From: Candidatus Micrarchaeota archaeon
GTDB taxonomy: Archaea > B1Sed10-29
Assembly (NCBI GenBank): GCA_964579265.1
Contig: CAZOFO010000005.1
Location: 2,390 to 42,114, forward strand
Length of the DNA: 39,725 bases
Direction of reading: 5' to 3'
Made by a program: the position numbers and the translations under genes. Every line of letters starts with the position of its first letter. The stretch's first letter is position 1. Positions 1-39,725 of this stretch are shown here, one piece after another. Under the pieces are notes generated by a model. That model saw only the letters and a list, made by a program, of their open reading frames with translations, was not told the DNA's origin and searched no databases.

Positions 1-4
1 CAAA

Positions 5-325
5 ATGAGGATAGATGCAGTCACAAATAGACACCATGACGCCAGATGGATAATAAACAAATCAGTAGAAGAGGCACTAGAAGAAGAATATGAAAATTGC
101 ACAAAAGCTGCAGAAATGGTGGAAGAGAATTTAGAAAGCGCTTTACAAAATAACAACATGAACGAAGGACCTGTAAATTTCTATACAGATGAAGATGATA
201 TAAGGACTCTGCACGAAGAGTACTGCCCAGATAAGTTCATCCTTGAAGTAGAATATACCGTAGAATCAGAAGATGAAAGCGTAAGAAAAAAAGAATATTT
301 CTTAAGGAACTACACACATCCTTAG
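5..325 (+). CDS. Hypothetical acidic protein; may extend upstream of the window (5' partial)
   Basis: ORF is open in frame from the window start and shows coding-like periodicity. No recognisable motif. Confidence 0.35.
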   Translation: MRIDAVTNRHHDARWIINKSVEEALEEEYENCTKAAEMVEENLESALQNNNMNEGPVNFYTDEDDIRTLHEEYCPDKFILEVEYTVESEDESVRKKEYFLRNYTHP

Positions 326-417
326 GAAGAAAAAATAAAAACTTTTAACTTTTTCTAACTCAATTAATTAGAAATAAAGACATAAAGAAAAATTACTATT
401 TTTTATACAGAAATACT

Positions 418-750
418 ATGAATAAATCACTCTACTTTTCCCTAACAATAGCTCTCACAGGTCTAATTATACTTCACTTTCTACCTGCCTCCAATTATGA
501 AGAGAAAACTTTAAAAGAACTTGATCAAGGATGTGAAGGAAAAATAGAAACAGAGGGAAAAATTATAAACACTTTTAGATCTGAAAAAGGAAACAGAATA
601 GGAATAATAATAGAAGGAGAATATAAAGCTCTTACAATGCTTCCAGAAGATAAAAAAATCGAAGAAAACCATGTAAAAATAAGAGGAGAAGCTTCTAAGT
701 ACAGAGAACAGTGCTTTATATTTCCAGATAGGATTAAAACAAAAAAATAA
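418..750 (+). CDS. Small protein with an N-terminal signal or TM anchor and a β-rich, OB-fold-like C-terminal part; hypothetical
   Basis: Hydrophobic N-terminus LYFSLTIALTGLIILHF followed by a mixed-charge globular region. AT-rich upstream spacer. Confidence 0.4.
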   Translation: MNKSLYFSLTIALTGLIILHFLPASNYEEKTLKELDQGCEGKIETEGKIINTFRSEKGNRIGIIIEGEYKALTMLPEDKKIEENHVKIRGEASKYREQCFIFPDRIKTKK

Positions 751-752
751 AG

Positions 753-1883
753 ATGATATATCTAACGATAATAGGAACTATCACCGGAACTCTCCTTGGA
801 TTAGTACCTGGAATACATCCAAACAACATCGCTCCTTTACTAATAACACTGCCTTTAATTGAAGAAAAAATAACAGTATTCGCGGCTTCTGCAACAGCCA
901 GCTTCACGCTATCTTCCCACATTCCCTCGATACTGATAGGATCACCTTCAGGAGAAGATCTATCAGTTCTCCCAGGACACAAACTAACAAGAAAAGGAAG
1001 AGGAATAACCGCGATATACCTGACTCTAAAGGGATCGCTAATAGCCATTACAATGGCTCCCGTGATAGGGTTATCCTACCTACTATTCTCAAAAAAACTA
1101 TACCCTTCACTATCGATCTTAATACCTTTTTTCCTCGTAATAATCACAGTATCAATGATCAAAAACAAAAAATCATTATTAGTAGTGATAATGGCTACAT
1201 TTCTAGGAATCTCAGCACTAGAAGACGCTACAATAATGCCAATGCTAACAGGACTATTCGGAATAAGCACCTTAATAACTTCTCTAAAAATGGATAAAAA
1301 AATAAAAAAACAAAAGATAAAACCAATTGCAAAGACAAAAAACTGGAAAACAACCAGATCAGCAACCCTCTCAACCATACTATCAAGCATCTTAGGGATA
1401 ATACCAGCAGTATCAAGCGCACTATCAGCCACAATAGGGAAAAAACTAGGGAAAATGAATAAAGAAGAATACTTAGCCTTCATAGGAGCCTCAAACACCA
1501 CCTACAACATAGCATCTTTCCTAGCACTGATATACCTAGGGAAAACTAGATCAGGCACCACCGTAGCGCTTTCCTCAATAAAATATCCGGAATCACCATT
1601 ACTAATCATAACAGCTATAATGACCTCAACAGCAATATCCTACATACTACTAAGAAAAAATCTACATATAATAGCAAAATTCTTTAACAGAATAAACCAC
1701 AAAAAAACATCATTAATAGCAATAATTCTTCTAATAGCACTAAACCTATTCCTAACAAACCTGAAAGGAATGATAGTACTCATAACCTCCACAGCAATAG
1801 GTATAACTACAATAAAACTAAAAGTTCCTAGAATAAACAATATGTCCTGTCTAACTATACCTACAGCATTATTACTAATATAA
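753..1883 (+). CDS. Polytopic integral membrane protein, possibly a TctA/DUF112-like transporter
   Basis: 376 aa with more than eight hydrophobic segments. The two halves each carry a G-x-x-PG-style motif (GLVPGIHPNN and LGIIPAVSSALSATIG), reminiscent of DUF112/TctA. Family assignment is from memory only. Confidence 0.45.
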   Translation: MIYLTIIGTITGTLLGLVPGIHPNNIAPLLITLPLIEEKITVFAASATASFTLSSHIPSILIGSPSGEDLSVLPGHKLTRKGRGITAIYLTLKGSLIAITMAPVIGLSYLLFSKKLYPSLSILIPFFLVIITVSMIKNKKSLLVVIMATFLGISALEDATIMPMLTGLFGISTLITSLKMDKKIKKQKIKPIAKTKNWKTTRSATLSTILSSILGIIPAVSSALSATIGKKLGKMNKEEYLAFIGASNTTYNIASFLALIYLGKTRSGTTVALSSIKYPESPLLIITAIMTSTAISYILLRKNLHIIAKFFNRINHKKTSLIAIILLIALNLFLTNLKGMIVLITSTAIGITTIKLKVPRINNMSCLTIPTALLLI

Positions 1884-1938
1884 AAGACTAAAAAAACTAT
1901 ACCCCTAGATAAATTAATCATAAAACACCAATTAAACT

Positions 1939-2325
1939 ATGGGAAAAATAAAGATCAAAGAAGAAACACTGGAAGACATGCTTCAAATCTCAAAAGAAGC
2001 ACACCCATTAGAAACAGGAGGCATAATGCTGGGTAAAAACCATGTAAACGACTTCGTTCTAATACCAGGAGAATTCACACCAAGAAGCGTACGGATAAAA
2101 CTAAACCAAATGCCGATTTACGTGAACAAAAAAGGAACATTCCACAGTCACCCTTCTCCTCATCCAAATCCATCAAAAGCTGACCAATCATTCTTCTCAA
2201 CAATGGGAAAATACCACTTAATAATAGCAAAGCCATACAAAAAAGAATCCACAAGAGCATACAACAATAGAGGAGAAGAAATCAAAATAGAAATAATTCA
2301 AGACAAAGAACAAAAAACAGATTAA
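1939..2325 (+). CDS. JAMM/MPN+ metalloprotease (Mov34-family, deubiquitinase or SAMP-deconjugase-like)
   Basis: Perfect JAMM motif H-S-H-P-x7-S-x2-D (HSHPSPHPNPSKAD) preceded by a conserved Glu (ETGGIMLG). Confidence 0.8.
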   Translation: MGKIKIKEETLEDMLQISKEAHPLETGGIMLGKNHVNDFVLIPGEFTPRSVRIKLNQMPIYVNKKGTFHSHPSPHPNPSKADQSFFSTMGKYHLIIAKPYKKESTRAYNNRGEEIKIEIIQDKEQKTD

Positions 2326-2361
2326 AAAAGAAACATAAAACAAAACAAAGAGAGGAATAAG

Positions 2362-3630
2362 ATGAAACAAAAAACAACAATATTATTCACAGTTCTCGAT
2401 GGAGCAGCAGGAAGAGAAAATCCTGAATTAAATGGAAAAACAGCACTAGAAGCAGCAAAAACTCCTGCTCTCGACAGGATAGCTAAAAATGGAGAAACAG
2501 GGATGATGACAGTCATACCTGACACAGCTCCTGAAAGCGACTCCGCAGTACTTTCCCTACTAGGATACGATCCAGAAAAATACTATACAGGGAGAGGACC
2601 TCTCGAAGCAATAGGGGCCGGAATGAAATATCAAGATGGAGAACTAGCATTAAGATGCAACTACGCCACAATAAAAGAAGAAAAAGAGAACTTGATAGAT
2701 AGAAGAGTAGCACGTTCTCTGACAAAAAGAGAAACAGAAGAACTTGAAAAGATAATAAATCAGGAAATAGAACTAGAAAACGCAGAATTTAGATTCAAAT
2801 CAACCCAACAACATAGAGCAGCACTAGTGATAAAAGACAAAGATGAAAAGACTCTCAGCCCACGCATCACCAATACAGATCCCGCCTACGATAGAAAAGG
2901 ACTGATCTCAATAGCAAAAGAAGAATACAAACCGGAAATAAAAGAATGCGAAGCAAAAGAACCAGAAGCTAAAAGATCAGCAGAACTAGTAAATGAATTC
3001 ACTGAAAAAGCAATAAAAGCACTAGAAAACACCAAAATAAATGAAAAAAGAGAAAAAGAAGGAAAAATGAAAGCCAATGCAATTATAACGAGAGATGCAG
3101 GTTCAAAAAAACCTGAAGTATCTACATTAGAAGATCAATATGGGTTGAAATATAGTCTATTAGCAAACATGCCTCTAGAAAGAGGGATAGCAGAAATATC
3201 AGGAATGAAAACAGTCAAGATAAATGAAGAAGAGGATTACGAGGAATGGTTAAAGAAAACACTCGAAGCAACAGAAGAAAATGACTTCGTATACATTCAC
3301 TTGAAAGGTCCTGATCTACCGGGACACGATGGAAAACCAGTTAAGAAGAAAGAAAAAATAGAAGAAATAGATCAAGAATACTACTCGGAACTTCTGGAAC
3401 AGATAAATCTTAACAACACCATCATAATCGTAACATCCGATCATTCAACACCATGTACCATGGAAACACACACAAGCGACCCAGTACCAATAGCAATATC
3501 TCATCCAGCGCTTTCAGGAAAAGCAATGAAATTCAATGAGAAAGAAGCAGAAAAAGGAACACTAAAAATACCTAGAGCAACTCTACTAATGCCTTACCTT
3601 ATCAGGATATACAACGGAATACAGAAATAA
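2362..3630 (+). CDS. apgM: Archaeal-type cofactor-independent phosphoglycerate mutase (ApgM family)
   Basis: N-terminal LFTVLDGAAGRENPELNGKTALEAAKTPALDRIA…GMM and a C-terminal metal-binding TSDHSTP motif; 422 aa. Preceded by GAGAGGAATAAG and then the ATG. Confidence 0.85.
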   Translation: MKQKTTILFTVLDGAAGRENPELNGKTALEAAKTPALDRIAKNGETGMMTVIPDTAPESDSAVLSLLGYDPEKYYTGRGPLEAIGAGMKYQDGELALRCNYATIKEEKENLIDRRVARSLTKRETEELEKIINQEIELENAEFRFKSTQQHRAALVIKDKDEKTLSPRITNTDPAYDRKGLISIAKEEYKPEIKECEAKEPEAKRSAELVNEFTEKAIKALENTKINEKREKEGKMKANAIITRDAGSKKPEVSTLEDQYGLKYSLLANMPLERGIAEISGMKTVKINEEEDYEEWLKKTLEATEENDFVYIHLKGPDLPGHDGKPVKKKEKIEEIDQEYYSELLEQINLNNTIIIVTSDHSTPCTMETHTSDPVPIAISHPALSGKAMKFNEKEAEKGTLKIPRATLLMPYLIRIYNGIQK

Positions 3631-3659
3631 GAAAAAAATACGAATAAAGGTTTAACAAA

Positions 3660-4307
3660 ATGACTGAAAGATGGGAAAAGTACTACAGCAATCTAGATAA
3701 GATACCAGAAGGTATAAAGAAACCTAGAAACTACGTCAAAAGATTTGCAGAAAAACTGAAAGAAGAAGGAAAAACAAATATACTCGACTTAGGATGTGGA
3801 TTTGGCAGACACTTGATCTACTTAGCTGAACAGGGATTCAACGTCAAAGGAATAGATATATCACAAGAAGCAGTAGAAATGACAAATAAAAGATTAAGAG
3901 AGAAAAATTTAAATGCCAAAGTTCTGCAAAGAGATATGAAAGATCTTCCCTTCCAAGATCAAGAATTCGACGCAGTACTAGCGATAACAGTGATAGGTCA
4001 TGCTACCAAACCAGAAATAAACCAAACCGTTGATGAATTGTATAGAGTTATGAAACCAGGAGGAGTATTCTACGGGAATGTATCATCTAAAAACGATTCA
4101 AGATACAAAACAGGTCAAGAGATAGAACCAGGAGAAACTTACAGAACAAAAGAATACGGATACGGAAGAGGGATAAGAGAAATACATAGTTTCTACACTG
4201 AAGAAGAAATAAGAAAGCTTTTCCAAGAATTTGAAGATGTCGATATAAATCTTCTTAAATTCAAAGGTGGGGAAATACAGAGTTACAAGATAATAGCAGA
4301 AAAATAA
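3660..4307 (+). CDS. Class I SAM-dependent methyltransferase
   Basis: Motif I LDLGCGFGRH, a downstream acidic-loop motif (GIDIS) and motif-IV-like MKPGGVF. Confidence 0.75.
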   Translation: MTERWEKYYSNLDKIPEGIKKPRNYVKRFAEKLKEEGKTNILDLGCGFGRHLIYLAEQGFNVKGIDISQEAVEMTNKRLREKNLNAKVLQRDMKDLPFQDQEFDAVLAITVIGHATKPEINQTVDELYRVMKPGGVFYGNVSSKNDSRYKTGQEIEPGETYRTKEYGYGRGIREIHSFYTEEEIRKLFQEFEDVDINLLKFKGGEIQSYKIIAEK

Positions 4308-4324
4308 ACCTATAGTTCTAAGAT

Positions 4325-6094
4325 TTAATTAGTCGTATAGTAATACTCTCCTTTCTCCTTTTGTTCTTTATCCTTCTGAGAATCTTTTTTATTTATCCTT
4401 GGCCTACCTGTACGTGGCTCTCTCCTCATTGTTATACTCATCTTTTCAAGGAACTTACTCATTCCTCTCTTCATATCAACAGGAGATTCAGCTCTTCCTC
4501 TCTCCCCAGGTTCGCCTGTGAATCTCATCAATCTATTCGAAACCATGTCTTGGAACAATAGATCATGATCAACAACTAATACAGATGTTCCTCTATCTTC
4601 AGCAGCTCTTTTTATAGTCTTAGAGACTTCTAACCTCTTTTCAATATCTAGGAAAGCTGAAGGTTCATCCAGCAAGCATAGATCAGATTTTTTACCAAGT
4701 GCGATAGATATTGCTACTCTTTGTTTCTCTCCTCCGGAAAGCTCTCCAAGTTTCTTAGGATATAGATCTTCAACTATGTTTTTTAATCTAGAGTTAAAGA
4801 GTTTCTTATCTAGATTCTCCTGCATTGCTATGAATTGCTCGACATTCAAACTTTCCTTTGAATCAAAATCTATGTATTGGGGTTTATACGATATTTCTGC
4901 ATCTATATCCAGTTCTCTATCTTCAGGTTCTTCTTCACCGGCTAGAACCTTTACAAAAGTAGTTTTACCTATTGCGTTTTCACCTATTACTCCTATTACT
5001 TCTCCTTTTTTTATCTCTCCTTTCTCAGTTTCTAATTCGAATTCCGGGAATCTCTTTTCAAAAGAAGGATAAACTATAGATTCTTCTCCTTTGTAATGTG
5101 TTGAAGGTGGTTTAGTTTCGAATTTTATCTCATTCGGTCTTATCCTAGTATTTTCCTTTTCTAGGAAACCTTCTAAAAATTGATTAATTCCTTTTCTACT
5201 TGATTTGAGGCTGGAGACAGCACCGTAAACACCTGGTTCTCCGTATAGAACATATATGTAATCAGTAAGGTAATCTAGAATTGCTAGATCGTGTTCAACT
5301 ATCATTACTTTTTTATCTTTTCCTAGTTCTCTTATTATTTCAGCTGCATTAATCCTCTGCTTTATATCCAGATAACTTGAAGGTTCATCTATGAAGTAAA
5401 GATCAGCTTCTTTTAATATAGTGGCTCCTATAGCTATTCTCTGTAGTTCTCCTCCAGATACATCTTTTATATTTCTATTCCAACACTTTTCCAAGCTTAA
5501 TTTTCTCTTAATTCTATCAAGTTCTTCTCCTTTTTCATTAACTTCTTCCAGTAATTTAGATACTTTTCCGTTGTGAGCTTTAGGTATTGAAGTAACTTCT
5601 TGGGGCTTGTAAGATGTTTTTAGTTCTCCGGATCTTACTTTTTTGAAATATTCATGGAGTTCTGTACCTTTGAATTTATCCATTATCTCTTCCCATTCAA
5701 TTTCTTCATTATACTTTCCAAGATTAGGTTTTAAATTTCCTGAAAGGATCTTAACAAGAGTTGATTTACCTATTGCGTTAGGACCTATCAATCCCACTAC
5801 ACCTTCTCTAGGTGTTGGAACTCCATATACCCTGAAATCATTCATCCCGTATCTATGGGTTGGTTCACCTACTTCTTCAGGTTTGTTTATTATAGATATA
5901 GCTCCAAAAGGACACTTTTTAACACAGATCCCGCATCCTGTACATAGTTCTTCATCTATCTCCGCTATAGTCTTTCCTTCGTTTAAAGTAATGCAGTCCT
6001 CCCCTTGTCTATTCACAGGACAGTACTTTATACACTCGTAACTACATTTCTCAGGATTACATTTTTCTTCATCCACTACAGCTATTCTGGACAT
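4325..6094 (-). CDS. abce1: ABCE1 / RNase L inhibitor (ribosome-recycling ABC ATPase with an N-terminal 4Fe-4S domain)
   Basis: N-terminal Cys-rich FeS domain (CNPEKCSYECIKYCP…CTGCGICVKKCPFGAI). Two ABC cassettes with Walker A GPNAIGKST and GENAIGKTT and the signature LSGGELQR / LSGGEKQR. Confidence 0.95.
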   Translation of the reverse strand: MSRIAVVDEEKCNPEKCSYECIKYCPVNRQGEDCITLNEGKTIAEIDEELCTGCGICVKKCPFGAISIINKPEEVGEPTHRYGMNDFRVYGVPTPREGVVGLIGPNAIGKSTLVKILSGNLKPNLGKYNEEIEWEEIMDKFKGTELHEYFKKVRSGELKTSYKPQEVTSIPKAHNGKVSKLLEEVNEKGEELDRIKRKLSLEKCWNRNIKDVSGGELQRIAIGATILKEADLYFIDEPSSYLDIKQRINAAEIIRELGKDKKVMIVEHDLAILDYLTDYIYVLYGEPGVYGAVSSLKSSRKGINQFLEGFLEKENTRIRPNEIKFETKPPSTHYKGEESIVYPSFEKRFPEFELETEKGEIKKGEVIGVIGENAIGKTTFVKVLAGEEEPEDRELDIDAEISYKPQYIDFDSKESLNVEQFIAMQENLDKKLFNSRLKNIVEDLYPKKLGELSGGEKQRVAISIALGKKSDLCLLDEPSAFLDIEKRLEVSKTIKRAAEDRGTSVLVVDHDLLFQDMVSNRLMRFTGEPGERGRAESPVDMKRGMSKFLEKMSITMRREPRTGRPRINKKDSQKDKEQKEKGEYYYTTN

Positions 6095-6178
6095 TTACAA
6101 ACACTCTTTTATTTCTTAAACATTCTAAGGTATTTCTAATAAAAAATAATTAGTTAAAAGAGTTAGAAATCTTTTTTT

Positions 6179-6415
6179 CTACAGCCAGAGTAGAAGTATT
6201 CCTATAACGAACAGGAAGATTCCCAACAGTATTATTCCACCTTGGATAGTCACTATTATTGCTGCTATTAATCCTTCCATGGTCCAAGTTTTTCCCATGA
6301 AGAAGAAATGTAGCATCCCGACTATGATTAAGATTCCTGCTAAAAGGCTTCCCAGTCCAAATTTATCTATCTCCATTCCAATGAACCTCCTGTGAAAGTT
6401 TTTAAAGTATTTCAA
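6179..6415 (-). CDS. Small two-TM membrane protein, hypothetical
   Basis: 78 aa with two long hydrophobic helices. It sits between ABCE1 and Pelota. Confidence 0.35.
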   Translation of the reverse strand: MKYFKNFHRRFIGMEIDKFGLGSLLAGILIIVGMLHFFFMGKTWTMEGLIAAIIVTIQGGIILLGIFLFVIGILLLWL

Positions 6416-6481
6416 CTTCAGTACTTTTTATCCGACTCCATCTATTTTAAACTACTCTTCCGTTAAATAACTTACATTAAA

Positions 6482-7525
6482 GTGATTAGAATGTTCATCA
6501 TACACAGGGAAGAAAACAAGATCAAACTCAAGCCAGAGTCAATCGAAGACCTCTGGCACCTTGAAAAAATCATAAAAAAAGGCGACAGAGTTAGAACGCT
6601 TACAGAAAGAAAAAGAGAAGAAAAATCAGAAACATTCAGGGAGAAAATGAAGCTAACCTTAGAAGTAGAAAAGACGGAGTTCCATAAAGACTACAGTGCA
6701 TTAAAAATACTTGGAACAATACAGGAAGGACCGGAAGACAAGATATCGCTTGGATCACATCATTCCTTCAAGATAAATGAAAGAGAAGTGCTTACAATAG
6801 AGAAAAAAGAAGGATGGAAAAAACACGAACTGGAAAGATTAAAACAAGCTAGAGAAGAATCAAAACAACCTAAAATAACTATAACCATAATGGATGAGAG
6901 AGAAGCGGAAGTATTCACCGTAAAATCCTACGGTTTAGAGAAAAAAGCAAAGATCAGCCTACCTGGAAAAGGTAAATATAAAGGAGAAGACCACGGTGAA
7001 AAAGGAAAGTACTACAAAGAAATAACAGGAGTCCTAAAAGAAACCGAAACAGATAAATACATAGCAGCAGGACCAGGTTTCGAAGCAGATAACTACCTAA
7101 AATACTTGGAAGAAAATGAAAAAGACATAAAAGAAAAAACTACAAGATTAAAAACAAATAACACTGGAGAAAACGGAGTATTCGAATTAATGAAACAAGG
7201 AAAAGTAGATAGAATACTTGAAAAATCCAGATTAAAAAAAGAAACAAAAGCAATAGATCAATTAATGAAACACATATCCAAAGAACAAGGAAAAGCAACA
7301 TACGGGAAACAAGAAGTAAAAAAAGCAATCAAATACGGAGCAGTTGAAAAATTACTGGTTACAGAAGAAAAACTATTTGGAGAAGAGAAAGAAATCAATG
7401 AATTAATGGAGAAAACAGAGCAGAAAAACGGAGAAGTTACAGTAATATCTGGAGAAAATCCAGAATCAGAAAAAATAGAGTCATTAGGAGGAATAGCAGC
7501 AATACTGAGGTACAAAATAGAATAA
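6482..7525 (+). CDS. pelA: Pelota / Dom34 ribosome-rescue factor
   Basis: N-terminus MIRMFIIHREENKIKLKPESIEDLWHLEKIIKKGDRV matches the Pelota N-domain pattern (…PE..DDLW.L…GD.V). It runs 347 aa and has an eRF1-like central and C-terminal architecture. Confidence 0.85.
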   Translation: MIRMFIIHREENKIKLKPESIEDLWHLEKIIKKGDRVRTLTERKREEKSETFREKMKLTLEVEKTEFHKDYSALKILGTIQEGPEDKISLGSHHSFKINEREVLTIEKKEGWKKHELERLKQAREESKQPKITITIMDEREAEVFTVKSYGLEKKAKISLPGKGKYKGEDHGEKGKYYKEITGVLKETETDKYIAAGPGFEADNYLKYLEENEKDIKEKTTRLKTNNTGENGVFELMKQGKVDRILEKSRLKKETKAIDQLMKHISKEQGKATYGKQEVKKAIKYGAVEKLLVTEEKLFGEEKEINELMEKTEQKNGEVTVISGENPESEKIESLGGIAAILRYKIE

Positions 7526-7645
7526 AGTCAAGAATTTTACTCTGATTTAGATAAGACTTCAGAATCTCATCCAAATCGAGTTCATTTATCCTATCTAGAA
7601 TTCTTCAGATCTTTTACTGATCATATTAAACTATATTTCCAACTA

Positions 7646-8605
7646 TTACTTCCCTTTTACAACCAGTTGAGACATCAGTGATTCCAGCTGAATCCTCTCG
7701 TTTGCTCCTTCTGTTAACCTGAAGTCACATTCCCCTATTGAATCAACTATCTCAACTTTATCCTCTTCAGAAAGATCATCGTGCTTCATCACTTCATTAT
7801 ATAGCTGTATTATCACGTCTTCACCACTCATACCGTATTTGTATAGTAAATCATCCAGGTTATCTCTAGCTTCCAGAAAATCACCATTTAGAGAAAGATC
7901 TATAAGTTTCTTTATCTCTTCAGGCCTTGCTCTAGAAGCTACTTTGTATATATCTTTTTCTTGTATTTCATCTTTAGTAGTGCTAGCTGTCTGCAGGTAA
8001 TTGATAGCTTTCCTCATATCTCCTTCAGAGGTATATACTAAAGCTTCATAGGCATCTTCCTTCACTTTCAACCCTTCTTCCTTTGCTATGTACTCCAATC
8101 TTTCTATTATTTTTTCTTCATTTAAAGGATTGAATCTGAAAAGAGCACATCTAGACTGTATTGGCGGTATTATCTTACTGCCGTAGTTACCAGTTAATAT
8201 GAATCTAGTGCTCTCTGTATAGTTTTCCATAGTTCTTCTCAAAGCATTCTGAGCATCTGAAGTAAGGGAGTCAGCTTCATCAAGGAAAATAAGTTTGAAA
8301 CCGATCTCACCGTAAGGTTGAGTTGCGGCAAAATCCTTTATCTTACCACGTATAATATCTATTCCTCTTTCATCACTAGCGTTCAATTCAAGAAAGTTTT
8401 CTTCAAAATTATCTTTAAATAATTCATGGCCAATAGCCAGAGCCGAAGCTGTTTTACCTGTTCCAGCAGGTCCTGTGAAGAGCAAACTAGGCATATTGTT
8501 CTTCTCAACATAAGCCTTCAATCTATCGATTATATCGTCATGACCCACTACATCTTCAAGCTTTTCAGGCCTGTATTTCTCGGTCCAGGGTAACTCAATC
8601 GCCAT
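7646..8605 (-). CDS. rfcS: Replication factor C small subunit
   Basis: PWTEKYRP…LEDVVGHDD, Walker A GPAGTGKT, DEAD-like FLDEAD, SRC-like motif IQSRCALFRF; 319 aa. Confidence 0.9.
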   Translation of the reverse strand: MAIELPWTEKYRPEKLEDVVGHDDIIDRLKAYVEKNNMPSLLFTGPAGTGKTASALAIGHELFKDNFEENFLELNASDERGIDIIRGKIKDFAATQPYGEIGFKLIFLDEADSLTSDAQNALRRTMENYTESTRFILTGNYGSKIIPPIQSRCALFRFNPLNEEKIIERLEYIAKEEGLKVKEDAYEALVYTSEGDMRKAINYLQTASTTKDEIQEKDIYKVASRARPEEIKKLIDLSLNGDFLEARDNLDDLLYKYGMSGEDVIIQLYNEVMKHDDLSEEDKVEIVDSIGECDFRLTEGANERIQLESLMSQLVVKGK

Positions 8606-8739
8606 AAACTAACATCTCCATTTAAACTTGACTGGAAGTTCTCCAGATTCGGACACTAATAATTAATAATTCCCGTGATTAATAAGAATAACAGCACCAA
8701 TAAAAAACCAAGAAACAGATTCAACACAAAATAGAAAAA

Positions 8740-9057
8740 GTGAATAAAATGATTGAAAACATGATGCTCGGTGAAATACTTATAGTGATTTCAGGGATAT
8801 TCCTAGGATATATCTTCCCTGACTTAGTAGATGAAACAGGTTTAGACTCAGAAATAAGCTACTCGATAATACCTGTAATAATACTAGGACTACTTCCAAT
8901 ACTATCCTACGCTACCAGGGAGCTATGGTTCCATGGAGAATTTTCCATCGCAGGATTAGAAGGATTCACAGAAACCATTTTCCTCTGGATGACAGTGACC
9001 TTACTTATAGGAGGATTCATAAGGATAGCCCAACACTACCTCCTTAAAAATAGATAA
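8740..9057 (+). CDS. Small membrane protein, hypothetical
   Basis: 105 aa with three hydrophobic segments. Confidence 0.35.
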   Translation: MNKMIENMMLGEILIVISGIFLGYIFPDLVDETGLDSEISYSIIPVIILGLLPILSYATRELWFHGEFSIAGLEGFTETIFLWMTVTLLIGGFIRIAQHYLLKNR

Positions 9058-9094
9058 ATAACATCTATTCTCTAAATTCTAAGAAGAGATATCT

Positions 9095-10402
9095 ATGAAA
9101 GTAGCTATAGACACTTACGGATGTACCAGGAACAAGTCAGACGAAGAACTCATAAAAGGACAGATAGAAAAGGATGAAAAACTGGAAGAAACCAAGGATA
9201 TAGACGAAGCAGACACAGTGATTCTAAACACGTGCGGAGTGAAGAATAAGACACAATCAAAGATGATAAACCGCCTTAAAAGATACAGAAAAAAAGGAAA
9301 AAAAGTACTAGTAACCGGTTGCTTACCAAGAATAAATACAGAGATACTCGAAGAACACGAAGCAGCCATGACCGATCCCAATACTATAGAAAAGATTCCT
9401 GAAGCCCTTGAAAAAATTAAAAAAGGAAAAAAACCAGTATATACAAGCGAAAAACGTGGAAATAAACTAGAAGAGAAAAAGAAAATTAGAAAAGGAATAA
9501 CAGGGATATTACCAATAGCCGAAGGCTGCCTGGGAAACTGCAGCTACTGTGGAGTAAAAAAAGCCAGAGGAAACCTCTACAGCTACCCGGAAAACTCCAT
9601 AATAGAGGAAATAAAAAGATTAATTCAAAAAGGAAAAAAACAGATATACCTAACAAGCCAGGATACAGGGTGCTACGGACTGGATAAAAAAGATACAAAT
9701 CTTCCAAAACTAATACGGAAAATAACTGAAATAGATGAAGAATTCAAACTTAGAATAGGAATGATGAATCCAGAACACCTGAAAAAACAGGAAAGAAGAA
9801 AAGAACTAATAAAATCGATGAAAAACCCTAAAATATACAAATTTATACACTTACCGATCCAGTCAGGATCGAATAAAGTTCTGAAGGATATGAACAGGAA
9901 ATACACTGTAGAAGAATTCAAAAAAATAGCAGGAGATCTTGAAAAAAATATAAAGGAACTAAATCTCGCTACAGATATAATAGTAGGTTACCCCACTGAA
10001 AAAGAAAAACACTTTCAAGAGACTATAAAACTAATAAAAGAGATAAAACCAGATGTTACAAATATCTCCAGGTTTCACCCGAGGCCGAACACTGAAGCAG
10101 AAAAACTAGAACCACACAATAGCCAAGTACTCAAAAAAAGATCAAAGAAACTATCACAAATAACTCAAAAAATAAGCAAAAATAAGAATAAACAGTATAT
10201 AGACAAAGAAAAAGAAGTAATGATCACAGAATTAACAAAAAATAAAATCACAGCACGAACGAATAATTACAAGAAAGTAAGAATACAAGAAAACAAAGAA
10301 AAAGATAAAAACCAATTAAAAGAACTGGAAAAAGGAAATAAAATAAAAGTAAACGTGATAAGTGTTGGTTCAAGAGGACTAAAAGGAGAAATAGTTAAAT
10401 AA
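9095..10402 (+). CDS. Radical-SAM methylthiotransferase, archaeal e-MtaB / CDKAL1-like (MiaB family)
   Basis: N-terminal MTTase domain (IDTYGCTRNKSDEE…NTCGV), radical-SAM CxxxCxxC (GCLGNCSYCGV) and a C-terminal TRAM-like region. Lys-rich insertions throughout. Confidence 0.85.
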   Translation: MKVAIDTYGCTRNKSDEELIKGQIEKDEKLEETKDIDEADTVILNTCGVKNKTQSKMINRLKRYRKKGKKVLVTGCLPRINTEILEEHEAAMTDPNTIEKIPEALEKIKKGKKPVYTSEKRGNKLEEKKKIRKGITGILPIAEGCLGNCSYCGVKKARGNLYSYPENSIIEEIKRLIQKGKKQIYLTSQDTGCYGLDKKDTNLPKLIRKITEIDEEFKLRIGMMNPEHLKKQERRKELIKSMKNPKIYKFIHLPIQSGSNKVLKDMNRKYTVEEFKKIAGDLEKNIKELNLATDIIVGYPTEKEKHFQETIKLIKEIKPDVTNISRFHPRPNTEAEKLEPHNSQVLKKRSKKLSQITQKISKNKNKQYIDKEKEVMITELTKNKITARTNNYKKVRIQENKEKDKNQLKELEKGNKIKVNVISVGSRGLKGEIVK

Positions 10403-10486
10403 AAACTAATTGAATAAGAGAACACAGAGAAAGAAAAAGAAACAAGACACCAATTAATAAATACTTTAATAAACCCTATTTTATAC

Positions 10487-11221
10487 ATGCAGCTACCAGT
10501 TCAAAGAGCCCTTGACAAATACGTCGAAAACATCGATAAAGTAGCACTCTTCAGCGTATTCATAGTACTGACACTGCTACTATCAATAGTTCTATCTAGT
10601 TTCATTTCAGTTGGCTCTGGATTCATAAGATTCACATCAATATACGCCGACCTCACCACATCACAACTAGCACTAATGCTAGGAGTATCAATTGCCTCGA
10701 TAATACTCATATCAATATTCCTATCCGCATTAATATCAGTTATCAAACTACAAGAAACACTTGATCACGTTACCTACAAAAAAGTAACCTCCACATTCAA
10801 AAAATACGTACTACAGATGACCTTCTTCCTAATACTAATCACAGCTACTACAATAGCCATCGGAACCATACTAACGTATATAGGAGCTCCTAGAATAATA
10901 ATACAAGCGATAATACTAATCATATGGGTACTATTCATATTTACACCACAAGTAATAGTGCTAGAGGACTTTGGATTAATAGAATCAATGAAAGACGCGG
11001 TTAAATTCATAGAAAACTATCCACAAGCCCTAGCAAAATACATAGTAGCAGGATTTATCCTGATGTTCATACTAGCTCTAATAGAAGTTGGACTAGGACA
11101 ATTCTTCGTATGGACACATCAAATAGTATCAATAATAATAGTATCTCTAGCAGTACTTCCTTTCCTGCAGATATACGCCACAGAGCTATACTTGAAGAGA
11201 TACCCTCTAACCGGGATCTAA
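10487..11221 (+). CDS. Polytopic membrane protein, hypothetical
   Basis: 244 aa, about six hydrophobic helices, no recognisable motif. Confidence 0.45.
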   Translation: MQLPVQRALDKYVENIDKVALFSVFIVLTLLLSIVLSSFISVGSGFIRFTSIYADLTTSQLALMLGVSIASIILISIFLSALISVIKLQETLDHVTYKKVTSTFKKYVLQMTFFLILITATTIAIGTILTYIGAPRIIIQAIILIIWVLFIFTPQVIVLEDFGLIESMKDAVKFIENYPQALAKYIVAGFILMFILALIEVGLGQFFVWTHQIVSIIIVSLAVLPFLQIYATELYLKRYPLTGI

Positions 11222-11251
11222 ATAACTCTCAATCACCTTAAGATTCTCTTT

Positions 11252-11401
11252 TTATAGTAAGGAACTTCCTTCATTTTTCTTTTTCTTTCTCTCCGATTTA
11301 GCGATTTTTGGACCCAGCCTGTTCACGGTTTTCACATCGCCTTCTCTCCTAGCTTTATCGTATTTTTCCTTTCTCTTCTTGTTTATATAATCCGATAGCA
11401 T
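11252..11401 (-). CDS. Candidate small basic protein, 49 aa (MLSDYINKKRKEKYDKARREGDVKTVNRLGPKIAKSERKKKKNEGSSLL). It is not in the supplied ORF track because it falls below the size cutoff.
   Basis: Hand-translated minus-strand ORF in the gap between two plus-strand genes. AGGTGG lies 6 nt upstream of the ATG, and an AT-rich TATA-like element (TATTAATATTTTAAATA) is further upstream. Coordinates are ±2 nt. Confidence 0.25.
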   Translation of the reverse strand: MLSDYINKKRKEKYDKARREGDVKTVNRLGPKIAKSERKKKKNEGSSLL

Positions 11402-11498
11402 TTGCTCCACCTATTTAAAATATTAATACTCTCTCTATATAATTCTTGGTCTATCCCCCACCAACACTTTTTAACCCCTGTGCTCTCAAAATATAACC

Positions 11499-13517
11499 AT
11501 GGATTTAGTAATAGCGGAAAAACACAGCGCGGCAAAAACACTTGCAAATATTCTTGGAAAACCAAAAAAAGTCAACAAAGGAAGAGTCAAATGCTACGAA
11601 CTGCAGGACATGGTTCTAGTGCCGTTAAGAGGACATATAAAAAATCCTGATTTCCCAGATGATTACAACAGCTGGAGAGCAACCGACCTAGAAGAATTGA
11701 TAGACGCACCAATACAATATCAAGAAACCAGGAAATCAATAGGGAACACTATAAGGCACTACGCCAAAAAAGTCGATGAATTAACCATTGCAACCGACTA
11801 CGACAGAGAAGGAGAATCAATAGGAAAAGAAGCGATCCAGATAACTAAAGAGAAAAATCCAGATATACCTATAAAAAGAGCCCGATTCAGTTCACTTACC
11901 TCAAAAGAAGTTAAAGACGCTTTCTCAAACCTCAAAGGATTTGACTGGAATCTAGCGAACTCCGCGGACGCAAGAAGAGAAATAGACCTCATATGGGGAG
12001 CAACACTAACAAGATACATATCACTAGCAGGAAATAGACTAGGAAAATCCTTCCTATCAGTTGGAAGAGTACAAACACCAACACTAGCAGAAATAGTGGA
12101 CAGAGAAAAAGAAAGAAAAGACTTCACACCAAAACCATACTGGAAACCCTGGATAAAATGCCAGAAAAACAACCAAAAATTCAAAGCAAACTACAAAAAG
12201 AAAAAAGTATTCAAAAAGAAAAAAGCAAAAGAACTCAAAGAACTAGGGCCTGGAGAAGCAGAAGTAAAAAAAGTAAAAACCACAACCTACACCAGAAAAC
12301 CACCAACACCATTCAACACAACCAAATTCCTAAGACAAGCCAGCAGCATAGGATACTCACCATCCACCGCACTCTCAATCGCAGAATCACTATACCAAGA
12401 TGGAATAATAAGCTACCCAAGAACAGACAACACTCAATACCCGGACTCACTGGATCTAAAAGATATACTCAAAAAACTCAAAAAAATCGACAGATACAAA
12501 GACTACAGCGAAAAACTCCTGAAAAAGAAACTGAAACCAACAAAAGGCAAGAAAAAATCCACTGATCACCCGCCAATACATCCAGTGAAAAAACCACATA
12601 AAGAACTAAACAAATCAGAATGGAGAATCTACCAACTAATAGCGGATAGATTCATAGCAACACTAAGCGAAAAATCCAAAGTCAAAACAATAAAATCAAA
12701 AATAGACTACGAAGAACACGAATACCGGACAAAAGGAAGGAAAATAATCAAGCCAGGATGGCAATCCATCTATCCATACAAAAAGACAAAAGAAATAGAA
12801 ACACCAAAATTAAAAGAAGGAGAACAAATAAAAGTAGAAAAGACTGGAGCAAAGAAGAAAAAGACAAAACCAAGACCAAGATACAGCTCCAACAAAATAA
12901 TAAAATACATGTCAGACAACGACCTAGGCACAAAATCCACAAGACCAAGTATATTAGACAAACTAACCAGCAGAAACTACATAACGAATGAAAAAGGATA
13001 CAAACCAACAAAAATAGCCTTCCCAGTAATAAATGCACTGGAAAAACACGCAGGAGAAATAACCAAACCAAAAATGACAGCGAAATTGAAAAAAGAAATA
13101 GATCAGGTTAAAGAAGGTAAAAAAGAAAAAGACAAAGTAGTGAAAGACTCCAGAAAAATGCTCAAAAAAGTATTGAAACAACTGGAAGAAAACAAAGACG
13201 AAGTCTCCGAAGAACTTCGAAAAGCACTCAAAAAAGAAGAAAGAATGGGAAAATGCACCAAGAAAAACTGCGACGGACAGCTAACCAAAAGAAGAAGCAG
13301 AAAAGGAAGCAGGTTTGTCGGATGTACAAACTACCCAAAATGCACCAATACCTACCCCCTACCACAGAGCGGAAGCATAGAACCACTCGGTGAAAAATGC
13401 GAAGAATGCGGATCCCCAAGGATAAAAGTATCAAAAAATAGAGGTAGAGATTACGAGATGTGTCTAGATCCAGACTGCTCTACAAAAGAATCCTGGAACA
13501 ACTCCAATGAAGATTAA
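11499..13517 (+). CDS. topA: Type IA DNA topoisomerase (archaeal topo I/III-like) with two C-terminal zinc ribbons
   Basis: TOPRIM domain (LVIAEKHSAAK…; DYDREGE), active-site Tyr motif GIISYPRTDN, and C-terminal CxxC…CxxC pairs (CTKKNCDG…CTNYPKC; CEECGS…CLDPDC). Lys-rich insert around aa 225-250. Confidence 0.9.
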   Translation: MDLVIAEKHSAAKTLANILGKPKKVNKGRVKCYELQDMVLVPLRGHIKNPDFPDDYNSWRATDLEELIDAPIQYQETRKSIGNTIRHYAKKVDELTIATDYDREGESIGKEAIQITKEKNPDIPIKRARFSSLTSKEVKDAFSNLKGFDWNLANSADARREIDLIWGATLTRYISLAGNRLGKSFLSVGRVQTPTLAEIVDREKERKDFTPKPYWKPWIKCQKNNQKFKANYKKKKVFKKKKAKELKELGPGEAEVKKVKTTTYTRKPPTPFNTTKFLRQASSIGYSPSTALSIAESLYQDGIISYPRTDNTQYPDSLDLKDILKKLKKIDRYKDYSEKLLKKKLKPTKGKKKSTDHPPIHPVKKPHKELNKSEWRIYQLIADRFIATLSEKSKVKTIKSKIDYEEHEYRTKGRKIIKPGWQSIYPYKKTKEIETPKLKEGEQIKVEKTGAKKKKTKPRPRYSSNKIIKYMSDNDLGTKSTRPSILDKLTSRNYITNEKGYKPTKIAFPVINALEKHAGEITKPKMTAKLKKEIDQVKEGKKEKDKVVKDSRKMLKKVLKQLEENKDEVSEELRKALKKEERMGKCTKKNCDGQLTKRRSRKGSRFVGCTNYPKCTNTYPLPQSGSIEPLGEKCEECGSPRIKVSKNRGRDYEMCLDPDCSTKESWNNSNED

Positions 13518-14313
13518 AATGGCTGAAGTAGAAATAGATCCACGTAAAAAAATAACCGACAACGCAGCAAAGTACTACGAAGAAAGCAAGAAATACAAAG
13601 AAAAGATAGAAGGAGCAAAAAAAGCAATCAAAGAAACCAAGAAACTGATAAAAAAAGCCAAGAAAAAAGAAAAAACCAAGGAAGAACAACTCAGAAAAAT
13701 AAAAAGAAACAATGAATGGTACAGCAAGTTCCACTGGTTCAAAACAAGCAACGATCATCTAGTAATAGCCGGAAAAAACGCGGATCAAAACGAAGAGATA
13801 GTCAAAAACTACATGGAAGAAGAAGACCTCTATTTCCACGCTGATGTACAAGGAGCACCGTCAGTGATCTTGAAAAAAGGAAAAGAAGCAGAAGAAAAAG
13901 ACCTCAGAGAAACAGCGGTATTTGCAGGAAGTTATTCTGCTGCCTGGAAACAAGGAGTGGGAACAGCGGACGTATACCAAGTAGAGCCAAATCAAGTAAA
14001 ACTAGGAGCAGAATCTGGAGAATACATGGGGAAAGGAGCATTCCTGATAAAAGGAGAAAAAAACTACTACAGGAACACAGAATTAAAAATCGCATTCACA
14101 ATACAAGAAAACGAAATCAAAGTAGCACCACCGGAAACCTTCAAAGAAAGAGAAATAAATGAACAAAAACTAGTTCTACTCCGACCAGGAGATACTGAAA
14201 AAAACAAAGCCAGCAAACAGATCAAAAAGAAACTGATAGAGAAATTCAACGTCAAGATAGATCTAAACTGGGTACTCGAAAGAATGCCACCAAACGGCTG
14301 TAGAGTAAAATAG
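13507..14313 (+). CDS. Coiled-coil plus NFACT-R (DUF814) domain protein (Rqc2/NEMF C-terminal-like, CCDC25/Jlp2-like)
   Basis: FHWFKTSNDHLVIAGKNADQNEEIVKNY…DLYFHADVQGAPSVILK matches the NFACT-R signature (W/F…G..A.QNE..V…H.GA.SV). N-terminal K/E coiled coil. The M1 start overlaps topA by 11 nt; an in-frame Met at 13519 would avoid the overlap. Confidence 0.75.
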   Translation: MKIKMAEVEIDPRKKITDNAAKYYEESKKYKEKIEGAKKAIKETKKLIKKAKKKEKTKEEQLRKIKRNNEWYSKFHWFKTSNDHLVIAGKNADQNEEIVKNYMEEEDLYFHADVQGAPSVILKKGKEAEEKDLRETAVFAGSYSAAWKQGVGTADVYQVEPNQVKLGAESGEYMGKGAFLIKGEKNYYRNTELKIAFTIQENEIKVAPPETFKEREINEQKLVLLRPGDTEKNKASKQIKKKLIEKFNVKIDLNWVLERMPPNGCRVK

Positions 14314-14370
14314 AAAATTATTAACAAATTAAAAACTACAAAAAATCAAGTAAAAGTATTGAAAAATGTA

Positions 14371-15042
14371 CTACAATCCATTAATCCCATTATGACAGAT
14401 ATCAAACCTAGCTGATTCTCCTTCTCCTCTAAAAAGATGTTTCTTAAGAACAGCTATTCTCTTCTCACCATCTCTCTTAAGCTGCACAATTATCTTAGAA
14501 GAATACTTCAATATATCTCCCCCAATAGGTCTAAATTCCTCTTCATCCGACTCAAAGTCAGAATAAACCTGATTTGTAACAAGTACTGGGATCTCGTTCT
14601 CCCTAGCAATACGAGAAAGCTCCTGAACCTGTCTACCAAGCTCCTGATTAGTTTCCCGAGCATTACCATTACCTAATTCAGGTCTATACTGCGAAGTCAA
14701 AGAATCAATAATAACCAAATCAACCTCATCTTCAATCTCCTTCAAACCATCAATAACTTTCTTCTGTTCTTCAAAACTCAAAACACGCTTGAAAAAAACC
14801 TCATCCAAGATAGAACTAGCTTCACCACCATTCAACTGCTCTAACCTTCTCTCAGAAAACCCTCCTTCAGTATCAATGTAAACAACATCCTTACCAGCAC
14901 TATGAGCACTTACCAGAGCCTGAAGACAAATATTGGTCTTCCCAGTACTAGAAGCACCGTAAAACTGATTAATCCTCTTTGGAAGAAGACCACCTCCTAA
15001 CAAAGAATCAATGGCTTCACACCCTGTTGGAACCACACTCAT
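14371..15042 (-). CDS. radB: RadB (archaeal RecA/RadA paralog)
   Basis: 223 aa. N-terminus VPTGCEAIDSLLGGG, Walker A GASSTGKT, Walker-B-like LVIIDS. Short RecA-core-only architecture typical of RadB. Confidence 0.8.
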   Translation of the reverse strand: MSVVPTGCEAIDSLLGGGLLPKRINQFYGASSTGKTNICLQALVSAHSAGKDVVYIDTEGGFSERRLEQLNGGEASSILDEVFFKRVLSFEEQKKVIDGLKEIEDEVDLVIIDSLTSQYRPELGNGNARETNQELGRQVQELSRIARENEIPVLVTNQVYSDFESDEEEFRPIGGDILKYSSKIIVQLKRDGEKRIAVLKKHLFRGEGESARFDICHNGINGL

Positions 15043-15169
15043 AAAAAATCAACCTCAATAAACTTCTACCTACCAAAATATAAAATACTTCTACAAAAAA
15101 TAAACCAAGACTAAAAGAAAAAACTAAAAAAGAACAATACCCAAAGAAAGAACAAGGAAAAAGAAAATA

Positions 15170-15178
15170 CTTTAAAAA
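15170..15178 (+). promoter_or_regulatory. Candidate archaeal TATA box (TTTAAAAAA) about 28-36 nt upstream of the cdc48 start
   Basis: AT-rich box at the expected spacing for a short-leader archaeal promoter. The whole region is AT-rich, so specificity is low. Confidence 0.25.
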
Positions 15179-15205
15179 ACAAAAATTTCTTAAAAATCTC
15201 AAAGA

Positions 15206-17365
15206 ATGATCAAAATGTCTGTAAAACTAAAAGTAGCCGAAAGCCTCCAAGATGATATGGGAAAAGGCATAGCCAGAATAGATACAAAAACAAGGAAAAA
15301 ACTAGAAGTATCAAGCGGAGATATAATAAGAATAAAAGGAGAAGAAGAAACCGTAGCAAGAGTATGGCAAGCCTACCCACAAGACGAAGACAGAGGAATC
15401 ATAAGAATGGACGGAATCGTCCGACAAAACGCAGGAGCCTCAGTAGGAGAAACAGTAGCCATAGAAAAAATAGAAGAAGTCAAAGAAGCTAAAGAGATTT
15501 CACTCGCACCCACGAAAAAAGTCAGATTCACAGGAGACTTCAAAGACTTCGCAAGAAGACATCTAAAAGGTAGACCACTATCAAAAGGAGACAAAATCTA
15601 CATATCAATATGGGGACAACCATTATTCTTCCAAGTAGTAAAAATGAAACCTAAAGAAGTTGGAAGAGTAACCGTAAATACAGAAATGAACATAATGGAA
15701 GAAACAGTAGAAGAACTGGCTGAAAAACCACAAGTAACCTACGAAGACGTAGGAGGACTCGAAGAACAAGTTCTAAAAGTCAGAGAAATGATAGAATTCC
15801 CACTAAGACACCCGGAATTATTCAAAAAGATAGGTATAGAGCCACCAAAAGGAGTACTGCTCCACGGACCACCAGGAACAGGAAAAACACTACTAGCAAA
15901 AGCAGTGGCAAACGAATCAGACGTCCATTTCACTTCAATCCAGGGACCCGAAGTAGTTTCAAAATTCGTAGGACAAGCAGAAGAAAACCTCAGAAAAATA
16001 TTCAAAAAAGCAAAAGAAAAAGCACCATCAATAATATTCATAGACGAAATAGACGCAATAGCATCCAAAAGAGACGAAGCAGTAGGAGAAGTAGAAAAAA
16101 GAATGGTAGCACAACTACTATCATTAATGGATGGAATGGAAGAAAGAGGAGACGTAATAGTAATAGGAGCAACAAACAGGCCAGATACACTTGACCCGGC
16201 ACTAAGAAGAGCAGGAAGATTCGATAGAGAAATAGAAATAGGCATACCAAGCGAAGACGAAAGAAAAGAAATCCTACAAATACACACAAGAGGAATGCCT
16301 CTATCAGATAACGTTGACCTAGACGAAATGGCAAAAAGAACACACGGATTCGTAGGATCAGACCTGGAAGCACTAGCAAGAGAAGCCGCAATGAAGACAC
16401 TAAGAAGAATATTCCCAGAAATAGACTTGGATGAAGAAGAACTACCAATAGAAGTACTGGAAGATCTAAAAGTCAAAAAAGAAGACTTTGAAGAAGCATT
16501 CAAAGAAGTACAACCATCAGCAATGAGAGAAGTATTCGTGGAAAAACCAGATGTAAAATGGAATGACATAGGAGGAATGAAAAAAGCCAAAAAAGAAGTA
16601 AGAGAAGCAATAGAATGGCCAATACAACACCCTGAAAAATTCAAAGATATAGGTATAGAGCCACCAAAAGGAATATTCCTCTACGGGCCACCAGGAACAG
16701 GAAAAACAATGTTAGCAAAAGCAGTGGCAAACGAATCAGAAGCAAACTTCATACTAGTAAACGGACCAGAACTACTAAACAAATACGTGGGAGAAAGCGA
16801 AAAAGGAGTAAGAGAAGTATTTGAAAAAGCAAGACAATCAGCACCATGTATAGTATTCTTCGATGAAATAGACTCCATAGCCCCAAAAAGAGGACAATAC
16901 CAAGGATCACACGTAACAGAGTCAGTAGTAAACCAACTTCTAACAGAAATAGATGGACTAGAAGAACTAAAAGACGTGATAGTGATAGGAGCAACAAACA
17001 GACCAGACATAGTGGATCCCGCACTACTAAGACCTGGAAGATTCAACAGAATGATAAAAACAGAAGAACCCGACCAGGAAACTAGAGAAAAAATATTAGA
17101 AGTACACATAGAAGATATGCCGATAACAAGCGATGTAGACTTAAAAGAGATCGCTGCAGAAACCAAAAATTACTCAGGAGCAGATCTAGCTGCATTAGTA
17201 CAAGAAGCAGGAATGAATGCACTAAGAGAAGAAAGAGAAGAACTAAAAGTAACCAAAAAAGACTTTGATAAAGCACTAAAAGAAGTAGAACCAAGCTTGA
17301 AAGAAATATCCATGGAACAATACAAAAACTTCAAAGAAAGCTACAAAGGAATGGAATACGCCTAA
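15206..17365 (+). CDS. cdc48: Cdc48/VCP/p97-like tandem AAA+ ATPase
   Basis: Cdc48 N-domain ([19 protein letters not shown]), two AAA cassettes with GPPGTGKT (twice), Walker B IIFIDEID / IVFFDEID and SRH regions. Confidence 0.95.
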
Positions 17366-17388
17366 TTATTCTTAAAATCTATTTTTAT

Positions 17389-17964
17389 CTAGAAGAAACC
17401 TGCAGGATTAAATATAAATACAAAATAAACAAAAGCGAAGAATAAAGTAACCCAAGTGAACTTACTCCAACCTAGAACCTTGTAACCATCCAAAGGCGGG
17501 AAAGGAAGCATATTAAACATCCCTAAAAACATGTTTATATGAAAGCCCCAAAAACCAAGAATTCTCAGAGAAGGAACAGTGAAGAAAATCACGAGAAAAC
17601 CAAGACCAAGTAAGAAATTAACCATTGGACCTGATAAACTGATTAAACCGTTTTCCCTAATAGTCAAATACTTCTTATGAATATACACAGCCCCAGGAGC
17701 AGCAAAAACAAAAGGAGTTAATACAGCAAAAGCTAAAGCAAGAACTAAACCTGCTATCCAAGCACGATAAACTGCTGTACAACCAAATCTTTGAGCAACT
17801 AACTTATGACCAAACTCATGAAGCATAAAAGCAAGTCCAACAGTTAAGAAAACCGTTAATAAACCTACTTCAGTTCCTGTTTTAATCAAAATTATGTAGA
17901 AAGCTACCGTTATAGTTAAAATTGAAATAGCTAAATGAACTAACTCGGTCTTCTCAAATTGCAT
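17389..17964 (-). CDS. Small membrane HExxH metalloprotease (site-2 protease / M50-like)
   Basis: HEFGHKLVAQRFG embedded in a hydrophobic helix, four to five TM segments, 191 aa. Confidence 0.55.
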   Translation of the reverse strand: MQFEKTELVHLAISILTITVAFYIILIKTGTEVGLLTVFLTVGLAFMLHEFGHKLVAQRFGCTAVYRAWIAGLVLALAFAVLTPFVFAAPGAVYIHKKYLTIRENGLISLSGPMVNFLLGLGFLVIFFTVPSLRILGFWGFHINMFLGMFNMLPFPPLDGYKVLGWSKFTWVTLFFAFVYFVFIFNPAGFF

Positions 17965-18084
17965 GTATAAAATAAATTCTTCCCCAAATAAAAAACTATC
18001 TAAAACACAATAACTAATGAAGAAACTCTTTTTAACCTAAAAAACTAGAAAAATCCACCTAAATAACAATGAGAAAATAGAAAT

Positions 18085-18720
18085 ATGAAAAAAGGGTTTT
18101 TAGCTACTGCAATACTGCTAATCTCCATAACCATAGTACACCAAGCGGCAATCACCCAAAACATCATAAGACAAAAAACGCTGGAAACAAAGAATACAAT
18201 TAGATTACATCGAAAAACCCAGGAAACACGTTATCAATTAACTCAAGGATTCAAATCCTCAATTAAAGAATCATTAAAGAAAACACAAGGAGAAAAACCT
18301 ATAATAAGAGAGCAAAAAGCCTGTAAAGAAGTAAAAGAGTGGTTTAATGAAGTAAAAGAATCTAAAAAAGAAAAAAATATACAAATAGAGCTAAAAGCAG
18401 GTTATATAGATAAAAAAACCTATGAATACAATAAAGAGCTAGAATACATAGGAAAATCATTCAAAATAATACAATCAAAGCTTAAAAAGAACCCAAAAGA
18501 AGTACTAGAAGAAATAGACGCAGAAGCAACTCTTTGCACTAACTACCTATCCATAAAAGAAGAAAAACCAGAAGCAAAAGTGAAAGATAACAACTATCTT
18601 AGACGGGAAATCACAGGTGTAATAGATAAAGAACCAGTTTACCTGTTCAAACTAAAAAAAGGAAACTTGAAACAAAAAGTAGTGATCCCTGGAGGAACCA
18701 AAATCAATGTAGAGGCCTAA
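18085..18720 (+). CDS. Secreted or membrane-anchored protein; first gene of the plus-strand prepilin-like cluster
   Basis: N-terminus MKKG|FLATAILLISITIV (basic residues, Gly, then a hydrophobic helix), with a K/E-rich globular remainder. Confidence 0.45.
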   Translation: MKKGFLATAILLISITIVHQAAITQNIIRQKTLETKNTIRLHRKTQETRYQLTQGFKSSIKESLKKTQGEKPIIREQKACKEVKEWFNEVKESKKEKNIQIELKAGYIDKKTYEYNKELEYIGKSFKIIQSKLKKNPKEVLEEIDAEATLCTNYLSIKEEKPEAKVKDNNYLRREITGVIDKEPVYLFKLKKGNLKQKVVIPGGTKINVEA

Positions 18721-18740
18721 AAACCAAACCAAGATAAAAA

Positions 18741-19109
18741 ATGAAAAGAAAAAACCCAAGAGCACAAATCACTCTAGAATTCCTAATAGCTATAACTGCT
18801 TACATACTAATAACAATAGGAACACTCCAGATACATGGACAAACACAGACAAAACTAGAAGAAGAAAAGATAAGATCAGAAAACTATAGAGAAATATCAA
18901 AAACCTCTGAATCATGTACATATCAATACTTCCACGGTCCATCAATACAAAAAAACAAAAATAGAACACAACCTACGGAAACAAACCAAAATAAACTTAT
19001 AAAAAAGTCCAACAAATCAAAAATTGCTGTAGAAACATTCTCACCTGAAATCACGCTTACAGAAAATAAAATAAAATGCAAATCAATCAAACCATGGTAC
19101 CTGAAATAA
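18741..19109 (+). CDS. Class III signal peptide (archaeal type IV pilin-like) protein
   Basis: MKRKNPRA|QITLEFLIAITAYILITIG is a [KR]-[GA]-Q-I-x-x-E pattern followed by a hydrophobic helix, as in EpdE/PibD substrates. 122 aa. Confidence 0.55.
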   Translation: MKRKNPRAQITLEFLIAITAYILITIGTLQIHGQTQTKLEEEKIRSENYREISKTSESCTYQYFHGPSIQKNKNRTQPTETNQNKLIKKSNKSKIAVETFSPEITLTENKIKCKSIKPWYLK

Positions 19110-19621
19110 AACTAAACCAAAAAGCACAAATACCAAGCCTAGATACAGCTACATCAATCATAACAATCCTTTTCATAGTATCCCTAACAACAACTCATTC
19201 CTACAACATACTTAACAGATCAGAAAACAAAGAAGAAAGAATAAACCTACAGAAAAAACTATACTTTGCCACAGAGTCACTGATAACAACCCCTGGAGAA
19301 CCAAAAGACTGGCACAAAACTGAAAAAACAGAAAGAATCGGATTAGCCAAATACAAAGAAAACACAGTAAAAAATCATGAATTAAACCCAACCAAAATCC
19401 AAGAACTACAAGAAAAACCAATAGAAAAAATAAAAAAATCACTCGCACTAACAAAAAAAGAAATAGAACTAAAGATAACTAAAATGAATGGAAAAAAGAT
19501 ACTGAAAAAAACAGAAATAGAAAATAAAAGCATAAACACAGTTCAAATAAAAAGAATAGCTCTAATAGAAGATGAAAAACATATCATTACACTCAAAGCA
19601 AAAAATACAAATAAAAAATGA
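19076..19621 (+). CDS. Possible pilin-like protein (start uncertain; M at 19094 is an alternative)
   Basis: …NQKA|QIPSLDTATSIITILFIVSL is a KAQI motif plus hydrophobic segment. It overlaps the previous gene's 3' end. Confidence 0.4.
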   Translation: MQINQTMVPEIKLNQKAQIPSLDTATSIITILFIVSLTTTHSYNILNRSENKEERINLQKKLYFATESLITTPGEPKDWHKTEKTERIGLAKYKENTVKNHELNPTKIQELQEKPIEKIKKSLALTKKEIELKITKMNGKKILKKTEIENKSINTVQIKRIALIEDEKHIITLKAKNTNKK

Positions 19622-19628
19622 ATCAAAA

Positions 19629-19937
19629 ATGAACAAAAAAGCATTTACATTAACAACAGAAGCCATACTATGCCTGACAATACTTCTAATCTCACTGAAC
19701 TCTATTGAACAAGAAAAACATCCTGCTCTAACCGAAGAAATATCACAATTACAAGCGCAGGACATAGTTGAAACATGTATAGCTAAACAAGAACCCAAAA
19801 AACAATGTTTCCAGAAAATAGAAAAAATAAATCCCTCATTAGAGTACAGCAAAGAAGGGAAAATAACCGTAAAAAGAACAATAGAAGGTGAAAATAAAGA
19901 AATAAACTTCAAAAAGAATTTAAAAACCCCTAGATAA
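19629..19937 (+). CDS. Pilin-like protein (probable true start is the internal Met of track ORF 19572..19937)
   Basis: MNKKA|FTLTTEAILCLTILLISL has a short basic N-terminus, A/F junction, Glu at +6 and a hydrophobic helix. Starting at 19629 avoids overlap with the upstream gene that ends at 19621. Confidence 0.45.
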   Translation: MNKKAFTLTTEAILCLTILLISLNSIEQEKHPALTEEISQLQAQDIVETCIAKQEPKKQCFQKIEKINPSLEYSKEGKITVKRTIEGENKEINFKKNLKTPR

Positions 19938-20270
19938 CCTCACAAATAATTTATCCTCTTCAAAAGACAGATCACAGTTCTCATTAATCTCCAAATCAGT
20001 AGAAAAATCACCATAACTTATATTTACTTTTCCCCCCTTATCCTCCACTTTAATACCTGGATTCATATCAATAGAAACAGAACCACCCGTAGTAAGAACC
20101 TCATCACACGCAATTGAAACATCTCTAGCAATAGAATCAACCTGAGCACTTCTAACAGATTCCTCTGATAAACTTCTTACCCTCGATAAAATAGGCAAGA
20201 TCCCTAGTAACACGCTTAAACCAATCGAGAAAACAATTAAATACTCCAAAGAAATCTGACCATTCTCCAT
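19920..20270 (-). CDS. Class III signal peptide (pilin-like) protein (probable start at internal Met 19 of the track ORF)
   Basis: MENG|QISLEYLIVFSIGLSVLLGI with GAGGTTG upstream. Third gene of the minus-strand pilin operon. Confidence 0.5.
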   Translation of the reverse strand: MENGQISLEYLIVFSIGLSVLLGILPILSRVRSLSEESVRSAQVDSIARDVSIACDEVLTTGGSVSIDMNPGIKVEDKGGKVNISYGDFSTDLEINENCDLSFEEDKLFVRLSRGF

Positions 20271-20289
20271 AACTGAAACAACCTCAACC

Positions 20290-20493
20290 CTACTTCCACT
20301 TAGCAATCTCTCCTTGATAATCAAACAATCTTTCTACCTCCTTCATCAGAGCCTCCTCTGCTTCTCCTGAAAAAGAATCCAATCCACTTATCAAAACAAC
20401 TGATATCGCTAAAAGAGCAGCCATAACCACTATCAACTCAGCAGAAATCTGAGCCCTATTATCTCCCCATAGATCCATCATAATCACCTTCAA
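20290..20493 (-). CDS. Short archaeal type IV pilin-like protein (about 60-67 aa)
   Basis: …GDNRA|QISAELIVVMAALLAISVVL, closely resembling short EpdE-type pilins (K/R-G/A-Q-I-x-x-E-L). The ATGA start/stop overlap with the upstream gene implies operon coupling. Confidence 0.65.
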   Translation of the reverse strand: MKVIMMDLWGDNRAQISAELIVVMAALLAISVVLISGLDSFSGEAEEALMKEVERLFDYQGEIAKWK

Positions 20494-20672
20494 GACCCAG
20501 TTATATTTCCAATCTCATCCATTAAATCCTCAGAAGTTTCATTAAGCTCACTAACAGCCTCCTCCGAAGTAGAAGAGATATTTTGAATAAACAAAAGAGA
20601 AAAACCAATTACCGCTGCCATGACAACGAGCAATTCAGCAGAAATTTGAGCTTTATCATCCATATCTACCAT
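20490..20672 (-). CDS. Short archaeal type IV pilin-like protein (60 aa)
   Basis: MVDMDDKA|QISAELLVVMAAVIGFSLLF, with GGAGGTG 9 nt upstream of the ATG. Paralog of the next gene in the operon. Confidence 0.65.
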   Translation of the reverse strand: MVDMDDKAQISAELLVVMAAVIGFSLLFIQNISSTSEEAVSELNETSEDLMDEIGNITGS

Positions 20673-20829
20673 ACCAGTACACCTCCACTATACAAATAAT
20701 TCTTGAAAAACAATAAATAAAGCCATTTCCCAACAACTCTAAGTTAATCAGAGTTAATACAAAGGGAGAAACTAAAAAATAAAATGTTTAATGGAAAAGG
20801 TTAAAAAAGACTGAAAAACTAAAATAAAC

Positions 20830-21561
20830 ATGTCTAATTCTACCGGAAAAAAAGACACTAAAAAAGAGAAAGAAAAAGAACTGCAAGATATAGTAATGGA
20901 TATGCTCCTCAAAGGAGAAAAAAAAGAAGATATCCTAGTTACACTGCAAGAAACAGGGTTAACCGAAGAAGAATCAAAAAATGTCTATGAAAAAGTAAAG
21001 AAAGACTACGAAGAATCACTAGGAACTGAAATGGAGAAAAAAACAGAAGAACTCTTCAGAGAAAAAGAAGAAGAGATCATGGAAAGGATGGACGATAAAA
21101 TAGAAAAACTCAAAAAAGACCTTAAAACAAAAAGAAACCTAAAATCTACAGAACAAAAAGAATACATAGATAAAAAAACAAACAAACTAGAAGAAAGAGT
21201 AGACGAACTTCAAAGTCAACTTTTCACATTTAGAGCAACAATGAAAAATAAAGTAGAAAAAATATCAGAAACAATAGGCGGATCAGGACTGGATAAAAAC
21301 ATCAAGAAATCTATAGCAGTGATAATGATAATCATAGCAATAACAATGATAGCATACCCTCTAATAAACTACAACACAACAATAACTCTTCTAGAAGAAG
21401 ATATATCAAGAGGAATGATTAATCTACTATTCCACATAGCACTTATAGCCGGAGCCCTCATCCTAGGAAAATACGGAAAAGATATATACATAGCTTCACA
21501 CAAACAAAAACTAGAGGAAATAGGGCACGACTGGGTTGAAAAAAACCAAAAAAGAAGATAA
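20830..21561 (+). CDS. K/E-rich coiled-coil protein with a C-terminal two-helix membrane anchor (tail-anchored)
   Basis: About 170 aa of heptad-like K/E sequence, then SIAVIMIIIAITMIAYPLI … LLFHIALIAGALILGKY. First gene of a tightly spaced three-gene operon. Confidence 0.5.
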   Translation: MSNSTGKKDTKKEKEKELQDIVMDMLLKGEKKEDILVTLQETGLTEEESKNVYEKVKKDYEESLGTEMEKKTEELFREKEEEIMERMDDKIEKLKKDLKTKRNLKSTEQKEYIDKKTNKLEERVDELQSQLFTFRATMKNKVEKISETIGGSGLDKNIKKSIAVIMIIIAITMIAYPLINYNTTITLLEEDISRGMINLLFHIALIAGALILGKYGKDIYIASHKQKLEEIGHDWVEKNQKRR

Positions 21562-21574
21562 ATAAAGGGATAAA

Positions 21575-22258
21575 ATGAAAACACTAGAAAAACTACAACA
21601 AGAAAAAAGAGAAAAGATAGAAAGAGCAGAGAAACTAAGAGAAAAAGCCCAAAAGAAAAAAGAAAAAAGAGATAAAGAAAATAAAAAAGTTTCTGAATAC
21701 AAAGAAAAAAGAAACAAGAAAAATGAAGAAAAAAAAGATAAAAAAGAAAAATTAGAAGAAATCCAAGAAGAAATAGAAGAACTTTCAAAAAATATAGACA
21801 CAAATAAATCCTTATCAAAATACGAAGATAGATATAACAAGATATACTGGAAGTATCAAACAGAACCAACTTCAAAAGAGAACGAACTAGTGGAAAAACT
21901 GGAAGAATTGGAAGAAAAAAAGGAAAAAGCAAAAAAACTAAATAAAAAGAAGAAAGAAGCAAGAAAAATAAGGGAACAGATAAGAGAACTAGAGACGGAA
22001 GCAAACATCTACCACAAAGTGGTTACAAAACACGCTGAAAAAAGCGAGAAAAATCACAGGGAAATGATAGAACTATACCAAAAACTAGATAAACTCGAAG
22101 AAGAAATCGATGAAGTCAAGGAAAAAATAAAGAAAAGAAGAAGAACCATGAAGAAAGAAAAAACAAGGGAAAAAGCCTTGAAGGAAGAAAAAGCCGAAGA
22201 AGCTGTAAAAGAATTTAAAGAAAATGGAAAAATAACTATCAATAATCTAACAACGTGA
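21575..22258 (+). CDS. Extremely charged (K/E/R) predicted coiled-coil protein, hypothetical
   Basis: 227 aa, almost entirely KEKR heptad-like sequence. Starts 13 nt after the previous gene. Confidence 0.45.
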   Translation: MKTLEKLQQEKREKIERAEKLREKAQKKKEKRDKENKKVSEYKEKRNKKNEEKKDKKEKLEEIQEEIEELSKNIDTNKSLSKYEDRYNKIYWKYQTEPTSKENELVEKLEELEEKKEKAKKLNKKKKEARKIREQIRELETEANIYHKVVTKHAEKSEKNHREMIELYQKLDKLEEEIDEVKEKIKKRRRTMKKEKTREKALKEEKAEEAVKEFKENGKITINNLTT

Positions 22259-22262
22259 TAAA

Positions 22263-22643
22263 ATGACTAGGAAATCAACTAAAGAGGAAATAGCTTACAA
22301 ATTAGTTAAGCTATATGTAGGAGAAATTTCAAGAGGCGGAGAAAAAAGACAGATGGGTCTAGACACAATAATAAATGCATATTTCTACACATTAACTAGA
22401 TTAGAGAGGAAAAAAGAAGAATTAGGGTTATTCGAAACTGCTGTAAAAAAAGAAGAAGAAGCAGCAGAGGAACTTGGAATACCAATTGGAGATGAGGAAA
22501 TGCCCTTTGAAAGAGAACTTAAAAAAGCGGCAGAAGAAGCGAAAAAAGAACTAGAAGAAAGAAAAAAAGCTAAAGAAGAAACAGAGGAGAAAGAAGAAAA
22601 AGAAGAGAAAAAACAGGGTAAAAAACCTCCGATAAGTTCTTAA
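22263..22643 (+). CDS. Small α-helical protein with a K/E-rich tail, hypothetical
   Basis: 126 aa. The conserved-looking N-terminal 60 aa is EIAYKLVKLYVGEISRGGEKRQMGLDTIINAYFYTLTRLERK. Starts 4 nt after the previous gene. Confidence 0.45.
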   Translation: MTRKSTKEEIAYKLVKLYVGEISRGGEKRQMGLDTIINAYFYTLTRLERKKEELGLFETAVKKEEEAAEELGIPIGDEEMPFERELKKAAEEAKKELEERKKAKEETEEKEEKEEKKQGKKPPISS

Positions 22644-22674
22644 AATAAAAAAATATAGAAAAATAATTTTTTGA

Positions 22675-23817
22675 TCAGGTTAGAATTTCAATTACATCTC
22701 CATGCTCCAGTTCAGAATCTTTTCCTAGTTTTTCTCCTGTTTTAACATCGATAGCGCCTTTAAATGATTCTCCAATATCAGAATGAATCTCATAAGCTAA
22801 GTCGAGAGCACTAGATCCTTTTTTAATTAGATATGCATCTGGTAGAACTCTACCTTCACTATCTGTATACTTAGATTTTGATTCTACAGGATAAACCACG
22901 ATATAATCAAGTTCGTCCAAAACGAGTTTATTCAAGACTCTTTGAATTCCTGTTGAACCGTATCTATCCAGTACTTTTTTTTCAATAAAATCAAGAGCTT
23001 CTCTTTTCTCCTTGTCTAATTCTCTCTTAACCTCAAAGGAATCTTCACCAGGGGTATAATCTATAGAGCCATTTTTATCTGCCTTACGGAGAGCTAGTTC
23101 ACCCTCGGCAAAAACAGGGAAGATATTATAGCTTTCTTTGAGTTTACTGTAGTTATCCCGAGCTTCAGTTAAATCTACTTTATTCCCTGCTAAAACAATG
23201 GGCTTACTTTCTTCCCTTATATTCTTACTAAGCTCTAGTAAATCCTCAAATCCTTTATCTATAGCCTTCTTCACTTCTTTTTCCTTAATCCCAAGACCGG
23301 TTAACTTATTGTGAATGCATTCATAGAGTTCTAAATCTTCCTTTTCAACTTCTTTTTTCCATTCGTCCCATTCCTCCTCCAGTAACCCCTTTATCCATTG
23401 GTGTATCTCCTCGTAGAGAAAATCAATATCGTTCTCAGGATCATAACCTGAAGTTGGGTTTCCCTCTTCATCTGTTCTTCCAGAGAGATCCAAAACATGT
23501 ATCAGGCCCTCAGCCTCCATCAGATCACTTAAGAATTTATTACCGAGTCCTCTACCTTCATGAGCACCAGGAACCAATCCTGCAACATCTATCAGTTCCA
23601 CAGGAACCAATCTAGTGCCTCCTCTACATTTTGAATTAACAGGATCACATGAAACATCTAAATCAACACATGGGCATTCCACGCTAACGTAAGTAATCCC
23701 TTTATTGGCTTCGATAGTTGTAAAAATCCTATTGCTAATCTCCGCATCGACTAAAGAAGCGGCTTTGAAAAAAGTCGATTTCCCTGTGTTTGTCTTACCA
23801 ACTAATCCAATCTTCAT
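22675..23817 (-). CDS. OBG-family GTPase (YchF/OLA1- or Ygr210-like) with a C-terminal TGS-like domain and an inserted Cys4 element
   Basis: G1 GLVGKTNTGKST, a TT…G G2-like motif (FTTIEAN), G3 DVAG, NKVD, and a C-terminal HGDVIEILT. Unusual C-P-C…C…C cluster between G1 and G3. Confidence 0.75.
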   Translation of the reverse strand: MKIGLVGKTNTGKSTFFKAASLVDAEISNRIFTTIEANKGITYVSVECPCVDLDVSCDPVNSKCRGGTRLVPVELIDVAGLVPGAHEGRGLGNKFLSDLMEAEGLIHVLDLSGRTDEEGNPTSGYDPENDIDFLYEEIHQWIKGLLEEEWDEWKKEVEKEDLELYECIHNKLTGLGIKEKEVKKAIDKGFEDLLELSKNIREESKPIVLAGNKVDLTEARDNYSKLKESYNIFPVFAEGELALRKADKNGSIDYTPGEDSFEVKRELDKEKREALDFIEKKVLDRYGSTGIQRVLNKLVLDELDYIVVYPVESKSKYTDSEGRVLPDAYLIKKGSSALDLAYEIHSDIGESFKGAIDVKTGEKLGKDSELEHGDVIEILT

Positions 23818-23878
23818 TAAATTCCCCTTTCATAAATTACCTAAATTATTTACTCTTTCGAACATATAAAAAAACAAC

Positions 23879-25312
23879 GTGAAAAAACAAAAAAGTGTAA
23901 CTATGTCCAAGACAAAAAAAACCTGGGCCGATCAATTTACTCCAAAATCACTTAAAGAAGTTATAGGTCATCCTACAACAGTTAAAAAGCTTAGAGAATG
24001 GGCCCAAGATTGGAAAGAAGGAAAAAAAGATAAAGAACCACTACTTCTACATGGCCCACCAGGATCTGGAAAGACAGCTACTGTAGAGGCAATAGCTTCG
24101 GAATACGGATGGAATATACTGGAAATGAATGCTAGTGACACTAGAAACAAAGAAAATATACGTAGGATGATGGGGGAAGCTTCTCAAACCAAGACGTTGA
24201 CGGGGAAAAAAAGATTACTTCTTATAGACGAAGTGGACGGACTGTATCGACAGGATCACGGGGGAACCAGAGAGATAAACAAGATAATAAAAGAAACAAA
24301 TTTCCCTGTAATACTTACAGCTAACGACGCGTACAATCAAAAAATAAAATCAATAAGAGGAAACTGCAAGATGATCAAAGTAAAGAAGGTACATCCTTCG
24401 ACAATAGCCAAGCTACTGCATAGAATAGTCAAAGAAAAAGATGTAGAAGCGGATAAAGAAACACTGAAAGAAATAGCTAAAAAATCAGATGGTGATGTAA
24501 GAGGAGCAATAAATGATTTACAGGCCTTAGTCCAGGGAGAAAAACGATTAAAAGATGAAAAGATCTCAATAATAGGAGAAAGGAACAAAAAAATACAGAT
24601 ATTCAAAGCAATGGAAAAAATACTTCAAAAAAGAAGCTTTGATGAATCGAACCAAGCCTTAAAGGACCTGGATGAAAATCCGGATTTTATCCTGAAATGG
24701 ATCGAAGAAAATATCCCAAGAGAATATGAAAAACCCAAAGATCTTGAAAAAGGATTTGAAAAACTATCAAAAGCAGATATATACCTAGGGAGAGTTAGAA
24801 AAAGACAAAAATACGGGTTATGGAGATATGCAAACGTACAAATGGGACCAGGAGTATCTCTAGCTAAAGAAGAAGAATACGGAGGGTACACCAGATACAA
24901 GTTCCCATCAATGATTCAAAAACTAGGTTCTAGCAAGTCCAAAAGAAGCACTAGAGAATCCGTAGCCAAAAAAATAGGAGAAAAATGCCATGTATCGATA
25001 AAAACAGCAATAAAAGATTATATACCTATGTTGGAACAGATGATGAATGATAAAGAAAAAAGAATAAATCTAACTGCAGAATTTAACTTCACAGAAGACG
25101 AATTAAAACTTCTAGGAGTAAGCCAGAGAAAAAGAACAATAAAGAAAGCGGAAAAGATACGTGGAAAAGAAATAAGGAAAAACAAGGACAAAAAAAGTAA
25201 CCAAAACAAAATTAAAAACCTTAAAAATAAAAACGAAGAAAAAGAAGAAGAGAATAAAGACAAAGAAGAAAAAAACAATGAGAAAAATCAAAAAAACCTG
25301 GCTCAGTTCTAA
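23879..25312 (+). CDS. rfcL: Replication factor C large subunit
   Basis: WADQFTPKSLKEVIGHPT…LLLHGPPGSGKTA, LLIDEVDG, and a long K/E/N-rich C-terminal tail typical of archaeal RfcL. Confidence 0.85.
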   Translation: MKKQKSVTMSKTKKTWADQFTPKSLKEVIGHPTTVKKLREWAQDWKEGKKDKEPLLLHGPPGSGKTATVEAIASEYGWNILEMNASDTRNKENIRRMMGEASQTKTLTGKKRLLLIDEVDGLYRQDHGGTREINKIIKETNFPVILTANDAYNQKIKSIRGNCKMIKVKKVHPSTIAKLLHRIVKEKDVEADKETLKEIAKKSDGDVRGAINDLQALVQGEKRLKDEKISIIGERNKKIQIFKAMEKILQKRSFDESNQALKDLDENPDFILKWIEENIPREYEKPKDLEKGFEKLSKADIYLGRVRKRQKYGLWRYANVQMGPGVSLAKEEEYGGYTRYKFPSMIQKLGSSKSKRSTRESVAKKIGEKCHVSIKTAIKDYIPMLEQMMNDKEKRINLTAEFNFTEDELKLLGVSQRKRTIKKAEKIRGKEIRKNKDKKSNQNKIKNLKNKNEEKEEENKDKEEKNNEKNQKNLAQF

Positions 25313-25320
25313 AAAAATGA

Positions 25321-25713
25321 ATGATTAAAATGGCTAAAATACTGGATGCTAGCGCTATAATAAATACCAATTACCTTCAGTCAAAAGAGAAAATGTATAC
25401 AACACCATCAGTTATACAGGAACTAAAAAATACAGCATCCCGGTCTCTAGCGCAATCAGCCATGGATCAAGAAAGACTTGAAGTCATCAGACCAAGTAAA
25501 GAAAACGTGGAAAAAATAAAGAAAAAAGCAGAAAAAATAGGAAGTGAAAAAAACCTCAGCAATACCGATATAAAAGTACTTTCACTGGCCTTACAGGAAA
25601 AAGGAAAATTAATAACAGATGATTATACCATGCAGAATCTTGCAGCACACCTTGGAATACAGTACGAAGGAGTTACAAGGGGAGAAATAAAGAAGAAGAA
25701 AAAATTTAAATAA
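25321..25713 (+). CDS. PIN-domain protein (Nob1-like or other PIN nuclease), hypothetical
   Basis: ILDASAII…YTTPSVIQELK fits the PIN N-terminal acidic motif. No zinc ribbon; 130 aa. Confidence 0.45.
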   Translation: MIKMAKILDASAIINTNYLQSKEKMYTTPSVIQELKNTASRSLAQSAMDQERLEVIRPSKENVEKIKKKAEKIGSEKNLSNTDIKVLSLALQEKGKLITDDYTMQNLAAHLGIQYEGVTRGEIKKKKKFK

Positions 25714-25727
25714 AGAATTAAACTAAT

Positions 25728-26567
25728 CTATAACTTCTCTTTAGGTTTCTCTGCTTCTTCTTCAACAGCTAATCCTTCTGAAAACAGTAACTTTATCTCC
25801 TTCCTGTAAATAAACGAAAGAACGATTAATATACCTAGCACTAAACCGTATATAGGGTTCTCTATGAAAGTGTCTCTGAAAGCTATCCACATACCTAAAG
25901 GGCTCCAACCAGTTATTGGTTCCACTATACTGTACCCCATATTTATATTCCAAGTTCCAGTGCTCCACTGATACTCATTACCTTCCCATTTCTGCCATAC
26001 ATCTCTAGGAGGGTTTATCTGATCTTCCTCCCAATCTTCAGGTAGACTTATCCTTAACATTGTATTATCAGGAATTCTAACTATTTCAGAGTCTTCGTCA
26101 TAGAATTTTAATTTTGACTGGTCTAGAGTATAATGATTTATTCTTCCTTCTTCTCTTTCCAACTTTATTAGGTTTCTAGACTCATAATTAAGAACTACTT
26201 CATCTTCTCTATATGTATCCGATGTAGATATTTTAAGATCATGGATTTCCCCTGAAACAGAAGGTTCTATGGTGATATCATCGCTTAATTCATCCCATTT
26301 CTCAAAATCGTCTCCTCCTTCTGTTCTTAATTTTTCAAATAATTCTGCTTCTGTTATTTCTCTATTCTCAACTATCTCGGTGCCGCTTATCCTAAAACTA
26401 AAGGTTTCCTTTACCTCTGCCACGTTCTCTTCATTTATTTCTATTCTGACTTCGTGTCTTCTGAATTCTGCAGCTGTTCCTATTGATAAGGAGAGTGAAA
26501 GAATCAAAATAGCTGTGATTAATTTAATCTTCATAGGAACCCTCTTTAGTTTATATTCATGCAACAT
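25728..26567 (-). CDS. Secreted protein with an N-terminal signal peptide and a C-terminal TM anchor, hypothetical
   Basis: N-terminus MKIKLITAILILSLSLSIGTAAE and C-terminus GLVLGILIVLSFIY. Acidic ectodomain. Confidence 0.5.
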   Translation of the reverse strand: MLHEYKLKRVPMKIKLITAILILSLSLSIGTAAEFRRHEVRIEINEENVAEVKETFSFRISGTEIVENREITEAELFEKLRTEGGDDFEKWDELSDDITIEPSVSGEIHDLKISTSDTYREDEVVLNYESRNLIKLEREEGRINHYTLDQSKLKFYDEDSEIVRIPDNTMLRISLPEDWEEDQINPPRDVWQKWEGNEYQWSTGTWNINMGYSIVEPITGWSPLGMWIAFRDTFIENPIYGLVLGILIVLSFIYRKEIKLLFSEGLAVEEEAEKPKEKL

Positions 26568-26628
26568 TATTTAAACCATTTATTATATAAATCAGTTTCT
26601 GGTAAATTAAACCAGGGGTGCATATAAA

Positions 26629-26874
26629 ATGACAGAGAAGATAGGTGAGGTAACTCATTACTTCACTGATCTTGGAGTAGGTATAATAAAGCTTGAAGGA
26701 GAACTTGAAGTAGGTGATCATATAGAAGTAAAAGGAGCTACTACTGATTTCGAGCAAGAAGTGGATTCTATGGAGATAGATAGGGAAAAAGTCGAAAAAG
26801 CAGAAGCCGGTGAAAGCGTAGGGATGCAAGTGAAAGAAAGAGTAAGAGAAGGAGACGAAGTCTATAAGAAATAA
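26629..26874 (+). CDS. Small β-barrel protein resembling EF-Tu/IF2 domain II
   Basis: KIGEVTHYFTDLGVGIIKLEGELEVGDHIEV…GESVGMQV is a pattern of translation-factor domain-2-like barrels. The family call is from memory. Confidence 0.45.
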   Translation: MTEKIGEVTHYFTDLGVGIIKLEGELEVGDHIEVKGATTDFEQEVDSMEIDREKVEKAEAGESVGMQVKERVREGDEVYKK

Positions 26875-26936
26875 AAATCAATTTTAGGTTATATAAGAGA
26901 ATTAGATCTTCAAGCAAGATACACGTCTATTTAAAT

Positions 26937-26977
26937 CCTCCTAGTCTATCCAGGAGGCAAACCTTTTCTTTTATTCT
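26937..26977 (+). terminator. Hairpin (CCTCCT-9 nt-AGGAGG) followed by a T-rich tract between convergent genes
   Basis: Perfect 6-bp inverted repeat at 26937-26942 and 26952-26957, then CAAACCTTTTCTTTTATTCT. Archaeal termination favours oligo-T tracts. Confidence 0.3.
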
Positions 26978-26996
26978 ACAGAGATTTTTATCTTCT

Positions 26997-27917
26997 TTAG
27001 TCTATCTCTATCTCCATCAGGTCTTTTGCTGCATACGATTTTTTAAATATTTCTCTAGCTTCTTTTTCTAATAATTCTTCGTCTTCGTATCTATTGGAGA
27101 AATGAGTTAGGATTAATCTATCTACTTCTGCTTTTTTCGCTATTTCAGCCATTTTTTTCGCTTCTCCGTGTCTATATTCCTCTGCTTTTTCACTATGTTC
27201 TTCACCAAATGTTGAATCAACTATCAATACATCTGCTTCTTCAGCCACACTTTCCAAAGATTCGAAGACACGGGTATCTCCTGTGTAGACTGCTTTCATT
27301 TCTTTTTCTTCGGGTTTTTTTACTTCTTCTAGCTTTATTTCTTTTCCTTTATGCTTTATTTGCCCTTCTTCTTTGAGTTCCTTGCATTTAGGATGGTTCA
27401 ACAGCCCTAATTTCTCTAATTTTTCTTTATCTAGATTTATTTCTGGTTTTTCCTCAAATATGTATCCGTATGTCGGGCAAGAGTGATCTACTGGAAAAGC
27501 TTTAATCCTATAATCTTCTTCTTCTTTTACCGTTCCTTCTTCTACTTCTTTAGTTTTTATATTGAAATTTAGATTGAAGTAATCCCAATTTTTGAAGAAA
27601 TCAACGTATTTCCTGATTTTTTTAGGTCCAAATACTTCTAATTCTTTTTTCCTACCTTGGAACTGTAGGCTCTGTATTATTCCGGCTAACCCTACCAGAT
27701 GATCTGCGTGTAGATGGGTTATGTAGATTGAATCTATCTTAAAGGGAGATATATTTGTTTTCATTATCTGTTTCTGAGTTCCTTCTCCACAGTCCCATAA
27801 GATGGATTTTTCTTTGTATCTGAGGTGGATTGAGGGTTGGTTTCTTTTCTTTGTGGGTAGAGAACCGCTAGTACCTAGGAAGGTGATTTTCATATTAACC
27901 AGTTCCTTGTTTTCCAA
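26997..27917 (-). CDS. rnz: Ribonuclease Z (tRNA 3' endonuclease, metallo-β-lactamase fold)
   Basis: ITFLGTSGSLP…, HxHxDH motif (ITHLHADHLVGL), a K/E insertion and a C-terminal …DRLILTHFSNRY. Confidence 0.8.
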   Translation of the reverse strand: MENKELVNMKITFLGTSGSLPTKKRNQPSIHLRYKEKSILWDCGEGTQKQIMKTNISPFKIDSIYITHLHADHLVGLAGIIQSLQFQGRKKELEVFGPKKIRKYVDFFKNWDYFNLNFNIKTKEVEEGTVKEEEDYRIKAFPVDHSCPTYGYIFEEKPEINLDKEKLEKLGLLNHPKCKELKEEGQIKHKGKEIKLEEVKKPEEKEMKAVYTGDTRVFESLESVAEEADVLIVDSTFGEEHSEKAEEYRHGEAKKMAEIAKKAEVDRLILTHFSNRYEDEELLEKEAREIFKKSYAAKDLMEIEID

Positions 27918-28042
27918 TTTGTTTTATACTATTTTTTGGTATTTCTCTTGATTTAACTTTTTCCATATTTTTTTCAACATAATCTTTTTAACCCTCGTGA
28001 CTACAATACTTACAGGCATGTTTTACTGTTAATAGGATATAG

Positions 28043-28049
28043 TTTAAAA
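28043..28049 (+). promoter_or_regulatory. Candidate TATA box (TTTAAAA) about 35 nt upstream of the lonB ATG
   Basis: AT box in a relatively GC-containing spacer (…AGTTTAAAAGATAGCGGGTAAAATTTGGACGGG…ATG). Confidence 0.25.
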
Positions 28050-28081
28050 GATAGCGGGTAAAATTTGGACGGGTAATCTCT

Positions 28082-30043
28082 ATGACTGATTCAGATGAAG
28101 AAGAATATGAACCTAAATACAAGGATATAGAAACCACGGAAGAAGTGGAAGTACCTGAAAATCTTATAGATCAAGTTATAGGTCAAGATGAAGGAGTAGA
28201 AGTTATAAAAAAAGCTGCAAAGCAAGGTAGAAATGTTCTACTTATAGGTAAGCCAGGTACAGGTAAATCTATGCTTGCTAAATCTATGAGTGAACTTCTT
28301 CCAACTGAAGAGCTTCAAGATATTCTTGTATATCCCAATCAACAGGATCCGAATGAACCCAAAGTTGATACTGTTCAAAGTGGAAAAGGAGAAAAAATAG
28401 TTAATCAGAAGAAGAAACTTGTCACTGATCAAAATCAAATGCCTGCAAAGGTCGGAATGAGCCCTATCTTAATAATGGGTCTCATATATGCTCTTGGAAT
28501 AGGTGCAGCGATTTATTTCAATATATTCAGCGATATTATACTTGCAGCAGTCATGATAGTCGGTGGAATGTTACTGGCTATGTTGGCTTTTGGAATAGCA
28601 GTAACTTCAGGATTACAAGGCATGCAGATGCCTGGTAAAGGTCAACAAGCAAAGAAAAATTCACCAAAACTACTTGTAGATAACTCAGATAAAGATAAAG
28701 CTCCTTTCGTAGATGCAACAGGCGCTAGAGCAGGAGCACTTCTTGGAGATGTAAAACACGATCCTTTCCAGAGCGGAGGATTAGGAACTCCACCCCACCA
28801 AAGAGTAATGGCTGGTATGATACATAAGGCTAACAAAGGAGTACTATACGTGGACGAAGTAGCTTCACTATCTCCTAAATCACAGCAAGAACTACTAGTG
28901 GCGATGCAAGAAAACAAATACTCAATAACAGGACAGAGTGAAATGAGTTCAGGAGCAATGGTGAGAACCGGTCCAGTACCCTGTGATTTCCTTCTAATAG
29001 CTAGTGGAAACATGGAAGATATGAAGAAAATGCATCCAGCGATAAGATCAAGGATAAGAGGATACGGTTACGAAGTGTACATGAACAAATACATGGAGGA
29101 TAACCCGGAAAACAGAGACAAACTAAGAAAATTCATAGCTCAAGAAGTGGAAAAAGACGGAGGAATACCTCATTTCAAAAAAGAAGCTGTGGAAAAAATA
29201 ATATTCGAAGCAAGAAGAAGAGCCAGTAGAAAAGATAAACTAACACTGAAACTTAGAGATCTAGGAGGGCTAGTAAGAGCTGCAGGAGATGTTGCAAAGG
29301 AAGAAAACTCCGACTATGTAGAAAGCGAACATATAGAAGAAGCCAAAGAAGTATCAAAATCTCTTGAAAAACAGATATCTGGAAAAGAAATAGAAAGAAA
29401 AAAACAATACCAGGTGTTTAAGACAGAAGGACAGGAAAACGGTAAGGTAAATGGACTAGCTGTATTCTCCGGAGGAAGAGAAAATGAAGAAATATTCGGA
29501 GGAATAATGCTACCTATAGAGGCTAAGATATCTCCAGCACAAAGCAAAAGAGAAGGAGAAACCATAGCCACAGGAAAACTAGGAGAAATAGCAGAAGAAG
29601 CAGTAGAAAACGTATCCGCAATAGTGAAGAAATACAAAGGAACAGATATAAGCAACTTCGACATACATATACAATTCCTACAAACATACGAAGGAGTAGA
29701 AGGAGACTCCGCATCAATATCTGTAGCCACCGCAGTAATAAGTGCACTAGAAGACGTACCGGTACACCAAGAGATAGCTATGACAGGTTCACTATCAGTA
29801 AAAGGAGAAGTACTCCCTGTAGGAGGAGTAAGTGAAAAAATAGAAGCAGCAATAGAATCAGGAGCAAGTAAAGTGATAATACCCAAATCAAACATGAACG
29901 ATGTTGTCCTGGAAGAAGACAAAGAAGAAAAGATAGAGATAATACCAGCAGAAGATTTCTCTGATGTTCTAAAAGAATCACTAGCAGATACAGAGAAGAA
30001 AGAAAACCTAATAAAAGAAATAAAAGAAATAATAAAATCCTAG
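28082..30043 (+). CDS. lonB: Archaeal membrane-bound Lon protease (LonB)
   Basis: Walker [10 protein letters not shown], two TM helices inserted in the AAA domain, and a C-terminal protease domain with catalytic-Ser context [16 protein letters not shown]. Confidence 0.9.
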
Positions 30044-30076
30044 TCTAGTAGAGATATTTTAAAGATTCAATGAGTT

Positions 30077-31291
30077 TTAAACTATTGAGACGTAGTTCTT
30101 ACGAGCCACTACAATGGATCCAATAGGTTTATTGATTCTTTTTCCTTTTCTCTGATCGTAGATAGAAACTAGATTATTCTCTTTGTCCAGAGTTATCACT
30201 GAACCTATTTTTCTACCGCTTAGATCGTATACCTCTTGACCTGTTTTAATCCGTGGATACACGTACCTCTTGACAAAGAAATCTCTGACCATTGCCAGCA
30301 TAATTATTACGACTAGGAAAGCTACTAAAGTAAATACTATAAAGTTATCTAGGGTCATTTGGCCTATCATGACTCTAGTTCCCCACAGGAAGATTAACCA
30401 GACGGCTATGAGCGAAACAAATGTAAGCAAGTGTTTCTTTATTTTTCTTACATTCCTTTCTGAGTGTCTGTCTCCTATTCTACCTATTAGGAAAAGAATT
30501 CCAGCAACCAGGAAAAGATTTATGAATCCGTATGCAAAACCTGCTCCCTGAAGGATTAAAGGTTCACCTACATACTGGTTCATTTCCTCTAAACCACTCC
30601 AGAAAGCCAGGATAAAACTAAGCATAGATCCCACGTAGAGAGGGAATGTAGCTCTACTTACGCTGGTAGTTTCTTTGAAACTTCTAGCTGCTTTTAGTAA
30701 TTTTCCTTCTATCCCAAATCCTTTCAAGACTAAATAAGCTCCAATACCTACCAGGACTATTTGAACTCCTAGTTCTTGGAATATTGCGATGATTAATAAT
30801 ATTATACCGGGTAAACCAAATATTATCCTGCCTATTGTCGGATCTTTCAAAGCTTCTTTCAAAACGTAGTACCTTCTCTCGAGCTCTTCACTCTGTTCAA
30901 CTATGACTGTCTTCTTCGAAACTATATCTATCCTGGATTCAATTATAGGCATTATCTGATCATCATGAGAACCATCTGTGACTAAATAAACCCCGTCCAA
31001 ATCATCTCTTCCTTTCAGTAAGTAATCAAGTTGATCTGCAACTTCTTTATCAGCTCTATAACCTCCTTTTTTATCCCCTGTAACTGTGAATATATCAACC
31101 GCGTCTCCGACCTCTTCGTAAAGCTTCACAGCCTGAAAAATAGCATTAGTATCGGATTCAGAAGGATCAGCTACACCTAGTCTCTTAGCTGCTTCTAGAT
31201 TTTTCTCCTTCCCTTCGACCGGTCCCTTTATACCGGCTTTTTTACCTAGGTCGTCATCCCGATCAACACATAGAATAGCTATCTTAGCCAT
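30077..31291 (-). CDS. Membrane protein with an N-terminal cytoplasmic domain (DUF373-like), hypothetical
   Basis: MAKIAILCVDRDDDLGKK… soluble domain followed by about six TM helices. DUF373 resemblance is from memory. Confidence 0.45.
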   Translation of the reverse strand: MAKIAILCVDRDDDLGKKAGIKGPVEGKEKNLEAAKRLGVADPSESDTNAIFQAVKLYEEVGDAVDIFTVTGDKKGGYRADKEVADQLDYLLKGRDDLDGVYLVTDGSHDDQIMPIIESRIDIVSKKTVIVEQSEELERRYYVLKEALKDPTIGRIIFGLPGIILLIIAIFQELGVQIVLVGIGAYLVLKGFGIEGKLLKAARSFKETTSVSRATFPLYVGSMLSFILAFWSGLEEMNQYVGEPLILQGAGFAYGFINLFLVAGILFLIGRIGDRHSERNVRKIKKHLLTFVSLIAVWLIFLWGTRVMIGQMTLDNFIVFTLVAFLVVIIMLAMVRDFFVKRYVYPRIKTGQEVYDLSGRKIGSVITLDKENNLVSIYDQRKGKRINKPIGSIVVARKNYVSIV

Positions 31292-31483
31292 ATTGATTCC
31301 TCTAAATCTCCTTATATATTTTACTCGTCTCGAGTAATCACATTATTTTATAAAGCCTCAGGGTTTTTATATATATCAGAGCGAGAGAATACATGGAAAG
31401 AACCAACCAGGATTTGCAAAAATAATTGAAAATTTATATAACGCGGGACAAATAAAGAAAAATGAATCGATAGGGTTTTAAAA

Positions 31484-32497
31484 ATGGTGGATAGAAACGA
31501 AGAAGAAAAAAGAGCAATGATATTCTTCACAATAATAATAGGTGCAGCTCTAATAATAGGTCTATTCTGGTTCTTAGATATGCTCACTACTATAGTATTA
31601 CTTATAATAATCTTTGTAGTCCTACTGATACTCTACCAACAGTTCCCAAATTTCTTCACCGAAGTGAAACAATACCAGAGAGCAGTTGTATTCCGTATGG
31701 GTAAATTCAGAAAAGTAGCGGAACCAGGTTGGCTATTCGTTATCCCTTTCATAGAATCATTCAAAGTAGTGGACATGCGGGAAAGAATGATCGACCTAGA
31801 ACACCAGATGGTAGTGACAGAAGATAACATAGAGCTTGAATTCGATGTAATAATCTACCTCAAAGTAACAAATGCAAAGAAAGCAGTAATAGAAGTAGAG
31901 AACTACAAAGAAGCATCAAAAAATAGAATACAAGGTAGACTAAGAGCTATAGCAGGTAACATGAAAATGACGGAGATAGTGAGCCATATAGATAAGATAA
32001 GCCAAGAACTATTTGAATACATGCAAAAAGTAGAAGAGGAATGGGGAATCAAGTTTCCAAACGTGGAAGTAAGAGAGGTATACATACCTGACACAGTTCA
32101 AGATGCTGTACAAGAAAGAAGAGCAGCTACAGAGAAAAAACAACAACTAATAGAAGAAGCAAAAGGTAAAAAAGGAGAAATAGACCAAATAAGAGAAGCA
32201 GCAGACGAATTAGGACCAGCCGCACTACAGTACTACTACCTACAGACACTACAAGACATGGGTGAAGGAAAATCAAGTAAAATAATATTCCCACTAGAAC
32301 TATCAAAACTCGCAAGCGGTCTTTCAGATAAAATATCAGGAGTAAGCCTTGGAGAAGCACAAGAAACACTAGCTGATAAATACAATAGAATGAGAAAAGA
32401 AGGAAAGGATAAAGAATCAATAATAGAAGAACTCAAAAAAGAGATAGAAAAAGGCGAGATAAAAGAAGATCTAAAAGAAGAAGAGGAAGAAGATTAG
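31484..32497 (+). CDS. SPFH/Band-7 (stomatin/prohibitin-like) membrane protein
   Basis: N-terminal TM, then RAVVFRMGKF…PGWLFVIPFIE…DLEHQMVVTEDNIELEFDVIIY…, and a C-terminal acidic coiled coil. Confidence 0.85.
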   Translation: MVDRNEEEKRAMIFFTIIIGAALIIGLFWFLDMLTTIVLLIIIFVVLLILYQQFPNFFTEVKQYQRAVVFRMGKFRKVAEPGWLFVIPFIESFKVVDMRERMIDLEHQMVVTEDNIELEFDVIIYLKVTNAKKAVIEVENYKEASKNRIQGRLRAIAGNMKMTEIVSHIDKISQELFEYMQKVEEEWGIKFPNVEVREVYIPDTVQDAVQERRAATEKKQQLIEEAKGKKGEIDQIREAADELGPAALQYYYLQTLQDMGEGKSSKIIFPLELSKLASGLSDKISGVSLGEAQETLADKYNRMRKEGKDKESIIEELKKEIEKGEIKEDLKEEEEED

Positions 32498-32534
32498 AGT
32501 ATAAAGAATAAACTAATTTCTTTCGAAATCTCTG

Positions 32535-33422
32535 TTAAACCCCTACTTCTACAAGAGCACCGATTATCAGTAACAAGATAGCTATTCCAAAGTATATACT
32601 GGAGTCTATAATAACCTGTTTCAAGTGTCTGAACTTTGTTCTCCTACATTTTATGCTCTCTTGGATAACACCAGCTGATAGAACTCCTCCTGCAACAGCC
32701 CCAGCAAAATAAGCTCCAAATTCAAATATACCATGAGGCAAGAGCCTTAAGATGGTGGTTGGCAGAGCAACCAAGTAATTAGTGAAAAGGTTACCAGTAT
32801 CACCGAGACCTAATAATTCAGGGTTTTCAGCAATCCTACCCACCAATACCCCTATTATGGAAGCATTCCACGAAACCAGAAAAACAGCTCCAGCACCGAA
32901 AATGAAAGAGAATAAGAAAGCAAGCCCCAAAACCACTGTATTATTAACCAAAATCTCCGTGAAACTTGGAACTTGAGTTACAGGTCCAGCCGCCTCTCCA
33001 GTTACAATCCCCCTAGCTTCCAAATCATCAACCTGGCTTCTAAACATGTCACTAGAGGTCTCTCCAGGAGCTACAACGTAAACAAAACTTGTTGCAAATA
33101 ATACAGCTAAGAAGAAAAAAGCAAATATCTCTATAACATCCAGGTGATGAGTGAAAAGATTTTTAGTAAAGATCCTATCTTCTTGCTTTCTCAATTCTTC
33201 TTTTTCCTCCACTTTGAACAATTGAACAAAGAAAGGAGCTGCCGGAATACATATAAATGAGATTATAAGGAAACCAAGACCAGCCGCACCATGTTTAGGA
33301 GGTATAATACCAATAGCGAATAATACCGCTGCAAAAGTAAAAATACATCCCGCTAAAAATGCTTCGAATCTCTTACTGGATTCGGCTCTTATCTCTTCAG
33401 GATTGAAAAGCGATTCAATCAT
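32535..33422 (-). CDS. SpoIIM-like (DUF95/COG1300) polytopic membrane protein. The probable start is internal Met 34 of the track ORF 32535..33521.
   Basis: Motif LLPHGIFEFGAYFAGAVAGG and several TM helices. The upstream 33 codons of the track ORF look like non-coding read-through. Confidence 0.5.
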   Translation of the reverse strand: MIESLFNPEEIRAESSKRFEAFLAGCIFTFAAVLFAIGIIPPKHGAAGLGFLIISFICIPAAPFFVQLFKVEEKEELRKQEDRIFTKNLFTHHLDVIEIFAFFFLAVLFATSFVYVVAPGETSSDMFRSQVDDLEARGIVTGEAAGPVTQVPSFTEILVNNTVVLGLAFLFSFIFGAGAVFLVSWNASIIGVLVGRIAENPELLGLGDTGNLFTNYLVALPTTILRLLPHGIFEFGAYFAGAVAGGVLSAGVIQESIKCRRTKFRHLKQVIIDSSIYFGIAILLLIIGALVEVGV

Positions 33423-33600
33423 GGTCTTCCCAATTAACTTAATTAATTTAATCCTTAAAATAAACTCCCTTTTTTTACAGATAAATTTGATTAAAACCAA
33501 AAATAGGAAAGACCGTACCAAAGTTATTTATAAGTTCAATTCTTAATTACAGTCAAAGAAAAAATTTTTTAACAGAAACTGGATTGAGGTAAGGGATATA

Positions 33601-33894
33601 ATGAGAAATATATCACAAGGAGCACTTGAATATATGATAATAATAGCAGCAGTTCTATCCATTGCAGCAATGGTCACAGTATTCCTAACCGGAGCATTAG
33701 AAGGAAGAAGAGAAGAAGCACTAGTAAGCGAATGTAGATCAGCAGCAGCACAGTGTAAACAAGATCAATTGATTTCTCCAGAGACAGAATGCCCACAGTG
33801 CGAAGTATGCGGAGAATTAGCAGAAATAGACGGATACGAAGATGCAGAAGAACACTGCAGAGCAGGAGAACCTGAAAGAATAGGAACAGGGTAA
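33601..33894 (+). CDS. Class-III-signal (pilin-like) Cys-rich protein, paralog A
   Basis: SQGA|LEYMIIIAAVLSIAAMVTVFL, then ECRSAAAQC…C-x2-C-x2-C…C (six Cys). Shares its 5' region with 37300 and 37717 at the nucleotide level. Confidence 0.55.
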   Translation: MRNISQGALEYMIIIAAVLSIAAMVTVFLTGALEGRREEALVSECRSAAAQCKQDQLISPETECPQCEVCGELAEIDGYEDAEEHCRAGEPERIGTG

Positions 33895-34058
33895 ATTAAT
33901 CGAAATACTTTTCCCAATTTTAATTCTATAAACTACTTCTCAATCATGCCTCTATGTAAAGAGATATAAAAAGAGAGACAAACAAAATATTACACTGTTG
34001 AAGATAAAAAATAGAAAAATTCTAAATAAAACAAAAAAAGAAAAAAGGAGGATAAAAA

Positions 34059-34628
34059 ATGTTCACACTACCAGGAGAATACATAGGAACACCAGAAGAA
34101 TACGACACAGGATTCGGAACCTACAAAAACATAGAAAAAGGAGAAATAAGATCATCAAATATAGGAAAACTAAAACTAAACAAAGAAAAACACAAAGCAG
34201 AAGTAAAAACAGATACCAAAATACCCAAAATGCAGTCACCAGGAACAATAATACTTGGAAAAGTCACAAAAACAAGAGACCAAGTAATAGAAATAGAACC
34301 AGCACCATTCGAATCAAAGAAATTCAAATTCGTACCAAACGAAAAACCAGCAATCCTACATATCAGCAACATAAAAGACGACTACATAGACAATATAAAA
34401 ACACAGTACAAAATAGGAGACATAGTAAGAGCAAAAATAACAGGAATGGATGAAACAACAGTTGAACTAGCAACCGATCAAGGTAACCTAGGAACAGTAA
34501 AAGCTTACTGCTCCAAATGCAGACAACCAATGGAGAAAATAGGCAAAGATAAAGTCAAGTGCAAAGAATGCGGTAATGTAACCACAAGGAAAACTGCAAA
34601 AGACTACGGAGAAGGAAATGTAAAATAA
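34059..34628 (+). CDS. csl4: Exosome subunit Csl4 (S1 domain plus C-terminal zinc ribbon)
   Basis: N-terminus FTLPGEYIGTPEEYDTGFGTY, an S1-like central region, and C-terminal CSKCRQPM…CKECG. GGAGG lies 8 nt upstream. Adjacent to rpoL, as in the archaeal exosome superoperon. Confidence 0.8.
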   Translation: MFTLPGEYIGTPEEYDTGFGTYKNIEKGEIRSSNIGKLKLNKEKHKAEVKTDTKIPKMQSPGTIILGKVTKTRDQVIEIEPAPFESKKFKFVPNEKPAILHISNIKDDYIDNIKTQYKIGDIVRAKITGMDETTVELATDQGNLGTVKAYCSKCRQPMEKIGKDKVKCKECGNVTTRKTAKDYGEGNVK

Positions 34629-34653
34629 AATTCAACTAAAAAAAGGTGAAAAA

Positions 34654-34923
34654 ATGGAAATAGAAATCAAAGACCAAGAGGAAACCGGAGAAAACGAAAT
34701 CAAATTCGAAATCAAGGAAGAAGACCACACATTTGCAAATCTTTTAGTAAACACTCTACAAGAAATGGAAGAAGTAAAAATAGCACAATACGATATAAAA
34801 CACCCAAAACTAAGTTCACCTAATTTCTACTTGGAAACAAAAGAAAAAGAACCAAAAGAAGTTATTAAAAAAGCAGGAAAAGAAATACAAGAAACAATAG
34901 AAGACCTAGAAAACCAACTTTAG
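34654..34923 (+). CDS. rpoL: DNA-directed RNA polymerase subunit L (Rpb11 homolog)
   Basis: …EIKFEIKEEDHTFANLL…VKIAQYDIKHPKLSSPNFYLET matches the RpoL EDHT(L/F).NLL … Y.I.HP core. GGTGA sits upstream. Confidence 0.8.
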   Translation: MEIEIKDQEETGENEIKFEIKEEDHTFANLLVNTLQEMEEVKIAQYDIKHPKLSSPNFYLETKEKEPKEVIKKAGKEIQETIEDLENQL

Positions 34924-35056
34924 AAAATCCAAAGGGTGTAAAAAAATCAAAAAACCTAAAACCCTAGCAGTAAACGACGGTTCATTCAAAAGAGAAAAAC
35001 AAGAAAAAACCATAGCAACAGCAGTAGAAACACAGGGAAAAATCTATATAGAAAAA

Positions 35057-35512
35057 GTGGAAACAGAAAAGATAAAAATAGACGGAGACGAAGCAACCGA
35101 AAAAATAATTAAAATCCACAAAAAACCTAGATACACAGAACAAATCAACCTAATCCTACTCCAAGGCACTACAATAGCAGGTCTCAACATAATAGACATC
35201 CATAAAATACAAAAAGAAACTGAAAAACCAGTAATAACCACCTTGAAACAAAAACCAAGCAAGAAAAGGATAAAAAAAGCCATAAAAAACACTGAAAACT
35301 CTGAGAAAAAACTGGAAAAAATAGAGAAAAACCCGGAATACCAAAAACACCCTGGAAAAAATCTACACTACACCTCAACAGGCATGAAAAATGAAAAAGC
35401 AGAAATAGTAATAGAAAGATTAATACATAGAGGAAATATCCCGGAACCACTCAGAATAGCTAGCGTAATAGCAAAAGGAATAACAAAGAAACAACTAGAG
35501 GATCAAAAATGA
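35057..35512 (+). CDS. DUF99/UPF0215 protein (EndoV-like fold; member of the archaeal exosome superoperon). Coordinates are from the first ATG; homology appears to continue upstream.
   Basis: C-terminal NIPEPLRIASVIAKG is the DUF99 hallmark. The open frame upstream encodes …LAVNDGSFKRE, matching the N-terminal GxDDGxF motif, but there is no canonical start codon there. Confidence 0.65.
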   Translation: METEKIKIDGDEATEKIIKIHKKPRYTEQINLILLQGTTIAGLNIIDIHKIQKETEKPVITTLKQKPSKKRIKKAIKNTENSEKKLEKIEKNPEYQKHPGKNLHYTSTGMKNEKAEIVIERLIHRGNIPEPLRIASVIAKGITKKQLEDQK

Positions 35513-36363
35513 AGAAAAAACTCAAAAAACTAAAAGAAAAAACAAAAAACTCCCTGAGCAAACTGAAGAAAAAGATAAAAGGAAAAGAAAAAAAAGAAAA
35601 ACTAACCCGAAAACAACGAATAATAAAAGAAATAAGAGACTGGGGAATATCAATAGCAGCAGCACTACTAATATACTACGTTATACTACCAGCCATACTA
35701 GGAACAAGCACACCAATGGTAATAGTATCCAGCTGCAGTCAAGAACCACACCTAAATATAGGAGATGTTCTAATACTACAAGGAACCTCAATGGAAGAAA
35801 TAGAAGCGCCAACAGTAAAAATAGAAGAAGAACTTAACTACACCTACAACAACGAAACCAATAGAATCGTCATAAACGGACAAGAAATAGAAACAGACAC
35901 GGAAAACGACATAGTAACCTACATACCAGAACCACCCGGCACACAAGTGATACATAGGTCCCTTGCAAAAATAGAGTTCTCAGAAAACGCCTCTCCTGAA
36001 TTCCTCGCGGGAGAAAAAATACTCCTAACCCAAGGAGACGCAAACCCCATACCCGACCAAGTTACCAGAGAGGAGATAAACGCAGGGAAAAGAGCAATGT
36101 GTATCTCACTAGAACAAGAAGGAATGATAGTAAACCTACCGCATGACATGGATCTAGAAGGACAAGAAGACTTGAAGATAATCCCACACGGTATTGAAAC
36201 ATGTCTCTCAACACCTGTAACAGAAGAAAGAATAGTTGGAAGAAAAACAGGTCCAAGAATACCTCTACTAGGACACGTAAAACTATTCTTCTGTGATGTA
36301 ATGCCATTCTGCGATGGACATGCAAATCCAGGGACCGAATACGAATACAAATTAAGCTGCTGA
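35509..36363 (+). CDS. Signal peptidase I, archaeal Sec11/S26B-like, with a C-terminal extension
   Basis: TM anchor, box-B-like SSCSQEP, box C GDVLIL, box D IHRSL, box E QGDANPIPD. Its ATGA start overlaps the DUF99 stop. Confidence 0.55.
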   Translation: MKKKLKKLKEKTKNSLSKLKKKIKGKEKKEKLTRKQRIIKEIRDWGISIAAALLIYYVILPAILGTSTPMVIVSSCSQEPHLNIGDVLILQGTSMEEIEAPTVKIEEELNYTYNNETNRIVINGQEIETDTENDIVTYIPEPPGTQVIHRSLAKIEFSENASPEFLAGEKILLTQGDANPIPDQVTREEINAGKRAMCISLEQEGMIVNLPHDMDLEGQEDLKIIPHGIETCLSTPVTEERIVGRKTGPRIPLLGHVKLFFCDVMPFCDGHANPGTEYEYKLSC

Positions 36364-36483
36364 AAAATATAGAAAAACCACCAAACTAAAAGAACCAGAC
36401 TTCAACAAGAAACAATAAATAAACGGAACCCATAAAAAAATACGAACATAAACAAAAATCAGGAAATAGGAGGAGATTCAAAA

Positions 36484-37227
36484 ATGTTCGATATCACCCT
36501 AGAAAACGCACAGAACTTCAAAAAATGCATGAATACTCTAAACACACTTATAGATGAAGGAAAATTCAAGATAGACGAACAAGGGGTAAAACTAAAAGCA
36601 ATGGATCCATCACAAATAGCCATGGTAAGTTTTCAACTACCAAAACAAGCATTCGAAGAATTTGAAGTGGAAGAAGATGAAATACAGCTAAATCTAAATG
36701 ACCTAAACGACAGAACAAAAAGAGCAAGATCAAGCGATTCATTAAACCTAAAACTAGATGAATCAGGCTCTAGATTAAAAATAAATTTCCAAGGAAAGAT
36801 CGAAAGAGAATTCGACCTACCACTCCTAAACCTATCAGAAGAAGGAGTAAACGAACCCTCAGTAAAATTCGACAACGAACTAAAAATAAACGGTTCAACA
36901 CTAAAAGAAATACTAAAAGACGCGGATCTAGTAGCAAGCCACGTAACACTAAAAGCAACACCAGAAGGACTACAAATAAAAGCAGAAGGGGATAAAGGAA
37001 ATCTAGAAACCTCAATAAACAAAGAAGAAGACATAATACTCGACTACAACGTGGAAAACGAACAAAAAGCAATATTCCCAATAGAATACCTAAAAGACTT
37101 GCTTGCAGGAGCAACATCCAAAAGCATAGTCACAATAAACCTCAAGACAAACAATCCTCTAAAAATGAAATACGGTATAGGAGAAGCAACTTTAACCTAC
37201 TACCTAGCACCAAGAGTGGAAGAATAA
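36484..37227 (+). CDS. pcn: PCNA sliding clamp
   Basis: MFDITLENAQNFKKCMNTLNTLIDEGKFKIDEQGVKLKAMDPSQIAMVSF…, 247 aa. AGGAGG lies 8 nt upstream. Confidence 0.9.
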   Translation: MFDITLENAQNFKKCMNTLNTLIDEGKFKIDEQGVKLKAMDPSQIAMVSFQLPKQAFEEFEVEEDEIQLNLNDLNDRTKRARSSDSLNLKLDESGSRLKINFQGKIEREFDLPLLNLSEEGVNEPSVKFDNELKINGSTLKEILKDADLVASHVTLKATPEGLQIKAEGDKGNLETSINKEEDIILDYNVENEQKAIFPIEYLKDLLAGATSKSIVTINLKTNNPLKMKYGIGEATLTYYLAPRVEE

Positions 37228-37299
37228 ATCCGAATAGAATCGGATAACCAAGGAAAAATATAAAAACCAACTCTTCTTAACTATACATAGGAATAAAAA

Positions 37300-37635
37300 A
37301 TGAACCGTAAAAAAACAAAATCAGAACAAAAATCTCAAGGGGCAATGGAGTACATGATAATAATAGCAGCAGTACTGATAATAGCAGCGGTGACCACAAT
37401 GCTCATAACCAGAACCACAGGAAGACAAAGAGAGGAAGTACAGATAGAGGAGTGTAGATCAGCAGCAGCACAATGTTCTACAGAACACGCACGTTACGAA
37501 GACCCAGCATGTGAATTCTGCGTGAATGCATGCGAACCAGTGGAAGAAAACGACTTAATGGAAAATGCAGTAGACTGCTGCAAAGCAGGAATGGAAGAAA
37601 AGATATACATGGACTCAGAAGAGGATTGCTCATAG
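37300..37635 (+). CDS. Class-III-signal (pilin-like) Cys-rich protein, paralog B
   Basis: SQGA|MEYMIIIAAVLIIAAVTTML, then ECRSAAAQC…C-x2-C-x3-C…CC…C (eight Cys). Confidence 0.55.
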   Translation: MNRKKTKSEQKSQGAMEYMIIIAAVLIIAAVTTMLITRTTGRQREEVQIEECRSAAAQCSTEHARYEDPACEFCVNACEPVEENDLMENAVDCCKAGMEEKIYMDSEEDCS

Positions 37636-37716
37636 TAAAAATAAATATCTAAATAAGAAAATAATAAAATACCGAAACACTTAAAAATAGAACTTCCTTT
37701 AATAGATTAAAAATTA

Positions 37717-38793
37717 ATGGATGGAAAAATGATTTTTCATAAGAAATCAAGAAGACAACGTTCCCAAGGAGCAATGGAGTACCTAATAATAATAGCAGCA
37801 GTACTAATTGTAGCAGCAGTAACAACGATGCTGGTTACAGGTACGGTTGGAGAACAAAGAGAAGACGTATTAATAGAACAATGTAGATCAGCAGCAACAC
37901 AATGTGAATTACAAAGAAGAGGAGATCCTGACGCTGACTGCGATTTCTGCGAAGAACAATGCGTGGATCAAGAAGGAGAAGAAATATTCGAAGGAGCAAT
38001 AGACTGCTGTAAACTAGGAATGGACGAAGAAATATACATAGGGTCGGATGGCTGCGGAGACTTAATAGAGGTCACTGCAGATTTTTCACACGATCCGCTA
38101 AATCCCACAGCAGGATCAGAAGTAGAATTCACAGATCAATCAACAGTAAACCATCCTGATTACGATATAGTCGACTGGGAATGGGATTTTGGAGACGGAG
38201 GGACCTCAAGCCAACAAAACCCAACTCACACTTATGATTCAGAAGGAACATACACAGTAGAACTGCAAGTATGGGATGAGGAAGGAAACACTGATACAAC
38301 TCAAGAAACTTTGGAAGTATCTGAATACGTTTACCTAGAGACTGACTACGAAGGAGAAGGAGAAATAGATGTAGATCCACCAGATATCGAAGGAAGATAT
38401 GAGGCAGGAACGGAAATAACACTCACCGCCGAACCATACGAACTTGAAGATTACTACCTCTACGAATGGAAAGATGCAGAAGGAAGCACAACAGAATGCA
38501 TAGGAGAAGACGAAACATGCACCTTCACCATAGAAGAAAATTCAGAAATAACAGCAGTATTCATAGATGAATACGCCGTCAACTTCACCGAAGAAAAAAC
38601 ATACATAGAGGTAGATATAGAGGAAAAAGAAACAATATCCTTCTGGGCTAGAAATGAAGATGAAGAATGGACACATTACGCAGTATCAGGCGGAACCCAA
38701 TATGTAAACGGAGAACAACAGCAGTTTGACAATACTTACTACCTAGAAGAAGAAGGAAAACTCAAAATAGGGATATATCGTTTCGATGATTAA
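37717..38793 (+). CDS. Class-III-signal Cys-rich protein, paralog C, fused to a PKD domain and a divergent-InlB-B-repeat-like β module
   Basis: SQGA|MEYLIIIAAVLIVAAVTTML with the same eight-Cys spacing. PKD motif WDFGDGGTS…NPTHTY…GTYTVELQVWD at about 38065-38320. It is followed by a GEGEIDVDP…YEAGTEITLTAEP…Y.YEW…TCTFTIEENSEITAVF unit. Confidence 0.65.
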   Translation: MDGKMIFHKKSRRQRSQGAMEYLIIIAAVLIVAAVTTMLVTGTVGEQREDVLIEQCRSAATQCELQRRGDPDADCDFCEEQCVDQEGEEIFEGAIDCCKLGMDEEIYIGSDGCGDLIEVTADFSHDPLNPTAGSEVEFTDQSTVNHPDYDIVDWEWDFGDGGTSSQQNPTHTYDSEGTYTVELQVWDEEGNTDTTQETLEVSEYVYLETDYEGEGEIDVDPPDIEGRYEAGTEITLTAEPYELEDYYLYEWKDAEGSTTECIGEDETCTFTIEENSEITAVFIDEYAVNFTEEKTYIEVDIEEKETISFWARNEDEEWTHYAVSGGTQYVNGEQQQFDNTYYLEEEGKLKIGIYRFDD

Positions 38794-38821
38794 TAATAAA
38801 AATATTTAAGGTGAACAAAAA

Positions 38822-39725
38822 ATGGATAAAAAAATAGGAATAATACTGATCGGGATCATAGCGATAATAGGCACTTTCGTAGCAGTTCAACTCATAAGAG
38901 AAGAACCAGAACCAGAACCGGAACCTGAAATCCCTGAGATAGAAGCAAATGAATTAACGATAAATATAGAAGGACAGGGTGAAACAGACCCGATAGAAGG
39001 CACACACGCATACGAAGTAGGAGAGGAAGTTACAATCACAGCAGAGTCGGACGAAGGTTGGTACTTCAATAAATGGACAGGATACATAGAAGAAACAGAA
39101 GAAGAAATTACAGTTACGATGGATGAGGATAAAGAAGTGACAGCACACTTCGCAGATGAAGAGATAACATACTATGACTTAACGATCAATGTAGAGGGTG
39201 AAGGAGAAACAGATCCAGAGGAAGGCACCCATACATACGAGGAAGATGAAGAAGTCACAGTAACAACTACACCTGAAGAAGATTGGTATTTCAATGAGTG
39301 GATAGGCGACTGCACCGGAACAACCTGTACACTAATCATGGATGAAGATAAAGAGATAACAGCATACTTCCAAGAAGACGCACCTGATTTAGATCTAAGT
39401 ATAAATGTAGAAGGAGATGGAGAAGTAGAAATAGATCCGGACAAGGATGAATTCGAAGAAGGAGATCAAGTAACACTAACAGCAATACCATCAGAGTATT
39501 TAGGAGAAAAATGGCTATTCGAAGAATGGACAGGAGATTATACAGGCACGGAAGAAGAAATCACAATAACGATGGAAAAACATACTCAGATAACAGCTCA
39601 TTTCATAGAAGAAGATGAAGAAGAAGATGAAGAAGATGAAGAAGAAGACGATGATGAAGAACCTGAGATAGGATACACCATCACAACAAACATCGAAGGA
39701 GAAGGAGAAGTGGAAACGGATCCAG
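38822..39725 (+). CDS. Large acidic surface protein built from divergent-InlB-B-repeat-like modules; 3' partial (runs off the window)
   Basis: Not in the ORF track because no stop falls within the window. GGTGA lies 8 nt upstream. N-terminal anchor MDKKIGIILIGIIAIIGTFVAV, an (EP)4 linker, and at least four repeats of about 66-70 aa (LTINxEGxGETDP…GTH.YE…V.VT….W.F..W.G…T.TMDEDKE.TA.F). Confidence 0.6.
   Translation, partial: MDKKIGIILIGIIAIIGTFVAVQLIREEPEPEPEPEIPEIEANELTINIEGQGETDPIEGTHAYEVGEEVTITAESDEGWYFNKWTGYIEETEEEITVTMDEDKEVTAHFADEEITYYDLTINVEGEGETDPEEGTHTYEEDEEVTVTTTPEEDWYFNEWIGDCTGTTCTLIMDEDKEITAYFQEDAPDLDLSINVEGDGEVEIDPDKDEFEEGDQVTLTAIPSEYLGEKWLFEEWTGDYTGTEEEITITMEKHTQITAHFIEEDEEEDEEDEEEDDDEEPEIGYTITTNIEGEGEVETDP
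38954..39725 (+). repeat. Tandem protein-coding repeats (at about 38954-39151, 39179-39370 and 39395-39604, with a fourth starting at 39674), plus an acidic (E/D)n spacer at about 39605-39670
   Basis: Hand alignment of the translated repeats; the nucleotide sequences diverge while the protein pattern is conserved. Confidence 0.55.

Follow-up and report, generated by a model that had tools for sequence, protein, structure and literature searches.

DPANN archaea rely on touching their host cells, a task for which type IV pili are leading candidates. Among the closest described systems is the Epd pilus of Methanococcus maripaludis (archaeal T4P clade 1, Makarova et al. 2016; TFF system 1), in which the substrates of EppA carry Q at +1 and E at +5, the pilins are 67–76 aa long, minor pilins are about twice as long, and the genes occupy at least four separate loci (PMC3875500). 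In clade 1 systems, one ATPase is accompanied by two TadC-like proteins and five or more minor pilins, and major pilins of ~70 aa, which have paralogues, are encoded on their own (PMC4858521). Two platform genes with a single T2SSF domain each are the hallmark of Epd and Tad (PMC6668835), and in the Epd-like pilus it is documented as normal that pilin loci lie apart from the motor (PMC3875500, PMC4858521). A clade 1-type pilus has been reported in the Micrarchaeota member Mia14 and in other DPANN archaea (PMC5498576; bioRxiv 10.64898/2026.04.22.720090), and key pilus components of Mia14 are common to many Micrarchaeota (PMC5498576).

The 39,725-nt stretch of DNA analysed here (the window) carries seven genes, g1–g7. 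With a probability of about 0.8 they form a cassette that consists of pilin genes only and belongs to an archaeal type IV pilus of the Epd-like kind ("system 1"/"clade 1", Tad-related) of a DPANN host. In agreement with the original prediction, the host is a reduced-genome archaeon; it is a member of the DPANN, and among named taxa it is closest to Candidatus Iainarchaeum and to Micrarchaeota MAGs. The likeness to the Epd pilus extends to an ATPase gene accompanied by two contiguous single-T2SSF genes, a putatively dedicated A24 peptidase of EppA-like length (~334 aa), leaders that end in G or A and are followed by Q at +1 and E at +5, small paralogous pilins of ~60–75 aa without a globular domain (here g6 and g7), at least five longer minor pilins (here g1–g5, 116–211 aa), and pilin genes that are spread over several loci away from the motor. 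The two short proteins (60 and 63 aa) are indeed of the minimal Methanococcus (Epd) type, as had been proposed.

The differences are equally specific. The host is a DPANN archaeon and not a methanogen or one of the Thermococci. Its peptidase gene and one pilin operon are joined to the motor locus, whereas the ATPase and platform genes of M. maripaludis stand apart from the epd/eppA operon. Furthermore, no FlaH/KaiC-like or MinD/FleN-like ATPase was seen in the ~10 kb of machinery locus read on the contig, orthology is undetectable beyond the N-terminal helix, and with 39 bits the peptidase stays a long way under the EppA equivalog cut-off of 450. A pilus of the same class belongs to the related DPANN lineage of 'Ca. 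Mancarchaeum acidiphilum' Mia14 (MIA14_0170–0177, Methanococci/Thermococci group); compared by description, only machinery loci are reported there, not a seven-gene 4+3 cassette by Cdc48/M50 (PMC5498576). Very short major pilins with Q at +1 and a split TadB/TadC-like platform are shared with bacterial Tad/Flp systems, from which the present locus differs in having no secretin, no Flp motif and an ATPase of archaeal type. The minor-pilin sets of bacterial T2SS, T4P and Com systems (GspH–K, FimU–PilVWX, ComGD–GG) are comparable by analogy only: they too are operons with four or five pilin-like genes, and g1 is devoid of the conserved acidic residue as GspK is. The cluster is a further pilin locus, of ordinary kind, of a pilus type already known and alters no concept, the pilus type, its DPANN occurrence and the scattering of pilin genes having been described already. 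It adds a defined list of candidate subunits for one lineage: two shaft candidates, five accessory pilins, and a parallel set by the motor.

A convergent cluster of seven candidate prepilin genes

All seven prepilin-like ORFs were found where they had been predicted (Table 1). They are densely packed, four on the plus strand followed by three on the minus strand, in convergent orientation, and the predicted 18-nt overlap of the two 3' ends is present between the stops of g4 and g5 (19920–19937).

Table 1. Pilin-like and machinery genes of the contig. Window positions are given for the cluster; positions on the contig segment that holds the machinery locus (L022) are marked, and window position equals L022 position minus 9248. 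A slash marks the predicted cleavage site.
Feature	Position	Strand	Length	Details
g1	18085–18720	+	211 aa	MKKG/FLATAILL; N-terminus MKKG/FLATAILLISITIV
g2	18741–19109	+	122 aa	NPRA/QITLEFLIA
g3	19094–19621	+	175 aa (181 aa with start 19076)	NQKA/QIPSLDTA
g4	19572–19937	+	121 aa	KKA/FTLTTEAILCL
g5	19920–20270	-	116 aa	MENG/QISLEYLIVFS
g6	20290–20481	-	63 aa	NRA/QISAELIV; N-terminus DNRA/QISAELIVVMAA
g7	20490–20672	-	60 aa	DKA/QISAELLV; N-terminus DDKA/QISAELLVVMAA
T2SSE ATPase	L022 653–2368			upstream of window; E 1.7e-49; start 26.7 kb upstream of g1
T2SSF platform genes (two)	L022 2403–3539, 3541–4458			one PF00482 domain each; E 2e-20, 3e-20
A24 prepilin peptidase	L022 5033–6037		334 aa	Peptidase_A24 E 1.7e-16, plus Arc_PepC; end 21.3 kb upstream of g1
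Machinery-set small pilins (two)			54 and 58 aa	S/QVS[LF]EY
Machinery-set protein			138 aa	G/QLTLEY
Machinery-set protein			142 aa	G/QVTLD
Machinery-set protein m144			144 aa	G/QIFTLD
Machinery-set protein m116			116 aa	G/FVFSMD
Machinery-set pilin-like gene	L022 9136–9573 (window 1–325 = last 108 codons)	+	145 aa	MKKA/VVITGIAFLIGV; last of machinery locus

Each product begins with a short charged leader, then G or A, then Q or F and a hydrophobic helix of ~20 residues; the mean Kyte-Doolittle hydropathy of the 22 residues past the cleavage site is 1.28–2.26 in all seven. Motif and helix thus bear out the class III signal (prepilin-like) nature attributed to these proteins, and both are kept across orthologues of all seven genes. 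The FlaFind-type check that had been proposed was made with the FlaFind 1.2 motif, [KRDE][GA][ALIFQMVED][ILMVTAS] (PMC4307647). Followed by a hydrophobic stretch, this motif is present in six of the seven cluster genes. Six-frame translation of the window gives 169 other ORFs with a minimum length of 45 aa, of which 5 pass, namely four shadow ORFs and the membrane anchor of a Band-7 protein. The motif is therefore enriched locally far beyond chance. The exception is g5, which has N at −2, where five of eight orthologues have R or K.

The proposed search with the PF04021 (Class_IIIsignal) HMM gave sub-threshold matches at best. Four proteins were matched, g6 with 20.6 bits (E 4e-4), g7 with 15.2, g5 with 13.6 and g2 with 12.3, all under the gathering threshold of 23.7 bits of this model, which has only 27 positions, while the search of g1, g3 and g4 gave no match. 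Three other pilins of the window score 23.3–27.2 bits, two of them above the threshold and one, of 97 aa, just below it. Both Q at +1 and E at +5 are present in g2, g5, g6 and g7; g3 (Q1, D6) and g4 (F1, E6) fit this pattern partially, and g1 (F1, no acidic residue at +5 or +6) does not. Since g1 and g4 have F at +1, and g1 also has no acidic residue, EppA-type processing is least certain for these two. Judged from their sequences, the seven are genuine genes for type IV pilin-like proteins, and the DPANN archaeon that carries them belongs to the Iainarchaeota/Micrarchaeota group.

Pilus machinery genes lie just upstream of the window

The contig of the window corresponds to ENA ERZ27266004 k141_241874 (51,953 bp; 11,879 of 11,883 overlapping bases are identical). 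A contig look-up with the 358-aa PKD pilin returned no match. Within the window, Pfam scans and precomputed Pfam annotation of orthologues revealed no significant ATPase, platform or peptidase match, and phmmer, run with the T2SSE, T2SSF and A24 proteins of the contig on every segment of the window's six-frame translation, returned nothing significant, in accord with the original prediction. It was also proposed that the machinery genes be sought elsewhere in the genome, and we found a T2SSE ATPase gene, two T2SSF genes and an A24 peptidase gene just upstream of the window. The description of the cluster as an orphan pilin island therefore has to be abandoned: motor, platform and peptidase are encoded on the same contig, 21.3–26.7 kb upstream of the cluster, and the orphan impression arose because the window cut falls 3–9 kb short of them. 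That the absence of machinery within the window reflected only the window's cut is a caution on method. The pilin reading had been made to depend on a prepilin peptidase in the genome; with the A24 peptidase present on the contig, it stands.

The peptidase has both catalytic Asp motifs (D21 and GGD83) and, in a crude hydropathy scan, about five to six clear TM segments, where an EppA-type enzyme would have about nine. It aligns with positions 9–331 of the 334-position EppA model and matches the FlaK structure 3S0X; against the FlaK model it scores 50 bits (cut-off 330) over the N-terminal half only. The best NCBIfam match of the contig's ATPase is FlaI/ArlI-like. Two further genes were considered for a part in the pilus and set aside. 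A RadB-like gene at 14371–15042 (223 aa, RecA superfamily), a candidate for a FlaH-like pilus ATPase, matches Rad51 with E 2e-33 versus KaiC with E 6e-9. The M50 peptidase that neighbours the cluster was considered as a pilin processor; its adjacency is explained by Cdc48–M50 synteny, and a proper A24 peptidase exists.

A second pilin set follows the motor genes

Behind the ATPase, platform and peptidase genes comes a second set of pilin-like genes, the last of which ends at window position 325 and encodes the 145-aa protein, which has no acidic residue. The N-terminal classes of its products of 54/58, 138, 142, 144, 116 and 145 aa parallel those of g7/g6, g5, g2, g3, g4 and g1, respectively. 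HMM comparison of the two sets revealed likeness only in the N-terminal 30–60 residues, with reciprocal best N-terminal matches between g3 and m144 and between g4 and m116; m116 is also the best match of g4 beyond the cluster, at E 1e-7 in a small database and confined to the N-terminal part. Since this region is compositionally constrained, the comparison does no more than suggest a common ancestry of the two cassettes, and we claim no common descent of the globular parts.

Conservation and gene neighbourhood of the cluster

The 4+3 convergent cluster recurs in MAGs of Iainarchaeota and Micrarchaeota at identities as low as about 40%, and at least ten related contigs keep it, with small-pilin identity ranging from 72% to about 38%. 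In one relative (L020), the entire seven-gene cluster is inverted as one unit, and a DUF2341 (PilY-like) protein is encoded 2.3 kb from it. The cluster adjoins Cdc48 and M50, and in the window's contig and all close relatives only housekeeping genes are found in the 10 kb on either side. The cassette is shown by these arrangements to be a stable feature of the core-genome neighbourhood, not a mobile island. A distant relative (L021) has a T2SSE ATPase gene and a KaiC-like ATPase gene 2.6 kb from the cluster. This T2SSE ATPase, which is 35% identical to that of the window's contig, is flanked by KaiC-like and ParA/MinD-like genes, and no T2SSF gene was seen beside it at the locus.

Proposed assembly and alternative explanations

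From the sequence features, the gene order and the machinery observed in the ~52 kb of genome covered, we infer each of the following mechanistic steps. The prepilins, whose signal motifs are observed, would be inserted into the membrane, and the A24 peptidase encoded 21 kb upstream would cut the leader after G or A. By homology, the machine encoded 23–27 kb upstream, with its T2SSE ATPase and its platform of two T2SSF proteins, would pull mature subunits from the membrane, and the extracted subunits would polymerise via their N-terminal helices. The filament shaft would be made of g7 and/or g6, the mature forms of which have ~52 residues and are essentially a single helix with Q at +1 and E at +5. 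Proteins g1–g5, which have extracellular domains of 60–200 residues and, in four cases, conserved Cys pairs, may be minor pilins of low abundance with a part in priming assembly and/or decorating the tip; g1, which exceeds the others in size and alone has no acidic residue near +5, may act like a GspK-type cap, by analogy only. Two major-pilin candidates and five putative minor pilins, served by the upstream machinery of the contig, are thus the best reading of the cluster. Since the cassette and the machinery-linked set have the same make-up, the cassette most likely enables that one motor to produce a second filament or a variant form of filament. A more elaborate scenario, in which the cassette is an alternative pilin set, duplicated long ago, vertically inherited and kept in place beside Cdc48/M50 across Iainarchaeota and Micrarchaeota, that re-equips a single Epd-like motor for a second, functionally distinct filament, with g1–g4 as an archaeal counterpart of the bacterial minor-pilin priming/tip complex and g1 as a GspK-like cap without the acidic residue, is speculative and, in our view, rather doubtful. 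If it is true, one filament may serve, for instance, to attach to the host and the other to take up DNA or nutrients.

The cluster might instead equip a type IV filament machine of its own, whose genes would lie elsewhere in the genome and not in the motor locus 21–27 kb upstream. Its filament would then have a function of its own, for instance that of a DNA-uptake or secretion pseudopilus and not of an adhesive pilus. The different T2SSE ATPase that lies with a KaiC-like ATPase near the cluster in the distant relative L021 would fit this explanation, as would the existence of two distinct type IV pilus systems in Mia14 (PMC5498576), the weak ComGE likeness of g2, and the fact that the machinery locus already owns a full pilin set. 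However, the L021 ATPase has no neighbouring T2SSF gene that we could see, the surroundings of the cluster in the window's contig and all close relatives are housekeeping genes, the leader type with Q at +1 and E at +5 is shared with the machinery-linked small pilins, and the ComGE score of g2 is half of the family cut-off; a separate machine is therefore improbable.

Much less probable still is that the class III pattern is only imitated by some of the seven proteins, or by all, and that these are no filament subunits but ordinary Sec/signal peptidase I substrates or type II membrane proteins that stay unprocessed and anchored by the N-terminus. In favour of this reading, the short FlaFind motif has limited specificity, as the Band-7 anchor and shadow ORFs that pass it demonstrate, PF04021 is sub-threshold or missing for all seven, and g1 departs from the signature at +1 and in its acidic residue. 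Against this, the charged leader, G or A and the Q-x-[ST]-x-E signature precede the hydrophobic segment and do not follow it, and the signature is invariant in orthologues whose leaders differ in length and sequence. The grouping of seven such genes in two operons, the parallel pilin set directly behind the ATPase, platform and peptidase genes, and the position of g5 relatives in methanogen-like contigs directly behind an A24 peptidase gene likewise argue for pilins.

Properties of individual subunits

Proteins g6 and g7 are paralogues (45% identity), both without a globular domain, and both are candidate major pilins. The best candidate is g7, which has three N-X-S/T N-glycosylation sequons, mostly kept in orthologues, and opens the minus-strand operon with a strong ribosome-binding site (Shine-Dalgarno GGAGGTG). 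Among the candidate minor pilins, g5 has two invariant Cys residues (C55 and C99); a metagenome scan with a 7-sequence alignment identified five loci, and its distant relatives (25–32% identity) are found in methanogen-like metagenome contigs, directly downstream of an A24 peptidase gene. Two conserved Cys residues are also seen in the orthologue alignment of g2, a candidate minor pilin that matches the bacterial competence minor pilin ComGE (NF041013) with 23.6 bits (E 4e-5), short of the cut-off of 49; we treat this weak match as a resemblance only. In g4, likewise a minor-pilin candidate, the leader is long and basic (24 aa; 18–20 aa in orthologues).

The biggest pilin-like protein of the cluster, g1, has two invariant Cys residues, C80 and C151, and is a candidate minor pilin or tip subunit. 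Word-indexed protein searches with g1, g3 and g5 returned five, three and two proteins, respectively, all near-identical or close relatives (the five g1 homologues being the only ones among 5.8 billion proteins), and yielded synteny with no remote homology. PDB sequence searches with profiles of g3, g5 and g6/g7 returned nothing meaningful. The AF2 models of g1 (pLDDT 43, 5-sequence alignment) and g3 (pLDDT 50, 3-sequence alignment) contain a long N-terminal helix followed only by short helices and strands; given their low confidence, a pilin fold of the globular parts is putative.

The candidate minor pilin g3 contains the conserved motif ESLITTPGxPxDW and belongs to a family of 145 representatives at E≤1e-3 in full-length alignment. 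No Pfam family, including the archaeal pilin-like family DUF7287, matched g3 itself; DUF7287 is matched by 17 of 78 full-length relatives found with the g3 profile (best E 7e-7), so g3 is a remote relative of that family and not a scored member. Among ten g3-family representatives whose members were looked up, one cluster originates from Hydrothermarchaeota.

Results

The seven genes encode proteins with class III signal sequences

The seven genes of the pilin-like cassette (g1–g7) are real and conserved, and other, independent assemblies of this organism in public databases give the same gene calls. At the N-terminus of all seven proteins, a charged leader with G or A as its last residue precedes Q or F, after which the sequence turns hydrophobic. 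The FlaFind 1.2 motif (text as quoted in PMC4307647) combined with a hydrophobic 22-mer was found in six of the seven, versus 5/169 other six-frame ORFs of the window, which bears out the original prediction that these are class III signal genes. Of the two checks proposed for that claim, the motif search was positive, while the PF04021 matches, obtained for g2, g5, g6, and g7, were all sub-threshold. The cleavage-site signature is invariant in orthologues; leader length and sequence vary.

Because intergenic spacing inside each strand group is only −50 to +20 nt, g1–g4 and g5–g7 are assigned to two operons. The operons are convergent, with an 18-nt overlap of the g4 and g5 stops; in orthologues, this 3′ junction varies, the ends overlapping by up to 17 nt or lying up to 22 nt apart. 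Upstream of g5, a strong GGAGGT lies 9–14 nt 5′ of an in-frame TTG; a start there would make the protein 134 aa long and its leader 22 aa. Since orthologue leaders are short, the ATG at 20270 is the preferred predicted start.

Coordinates of the pilin-like genes, the assembly machinery, and neighboring features (window positions unless marked L022, the parent contig region upstream of and overlapping the window start, or L020/L021, related metagenome loci; a slash marks the predicted cleavage site; m numbers are machinery-linked pilin-like proteins named by length in aa)
Feature	Position	Strand	Length (aa)	Predicted site	Class, counterpart, or remark
g1	18085-18720	+	211	MKKG/FLATAILL	no acidic residue; m145
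g2	18741-19109	+	122	PRA/QITLEFLI	Q-x-T-L-[ED]; m142
g3	19094-19621	+	175	QKA/QIPSLDTA	Q-I-x-[ST]-L-D; m144
g4	19572-19937	+	121	KKA/FTLTTEAI	F-x-x-[ST]-x-[ED]; m116
g5	20270-19920	-	116	ENG/QISLEYLI	medium, Q-x-[ST]-L-E-Y; m138
g5, alternative start	20285-20324	-	134		GGAGGT and TTG
g6	20481-20290	-	63	NRA/QISAELIV	small, Q-x-S-x-E; m54, m58 (with g7)
g7	20672-20490	-	60	DKA/QISAELLV	small, Q-x-S-x-E; m54, m58 (with g6)
Type IV pilus locus	L022 653-9573				upstream of window
T2SSE ATPase	first gene of upstream locus		571		E 1.7e-49
Two contiguous platform genes	after ATPase		378, 305		one T2SSF domain each
Class III protein	L022 4575-4973		132		between platform and peptidase genes
A24 prepilin peptidase	after 132-aa gene		334		Peptidase_A24 + Arc_PepC; catalytic D21 and GGD83
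Second pilin operon	after peptidase		54, 58, 138, 126; DUF2101 membrane protein; 142, 144, 116, 145
3′ part of 145-aa gene	1-325	+			last gene of upstream locus, ends at 325
M50-family metallopeptidase	17389-17964	-	191		HEFGH motif
Trio	20830-22643	+	243, 227, 126		227-aa protein, DUF7121 coiled-coil
Class III protein	33601-33894	+	97		PF04021 just below 23.7-bit threshold
Class III protein	37300-37635	+			PF04021 above 23.7-bit threshold
Class III protein	37717-38793	+	358		PF04021 above 23.7-bit threshold
Repeat ORF	38822-39725	+			extends past window end
T2SSE ATPase	L021 14542-17021	-	597		2.6 kb from cluster; positions are those of the pilus-related genes there
DUF2341 protein	L020 14243-17260	+	1005		2.3 kb from cluster

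The cassette is conserved in a constant neighborhood

The convergent 4+3 cluster was found in related metagenome contigs (L011–L014 and L025–L027) at about 50–60% protein identity and with identical neighbors, the upstream ones being Topo IA, NFACT, RadB, Cdc48, and an M50 peptidase and the downstream ones a 243-aa/DUF7121/126-aa trio. When the small-pilin alignment was used to scan all of GTDB, the cluster turned up in MAGs that carry the labels Candidatus Iainarchaeum or Micrarchaeota, all DPANN, from a hot spring and soda-lake sediments; the T1Sed10, B1Sed10, and CSSed10 MAGs presumably come from sediments of the Kulunda soda lakes. At three more distant loci, L019, L020, and L021, small pilin(s) and a g5-like gene converge on g4–g1 and adjoin Cdc48 and M50, small-pilin identity being 46%, 41%, and 38%, respectively. 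The entire L020 cluster is flipped as one unit.

All three genes of the trio, whose 243-aa product has two C-terminal TM helices and a coiled coil, are kept in close relatives, where they directly adjoin the pilin cluster; the 243-aa and DUF7121 genes, and possibly the 126-aa gene, still adjoin the inverted L020 cluster. The M50 metallopeptidase gene abuts the cluster in the window, L020, and L021. This adjacency is most simply explained by conserved Cdc48–M50 synteny, and these three neighborhoods gave no evidence of a link to pilin processing.

Orthologues of g1, g2, and g5 each have two invariant cysteines, as expected for extracellular domains. The g7 gene is preceded by a GGAGGTG ribosome-binding site, and three N-glycosylation sequons of its product are largely retained in orthologues. 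Very few relatives of g1 are detectable (5 among 5.8 billion proteins). The g3 profile picked up 145 representatives (E<=1e-3), most of them complete proteins of about 160–175 aa; shared among them are K-G-Q-I-x-[ST]-x-D at the N-terminus and TPGxPxxW. A Pfam scan matched DUF7287 in 17 of 78 g3 relatives scanned and not in g3 itself. Outside the lineage, the nearest g5 relatives detected (25–32% identity) are encoded directly after an A24 peptidase gene on methanogen-like contigs. Sequence searches of the PDB with profiles of g3, g5, and g6/g7 returned no meaningful matches, and structure predictions, being of low confidence, were set aside as evidence.

A complete pilus locus lies upstream of the window

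The parent contig (ENA ERZ27266004 k141_241874, 51,953 bp) was reached through the TctA protein of the window and is identical to the window at 11,879/11,883 overlapping bases; L022 position 9249 is the first base of the window. Just ahead of the window, this contig carries a complete type IV pilus locus with genes for an ATPase, two T2SSF proteins, an A24 peptidase, a DUF2101 membrane protein, and about nine pilin-like proteins. Over its entire length, the peptidase can be aligned with the EppA model (334 positions), at a score far under the cut-off. Measured upstream from g1, the peptidase gene ends at 21.3 kb and the ATPase gene begins at 26.7 kb. The original statement that no machinery occurs within 18 kb is literally true, as ATPase, platform, and peptidase genes are all missing from the window. 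This apparent lack is due to where the window was cut. The search beyond it located all three components, and the view of the cassette as an orphan island was wrong, even though the pilin reading of its genes was right.

By N-terminal class, the cassette and the machinery-linked set have the same composition, and the order g2-g3-g4 is mirrored in m142-m144-m116. The best cross matches of orthologue-built HMMs were g3 to m144 and g4 to m116. We infer that the cassette is a paralogue of the machinery-linked set, which is reasonable from the sequences and is not a demonstration, since the HMM matches cover the N-terminal 30–60 residues only.

Discussion

Point by point, the upstream locus and the cassette together match the clade 1/system 1 archaeal type IV pili and, in Methanococcus maripaludis, the Epd-like pilus (PMC3875500, PMC4858521, PMC6668835). 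For the machinery, the shared features are an ATPase, two platform genes that each have a single T2SSF domain, and an A24 peptidase of EppA-like length. Among the pilins, they are Q at +1 and E at +5, small paralogues (54–63 aa) that lack a globular domain, five or more longer minor pilins, and gene loci apart from the motor. The pilus genes of M. maripaludis are spread over four or more separate sites, with the major pilin gene standing alone. An earlier study described this system in Micrarchaeota Mia14 and stated that many Micrarchaeota have its key components (PMC5498576); a 2026 survey of archaeal TFF systems describes it in DPANN, with stand-alone pilins at separate loci (bioRxiv 10.64898/2026.04.22.720090).

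By homology or analogy, the seven preproteins would enter the membrane and be cut after G/A by the A24 peptidase, and the T2SSE ATPase and the two-part platform would then polymerize the cleaved subunits. The filament shaft may be formed by g7 and/or g6, with g1–g5 as putative minor pilins of low abundance, active in priming assembly or placed at the tip as decoration. A cap is a possible role for g1, which is larger than the others and alone lacks an acidic residue. Probably, the motor can use this cassette to build a second or variant filament. The main rival explanation is that the cassette is served by a second motor of its own, encoded elsewhere in the genome; this is hinted at by the arrangement in L021, where a T2SSE ATPase 35% identical to that of the contig is encoded near the cluster. 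Judged from about 52 kb of the genome, this rival may still hold but is less likely than a second or variant filament built by the upstream motor. What is added to the known pilus type is modest: the 4+3 cassette is conserved in Iainarchaeota and Micrarchaeota within a core-genome neighborhood, it parallels the pilin set beside the motor, and experiments on DPANN cell–cell contact gain a defined list of subunits.

Additional surface and cluster-adjacent proteins

Three more class III signal proteins encoded in the window have an N-terminal type different from that of the cassette (SQG/A[LM]EY[ML]IIIAAVL; PF04021 23.3–27.2 bits), which is also that of the 132-aa upstream protein. PKD and InlB-B-repeat-like domains in the 358-aa protein make it look like an adhesin joined to a pilin N-terminus. 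Adjoining it, the repeat ORF has an N-terminal membrane anchor (MDKKIGIILIGIIAIIGTFVAV) and repeats of about 70 aa (TI.[IV]EG.GE.DP.EGTH.YEE.EEVT.TA.PEE.W.F..W.G); its likely product is a large protein of the cell surface or for adhesion. At L021, a KaiC-like ATPase is encoded 2.6 kb from the cluster, with a DUF2085 protein and a ParA/MinD-like gene beside the T2SSE ATPase. The large protein encoded near the L020 cluster contains DUF2341, the PilY-like adhesin domain of clade 1 loci.
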